The translations under genes were made by a program, and so were the position numbers. 24,028 bases of DNA from a virus (lineage: Duplodnaviria; Caudoviricetes): positions 1 to 24,028 of IMG/VR virus record IMGVR_UViG_3300020045_000874. One strand, given 5' to 3'. How positions within the stretch are numbered: the stretch's first letter is position 1; each line of letters begins with the position of its first letter. The notes under the pieces were generated by a model. The model ran no database searches and was not told where the DNA came from. It worked only from the letters and a program-made list of their open reading frames with translations. Below are positions 1 through 24,028 of this stretch, piece after piece.

Positions 1-72
1 CAAAGGTATGTTGAACTGTCTAAAAAACGCAGAAAAGAGTGGAATATTTTTCCTGAAATTGCAAAAACATGA
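1..72 (+). CDS. 3' end of an upstream gene (partial, ...RRKEWNIFPEIAKT*)
   Basis: Frame 1 is open from the window edge to TGA at 70-72, overlapping the next start as ATGA (69-72). Confidence 0.6.
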   Translation, partial: QRYVELSKKRRKEWNIFPEIAKT

Positions 73-1073
73 ATACAACAGCACAAGCAATATATTCTCA
101 TTACGAGAAAAAAAATTCAAGTGAAAAGCCAAGGCCGTACATTGGATGGTCAAGCATTGGAAGGCCATGTGATAGGGAGCTTTGGCTTAAATTCAGGGCT
201 GCATTCAATGATGGCGTAGAAGGACGAATTGCAAGACTGTTTGATACAGGACACCGAGAGGAAGACCGAGTTTTAAATGAGTTAAAAGCCATTGGATGCA
301 CAGTGCATAGCAGGGACTCAAAAACAGGAAAGCAATTTGCGGTTCAAAGTCACGGAGGCCACATGAGGGGTCATGCTGACGCTGTTGTATCTGGATTGCC
401 TGAAGACCCTAAAACAGTGCATTTGGTTGACGTTAAAACAATCAATCATAAAAAATATGCTCAACTGTTAAAAGTTGGAATGAAAACTCTTATTCCAGCA
501 TATTACGCACAGGGCCAAGGCTACATGGGTCATCTAGGATTAACTAGAGCAATGTTTATTTTTATATGCAAAGACTCGGATAGCATTCACTGTGAGTTTT
601 TTGATTTTGATCAATCTGAATTTGAAAAGTATGAAAAAAAAGCAGGAAGGATTATTTTTGCAGATCGTGCGCCACCACGTCTTAGTGAAGACCCGTCGTG
701 GTTTGAGTGCAAGTTTTGCAGTGCTAACGACCTATGCCACGGATCAAAGCTCACTAAAGAAGTCAACTGCCGCACTTGCGCAAATAGCACCGCAATGGAT
801 GATGGCACATGGCATTGTCAGCACTGGGATATGACAATACCAGACCTTAATTCACAGCTTGCAGGTTGCGATAACCATGTTTTGCACCCAGATATGACGC
901 CAGGATGGGAAATGGAAGGTACTAACAATGGAGTTATCTGGTTAACCAAAGAAGGCCCGATACACAATGCACCAGAAGGATATTTAAGCCGCGAGATTGT
1001 CGCCAATTGGCAGGCGTGCGCTAGTGGTGTGCGTGAGAAGTTTAGTGAGCTTGATGCGAGGGTAGTGGGGTGA
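69..1073 (+). CDS. Cas4-like / PD-(D/E)XK phage exonuclease
   Basis: 334 aa. N-terminal Cys (RPCDR) plus CKFC..C cluster, GH motif, GHADAV..LVDVKT catalytic motif, YYAQGQGYM, and an extra C-terminal CRTC..C..C..H cluster. Lies next to a helicase as in many phages. Confidence 0.85.
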   Translation: MNTTAQAIYSHYEKKNSSEKPRPYIGWSSIGRPCDRELWLKFRAAFNDGVEGRIARLFDTGHREEDRVLNELKAIGCTVHSRDSKTGKQFAVQSHGGHMRGHADAVVSGLPEDPKTVHLVDVKTINHKKYAQLLKVGMKTLIPAYYAQGQGYMGHLGLTRAMFIFICKDSDSIHCEFFDFDQSEFEKYEKKAGRIIFADRAPPRLSEDPSWFECKFCSANDLCHGSKLTKEVNCRTCANSTAMDDGTWHCQHWDMTIPDLNSQLAGCDNHVLHPDMTPGWEMEGTNNGVIWLTKEGPIHNAPEGYLSREIVANWQACASGVREKFSELDARVVG

Positions 1074-1079
1074 TATAAT
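1051..1079 (+). promoter_or_regulatory. Sigma70-type promoter for the homing endonuclease
   Basis: TTGATG (1051-1056), 17 bp spacer, TATAAT (1074-1079), with extended -10 TG at 1071-1072. Confidence 0.7.
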
Positions 1080-1146
1080 AGCGAAAACCCGGAAACATTG
1101 GCGTGTTGTCCGGGCTTCTAACCAAAATGCACTAAGGGTAATGCAC

Positions 1147-1788
1147 ATGGCTGATAGTAATTCTACATCATCTTTCTACGTCTATGTTCATCGCAGAGCT
1201 ACAGACGGTTCTATTTTCTATGTTGGAAAAGGAATAGATAACAGATCGAATGAATCAAAAAGCAGAAATCAACACTGGAAAAATATCGTAAAAAAACACG
1301 GGTATACGATTGATTTCGCACAAAAAGACATACAAGAATGGTATGCATTTGAGTTGGAAAAAGACTTGATTTCGTATTATGGACGTGAAAACCTTTGCAA
1401 TAAAACTGATGGTGGAGAAGGCTCAAGTGGACTTAAGCATTCAAAATCATCAATACAAAAGATGTCAATATCAAGCACGGGTAAAAAACATAGTTTATCT
1501 ACAAAACAAAAAATGTCAGATTGGCAAAAAACAAAAAAATTGACCACTGAACATAAGAAAAAAATTGCAGATTCAAACAAGAAAAGAGTTCTAAGTGCTG
1601 AATCAAAATTAAAAAACTCATTATCTCAGCCAAGTAAAAAACAGGTGATATGTATTGATACAAATCAAATGTTTGAATCAATCAAAGAAGCTGCAAGATA
1701 TTTTAAAATATATGCAAGCTCAATAGGTAAATGCTGCACAAATGAGTACAAACAAACTCAAGGAATGAGATTTAGATATGCAGCTTAG
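1147..1788 (+). CDS. Free-standing GIY-YIG homing endonuclease with NUMOD3 repeats and a NUMOD1-like C-terminus
   Basis: FYVYVH..FYVGKG motif, conserved R, E and N (LCN), NUMOD3-like GLKHSKSSIQKMS and GKKHSLSTKQKMS, then VICIDTNQMFESIKEAA. Visibly AT-rich. Second ATG (1147) is better spaced from the TAAGGG RBS; ORF track start is 1141. Confidence 0.85.
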   Translation: MADSNSTSSFYVYVHRRATDGSIFYVGKGIDNRSNESKSRNQHWKNIVKKHGYTIDFAQKDIQEWYAFELEKDLISYYGRENLCNKTDGGEGSSGLKHSKSSIQKMSISSTGKKHSLSTKQKMSDWQKTKKLTTEHKKKIADSNKKRVLSAESKLKNSLSQPSKKQVICIDTNQMFESIKEAARYFKIYASSIGKCCTNEYKQTQGMRFRYAA

Positions 1789-3436
1789 GGATTATCAAAC
1801 AAACAGCGTAACTGCACTTTACGAATGGTTTGAGAAAAACGAAACTGGCAACCCTTGTTTGTGCCTACCCGGCGGCAGTGGTAAGAGCGTTATTATCGCG
1901 GCTATTGTAAAAGATGCTTTGCAAAATTGGCCAGGTACGCGTGTTTTGATGCTTGTCCACGTCAAGGAATTACTGGTTCAAAATTCTGAAAAAATGCGCG
2001 CTATTTGGAAAAATTGCCCAATGGGAATTTATAGCGCGGCATTGAATCGACGTTGCGCAACAGAACCTATCACATACGCCAGCATTGGCACGGTTGCAAA
2101 ACGCGCAAAGGAATTAGGCCATATTGATATATGCATTATTGACGAAGCTCACTCAATATCTAACGAGGAATCAGGCAGCTATAGAAGCCTTATAAAAGAC
2201 CTTTTAGAGATCAATCCGCATATGCGGTGCGTAGGGCTTACAGCTTCGCCTTATCGCATTGGGCAGGGTATGTTGATCGATGGTGACAATGCGTTATTCA
2301 CCGACATAATCGAACCCGTTACGATTGTTGACCTACTGAATCAAGGATATTTATCACCACTTAGAAGCAAGCACACCGCGCTAACCTTATCTACAGACGG
2401 GGTTAAAAAATCAGGCGGTGACTTTATCGCTTCGCAATTGGCGCGTGCAGTTGACACTCACGACAACAATGTAATGGCTGTTAATGAAACAATAGCACGA
2501 AGCGAAGGTTGTAAAAGTTGGTTAGTGTTTTGCACCGATATTGCACACGCTGAACACGTTACGGACCTACTTAAAGAACGCGGCGTATTAGCTGAAGTGG
2601 TGCATGGAAAGTTACTTAGATCAGAGCGTGATGACCGTATAAATGGATTGAAAAGTGGCGAGTTAACCGCATTGGTTAGCGTTGGAATTTTAACCACTGG
2701 ATTCGATCACCCGGCCATTGACTTGATTGTCATGCTGCGACCCACCATGAGCCCGGGTTTGTATCTGCAATCCGCAGTTCGTGGCAGTAGGCCAGTATAT
2801 GCGACGGGTTATGACCTAAGCACAGAGGATGGGCGCTTTGACGCTATGGCGGCAGGGCCTAAGCCCAACGGTTGCCGCGTTCTAGACTTCGCCGGCAACG
2901 TCGCCACACACGGCCCAATAACTCAGATCACTCCACCAAAGCGTGGCGGTAAAGGCTCAGGAATAGCACCAACAAAGACCTGCTCCAACTGTGACGAGCT
3001 ATGTCACGCAAGCGTAAGACAGTGCGATTCGTGCGGCCACCAGTTCCCGCCACCAGAGGAAAAACCAAAAGAGGTTTACTTGCGCGGCGAGGACATCATG
3101 GGAATCGAACCCACAGAAATGCAGGTCACAAGCTGGGCATGGAAAAAGCACACAAGCCGCACCAGTGGCTTAGATATGCTCCAAGTCAGGTATTATGGCG
3201 GACTGTCAACCCCGGCGATTGTTGAATACCACGCAGTCAACCACACCAATTACGCAGGGATAAAGGCAAGGCAAACGGTTGCAGACATGGCAAAGCGGGC
3301 GGGCGTAACGGTAAGTGAAGACTTAGATCAATGTGCCTTTGACCTTACCAATGGGAAACCACCAAGCATGATAAGCCACAAAAAGAACGGTAAATTTTTT
3401 AACGTGATTGATAGAGTTTGGAGTAAAACAGAATGA
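1778..3436 (+). CDS. SF2 DEAD/DEAH-box DNA helicase with C-terminal Zn ribbon
   Basis: LRDYQ Q-motif, GGSGKS Walker A, DEAH, GLTAS, TTGFD, QSAVRGSR, VLDFAGN, CSNC..CDSC. Confidence 0.92.
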   Translation: MQLRDYQTNSVTALYEWFEKNETGNPCLCLPGGSGKSVIIAAIVKDALQNWPGTRVLMLVHVKELLVQNSEKMRAIWKNCPMGIYSAALNRRCATEPITYASIGTVAKRAKELGHIDICIIDEAHSISNEESGSYRSLIKDLLEINPHMRCVGLTASPYRIGQGMLIDGDNALFTDIIEPVTIVDLLNQGYLSPLRSKHTALTLSTDGVKKSGGDFIASQLARAVDTHDNNVMAVNETIARSEGCKSWLVFCTDIAHAEHVTDLLKERGVLAEVVHGKLLRSERDDRINGLKSGELTALVSVGILTTGFDHPAIDLIVMLRPTMSPGLYLQSAVRGSRPVYATGYDLSTEDGRFDAMAAGPKPNGCRVLDFAGNVATHGPITQITPPKRGGKGSGIAPTKTCSNCDELCHASVRQCDSCGHQFPPPEEKPKEVYLRGEDIMGIEPTEMQVTSWAWKKHTSRTSGLDMLQVRYYGGLSTPAIVEYHAVNHTNYAGIKARQTVADMAKRAGVTVSEDLDQCAFDLTNGKPPSMISHKKNGKFFNVIDRVWSKTE

Positions 3437-3603
3437 TGACCAAAAAAGAAAAACTGCAATTTGACACACTGAAGGCGCAGTTAGAAGTTGAACGGCAACG
3501 ATATGAAAAAGCAAATAAAGCGTATCGTGATGTACTTTACGAACTGGTTGACGCAAAAATCAAACTATCCAGAATTGAAGCCGTTATGCGAGGTGAAGAG
3601 TGA
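3433..3603 (+). CDS. Small coiled-coil hypothetical protein (56 aa, not in ORF track)
   Basis: MMTKKEKLQFDTLKAQLEVERQRYEK...RGEE*. ATGA overlap with the helicase stop and GTGA overlap with the next gene. Confidence 0.75.
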   Translation: MMTKKEKLQFDTLKAQLEVERQRYEKANKAYRDVLYELVDAKIKLSRIEAVMRGEE

Positions 3604-3926
3604 CTAACGCAAGAGCAAAAGGGCGTAAAGGCCAGCGCGAAGCAAATGAATTATTGACCGACTTGGATTGGAGTGTTGCAGAACTCAACGCTGGCACGGC
3701 AGTTGAAGACTTTATTGCCGTGGACCCCGACGGTAAAAGCTGGAGCGTAGAAGTAAAGAACACCGTAGTAATTACCGCCGCACACCGAAAGCAAGCTCAG
3801 ACTCAAGCTAAGAAAAGACGTTTGCCGTGGCTTCTGATCAACAAAATAGCAGGGACTAGCTCATGGCTAATACAGCGCCAAGGATTACGGCCTACCGTAT
3901 GGCATGAGAAAAAAGAAGATGAATAA
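3600..3926 (+). CDS. Holliday-junction-resolvase-like PD-(D/E)XK nuclease
   Basis: ARAKGRKGQRE..EDFIA..SVEVKN pattern typical of Hjc-like phage resolvases. Confidence 0.7.
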   Translation: MTNARAKGRKGQREANELLTDLDWSVAELNAGTAVEDFIAVDPDGKSWSVEVKNTVVITAAHRKQAQTQAKKRRLPWLLINKIAGTSSWLIQRQGLRPTVWHEKKEDE

Positions 3927-3935
3927 TTAAGCAAA

Positions 3936-3967
3936 TGTAGCGCAAAGCATTGAAACTGCGCTACACT
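3936..3967 (+). promoter_or_regulatory. Putative promoter with a 9-bp inverted repeat (possible operator)
   Basis: TGTAGCGCA (3936-3944) / TGCGCTACA (3957-3965) overlaps a TACACT -10 (3962-3967); AAAGG RBS follows. Confidence 0.5.
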
Positions 3968-3996
3968 AACAGCATCAACAACACGAAAGGCTAAAA

Positions 3997-4206
3997 ATGG
4001 AAAACGTACAAATCCCAAACTTTACAAATGAAGACTTTTTGACAATTACAACTCACATTCATCCTAGCCCGTTAATCGGTAAGATCGTTGTAGTTAGCCA
4101 AAAAGGATGTTCCATGCACTTTCAACACTCAATGACACCACAACAGGCCAGAGATATGGCTACAGCCTTGAATAACGCGGCTAACCAACTGGAGATGATG
4201 CTTTGA
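3997..4206 (+). CDS. Hypothetical early protein
   Basis: 69 aa with AAAGG RBS; ends MTPQQARDMATALNNAA; coupled to the next ORF. Confidence 0.7.
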   Translation: MENVQIPNFTNEDFLTITTHIHPSPLIGKIVVVSQKGCSMHFQHSMTPQQARDMATALNNAANQLEMML

Positions 4207-4430
4207 ACTACACATACATTTTTGACGGTGGCGAGCTGGAATGCGAGCTTGAATACGAACCAGCAGAGCGCGGAAGTCGTGAGAATGGAATGCAAATGGA
4301 GCCAGATTATCCAGAGTCTTGCACGCTGGAAAAGGCAAAGCTAAACGGCATTGACATTGCGGAATTGCTTTCTAGCGATGTTGTTTCGTTGATTGAATTA
4401 GAAGCACTTAACCAACAGGAAGAATATTAA
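4203..4430 (+). CDS. Acidic hypothetical protein
   Basis: 75 aa, TTGA overlap; YEPAERGSRE..EPDYP pattern seen in small phage proteins. Confidence 0.7.
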   Translation: MNYTYIFDGGELECELEYEPAERGSRENGMQMEPDYPESCTLEKAKLNGIDIAELLSSDVVSLIELEALNQQEEY

Positions 4431-4630
4431 TGACAGACAAAGAACAATATCTCGAAGCCTTGCGCGTGCGCCTTGAAGCCGAGGATTTTCTAAACAAAAA
4501 CCGTTGTTTCGATTGCGACAATCTCGACAAGATCAACGGAAATGTATGCGTTTTCAATGGCTCAGTTCCTGACGATTACCTGTACTCACCGAATGAGTGC
4601 GAGCAGTTTCACTACATTGTTCCGTTCTGA
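4430..4630 (+). CDS. Small Cys-rich (probable Zn-binding) protein
   Basis: 66 aa, CFDC..C..C, TAATG overlap, AGGAAG RBS. Confidence 0.7.
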   Translation: MTDKEQYLEALRVRLEAEDFLNKNRCFDCDNLDKINGNVCVFNGSVPDDYLYSPNECEQFHYIVPF

Positions 4631-4926
4631 TGGCTCAAACTAACTATTCAAAAACCATGTGCGGCCCAAAAAGCCGCAGCGCGATGACATGGACAGAATA
4701 TCAATCACGAAGGACTGAGTTTGCACCACGAGGTCAAGACTTGCCACAAGCCAAGCTACTTGATATTGATGTGATTGACATTCGTAGCGCAAAGCGCCAG
4801 AGGGACAACATGCTTAAATACATCAAAGAGAACTTGAGTAATGAGGCATTGTGTACCAAGCATGGAATCCACGCTAGGACACTTGAGAAAGTTTTAAGCA
4901 GAGAAACATGGTGTCATCTCCCATAG
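4630..4926 (+). CDS. HTH-type DNA-binding protein resembling the C-terminal module of phage HNH endonucleases
   Basis: RGQDLPQAKL..VIDIR..LCTKHGIHARTLEKVLSRETWCHL. Start placed at the TGATG overlap (4630) instead of the ORF-track 4597. Confidence 0.6.
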   Translation: MAQTNYSKTMCGPKSRSAMTWTEYQSRRTEFAPRGQDLPQAKLLDIDVIDIRSAKRQRDNMLKYIKENLSNEALCTKHGIHARTLEKVLSRETWCHLP

Positions 4927-4929
4927 GTG

Positions 4930-4938
4930 TGCTACAAT
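4930..4938 (+). promoter_or_regulatory. Extended -10 promoter element
   Basis: TG-C-TACAAT in the intergenic gap, followed by a TAAGG RBS and ATG at 4969. Confidence 0.55.
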
Positions 4939-4968
4939 GAATTATCAACAATTATCTAAGGTGTAAAA

Positions 4969-5145
4969 ATGGAAACAACCCGTAAATTCTCACGCACGCT
5001 TGACGAAGCATTTCCAAAAACGGTCAACTACGCATCGGCAATCACATCGTACAAGCGTATGCAATACGAGAAACTTGCAGACGTAATGCTGGCCGTTTCA
5101 ATCGGTATTGTCTTAACTTACGCTGCACTGGAGTACTTTTTGTGA
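4969..5145 (+). CDS. Small membrane protein (58 aa, not in ORF track)
   Basis: METTRKFSRTLDEAFPK...VMLAVSIGIVLTYAALEYFL*. TAAGG RBS and a C-terminal hydrophobic helix. Confidence 0.75.
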   Translation: METTRKFSRTLDEAFPKTVNYASAITSYKRMQYEKLADVMLAVSIGIVLTYAALEYFL

Positions 5146-5312
5146 GCAAAGACGCAAGCCAAAAATACCCAACATTGCGAGTACGAGTTACGCAAGAGCA
5201 ATATGACAAGGCATACCGTTTAGGCTGGCCTGGAATCGCCAAAGACTTTATCAACAACACAAAGGAAAAAAATGTCAACCAAAAAGAAAACACCGTCAAC
5301 AACTCTAAATAA
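5142..5312 (+). CDS. Putative ribbon-helix-helix-like small regulator (56 aa, not in ORF track)
   Basis: GTGA overlap, GGAG RBS; MSKDASQKYPTLRVRVTQEQYDKAYRLG has an alternating beta-strand then helix pattern. Confidence 0.55.
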   Translation: MSKDASQKYPTLRVRVTQEQYDKAYRLGWPGIAKDFINNTKEKNVNQKENTVNNSK

Positions 5313-5481
5313 GTTTGATGGTTTGTACGATGGCAAAGAGTTAAAACGTTTGGATGGCCGTCCCAACTCGATGGACGCTTACGACAAGCCAAGCATCGTC
5401 AATGGCGTGCGAATTGCTCACCGTCCTATGGTCAGCATGACTAGCAATGCGCGTACACCTTACGATTACTTTAAGGCTTGA
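5272..5481 (+). CDS. Hypothetical phage protein
   Basis: 69 aa, AAGGA RBS; YDGKEL..RPNSMDAYDKPS motif. Confidence 0.7.
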   Translation: MSTKKKTPSTTLNKFDGLYDGKELKRLDGRPNSMDAYDKPSIVNGVRIAHRPMVSMTSNARTPYDYFKA

Positions 5482-5482
5482 T

Positions 5483-5752
5483 ATGAAGACAAAACTACCA
5501 AAACAATGGCGAGATTGGTGTTCAACAATGCGCTTAAAACCGCTTTATAAGCGCGGTCAAGCTCAGTACCAATGGTTTTATCTAGTAGGACGCGGGCATA
5601 TGTGGCGAGTTAATTGCCACGGAATGTTTGAGCGTGGTGATACATACGCTGACTTTGATCGATGGGCACTTTGCGATATTAAATCAGTACAAGTACCAAT
5701 AACAAAAGCGGATTTTCGTATGGCGGTTAATTATCTTTTGGAAAAGCAATGA
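5483..5752 (+). CDS. Hypothetical Trp/Arg-rich protein
   Basis: ATG 5483 follows TAAGG and the previous stop (ORF track starts at 5447); ATGA overlap downstream. Confidence 0.65.
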   Translation: MKTKLPKQWRDWCSTMRLKPLYKRGQAQYQWFYLVGRGHMWRVNCHGMFERGDTYADFDRWALCDIKSVQVPITKADFRMAVNYLLEKQ

Positions 5753-6222
5753 GAAAGTCATGCAAGCGAAAGCACTGGAATACACCGCCTGGATTCAGCG
5801 CCGTCGCTCACGCCATCAATGGTGCGTGTGCTATTGACGATAAATTGCTGCAAGATGTTCGCATCCGTGAGCTGTCAGCAATCCAGTCTATGCAAGACCA
5901 CACTGCTACAGAGCAAGACTTGTATGACGTTTTGGCACTTCATCAAATGGCTGTAGTCATGGCCGAGAATGGTATCGGTAAGTTTGAAGTCATGCCTGTA
6001 TGCAACCAAGCCAGGACATCCATTGCAAACCTGATTAGACGGTTTGAAAAGTGGGGAAAGTTTGACGCACGCGAAAGCGAGATTACCATTTTGCGCGAGC
6101 TTTGGGACTGGCATGACGCACAGCGTAAAAGCATACCACGAAGCAAATACGGTAAATATTTGGACATCGCTATTAGCAGGCAGAAAAATAAAAAGTCAGA
6201 ATTTGGACTTTTGAATGCTTAA
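5749..6222 (+). CDS. Hypothetical phage protein
   Basis: 157 aa with basic N-terminus MRKSCKRKHW; overlaps both neighbours. Confidence 0.75.
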   Translation: MRKSCKRKHWNTPPGFSAVAHAINGACAIDDKLLQDVRIRELSAIQSMQDHTATEQDLYDVLALHQMAVVMAENGIGKFEVMPVCNQARTSIANLIRRFEKWGKFDARESEITILRELWDWHDAQRKSIPRSKYGKYLDIAISRQKNKKSEFGLLNA

Positions 6223-6682
6223 GTGCTTTAAGTGTGGAAAGCCTCTTAAATCAGGCGGCAAGCACTTTTACTTAGACGGCAAGGCTATCGGGCCAACATG
6301 CTACGATGAGCTAAAAAACAAGCCTCATAACTCGCAAGCAGTTATCAACGATCAACCAGACTTATTTAAGGAAACGAACATGAAATTTGAAACACTAGAA
6401 GCACAAGTAATCGACTGGGCCAAAGATCGTAAGATTATCCCAAATGCCACAAGCCAAACCCAGCTTTTGAAGACTGTTTCAGAGCTTGGCGAACTGGCTG
6501 ACGCACTAATCAAAGGCGACCGTGAAGGTGTGATTGATGGACTTGGTGATGTACTTGTGACGCTTATTATTGTGGCTGAAAAAGAGAATCTAGACTTGGT
6601 TACTTGCTTAGATGTTGCTTACCAAGAGATCAAGGACCGCAAAGGCACTTTGATGCCTAATGGTTGTTTTGTGAAGGAATGA
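6215..6682 (+). CDS. MazG-like nucleotide pyrophosphohydrolase with an in-frame N-terminal Zn-ribbon extension
   Basis: QLLKTVSELGELADAL..DGLGDVLVTL..AYQEIKDRKG..NGCFVKE is the phage MazG-like pattern. N-terminal CFKC..GPTC. Internal AAGGA-ATG at 6380. Confidence 0.85.
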   Translation: MLKCFKCGKPLKSGGKHFYLDGKAIGPTCYDELKNKPHNSQAVINDQPDLFKETNMKFETLEAQVIDWAKDRKIIPNATSQTQLLKTVSELGELADALIKGDREGVIDGLGDVLVTLIIVAEKENLDLVTCLDVAYQEIKDRKGTLMPNGCFVKE

Positions 6683-7011
6683 TGATGACTGATCGTGAAT
6701 TACTTGAGCTGGCGGCTAAGGCTGCTGATATACGGCTTGGCGGAGAGACTGATACAGGATATGCAATTGCGATCAGAGAAAAGCCATATGTCGCCACATG
6801 GAATCCGCTCACAGATGACGGTGATGCGCTGCGTACTGCTGTGAAGTTGAAGATACCAATGCAGTTTCCGGACTGGAGCAATGTTACTCGCACATGGGGT
6901 GAAAGGAGTGGTGCAGAACCATATGACGAGCTTCACGAAGATGACCCATACGCCGCCACCCGCCGCGCCATCGTTCGCGCAGCCGCTGAAATTGGCAAGC
7001 AAATGCCATAA
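6679..7011 (+). CDS. Hypothetical phage protein of a familiar family (possibly ABA-sandwich-like)
   Basis: MTDRELLELAAKAA..WNPLTDDGDALR..DPYAATRRAIVRAAAEIG. AAGGA RBS and ATGA overlap. Confidence 0.75.
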   Translation: MMMTDRELLELAAKAADIRLGGETDTGYAIAIREKPYVATWNPLTDDGDALRTAVKLKIPMQFPDWSNVTRTWGERSGAEPYDELHEDDPYAATRRAIVRAAAEIGKQMP

Positions 7012-7012
7012 C

Positions 7013-7040
7013 AAAAAACCCGCATTACGCGGGTTTGTTT
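7013..7040. terminator. Bidirectional intrinsic terminator between the convergent arms
   Basis: AAACCCGC-ATTAC-GCGGGTTT hairpin with an A-tract on the left and TTTGTTT on the right. Confidence 0.8.
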
Positions 7041-7548
7041 ATTTTGCCTCTAAAAGCAGCTTGTTTTTATCTGCACTGCCTGACGTTGTACCATACCAAT
7101 ATGACATAACCATCATAGCTACTGCATCCATTAAACCAAGTACGCGGCCAACTACGATTTCAGGCGTTTTCTCAGGATAGCCATAAAAAATAACCGTAAT
7201 CTCAGTTCCTAAAGTGCATATAAGCAAAACAAGCGACAGCCAAAAAAGCATCTTTTGTGTTCCGCCTGACACGTTATATTTACGTGCTGAATCACGATCT
7301 TTGAAGGCCAGTTCAGAATATTTAAACCCACGTTCTTTTTCATTATTCTGATACTCAAGTTCAAGTTCTTTTAGTTTCGTGATCTGGTCAGGCGTCAAGT
7401 TACCGGATTGAATGGCGCTTGTAATCTTGTCCTGAGTGGCTTCAGAGACTCCAAGCAAGCCACCTAATGCAGATACAGCCACGCCACCCAAAGGTCCTAG
7501 TAAGGCCGTTGCAACCGTTGGGGCGATAGACTTAAGCCATTCCATCAA
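7039..7548 (-). CDS. Holin-like membrane protein (3-TM type)
   Basis: Gly-rich hydrophobic N-terminus, two C-terminal TM helices and YWYGTTSGS motif; directly downstream of the endolysin. Confidence 0.6.
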   Translation of the reverse strand: MMEWLKSIAPTVATALLGPLGGVAVSALGGLLGVSEATQDKITSAIQSGNLTPDQITKLKELELEYQNNEKERGFKYSELAFKDRDSARKYNVSGGTQKMLFWLSLVLLICTLGTEITVIFYGYPEKTPEIVVGRVLGLMDAVAMMVMSYWYGTTSGSADKNKLLLEAK

Positions 7549-7952
7549 GCATGCTCCAGCAAAAAGTCATCAATCGAATTACCTCCTGTATTTTGAAAAT
7601 GCGGCTTATCCTTGAACTTCCACGAACCACCCCACTCAAGGCCAGCCAATGCGCCTACGGCACCGATACTCTGCCACAATCTAGCGTCATCCCAGATAGC
7701 CTTACCAGCCACTACAGGCACAACGTCAAATGCCACCCGGTGATTGTGAAAGCTGTAGCCAGGCTTTGCGTTGGTCACAATCTTGCCAATTGTTTTACGT
7801 CCCTGATCATACAAAGCACCCTGAGAAGCATAGTCCCGGTAAGTGCTAGTCACAATCAAGTCGATACCTTCAAGCAAGCACCCAGCGATTAACGCCTTTG
7901 CCTTCGCTTTTGTATCAGGCGTCAGATCGTCAAGACTTCGACTGTTTATCAT
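7545..7952 (-). CDS. Endolysin, M15-family (L-Ala-D-Glu peptidase-like) Zn peptidase
   Basis: TYR..Q..LY.QGR..VTNAK.G.SFHN..AFD..WGG.W..D.PHFQ with H/D/H Zn ligands. Confidence 0.9.
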   Translation of the reverse strand: MINSRSLDDLTPDTKAKAKALIAGCLLEGIDLIVTSTYRDYASQGALYDQGRKTIGKIVTNAKPGYSFHNHRVAFDVVPVVAGKAIWDDARLWQSIGAVGALAGLEWGGSWKFKDKPHFQNTGGNSIDDFLLEHA

Positions 7953-8003
7953 AGAGGTTCTCCCATTCGTTTTGCATCCAATGCAACATCACAATCCAGC
8001 ACA

Positions 8004-8315
8004 TCATTTGATAACTCCATGAAGTAAAGCAGCACCGACAACACAAATAACGCCAAGCATACCCATGACAAGCCAACCCGCTTTTTCAATCAGTCCAGGC
8101 ATTTTTACCTCGATTGATTGAATTCGCGCTTCATGGCCTTGCATAGTCTGAGCGCCTTCATTTAGCCTTATATTAATCACGCTTTGGCGCTCTTCAATAC
8201 GCACCAGGCTATTCAAAGTCTCTACGATGGTGTCAAGTTTAGTTTCAACCCTACCCATAGTTGAGTCGGTTGATTTTGCGTGGTGCTCCAATGCGATAAT
8301 TCTTGCTTCACTCAT
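8004..8315 (-). CDS. Coiled-coil protein with C-terminal TM helix (holin/antiholin-like)
   Basis: Heptad-like N-terminus, hydrophobic WLVMGMLGVICVVGAALL, located just upstream of the endolysin. Confidence 0.6.
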   Translation of the reverse strand: MSEARIIALEHHAKSTDSTMGRVETKLDTIVETLNSLVRIEERQSVINIRLNEGAQTMQGHEARIQSIEVKMPGLIEKAGWLVMGMLGVICVVGAALLHGVIK

Positions 8316-8321
8316 TTGGAT

Positions 8322-8885
8322 TTACTTCCCAATTGCGAGCCATGACATGCCTTCTGCTGCCGATGAGCATCTAGCTATAAATCCAGTGGTAGTAATTGAT
8401 TCTGAGCCAAAGCTAGTTCCAGCCAAGTACCCGCCATCAAAAACATTTACCAAATATGTGTTGGTAGTAAATGCAATTGGAAAAGTTACTGGAACAGATG
8501 TTCCAGTTACAGTTACACCCCATTGAATAATTAACCCACTAGGAAGCTTTTGATAGCCTGATGCAGCCAGCAATGACCCAGGATTGGCAAAAGCAGTAGT
8601 AGCCACTTTTGTGCTGCTATTATTTGTCGCCTGAGTTACCGCGTTTTCAGCCAAAACATATTGAGCAAAAACACTACTTAAAGCACTTTTTTCTTCAGTT
8701 CCTTGGCGCACCAAAAGCAAGTCAGCATCATTAATTACAGTGGCCGGTGTCAATTCTGGAAATGTAGTATCTCCAGCGCCCAACTCACTAATAATAGCAG
8801 GCTCACTAGCAGCCAGTGAAAGCAACTCTGTTTGTTTTACAAGCAAAGCGCGTAATTGCGCCTCTTCAGTCGTGGTCAAAGCCAT
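8322..8885 (-). CDS. Short tail-fibre protein with gp53-like C-terminal domain
   Basis: NSSTKVATTAF fibre repeat and GYQKLPSGLIIQWG..VTFPIAF..WLAIG. Confidence 0.8.
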   Translation of the reverse strand: MALTTTEEAQLRALLVKQTELLSLAASEPAIISELGAGDTTFPELTPATVINDADLLLVRQGTEEKSALSSVFAQYVLAENAVTQATNNSSTKVATTAFANPGSLLAASGYQKLPSGLIIQWGVTVTGTSVPVTFPIAFTTNTYLVNVFDGGYLAGTSFGSESITTTGFIARCSSAAEGMSWLAIGK

Positions 8886-9325
8886 TATAACTCTCCAAAT
8901 TGCCGGGAATACCCGACTATTTTTACATTAGTACCGCCCGAGATGGGTTGATTACCATCAATTGTACCCGTTCCCAAGGTTAATGTAGCACTTGAAATAA
9001 CCTTCAATTGTGGAGCAACTCCAGCCGTCTTATAACCAATGGCTACCAAGTATTTATTTGAGTCTGACAAGTCAAAAGCTTCAAGGCGAATCATTGCGCC
9101 TTCTGTTTTGAATAAGCCAACACCTAAATTGTCAGTAACAACATCTCGGTTAATGTGCTTGAAAACACGGTTAAAAAGCCAATTAAGCCACGACGCAGGC
9201 AATGGCTGGCCTCGATTACCGGAAGTAGCTGGAATGAATCCAGTAGCCATAATGGCGTCAGGAGGCTGATTGCTGTTTTGCTGACCGTCTGAATAGGCCA
9301 GATAAGTATCTGAGAAACTTGTCAT
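8885..9325 (-). CDS. Baseplate/tail-fibre attachment protein
   Basis: GFIP..GQPLPASWLNWLFN resembles fibre N-terminal anchors; position after the wedge genes. Confidence 0.6.
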   Translation of the reverse strand: MTSFSDTYLAYSDGQQNSNQPPDAIMATGFIPATSGNRGQPLPASWLNWLFNRVFKHINRDVVTDNLGVGLFKTEGAMIRLEAFDLSDSNKYLVAIGYKTAGVAPQLKVISSATLTLGTGTIDGNQPISGGTNVKIVGYSRQFGEL

Positions 9326-10047
9326 TGGAAAACACCTGTTAAATGGTAGCCAGAATCAAGAATTACATCGTTATTTCTAGAATGAATTCTGATTCGCTTA
9401 CCATTGATTTTAAGCCGCAAACTGTTAGCTGCAAATACACCATGAGCGATTCCTGAAAGTGTAGGCCCGTCAATAGAAACAGATGATGAATTAACTCTGA
9501 ATTTTTTACCATTCAGCTTGAAAAAGTTACCAGTTGCAGTTTTGAAAGTTGGTAAATTTGCAGACTTACTAAACCTGAAAGGCTTTTCTGTATAGCCAAC
9601 AATTACAGAAACATCAGATATACCAGCCGGTGCTAAGTCTTGAATCTGTGCTTGAATTCCAGCAGGCACATTGGGACCGTCACCAAATAACATAACCGTA
9701 GCCGGATATGCTTCTAGATACTGTTTATCGTCAGACCCAATAAGGTAATTAAGCCCCTTAATCATGGCGCTTGGCGTGCCTTCTGAGATATTGACGAACA
9801 CGCGAAACCTAATGGCCTCACGGTAAGCATCATCATCACGGCCTTGACGTGTCTCACCAACTATGTAACCGCATCCATCAAGCTGCTTTCCAATGGCGGT
9901 ATCAATCCAGCGCTCAGTTTTAACACTGTCAGACGTGGCTTGTAATGAGTCAATAGGGCCAATGATGGCCGTTAGCAATGCAAGCACATTAGGAGACTGC
10001 TCAAACTGACTAGTGATACGCGATAGCGCGTCGCTTACATAACTCAT
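9322..10047 (-). CDS. Baseplate wedge subunit (DUF2612-like)
   Basis: IDTAIGKQLDGCGYIVG..R..DDAYR..I..N.S.GT..PAG; follows baseplate J. Confidence 0.8.
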   Translation of the reverse strand: MSYVSDALSRITSQFEQSPNVLALLTAIIGPIDSLQATSDSVKTERWIDTAIGKQLDGCGYIVGETRQGRDDDAYREAIRFRVFVNISEGTPSAMIKGLNYLIGSDDKQYLEAYPATVMLFGDGPNVPAGIQAQIQDLAPAGISDVSVIVGYTEKPFRFSKSANLPTFKTATGNFFKLNGKKFRVNSSSVSIDGPTLSGIAHGVFAANSLRLKINGKRIRIHSRNNDVILDSGYHLTGVFQ

Positions 10048-11465
10048 ACACCCACCACAATCACACGATTGGTGGCAAACTCCGATATTCCTGCTCGACC
10101 AATGGAAATGTTATTAGTCGAATAAGTAGGAGTATCGCTAGGAAGCGCAGTAATAGCGGCCTCAACCGTGATCTGTCCTAGGCCCGTAGTGGATGCGTAA
10201 ATAGGCCCAAAGAAGCGCTGCGGGATGATGTCAGTGCCAACGCTTAGACTTTCTCCATAAGTCAGCACAGCATCCATTATTGAAGCCTGCACAGACCCAA
10301 TCAGAGGTTCCTCTGTGTATAGTGCATCAACCGAAACGCGAATCCAAGCGTATTGAGTAACCGGGCGCGAGAACTTTATCGTTTGAGCATCGCCGTTTTC
10401 ATCAATGATCTGGCCTGATGTCGTGCCATGAGTCTCAATACCAGCCGGTTTTAAATCCCAAATCTTATCAAGAATATCCTGAGTAGTGCCGCCACTAACT
10501 ACGGCTTCAAAACTATGCGATGGCATTGAGTCAACCACGTTTGATGTGCGATTTTCATAAATCTGCACAGCTGTAATCTCAGGAACATCAGACAGCAACC
10601 GGGCGCGAATGGCTTTTACCGTGGCGCTACCAGTGGCGCGAATGCTTTTCGAGTGGCGAGTGCGTAAATCAGCGTCAGACTCAACATCGCGACCAGTCGT
10701 TCCAGCTACCAGATTAGATACTGACTCCCATCCTAGGATTGGGCTGTCAATGACATTTAGCGCACCAGCAGGCAACGCACTAGCACCAAGCTCTACTGCT
10801 GTAAAAACAGCCGGTGAACCTAGCTTTGTGATTGTTAAATTGGCATCCAATGTCAACGGAAAATCAGAAACTTTATCAAAGCTATGCAGCCGCAAAGTTG
10901 ACCCAGTAACCGTCGCCGTGAAATTCAGCGGATTAAAATCCGATGCAAGGCCCGCAATGATCTCTTCAGCCGTTGCACTAGCATCACTAATGTATTGAGC
11001 CAAAACGCCACCGGCAATGATCTGGTAAGCCACCGAGTTAACGACTGTGCCGACTTCAATTTCAACGTCAAGCGCATTAGCCCGACTGATAACCGTGTCG
11101 GAAGTCGTGGCATATTGCACAGACCCAGCGCGAGTCATAACACCCGTAGGTAACAAGGTTGACTCACCACCATAAACGCACGCAGTAACAGTGGTTGACG
11201 TAGAGCCTAAACGCTCCAATCCAACGAACGAAACAGCGCCATCTAGGCTAGTCCCTTCAGCGCTGTACGGGTACATGCTGTCATAATTGTCTTGCAGAGT
11301 TTCATAGGCATCATCAAGAGCCGCTGAAAAGATGCCAATGATCTGACCAATGACAGCATCAGGCGAGGTATTAACCGGACCCAAAGCATCGGTAAAACGT
11401 TGGTCATAATCCGCTTTAATCTCTGTTAAGCGCGGGCGCTCAAAGCCTGTTGTATTAAGTGGCAT
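10044..11465 (-). CDS. Baseplate J / gp47-like wedge protein
   Basis: AEGTSLD, GRDVESDADLRTR, PSHSFEAVVSGG, KPAGIETHG, FSRP motifs. Confidence 0.9.
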   Translation of the reverse strand: MPLNTTGFERPRLTEIKADYDQRFTDALGPVNTSPDAVIGQIIGIFSAALDDAYETLQDNYDSMYPYSAEGTSLDGAVSFVGLERLGSTSTTVTACVYGGESTLLPTGVMTRAGSVQYATTSDTVISRANALDVEIEVGTVVNSVAYQIIAGGVLAQYISDASATAEEIIAGLASDFNPLNFTATVTGSTLRLHSFDKVSDFPLTLDANLTITKLGSPAVFTAVELGASALPAGALNVIDSPILGWESVSNLVAGTTGRDVESDADLRTRHSKSIRATGSATVKAIRARLLSDVPEITAVQIYENRTSNVVDSMPSHSFEAVVSGGTTQDILDKIWDLKPAGIETHGTTSGQIIDENGDAQTIKFSRPVTQYAWIRVSVDALYTEEPLIGSVQASIMDAVLTYGESLSVGTDIIPQRFFGPIYASTTGLGQITVEAAITALPSDTPTYSTNNISIGRAGISEFATNRVIVVGV

Positions 11466-11491
11466 TTAGTTCCTTTTGACAAAATACATTT

Positions 11492-11857
11492 TTATTTGTG
11501 AGCGCCTGGTGAGAACAGCGTAACCGTTAACTCAAGCACAGACCCAGCTCGATTCTCAAGGTACAGAGTCCCTCCTGATACACCTAGAGTCACATGAGTG
11601 ATAATCCCAGTAGTGCCAGTGAGCGCGGTGTTTACGCAGTCAAAGTTTATTGAGCCACCTAGTTTTGCTGTAGATGAAGACCTAAACCATGACATACCGT
11701 GACCATTTACGGATGACGATGAAACTAGTACGTGACCATAAGACACAGGAGGTGTCCATGAATATGCCGTGTCATTATCAATAGTTACCGTGAATGAGTA
11801 GAATCCTTGTGACTTAATGGGCAACACGGGCGATGGACTAACAAGTTCAGTTGTCAT
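11492..11857 (-). CDS. Small beta-rich tailspike-associated protein
   Basis: LTGTTG..LYLENRAG motif resembles C-terminal domains of tailspikes; AGGAG RBS lies inside the upstream gene end. Confidence 0.6.
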   Translation of the reverse strand: MTTELVSPSPVLPIKSQGFYSFTVTIDNDTAYSWTPPVSYGHVLVSSSSVNGHGMSWFRSSSTAKLGGSINFDCVNTALTGTTGIITHVTLGVSGGTLYLENRAGSVLELTVTLFSPGAHK

Positions 11858-11858
11858 A

Positions 11859-13880
11859 TTAAAAGTCTCCTAAATTGATGTTACCCATGACGCAGCTTTT
11901 TACTGATGCGTTACTTACGCCACCTGAGTTGCTATAAATATTTCCAGATACGTATAAATTTGAACTTGTTGAATATAAACCAACGCAGTTTGTAGTGCTG
12001 TCAATGTTATTACCAGTTATCTGTAAACTTTTTGCATTACGAACTGCAATACCTTGTAGTAGCGCAGTTGGCACTCCTATAATTGACACTTTTTCAAGTT
12101 TGATTATGTTTCCTGAAATCTCTCCAGAGAACTTTCCGTCAATGGTAATCATCCCGTTAGTTGTAACAACTGATCCATTATACCCAGTGAATATGTTGTT
12201 GGCGATCTGGAGTCCAGCACTCGGCACAGTAGTTGAGCACGTTATGGTTAATTTACTTGTGTTGTTAAAGCGGTTGTTAATAACTACAAGTCCCGATCGT
12301 ATTTCATCAGGATTGGAAGATGAGTCGCTATAGATGGTGTTACCTGCATTAGCGTTACCGGATAACAAATTACCATCAATCGTAATGTCTCTATAAAACG
12401 ATGATAGGTACACGCCAAACTGATTCCCAGTTAATGTGTTGCCTTTAACTAGCACGTTGCGGAAACGAGCATTTACACCATGCCTGCAACCAGAAACTGT
12501 GTTATTTGTGATTGAAATGAACTCTGCGTCAGTGTGTGTTGCAATGCCTCCATGAGACATAGGAAACCCACTGCCACTCAAATCACCGTAGTTTCCTGTT
12601 ACTGTGTTAGCGTCGACAGAAATAAAGCGACTCACTCCATAATACTTGTTAACTGCACCAGAGGATATGTGAGAAGACACAATCCCATGACGAGAATTAA
12701 TGATACGATTATTAGATATAACCCCGTTCATACTTGACGAGTAGACAATACCATAAGAGATAGAGTCCACATTGCCATTAGTCCCATGCGGGTCTTGGTA
12801 CACATCACAGTTGTCAATCATGAATCCTCGGCAACCAATCACCTCTACAGCGCGTAGGTCGATCCTTACGAACTTGCAGTTTCTAACTGTGACATTCTTG
12901 CCGTGATAAATACCAAGCCCTGTGTCACCGTCACTTACAGCGTAACGGCCCGGACCCGTGAATGTAACACCCTCAATAGTAATGTCCTCAACCGGCGTAA
13001 TCTTGCGTAAGCGCGCACCAGATGCCACTGGCAATGTATCGAATATAGGTGTATCCAAAACAAGTTTAAGCCTACTACCTGACGCTAATGATACGCTAGT
13101 GACAATGTTTAGTTGCCCAGTTTTAACTGCAATGGATGGGTCGTTAAAGCTACCCGCTGCATTCATGCTAATCTCAACTAGCGAACCTACAGTGAACGCA
13201 GACGCATCAGTTCCAGAGACATACACAATATTGTTGTCAATAGTAGCATCATCGGTTAGCAATATTTCAGCACTAGCCGAACCACGGAAAGTGAACAAAC
13301 TCGTAGATGCCGTGTTGTATGGCACTGTGCGATGAGAGAAATCAATAGTAGATCCTTGATCGCCTACGATCTTTGTCTTGGTGTACCCGACAATTGGACC
13401 GTCGCAGCGAATAATCTCACCATTTATGTGAAGAGTTCCGCCGCCGATGGTATTAAGATGGTTGAGCGCTGCTTGTAATTTTGTAGTTTCATCCGTTCCG
13501 TTTCCAAGCACCCCAAAATCCTTAACACTAACAGACTCACGCAATTTACCCTGCACCGTAGATGCAATGACTCCAGTACCAGCAGGCAAATACCCAACTA
13601 AAGATGCGCCTGAAGATGCTGACAAAGAAGCCACGGTAGCAGCAGCCTCTGTAGCGCTTAATTCAGCAGCGTCTTTGGCTGCTGTAGCATCCGCCAAAAT
13701 ACTTTCTGCACCAACATTAATCTCAACATTTTTATTTGATAAGAATTTTTGAATAGATGGAACGAATACACCTGAAGATGTGTTATATCCAATTGATTCA
13801 TTTCCATTTGCAAACCTATCAATTCTCTCATCATTTGATTGAAAGCGAATAACAGCTTGATCTAAGGGTAATTTAGCCAT
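11859..13880 (-). CDS. Tailspike 2, right-handed beta-helix (pectin-lyase-like depolymerase)
   Basis: GASLVGY..TVQGKLRESVSVKDFG..DET..LQAAL followed by many I.GN/NN beta-helix rungs. Confidence 0.85.
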   Translation of the reverse strand: MAKLPLDQAVIRFQSNDERIDRFANGNESIGYNTSSGVFVPSIQKFLSNKNVEINVGAESILADATAAKDAAELSATEAAATVASLSASSGASLVGYLPAGTGVIASTVQGKLRESVSVKDFGVLGNGTDETTKLQAALNHLNTIGGGTLHINGEIIRCDGPIVGYTKTKIVGDQGSTIDFSHRTVPYNTASTSLFTFRGSASAEILLTDDATIDNNIVYVSGTDASAFTVGSLVEISMNAAGSFNDPSIAVKTGQLNIVTSVSLASGSRLKLVLDTPIFDTLPVASGARLRKITPVEDITIEGVTFTGPGRYAVSDGDTGLGIYHGKNVTVRNCKFVRIDLRAVEVIGCRGFMIDNCDVYQDPHGTNGNVDSISYGIVYSSSMNGVISNNRIINSRHGIVSSHISSGAVNKYYGVSRFISVDANTVTGNYGDLSGSGFPMSHGGIATHTDAEFISITNNTVSGCRHGVNARFRNVLVKGNTLTGNQFGVYLSSFYRDITIDGNLLSGNANAGNTIYSDSSSNPDEIRSGLVVINNRFNNTSKLTITCSTTVPSAGLQIANNIFTGYNGSVVTTNGMITIDGKFSGEISGNIIKLEKVSIIGVPTALLQGIAVRNAKSLQITGNNIDSTTNCVGLYSTSSNLYVSGNIYSNSGGVSNASVKSCVMGNINLGDF

Positions 13881-13985
13881 TTAATATCCGTGTGATTGTG
13901 ATGTATTGTTTTTCAATGCGAGTATTTCTTTAATCCAGGCATTAAATACCGGCTTGAATACTTCTACAGCGGAAGCTGTAATCAT
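13881..13985 (-). CDS. 34-aa ORF or gene remnant ending SHGY* (not in ORF track)
   Basis: MITASAVEVFKPVFNAWIKEILALKNNTSQSHGY*. Its stop abuts the tailspike 2 ATG and its last 16 nt match the end of the 16481-16945 gene. Confidence 0.4.
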   Translation of the reverse strand: MITASAVEVFKPVFNAWIKEILALKNNTSQSHGY

Positions 13986-13998
13986 ATATATTTCGCAT

Positions 13999-16479
13999 TC
14001 AAATGCGAACGGTTATAACTTTTAATGTTCCAGAGGCAAGATCAATTGTCCCGCCACTTTCATTTTGCAGTCGTACACTTACAATATCTGCTGTACTGAC
14101 CCACGCACTAACTGTAATGCCTTGCAGCGGAAGACTAAAACTAGCTCTCGCTTCATCACCTAGACTGGCTCCAATAGCTGAAACTGTCACAGTTATTCCG
14201 GAACCGTCTGCCATTGAGGCTGGGTCAACTGTACTAGACCCACGCGCAGTGAGTCCAAGATGATTTGCACCAACACCAAAACTTCGTTGTATGCTGTACC
14301 CAGATATAGTATTGCAGTCCATAGACACCGAACTAACGGTATCAGCCAGTTTTATGCCAGTCGATGCTACAGTTCCAGATGCAGAGCTAACAGCATTTCC
14401 TGTGATACTTAGATTTGAACTATCGCCTGTAATTGAAATTCCCTCTGCCACAACAGTAGAAGGTGTTAATACGGAGTTTCCTGTTACTGCACATTTACTG
14501 GCGTCTTCAAGTCTTATTCCGATTCCTGCATTATTAAAGATTGAATTACCTACAACAGATGCGCCGTTCATGTGTTCCAAGTAAATTCCACCCACTGCGC
14601 CATCGGCCACAACATTTCCTTGCACTACGATGCAATCCTGTGTTGATCCAGTTACATCATTAAGTGCTATACCCTGAGCAAATGAGAACTTTCCTGAATC
14701 TTGCCCTGCATATCTAATGCTGTTATTTGATACTACTACCCTTCGCATCTCAAATGCTGTTCCTCTGGTTCCTTGTCCAGCTAGTATTCCAGCTCCTCCA
14801 GTTCGCTCAATTCGATTCCCTGAGATTATTGCAGTACCTACACGATCAGCCTCAGAGTGAAAGTAAATTCCATAAGATTCTGCACCAATTATGGTATTGT
14901 TTATAACTTCACAACTGGCACATTCAATATTAATACCGGATGCTGATGATCCTATGATAGTGTTGCCAAGAATTTTTATGAAATCTGCACCTCCGTGGGT
15001 ATCCACCGCATCTCCCCCTGTGTAGGCTGTTACTGTGTGAGTACCACTTCCAGTGCTAGTAATATAAACCGGATTAATAGCAGCAATTGCATCATCTACT
15101 GTAAGGTGTAAGGTAAATGTCGTAAAGTCTACTACCACTGCAAGGTAGTAATTAAATGAGGCTGATATACCTTCTGGTAAGGTTCCTGTTGTTACAAGCC
15201 TTACCAGTCTAGCTTCTGAGAATGTTACACTTGGAGCCGCAACGGTAATTGTATTTTCAACAGTACTTACTGTTAATGTGGAAGATGTAACACTGGCCCT
15301 TGCTGAATAAAGGACTGTATTAGCCGTGAAAGTTATGCGACGGACAACACCGTAATCTGCAGAGATATTGTTATTTGTACTTAGTGCGTGTCTCACATCA
15401 TCAAAACTGCACAGTGACACTATGCTATCTTGTGATGCATCAACAAATGATACTCCATACCCAAGAGAGATTGGTCGAGTGTGGGAGAACCTGCAACATG
15501 TAACCAAAGAGTTAACTGAATCTTTAATATAGATTCCACGATTATCAAATGACTCAAATGACATTCCAGTGATATTTAGCCCATCTACGTAGTCAAACCT
15601 CAAGCCCGTAGCTGAATCGCGTACTGCCGATGGACCAAGTAATTTTCCGTCTTTCACAGTAATATTACTTAGCATACTCAGTTTTGCAAACTTGGCTAAA
15701 CTTTCAATTAAATAATTTGCTGCCAGTGGGGATGATAGATATATCCTGTCAGATGGGAGACTAGTATTTAAACTGTCAGATGTTGCTATCTTGTTAATCT
15801 CTCCATACCTTGTATCAGTGTTGGCTGCATCCCATACTGTCTCACTTACAATTTTGATCCAGTCACCCCTGATAAGGCCAGTTGTTGGAGCCAGCATGTA
15901 GAAGTTACCTTCAACTCCAGAGCTTGTGAGATTTGTATATGCGCCGATAGATCCATTGAACTGCAATAAAGGTCCAGAAAATGTAGCACTGGATGCATCT
16001 ATCGTTGATCCATTAAAATCAACAGTGAGATTTGAGCATGAATATGTTCCAAGAACTCCACTCACCCTATAAATATCTGTAGGAAACCAAAGAGTAGTCG
16101 GTGTTCCGGCTGCCGCCCTTCCTGCTACGTAGGTCAATGCGGCGACTAATGATGCAGTGTCATCAATCACACCTCCGCCAACTACTCCAAAATCCAAAAC
16201 ACTTACATGCTCACGCAGTTTAGACTGAACATTTGTGGATACAGCGCCTTCGCCATTTGGCAAGTAACCCACCAAAGACGCACCACTTGGATTGAAAACA
16301 CCACTTAAATTAGCGTCAATCTCAACATTCTTATCGGCTAAAAATTTCTGAATGGAAGGCACGGAAACACCTGAGGATGACGTGTATGTATCCGAAGCAG
16401 ACCCATTGGCAAATTTTTCCATGCGTTCGTCATTAGATTGGAATCTAACAACTGCCTGATCTAGTGGTAATTTAGCCAT
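13999..16479 (-). CDS. Tailspike 1, right-handed beta-helix (pectin-lyase-like depolymerase)
   Basis: KLREHVSVLDFG..DDTA, beta-helix rungs, and a C-terminal DPASMADG..VTV..GA.LGD..V.VRLQN..DLASGTL domain. Confidence 0.85.
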   Translation of the reverse strand: MAKLPLDQAVVRFQSNDERMEKFANGSASDTYTSSSGVSVPSIQKFLADKNVEIDANLSGVFNPSGASLVGYLPNGEGAVSTNVQSKLREHVSVLDFGVVGGGVIDDTASLVAALTYVAGRAAAGTPTTLWFPTDIYRVSGVLGTYSCSNLTVDFNGSTIDASSATFSGPLLQFNGSIGAYTNLTSSGVEGNFYMLAPTTGLIRGDWIKIVSETVWDAANTDTRYGEINKIATSDSLNTSLPSDRIYLSSPLAANYLIESLAKFAKLSMLSNITVKDGKLLGPSAVRDSATGLRFDYVDGLNITGMSFESFDNRGIYIKDSVNSLVTCCRFSHTRPISLGYGVSFVDASQDSIVSLCSFDDVRHALSTNNNISADYGVVRRITFTANTVLYSARASVTSSTLTVSTVENTITVAAPSVTFSEARLVRLVTTGTLPEGISASFNYYLAVVVDFTTFTLHLTVDDAIAAINPVYITSTGSGTHTVTAYTGGDAVDTHGGADFIKILGNTIIGSSASGINIECASCEVINNTIIGAESYGIYFHSEADRVGTAIISGNRIERTGGAGILAGQGTRGTAFEMRRVVVSNNSIRYAGQDSGKFSFAQGIALNDVTGSTQDCIVVQGNVVADGAVGGIYLEHMNGASVVGNSIFNNAGIGIRLEDASKCAVTGNSVLTPSTVVAEGISITGDSSNLSITGNAVSSASGTVASTGIKLADTVSSVSMDCNTISGYSIQRSFGVGANHLGLTARGSSTVDPASMADGSGITVTVSAIGASLGDEARASFSLPLQGITVSAWVSTADIVSVRLQNESGGTIDLASGTLKVITVRI

Positions 16480-16480
16480 A

Positions 16481-16945
16481 TTAATATCCGTGTGATGGTA
16501 TTGTTATATTTGTCAAAGTATTGAGCAAATCTTCAATATACAAAAAGTCTGAAGAAACATTGGCTGAAATCAATTCATTCAATGTTTTTTGTTGTATTTT
16601 AATGATATTCAGATTTCCATACTGAGTCTGAACATCAAAATTAATCTCAATATTCCTCGACGAACGGTTGAAATCAAACGCAAAGCGCGTGATTGACTGA
16701 GCGCCGTCCACATCTAAAATAGACTTTTTCAAAGCCGCAATAGAGCCAGAAAGACTCACTTGCTTGCCTAATATATCAGACAAGTATGGCGTGCCAAACT
16801 CGGTATCCATAAACCACTCGCCAGCCCATAATTTGAGCTTAATGGCTAGGTGTTGACGAACACGTTCAGCGCCGTCCAGCATCACCAGATCGTTGTCAAT
16901 CAAAACAAGATCATGGGTTACTTTGTCTAATGCAATATCAATCAT
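16481..16945 (-). CDS. Baseplate wedge / sheath-initiator protein (gp25/gp46-like)
   Basis: MIDIALD..HDL..VRQHL..KL..W.GEWFMDTEFGTPY; follows the spike gene. Confidence 0.8.
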   Translation of the reverse strand: MIDIALDKVTHDLVLIDNDLVMLDGAERVRQHLAIKLKLWAGEWFMDTEFGTPYLSDILGKQVSLSGSIAALKKSILDVDGAQSITRFAFDFNRSSRNIEINFDVQTQYGNLNIIKIQQKTLNELISANVSSDFLYIEDLLNTLTNITIPSHGY

Positions 16946-17544
16946 TGTGGGACACCAGTATTAGATATACCCGGCTCAACACCGCCGTGTGAGTGATCTG
17001 CGAATTCAATGGACGAAATATTTGCACCACCCACTACAGTGGCGTGACCCGACAGAGTCATTTCTGGAGCCTCAATAGTTACCCCTCCAGGCGCTGTAAT
17101 AAGCAAAGCACCACCAGAGGTAAGCCTCATAGACGCAGCCCCGTAAAACACCGTTAAATCAGCGTTATTGCCACTATCACCAGCGCCAGCCGAGCCCAAG
17201 TCACATGGAATGCAATAAGAGTCTGAAATATCAAACCGGCGAGCATCATCAGTGCCGTCAACCGCTTGTTGCGCGAACACTAGCAGGCATTTATCACCGG
17301 CTTTAATCGGCCCCTTAACACCCGCTGACCCGCCACTAAAGCTAGGCCAGCAAACCCGGACGTTTTGCAGGATTGGGAACGTTAAAACATCACCATCAGC
17401 AAAGCGTCGTTTAGGAGTAGGCTGCACACTAGCGCGGCCATTGGCGTAACCAGTGATAACACCCGGCAGGCTAGTGTTAATTTCATGCAGGCGACCATCT
17501 ACCATGCTTTTAAGCGCACTGATAAAGTCGTTATTTTCTGCCAT
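16942..17544 (-). CDS. Baseplate central spike (Gp138-like)
   Basis: TSLPGVI..VQP..P.KAGDKCLLVF..RRFDISD and C-terminal HSHGGV metal-binding HxH. Start probably ATG 17544 (ORF track 17553). Confidence 0.88.
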   Translation of the reverse strand: MAENNDFISALKSMVDGRLHEINTSLPGVITGYANGRASVQPTPKRRFADGDVLTFPILQNVRVCWPSFSGGSAGVKGPIKAGDKCLLVFAQQAVDGTDDARRFDISDSYCIPCDLGSAGAGDSGNNADLTVFYGAASMRLTSGGALLITAPGGVTIEAPEMTLSGHATVVGGANISSIEFADHSHGGVEPGISNTGVPQ

Positions 17545-17551
17545 ATAACAC

Positions 17552-17611
17552 ATTTTATCCCATAAATTTATTTTGACAAAATTGAATTTTTGAGTGAAAT
17601 GGAGTTAAACT
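17552..17611. promoter_or_regulatory. Back-to-back divergent sigma70-like promoters
   Basis: Minus: TTGTCA (17579-17574), N16, TAAAAT (17557-17552). Plus: TTGAAT (17582-17587), N18, TAAACT (17606-17611). AT-rich context. Confidence 0.5.
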
Positions 17612-17620
17612 TCAATCCAA

Positions 17621-18061
17621 GCACTAGAAATAGTGTCATCAAGTAAGCAAGCCGAAACGAGTGTGGCTAACAGAGTGAGGACACGAATAAGGCGCTCGTA
17701 AAGCCGAGTGACCACATGAACGTCTGCTTGCTTACTTGATGGTTTGGTATAGATGAGTACACGTTTGCCAAAGTACACGGGTAAACAAACGGACGCAAGA
17801 ACGCTTAACGGCGTAATCGGCAACCATCAACTATCAATCATGAGCCTTGCCATAGTTAGCAATCGGTATGGGTAAAGTCAGGGCTTATGATTGATGGTGA
17901 AGCGCATAAAGTCATACAGGCTCACAACTGGTGACGCGTAGGATTAGGGGTGCCTAGTCGCCATCAATATTTATGGGGTGAATGCGCAGGCTGATGCGCT
18001 GTTACTGGGGTTGACCAGCAATGCACTCAGAATCCGGAGATCAGTACCGGCCACCCCACCA
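17621..18061 (+). ncRNA. Array of five structured non-coding RNA units antisense to the tail operon
   Basis: GAAA-tetraloop hairpin 17622-17635. Closing stems of 16 bp (17637-52/17726-41), 9 bp (17736-44/17822-30), 19 bp (17831-49/17879-97), 10 bp (17891-900/17958-67) and 6-7 bp (17974-80/18052-58). G-U pairs work only on +. No credible ORF. Confidence 0.7.
17975..18061 (+). ncRNA. tRNA-like cloverleaf with 3' ACCA and a loop-loop pseudoknot
   Basis: GGGGTG/CACCCC-A-CCA; arms GCGC(A)/(T)GCGC, CTGG/CCAG, CCGG/CCGG; loop CTGAT complementary to loop ATCAG; no TTCRA T-loop. Confidence 0.65.
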
Positions 18062-18985
18062 TCACACATACCGCAACACAAGCTGAGAGTACCAGTCTTG
18101 ACCATGAGAATCACCAACGTGATTGATAGTTTCGACTCTAAAGTATTCCTTATCAATCCCGCGAGTATCCAAGCGGACATATCCACCAGGCTGCAATGCG
18201 GGCTGCAAAAGGCTTTTCACTCGGTAGCCTTGGACTTCTAGTTTCTTTTCGTTATTACCGGCCTCAGTCTCACCATAAGTCACGCGAACGCCTTTTTGTT
18301 TCGCGGTGAAGCCTTTTTTAGCTGCGGTCTTTTCAGAGTAAATTTTATGCTCTGATTCTGGCGACTCAATAAGCCCAGTGTCAGGCGACAGCACGAAGGC
18401 TTGCATATCAACAGCTTTACCTTGTTTCAGGATCTGTAACTCCCGATTCTGGATTGACCATTCAAGCCCTAGAAAGTCACACGCCTTTTTCATGGCTTCG
18501 CGTGATCGGCCAATGAAAGCAAATCCATCTGGATATGTCTTGGTTGCTATCTCGCTTGGCAATGGCCGGATAGGCAGCTTAAACGTCGCTGCAATGTTGC
18601 TTAAAACTTGTTGCGCCGATACGCCTGGCGAGAAGCTAAAAGAAGTCTTTGTGTCTTTGTATTCTGCACCACCGTCTGACATTTCCAACTCAGTGATAGA
18701 ATCAGCGCCTTCAATGCGAGTCAACGCCCGCGTAACCGTGCCCGTGAAAATAGTAATCTCGCTAACGTCACGCTTATATCCAGCTTTCAGAATAAGAATG
18801 TTGTTGACAGTCTCAACCAAAGCGCGTGAGTTTTTGTTAAGGTTGTATATGCGACAGGTACACGAATTAGGCGTGTCAATCGAACCCTTCTCAATAGCGA
18901 ATGAAAACCGTAGATCACGAATCTCGACGGCTTTCCCATCAGGCTTGCCAACAGTCAGCGAGGCTACACGGTCAAATAAAGCCAT
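18062..18985 (-). CDS. Baseplate hub protein
   Basis: LRFSFAIEK..PN..RIYNLN..LKAGY..IF.G..WSIQN..L..TGLI.SP..LLQP..GDSHG.DWY; synteny. Confidence 0.82.
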   Translation of the reverse strand: MALFDRVASLTVGKPDGKAVEIRDLRFSFAIEKGSIDTPNSCTCRIYNLNKNSRALVETVNNILILKAGYKRDVSEITIFTGTVTRALTRIEGADSITELEMSDGGAEYKDTKTSFSFSPGVSAQQVLSNIAATFKLPIRPLPSEIATKTYPDGFAFIGRSREAMKKACDFLGLEWSIQNRELQILKQGKAVDMQAFVLSPDTGLIESPESEHKIYSEKTAAKKGFTAKQKGVRVTYGETEAGNNEKKLEVQGYRVKSLLQPALQPGGYVRLDTRGIDKEYFRVETINHVGDSHGQDWYSQLVLRYV

Positions 18986-19420
18986 TTAAGCACCGTCCCA
19001 AGAAGACGAACCGCTATCCCATTCCGATAGACCGCTGTCCCATATAGACCCACTAACGGCTGCTACTGGCGTGATAACAACAACGTCAGACACGACAACA
19101 TCAGGAACATAATAGACAAGCGAATAATCACCCGTTCCGACTGATTCGTAAAGTGCGCGTGAATGCTTGTTTTTGTTATCGATGAAATATAAATCACCAA
19201 CTGGCAGCAGCGTATTTTTAAACCGACTGATTAGCGGGTAGTTTTTCACCATCTTGATATTCTCAAGAATTACAGCACCATCCCGAGCGTAAATTGACAG
19301 TGAAAAATATCCATACTTCTCATTCCAAAGAATGCGGAGTGTGTACGGGTTATCACTTAAAACAACGTCAACAAGTTGGTCAGTCGTGTCTGGCAATAGT
19401 GGAATTTCAGCGAGAATCAT
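18986..19420 (-). CDS. Small baseplate protein (plug-like) with C-terminal WD repeats
   Basis: EIPL..V.L..Y.LR..WN..LSIY..G pattern; lies between Dit-like and hub genes; tail WDSG..WDSG..WDGA. Confidence 0.7.
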   Translation of the reverse strand: MILAEIPLLPDTTDQLVDVVLSDNPYTLRILWNEKYGYFSLSIYARDGAVILENIKMVKNYPLISRFKNTLLPVGDLYFIDNKNKHSRALYESVGTGDYSLVYYVPDVVVSDVVVITPVAAVSGSIWDSGLSEWDSGSSSWDGA

Positions 19421-20049
19421 TGCAAAGCCTTTTTGATGTTTTCTGAAATTGTTTTAGCAAGACCAGAAGACTGTGCGCGAGTCTTGTAATTTTCATCAAG
19501 CATCTTATTACCCGCTGTTTTTTGTGGCTCTGCCTTCTTACCTAAGTTACCCGCCTTCTTATCCTTCTTCGCACTAATGCCTGGTGGAAGCTTCACAAGC
19601 TGGGTATCAACAAAACGAACGTTCACCAGCTCCATCGTAAACTGCACTTCTTCACCGATCTGTGCATTACGAGGTATTGAAACTGATTCAATAACCATAT
19701 CGGTGTAGATTGCGTGCTTGGTATAAACCACCACAACATCACGCGATTTAAACAGTTCACGAATGGCATCAAATGCCGTCTGAATGCGTGGTGACTCGTT
19801 ATCTCCACCAAAGTATTGACCAGCAAATTCACCGCGTAGAGGGCTGTTTGTGATGGTGCCAGTCAGCTTCAGCTTATCTGACCGTTCAATCACATGGTCA
19901 GTTACTGGAGATCCAGTTTCAACCGGATTTTGTGTAATCTCATTGCGCCAGTCATGCAGTTCGTCAAGTGTGGCATCAAAGTCGATTGACGCGATACCGC
20001 CGAAAACCTTAGTTCCTGAGTTTGGCCCACCATAGTAAAAACCTATCAT
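19417..20049 (-). CDS. Tail-tube initiator / Dit-like baseplate protein
   Basis: FDATLDE.H..ITQNPVETGS.VTDH..Y.DMVIES; follows the tape measure. Confidence 0.8.
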   Translation of the reverse strand: MIGFYYGGPNSGTKVFGGIASIDFDATLDELHDWRNEITQNPVETGSPVTDHVIERSDKLKLTGTITNSPLRGEFAGQYFGGDNESPRIQTAFDAIRELFKSRDVVVVYTKHAIYTDMVIESVSIPRNAQIGEEVQFTMELVNVRFVDTQLVKLPPGISAKKDKKAGNLGKKAEPQKTAGNKMLDENYKTRAQSSGLAKTISENIKKALQ

Positions 20050-21525
20050 TTAGTTACCCATTGAGTTCATATCACGCGCCAACTTGTCGTTACCTTGACC
20101 CAAGATATTGACAACACCAGTTTCAAGCAAATTAATGTGAGACTGCGGAGTACCCGGTGGCATGGTGAAGTTATTTGTTTGGTGTACCGTGTTGCTAGTC
20201 GGTGAAGCTGGCGCAAGGTTAGGCAACATGGTTGCTGGCGTAACGCTGCCTGGACCTACCTTTGGCAAGCCGACATCATTGGATTTATTAAGCAAGTAAG
20301 CTGCACCCAAAGCAATGCCAGCACCAGCCGCAATAGCCCAGCCAGTCGGCCCCATTGCGGCGAGTTGGATAGCTAGTACCTTGGCCCCTTCAATCATGGC
20401 TGTAATACGCATCTTAGCCCACATGGCAGCGTAAGCAATAGCCACATAAGCAAATTGAGCCGTCAATCCTACTAATGCAGCCGTCAACCCCACCGTCAGA
20501 ACGTCACCATTTTTCAAATCTTTCAGGAAGTCGCCAAACAAAGATTGACCACCCTCCATGTAAGTGTAAATATCATCAATGGCAAGTCCAAGCAAGACAA
20601 GCGAAGCCACGACAAGGCCAGCGGGGGACAGGATAGCACCAAGGATGCTCAACAACCCTCCTAAAGCCATTGTGCCAAACAGTGCAAGCAATGCAATGCC
20701 AAACACCTTCAATGCGTTAGTTCCGCCGCCTACGAATTCAACAAACGATTTAAACCCGGTTTCGATACGATCAAAGGCACTCAAAAAGAAGTTCGCCACA
20801 TTGGTGACAACGTGAGATTCACGGTTCATATTCTGAACCATAGTCTTAAACTTGTTTCCGATAATGGAAGTTGCAGCGCCAATAGTCATTGGCATTTTTC
20901 GGAATTTATCCTCAAAAATGCTTGACATTTTCATGGTTGCTTCAATAACCTGTTTTGAGGTTATCTTTCCTTCGCTTGCGAGCTTTTTCATTTCGCTGCG
21001 AGGTATTTTAAGAGCGATAGCCAACTCATCCATGTATTGTGGTGCAGCTTCAGCCATAGCGCGAAACTCTTCACCCTGCAATGTGCCAGCCCCCAATGCT
21101 TGGCTAAACTGAGTCATTACAGATGATGCCTCTTGCGCTGTTGCACCGCCAACAACAAGCGCCTGACTGATTGTGTCAGTTACCTTTAACAAGTCGCCCT
21201 GAGTTTTTACATAGTCTTTGGCTGCATTGCCGATGCGGTTATACAGCGTACCGTAAGCATCAAGAGATTGGCGGTTATCACTCGCATGTTTTGACACTTC
21301 GTTAAAGGCATCTCCAACTGAACCAATAGTCTGCGGCAGCATCCCGATACGAGATTCCAATGACTGCATCGAATCAGCCACTCCAGCTAAAGCACGCAAA
21401 GAAGCGAACGCGGCAATGCCTGACAGCATACCTGACAATTTACTGATTGAACTTTCGGCACGGTTAAGACTCCCTTGGTCAAGACCGAAGGAAATTTTTG
21501 TTACAAGTTCGCGCACCGTTGCCAT
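20050..21525 (-). CDS. Tail tape measure protein
   Basis: QFSQALGAGTLQGEEFRAMAEAAP..GKITS tape-measure domain followed by hydrophobic segments. Confidence 0.92.
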   Translation of the reverse strand: MATVRELVTKISFGLDQGSLNRAESSISKLSGMLSGIAAFASLRALAGVADSMQSLESRIGMLPQTIGSVGDAFNEVSKHASDNRQSLDAYGTLYNRIGNAAKDYVKTQGDLLKVTDTISQALVVGGATAQEASSVMTQFSQALGAGTLQGEEFRAMAEAAPQYMDELAIALKIPRSEMKKLASEGKITSKQVIEATMKMSSIFEDKFRKMPMTIGAATSIIGNKFKTMVQNMNRESHVVTNVANFFLSAFDRIETGFKSFVEFVGGGTNALKVFGIALLALFGTMALGGLLSILGAILSPAGLVVASLVLLGLAIDDIYTYMEGGQSLFGDFLKDLKNGDVLTVGLTAALVGLTAQFAYVAIAYAAMWAKMRITAMIEGAKVLAIQLAAMGPTGWAIAAGAGIALGAAYLLNKSNDVGLPKVGPGSVTPATMLPNLAPASPTSNTVHQTNNFTMPPGTPQSHINLLETGVVNILGQGNDKLARDMNSMGN

Positions 21526-21529
21526 ATAT

Positions 21530-21781
21530 TCAATCTTTCTTTTTCATAGCCTGATATTGGTAGGCGTCTTGCATATCCATTAAAGCATTCAACTTCATCA
21601 AATCTTCAACGCTAGTCGTCCCATCCTTCACCTCGGTGATTGTGGTTTTCCCTGCTAGTATCGGACGCCATATCCACAATTCAGACTCTAGATCAGCTCT
21701 TAATTTGCCGGGGGCTTCACCGCTTGAGTTTGAGCCCCGGCGGTTAGGCTCCCAAAGTTCCCCGCCGCTTTTTTGAAAAAA
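21530..21781 (-). CDS. -1 frameshift extension of the tail assembly chaperone (gpGT-like)
   Basis: Slippery T TTT TTC at 21781-21775. The -1 frame is open to TGA 21532-21530 (..PGKLRADLESELWIWRPILAGK..DLMKLNALMDM..KKKD*) and has no obvious independent start. Confidence 0.75.
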   Translation of the reverse strand, partial: FFQKSGGELWEPNRRGSNSSGEAPGKLRADLESELWIWRPILAGKTTITEVKDGTTSVEDLMKLNALMDMQDAYQYQAMKKKD

Positions 21782-22155
21782 ACTGCAAAGTTCAGTTTAA
21801 GAACCTCCCAGATCAATTCATAAAAATCAAACAGGTTATCAGCGGTAAATGCTTGGTTTACACCCATTGCATCTTTAATGAAAATCTTCTTTTCAATAAA
21901 GTAAACCCGCGAGTTGGAAAACATCGGGAACACAATAGAATCCATCACTTCTTCTGTTAGGTTCTCAGCAAGGATATTAGTAACCTCACTCAAATCAGCA
22001 TCTAGCAAGTTTACAGAGCCTTTACCCTTTGTCAGTCCGCCAATAACAGGCAAAATAACCTTGTTCAAACGCAACAGAATTCGATTCGCGTCGAACGCAT
22101 TCATTTTCATGGCCGTATATTCATACTGGCCGATAATAATTGTTTCTGGGTGCAT
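21700..22155 (-). CDS. Tail assembly chaperone (gpG-like)
   Basis: Located between tube and tape measure; TAAGGA RBS before ATG 22155 (ORF track 22182). Confidence 0.8.
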   Translation of the reverse strand: MHPETIIIGQYEYTAMKMNAFDANRILLRLNKVILPVIGGLTKGKGSVNLLDADLSEVTNILAENLTEEVMDSIVFPMFSNSRVYFIEKKIFIKDAMGVNQAFTADNLFDFYELIWEVLKLNFAVFFKKAAGNFGSLTAGAQTQAVKPPAN

Positions 22156-22189
22156 GGTTTTCCTTATGTGTATTTGTTTCAATTATACG

Positions 22190-22222
22190 AAAAAAAGCCC
22201 GTCAGAGCGAATCATGACGGGC
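22190..22222 (-). terminator. Intrinsic terminator after the tail tube gene
   Basis: Minus strand GCCCGTCA-N10-TGACGGGC followed by T7. Confidence 0.85.
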
Positions 22223-22240
22223 CAACGCACACCCCAGAGA

Positions 22241-22669
22241 TTAAGCGCCGGACAACGACAGTTTCAAATCAGCACAATCAAATATGAATGAACGTTCGCC
22301 GACTTCTTTTCCGAAGACAATTTCAGGCGCTGACTTGAGCCACGACTGAGTAGAAACCACAAGTTCAGCACCATCACCCGGCGACACGATCTGAATTGGA
22401 ATCAGGATGTCGCCATCAAACAGGAAGTTGTCCAAAGCCACCAGTGCAGACAGTTCGTTCACCGCTGGCGAGCTTTGCAATAGCTTAATCTCGATAGAGC
22501 CTGACTTATTTCCATTGCGAGCGCGGGCGACATGGCCGTCAGCGCCAACGCGCTTCATGTACAAGTCTTCATCACGTTTTGCCGTGATAAAGTCGCCATC
22601 AATAAAGCCAGAGACGATAACTCCACCGACAATCACGGTGAGTTTAGTTGGGTCGTAAGTAGTTGCCAT
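22241..22669 (-). CDS. Tail tube protein (DUF3277-like)
   Basis: TYDP..GF.DG..VGADG..SG.I.I.LLQSS..N; follows the sheath. Confidence 0.85.
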   Translation of the reverse strand: MATTYDPTKLTVIVGGVIVSGFIDGDFITAKRDEDLYMKRVGADGHVARARNGNKSGSIEIKLLQSSPAVNELSALVALDNFLFDGDILIPIQIVSPGDGAELVVSTQSWLKSAPEIVFGKEVGERSFIFDCADLKLSLSGA

Positions 22670-22679
22670 TTTTTATTCC

Positions 22680-24011
22680 TTAGATTTCGTACCCGACGGC
22701 ACCGTTAATTTGCACCACATGGATAGCGCCAGCCAACCGGGCCGAGAACTCAAGCGTCAACACGCGGGATGCTTTCACCAGTGGGTCAATGCTAGACGAC
22801 AATGGCGCGGTGATAACAAAACCGGGAACGGTATTTCCATCGGCGTCAATCTCATCAGGCGCGATATAACCAACGGTAACGCCTTGCTGCAAAGACTTAC
22901 GCAGGTTAGTGACGCAAAGTTGAATACCTGCGTCAGTATATGGAACTTTGGCACGATTAATCATCATCATGACCATATTGGTCTGAATCAAATCTTTCAG
23001 CCAGTCACGGCCACGGATAACGTCAATCCACTCCCCTGCTGCCACTTTGCCGGGATTGGTCAGCGCTATCTGAGTCTGGTAATACTCGAAAGTATTTCCG
23101 CCCTTACCGAGAATGGTGTTTCGGTCAGTCGCTGGCAGCTTGTCTGGGGTAACTCCACCGAGCTTTTTAAGCGCCCAAGTCTCAGAGCCGGGTTGCAATG
23201 GAAACACCGCAGACATCCAAGCCGCATCAGGATATTCTGTAGCCGCCTTGGCACTATAGGCCGCATAGGTTCGGTAATAGCGGGTATCTTTGGCAACACT
23301 GATAACGTCAGTCGCAACACCAGCGGTAAGAATGGCAGCTTCGTCGCTGGCAAATCCGAACAACTTCTCTTGAGTCTCAGTCCAAGCCGCAAAATCAAGC
23401 TGCACTTGCTTTGTACGGTCAGAACTAATCAAGCCATACCAAGCGTTATCCTCAAGAACGATAGCGGCCATATCAACAGCTACGGTATCGGTCGTGGTGA
23501 TAGCACCCCAAGACAGGTTAGAACCCAGCGTAACTGCTTGCAGGTTAGTCTGACTAATCCAAGCCAAAGACACGGTATTACCAATGGCGGTAGCTGTCAG
23601 AGTCTCGTTTGTATCGCTAGTGATAGCCAAAGCCAAAGCCGTCGCAATCTCAGCAGCGGTTGCAGTTGCATCGCTGGTATATGTGTAAACCTCGGGCGAA
23701 GTACCGGCGACCGTGATGGTGTAAACCGTCAAGTTTGCAGCCACGATATTGACAATGGCAGTGCCAACCTTACGGCGACCAACTTTAACTTGACGCGGGT
23801 GAGGCGTTTGGCTAAATGCGGCCTGTACTGCGAGCAGCATAGGTGTAGGCAGACCAGCCGCAACGGCATCGTCATAGCGCGTGTAAGACTGAACACGGGC
23901 TGCGAATGCCATAGTCGGGCCGACAATAATTTGTGTCCCGAAATCCGCCCTTTCTACGCCAGTCGTATTTAGAGAAATACTGACATTTACGATGTCACTT
24001 AAGTTTGCCAT
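22680..24011 (-). CDS. Contractile tail sheath protein (DUF3383-like)
   Basis: PGSETWALKKL.GV..GEWIDVIRGRDWL..KVPYTDAGI..LAGAIH; AAAGG RBS. Confidence 0.9.
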   Translation of the reverse strand: MANLSDIVNVSISLNTTGVERADFGTQIIVGPTMAFAARVQSYTRYDDAVAAGLPTPMLLAVQAAFSQTPHPRQVKVGRRKVGTAIVNIVAANLTVYTITVAGTSPEVYTYTSDATATAAEIATALALAITSDTNETLTATAIGNTVSLAWISQTNLQAVTLGSNLSWGAITTTDTVAVDMAAIVLEDNAWYGLISSDRTKQVQLDFAAWTETQEKLFGFASDEAAILTAGVATDVISVAKDTRYYRTYAAYSAKAATEYPDAAWMSAVFPLQPGSETWALKKLGGVTPDKLPATDRNTILGKGGNTFEYYQTQIALTNPGKVAAGEWIDVIRGRDWLKDLIQTNMVMMMINRAKVPYTDAGIQLCVTNLRKSLQQGVTVGYIAPDEIDADGNTVPGFVITAPLSSSIDPLVKASRVLTLEFSARLAGAIHVVQINGAVGYEI

Positions 24012-24028
24012 GGTGGCCTTTCATATTA

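Follow-up and report, generated by a model that had tools for sequence, protein, structure and literature searches.

The window, meaning the whole stretch of DNA that was analysed (24,028 nt), is a 24-kb virus record of a phiEt88-like myovirus whose hub is 48% identical to that of phiEt88. Its tail genes occupy the minus strand. The gene at 18062-18985 (minus strand) was assigned to the baseplate hub family (phrog_196, E 2e-71), in line with the initial annotation, whereas the spike named there at 16942-17553 (minus strand) matched no PHROG family and keeps that label by position only. This spike-position gene had no relative in GTDB genomes and hence gave no host assignment; one of the frame motifs described below was found in 4 genomes, 3 of them titled Acidovorax, Polaromonas or Comamonas, a weak hint of the host. 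The 508 nt between the two genes (17554-18061) are filled by an RNA island, and three overlapping ORFs of 71-87 aa within them had no PHROG match, which agrees with the earlier description of a gap of about 500 bp devoid of a credible reading frame. In the more distant loci L014 and L027 (hub identity 53-54%), the hub and spike genes are only 8 nt apart and the array is absent, indicating that the island is a lineage-specific insert. Elsewhere in the window, two tandem tailspike genes (11859-13880 and 13999-16479, minus strand) suggest two receptor specificities, and the top 120-nt tile of a coarse folding scan (1081-1200, minus strand; z -6.2 from 12 shuffles) coincides with the point where a gene for a Cas4-domain exonuclease meets one for an HNH homing endonuclease, the plus strand at 1070-1150 being unremarkable.

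The island is read here on the plus strand, where its first element is a candidate sigma-70 promoter comprising a -35-like TTGAAT (17582-17587), an 18-nt spacer and a -10-like TAAACT (17606-17611). A promoter scan returned no plus-strand site above threshold, the candidate scoring 8 of 12; the promoter-like block was kept in 8/8 complete relatives, with TAAACT, TATGAT or TAAGAT as the -10 element, and conservation stopped a few bases 3' of it. In one locus, L159, the promoter region is separated from the first stem by a short plus-strand ORF. A predicted foot hairpin with a GAAA loop (17621-17636) directly precedes long stem A; among 13 matches to its motif in the lineage, the long stem opened at the next bases in 12, and the hairpin may stack under stem A, lengthening its short lower helix. 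Unit A (17636-17742), a predicted RNase III substrate, encloses a multibranch cargo in a long stem that was first recorded as a perfect 16-bp helix; the 16 Watson-Crick pairs are there, and a U-G pair brings the actual stem to 17. The 3' end of this stem is the 5' arm of unit B (17736-17830), which closes with a short stem of 9 pairs. Unit C (17831-17897), also a predicted RNase III substrate, has the 19-pair stem originally reported, 3 of the pairs being G-U, and encloses a bulged hairpin, so that the multibranch interior attributed to the units holds for A and not for C. Its 3' arm is in turn common with unit D (17891-17967), in which a 10-pair stem surrounds a variable hairpin and a constant 7-pair 3' hairpin. 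Unit E (17974-18061) consists of a 7-pair closing stem, hairpin 1, a variable cargo, hairpin 2 and a 3' ACCA, and ends flush with the hub stop codon; its layout resembles that of STnc100, and its loops show probable pairing (GCUGAU/AUCAGU). The five units had been described as interlocked, which is accurate for A/B and C/D, while E is set apart by TATTTA (17968-17973). A's cargo was also compared by eye with twister and hammerhead motifs and rejected as a ribozyme.

Folding of the whole island gave z-scores of -5.3 on the plus strand and -4.3 on the minus strand, beating 100/100 shuffles on both; all five stems were present, bearing out the proposal of five plus-strand folds in the gap as well as its comparison with shuffled controls. 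Taken alone, A, C and D were strong (plus-strand z -7.1, -6.2 and -3.6), and B and E were not exceptional by energy (-1.8 and -0.7). A sliding 120-nt scan did not single out the island, A's tile ranking 4th and 11th of 400. Unit A folded equally well on the minus strand (z -7.0), which, with the antisense position of the island in the operon and a scan that found no plus-strand terminator for it, is what might be seen if the island controlled the tail operon in cis, either by antisense transcription that continues into the hub gene or by cleavage of the late mRNA in A's mirror-image stem. A 14-nt word of D recurs at 22591-22604; however, 7/200 shuffles reached 14 nt, and a 12-nt match to the hub was kept in 1/12 relatives, leaving the suggested antisense control of late genes without support. 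The occurrence of the E frame at unrelated places in phiEt88, P1 and N4-like phages and the lack of the insert in L014 and L027 also speak against control in cis, which we consider very improbable.

The units are tied together by repeated stem arms. Six arm words (TTGATRR or YYATCAA) occur in 483 nt, against an average of 0.27 (maximum 3) over 5000 shuffles that preserve dinucleotides, for a motif that was picked after the fact. A motif-blind control was weaker: the best 6-mer plus its complement occurred 5 times, a count reached by 17/1000 shuffles and 5/49 window tiles. With that qualification, the repeated TTGATGG architecture noted at the outset is real. The outer stems of A/B and C/D had been thought to compete, and they do have an arm in common; in the full, uncut precursor, however, A and C are predicted to take it outright, with a pair probability of 1.0 for A and C and 0.0 for the closing of B and D. 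Across lineage arrays, long stems open with YYATCAA and close with TTGATRG, and short stems open with that closing arm. Among 30 shared arms in 15 arrays, the upstream stem had at least 12 pairs in 24, the downstream stem at least 7 in 27 and both in 22, the remaining arms reflecting mostly cut contigs or parser failures. The arm word varies by lineage. At other viral E loci, of which 56 of 90 had enough flank and distinct upstream sequence, the 20-nt arm that terminates at E's 5' arm lay in a long upstream stem in 41/56, whereas control arms displaced by between -10 and 150 nt did so in 3-13/56 (p below 1e-5, Wilcoxon). The cut-off used, -21 kcal/mol and 15 pairs, was adopted once a more permissive value had failed to separate the two (48 versus 43-45 of 56). 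A second frame was found in 55 viral loci, with its stem running into the E frame in L212, L241 and L243, and the P1 tRNA operon has the same build. By eye, L243 also contains a D-like frame. Right 3' of the E frame of this locus, positions 900-973 gave a sub-threshold match to the Burkholderia sRNA anti-hemB (RF02837).

Related loci revealed extensive turnover of the units. We collected 13 loci with hub identities of 93-98%, one of them a fragment, leaving 12 arrays of which 8 were complete (513-1078 nt). The 12 closest relatives bear one common IMG/VR sample number and are thus not independent, and chimeric assembly is possible; L160 came from another sample, and two sequencing runs, X1 and X2, which cover only B within the island, contained this unit at 99%, in X2 with different neighbours. 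All 12 relatives have the same layout, within which units were gained, lost and swapped, a point that the initial annotation had proposed to examine in related hub-spike gaps, and the 52 parsed units fell into 26 clusters, 17 of them singletons. The window itself has a mosaic make-up: four relatives carry B's cargo at 97-99% identity, two carry D's and one has C's loop variant, and A and E each hold a unique cargo. A's cargo had no homologue in the collected loci, viral contigs, or phage or plasmid records, and none was found for E's cargo; thirteen lineage phages, with hub genes 84-91% identical to that of the window, carried 9 unrelated E cargos. B, kept in 5/12 relatives, was searched with a 16-mer that gave 17 matches, 5 in lineage arrays and 12 by chance, and a gapped D pattern matched 5 contigs, all among the loci already collected. 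C was the most constant unit of the lineage, its core 19-mer occurring in 14 viral contigs, all hub/spike-linked and including 12/12 close relatives. By eye, the first long-stem cargo of L013 and the last short-stem cargo of L009 are related although they sit in different frame types. In a further unit, absent from the window, a T-arm-like hairpin follows a probable H-type pseudoknot, and no Rfam match reached gathering score; it occurs in the arrays of L002, L003, L004, L005, L008, L009, L013 and L001, and upstream of E in L057.

Growth of the array by site-specific insertion at TTGATGG, as initially considered, was not upheld: neither tyrosine integrase nor reverse transcriptase was detected in 5/5 relatives, Erf was absent from the five relatives examined, and all five encode an AAA_24 protein, which we take to be Sak4-like. 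Together, these observations favour homologous exchange at the constant frames. The units might alternatively be cassettes at the DNA level, their hairpins resembling integron attC sites or invertible repeats, given that a conserved 7-nt core and an inverse core surround variable cassettes that are gained, lost and reordered. Such elements would be hard to reconcile with the lack of a tyrosine recombinase (PF00589) in 5/5 relatives, one of them rated complete, with the finding that 0 of 52 units are inverted, and with cassettes that contain no ORFs; moreover, tRNA genes fill the same slots and loop-loop complementarity points to RNA. We give this reading next to no credence.

Comparison of homologous units showed compensatory change in C and D and in the closing stem of E, the kind of covariation for which the initial annotation had proposed a test; selection acts on the structure of C, D and E. 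In unit C, 99.5% of cells were paired and 2 pairs had changed on both sides (6/500 shuffles as high), and in D, 97.2% were paired and 4 pairs had changed on both sides, with 0/500 shuffles reaching the covariation score, both controls ignoring relatedness. B had few changes and one compensatory pair. The 16 distinct long stems of the lineage (12-19 pairs) also covary, and G-U pairs in C and D are retained on the plus strand. These patterns bear on the idea that the frames are real processing signals and recombination boundaries and the cargos mostly neutral or selfish passengers. Fast cargo turnover, the prevalence of singletons and the cargos of A and E, for which no homologue was found, would all fit passengers. 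Cargos that are shared, however, keep their structure by compensatory change, C's core persists in all 12 close relatives, and a phage of the lytic type retains 0.5-1 kb of array in its tail operon; we regard passengers as an improbable explanation.

The E frame extends far beyond this lineage. Its 21-mer was found in about 1,400 IMG/VR stretches, 120 matches being listed, and the frame was present in 147 phage records. Among 5,426 E. coli genomes it occurred in at least 735, and it was unannotated in the 25 matches listed. Parsing yielded 108 distinct units, and after removal of 2 mis-parsed rows the analysis comprised 97 frames, with cargos of 31-163 nt. Four pairs of the closing stem lying outside the search pattern were kept in 96, 95, 95 and 87 of 97 frames (shuffle means 88, 55, 66 and 50). 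Counting against the model, G-U and A-C combinations were equally frequent (10 and 10) where the parser imposed no constraint. In 93/97 frames, at least 5 of the 6 positions of the two loops were complementary, with the reservation that the search pattern and parser fixed part of both loops. A was matched with U in 8/10 cases and G with U in 16/84 (p about 2e-4 by a Fisher test whose input counts contained slight typing errors), and three frames swapped C-G for G-C. Judging from these sequence patterns, the loops of E probably form a kissing pair.

Frames of this kind keep company with tRNA genes, which were present in 10/60 E loci, all on E's strand. tRNA-Met closes the arrays of 6/12 relatives and again shares the strand of the array. 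In L002 and L003, units with short stems reach a tRNA score of 32 bits. The island could accordingly be viewed as a decayed or diversified tRNA cluster, in which short stems are acceptor stems and the units are tRNA mimics, tRNA-like substrates whose maturation depends mainly on RNase P, RNase E and 3' trimming. The D-arm/T-arm-like layout of E is compatible with this, as is the CCA with which arrays end in 12/13 cases, flush with the hub stop codon (window 18059-18064) whatever the last unit. Against it, no unit of the window scored as tRNA (0 with ARAGORN and RF00005), CCA does not consistently follow E's stem in other loci, and a tRNA origin leaves the shared arm and stems of 12-19 pairs unexplained; it is also compatible with RNase III action. 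We judge a tRNA cluster of this sort unlikely. Short frames resembling tmRNA tags were observed upstream of RNA frames in loci from Magnus, an N4-like phage, Bas80 and P1 (L024 1267-1292, L025 1303-1338, L026 1297-1342 and L244 326-359); ARAGORN misses them, and that of P1 scores weakly as a permuted tmRNA.

A mapped precedent for cutting stems of this type comes from dicBF, where RNase III and RNase E free DicF from a polycistronic RNA, as stated in the available portions of two reports (10.1101/2023.04.14.536235, PMC5069750), and where E. coli RNase III cuts are placed at 1649182/1649251 and 1649454/1649584 in the accessible part of PMC6212723 (Table S5). When dicBF was folded, the first cut pair was found in a long stem, 7 pairs up from its base, its 3' cut coinciding with the 5' edge of the stem's outer 3' arm; the second pair excised an STnc100-like frame whose match to STnc100 is below threshold. 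We scored candidate registers by rules drawn from excerpts of PMC6212723 and PMC1540722, the former giving as the substrate rule A-U or U-A at D/D', with the stretch between the two cuts predominantly G-C. The long helix that RNase III requires is provided by A (17 pairs), C (19) and all 16 lineage stems. In a dicF-like register (pairs 7-8), A-U or U-A occupied D', B' and D in 16/16 lineage stems and at least one G-C was present in 11/16, the best fit of 11 registers, although by itself this falls short of significance (p 0.21 by column shuffle). A rival register, at pairs 12-13 or nearby, fitted 9/16 stems (9/5000 shuffles), and its leftover duplexes, with model Kd values of 8 uM and 5 nM, would block closure, that of D above all. 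After dicF-like cuts, by contrast, the leftover duplexes were unstable in the model, with B closing at 0.81 with CTATCAA and 0.19 with CCATCAA and D closing at 1.0. A count in which the downstream stem was more stable in 27/27 cases was left unused owing to a loose partner pattern and unequal window lengths.

The model that best accommodates these data, which we hold to be reasonably probable, is that covarying modules with swappable inserts are transcribed from the plus strand, that A and C are cut, that the freed arm closes B and D, and that the RNAs likely act on the host. Processing of one polycistronic plus-strand RNA into several small RNAs, the central proposal of the initial annotation, stays a prediction and is supported by covariation, same-strand tRNA genes, promoter-like boxes and the dicBF sites. 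Transcription would very probably start from the promoter-like block (17582-17611). A and C would fold first, and RNase III would likely cut them about 7 pairs up from the base, in the position mapped for dicF. We lean slightly towards the leftover 6-7 pairs then falling apart, such that TGATGG could pair with the downstream YYATCA; modelled in this way, the shared arm makes most sense as a processing switch through which every product acquires paired ends. The predicted products are 17644-17736, 17737-17838, 17839-17891 and 17892-18061; in the last of these, a second cut within the AU-rich spacer would separate D from E. Cargo exchange would proceed by homologous recombination between constant frames, probably via the Sak4-like protein. 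It is conceivable, although we incline against counting on it, that the product RNAs act in trans in the conflict between phage and host, serving as DicF-like regulators or as decoys against tRNA-directed defences. This weakest step of the model draws on cargo turnover, the company of tRNA genes and the DicF precedent, and no target of cargo or antisense pairing exceeded chance among those looked for in the window. A broader and doubtful extension is that phages of proteobacteria use a common chassis, with constant frames, RNase III-dependent strand-swap capping and a kissing-loop scaffold, to carry exchanged cargo as an arsenal for anti-defence and host control. Were the model true, the seemingly empty DNA of phage tRNA clusters would be a large reservoir of small RNAs under selection by host conflict. 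The array also suggests a natural scaffold for obtaining several stable RNAs from one transcript.

An Rfam search of the window returned no family, C4 antisense RNA (RF01695) included, and only chance miRNA and snoRNA hits (E 1.6-7); with ARAGORN equally empty, the earlier statement that no named family applies held. Among known systems, the T4 tRNA cluster contains small stable RNAs of unknown role among its tRNA genes. We know of no shared-arm switch or interchangeable cargo in these T4 RNAs or in T7 R1.1-type RNase III substrates. A conserved lambdoid stem may reportedly have been described already by Faubladier in 1994. T7 R1.1-type substrates resemble the array in that host nucleases punctuate a phage transcript, as set out in the accessible text of PMC1540722. 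Literature searches, which covered the available portions of PMC10690425, PMC2864571, PMC5371410, PMC12197685 and 10.64898/2026.05.13.724894, turned up no account of such an array, of neighbouring stems interlocked through a shared arm, or of an invariant frame around interchangeable cargo; E and related frames may be among the 10,006 candidates of PMC10690425.

STnc100 (RF02076) gave no match in the window with E-values allowed up to 10, nor in 20 loci carrying E-type frames with a limit of 0.5. Compared by eye with the consensus, E nevertheless has its layout of GGUGAAU-hairpin followed by hairpin-CACC, and shares with STnc100, which is prophage-borne, and with the PasD prophage sRNAs, as far as the available text of 10.64898/2026.05.13.724894 shows, an opening GGUGAAU followed by a hairpin and a closing CCGG-type hairpin with CACC. 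E differs from STnc100 in missing the model, in its hairpin and loop sequences and in the range of its cargo lengths. The ban/tRNA operon of P1 (AF234172, 'dicF-like region') likewise interleaves tRNA genes with long-stem frames, some of which run into E-like frames, although the frames are unannotated in that record and the arm word is GTTGTG rather than TTGATGG. As predicted for the array, dicBF of E. coli, the nearest system known, is a phage-derived polycistronic RNA in which long stems enclose cargo and a mapped cut falls 7 pairs above a stem base, and its second cut pair excises a GGUGAAU-hairpin...hairpin-CAC frame. In dicBF, however, the cuts are mapped and protein genes are mixed with one known sRNA, whereas the array has five units and no proteins, re-uses a shared arm, exchanges its cargo fast and is cut by prediction only; the dicF stems and those of A and C are linked by geometry and are not sequence homologues. 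RNase III-punctuated prophage RNA is already known from dicBF, and by analogy the array, which lies outside every Rfam family tested, would work like dicBF processing.
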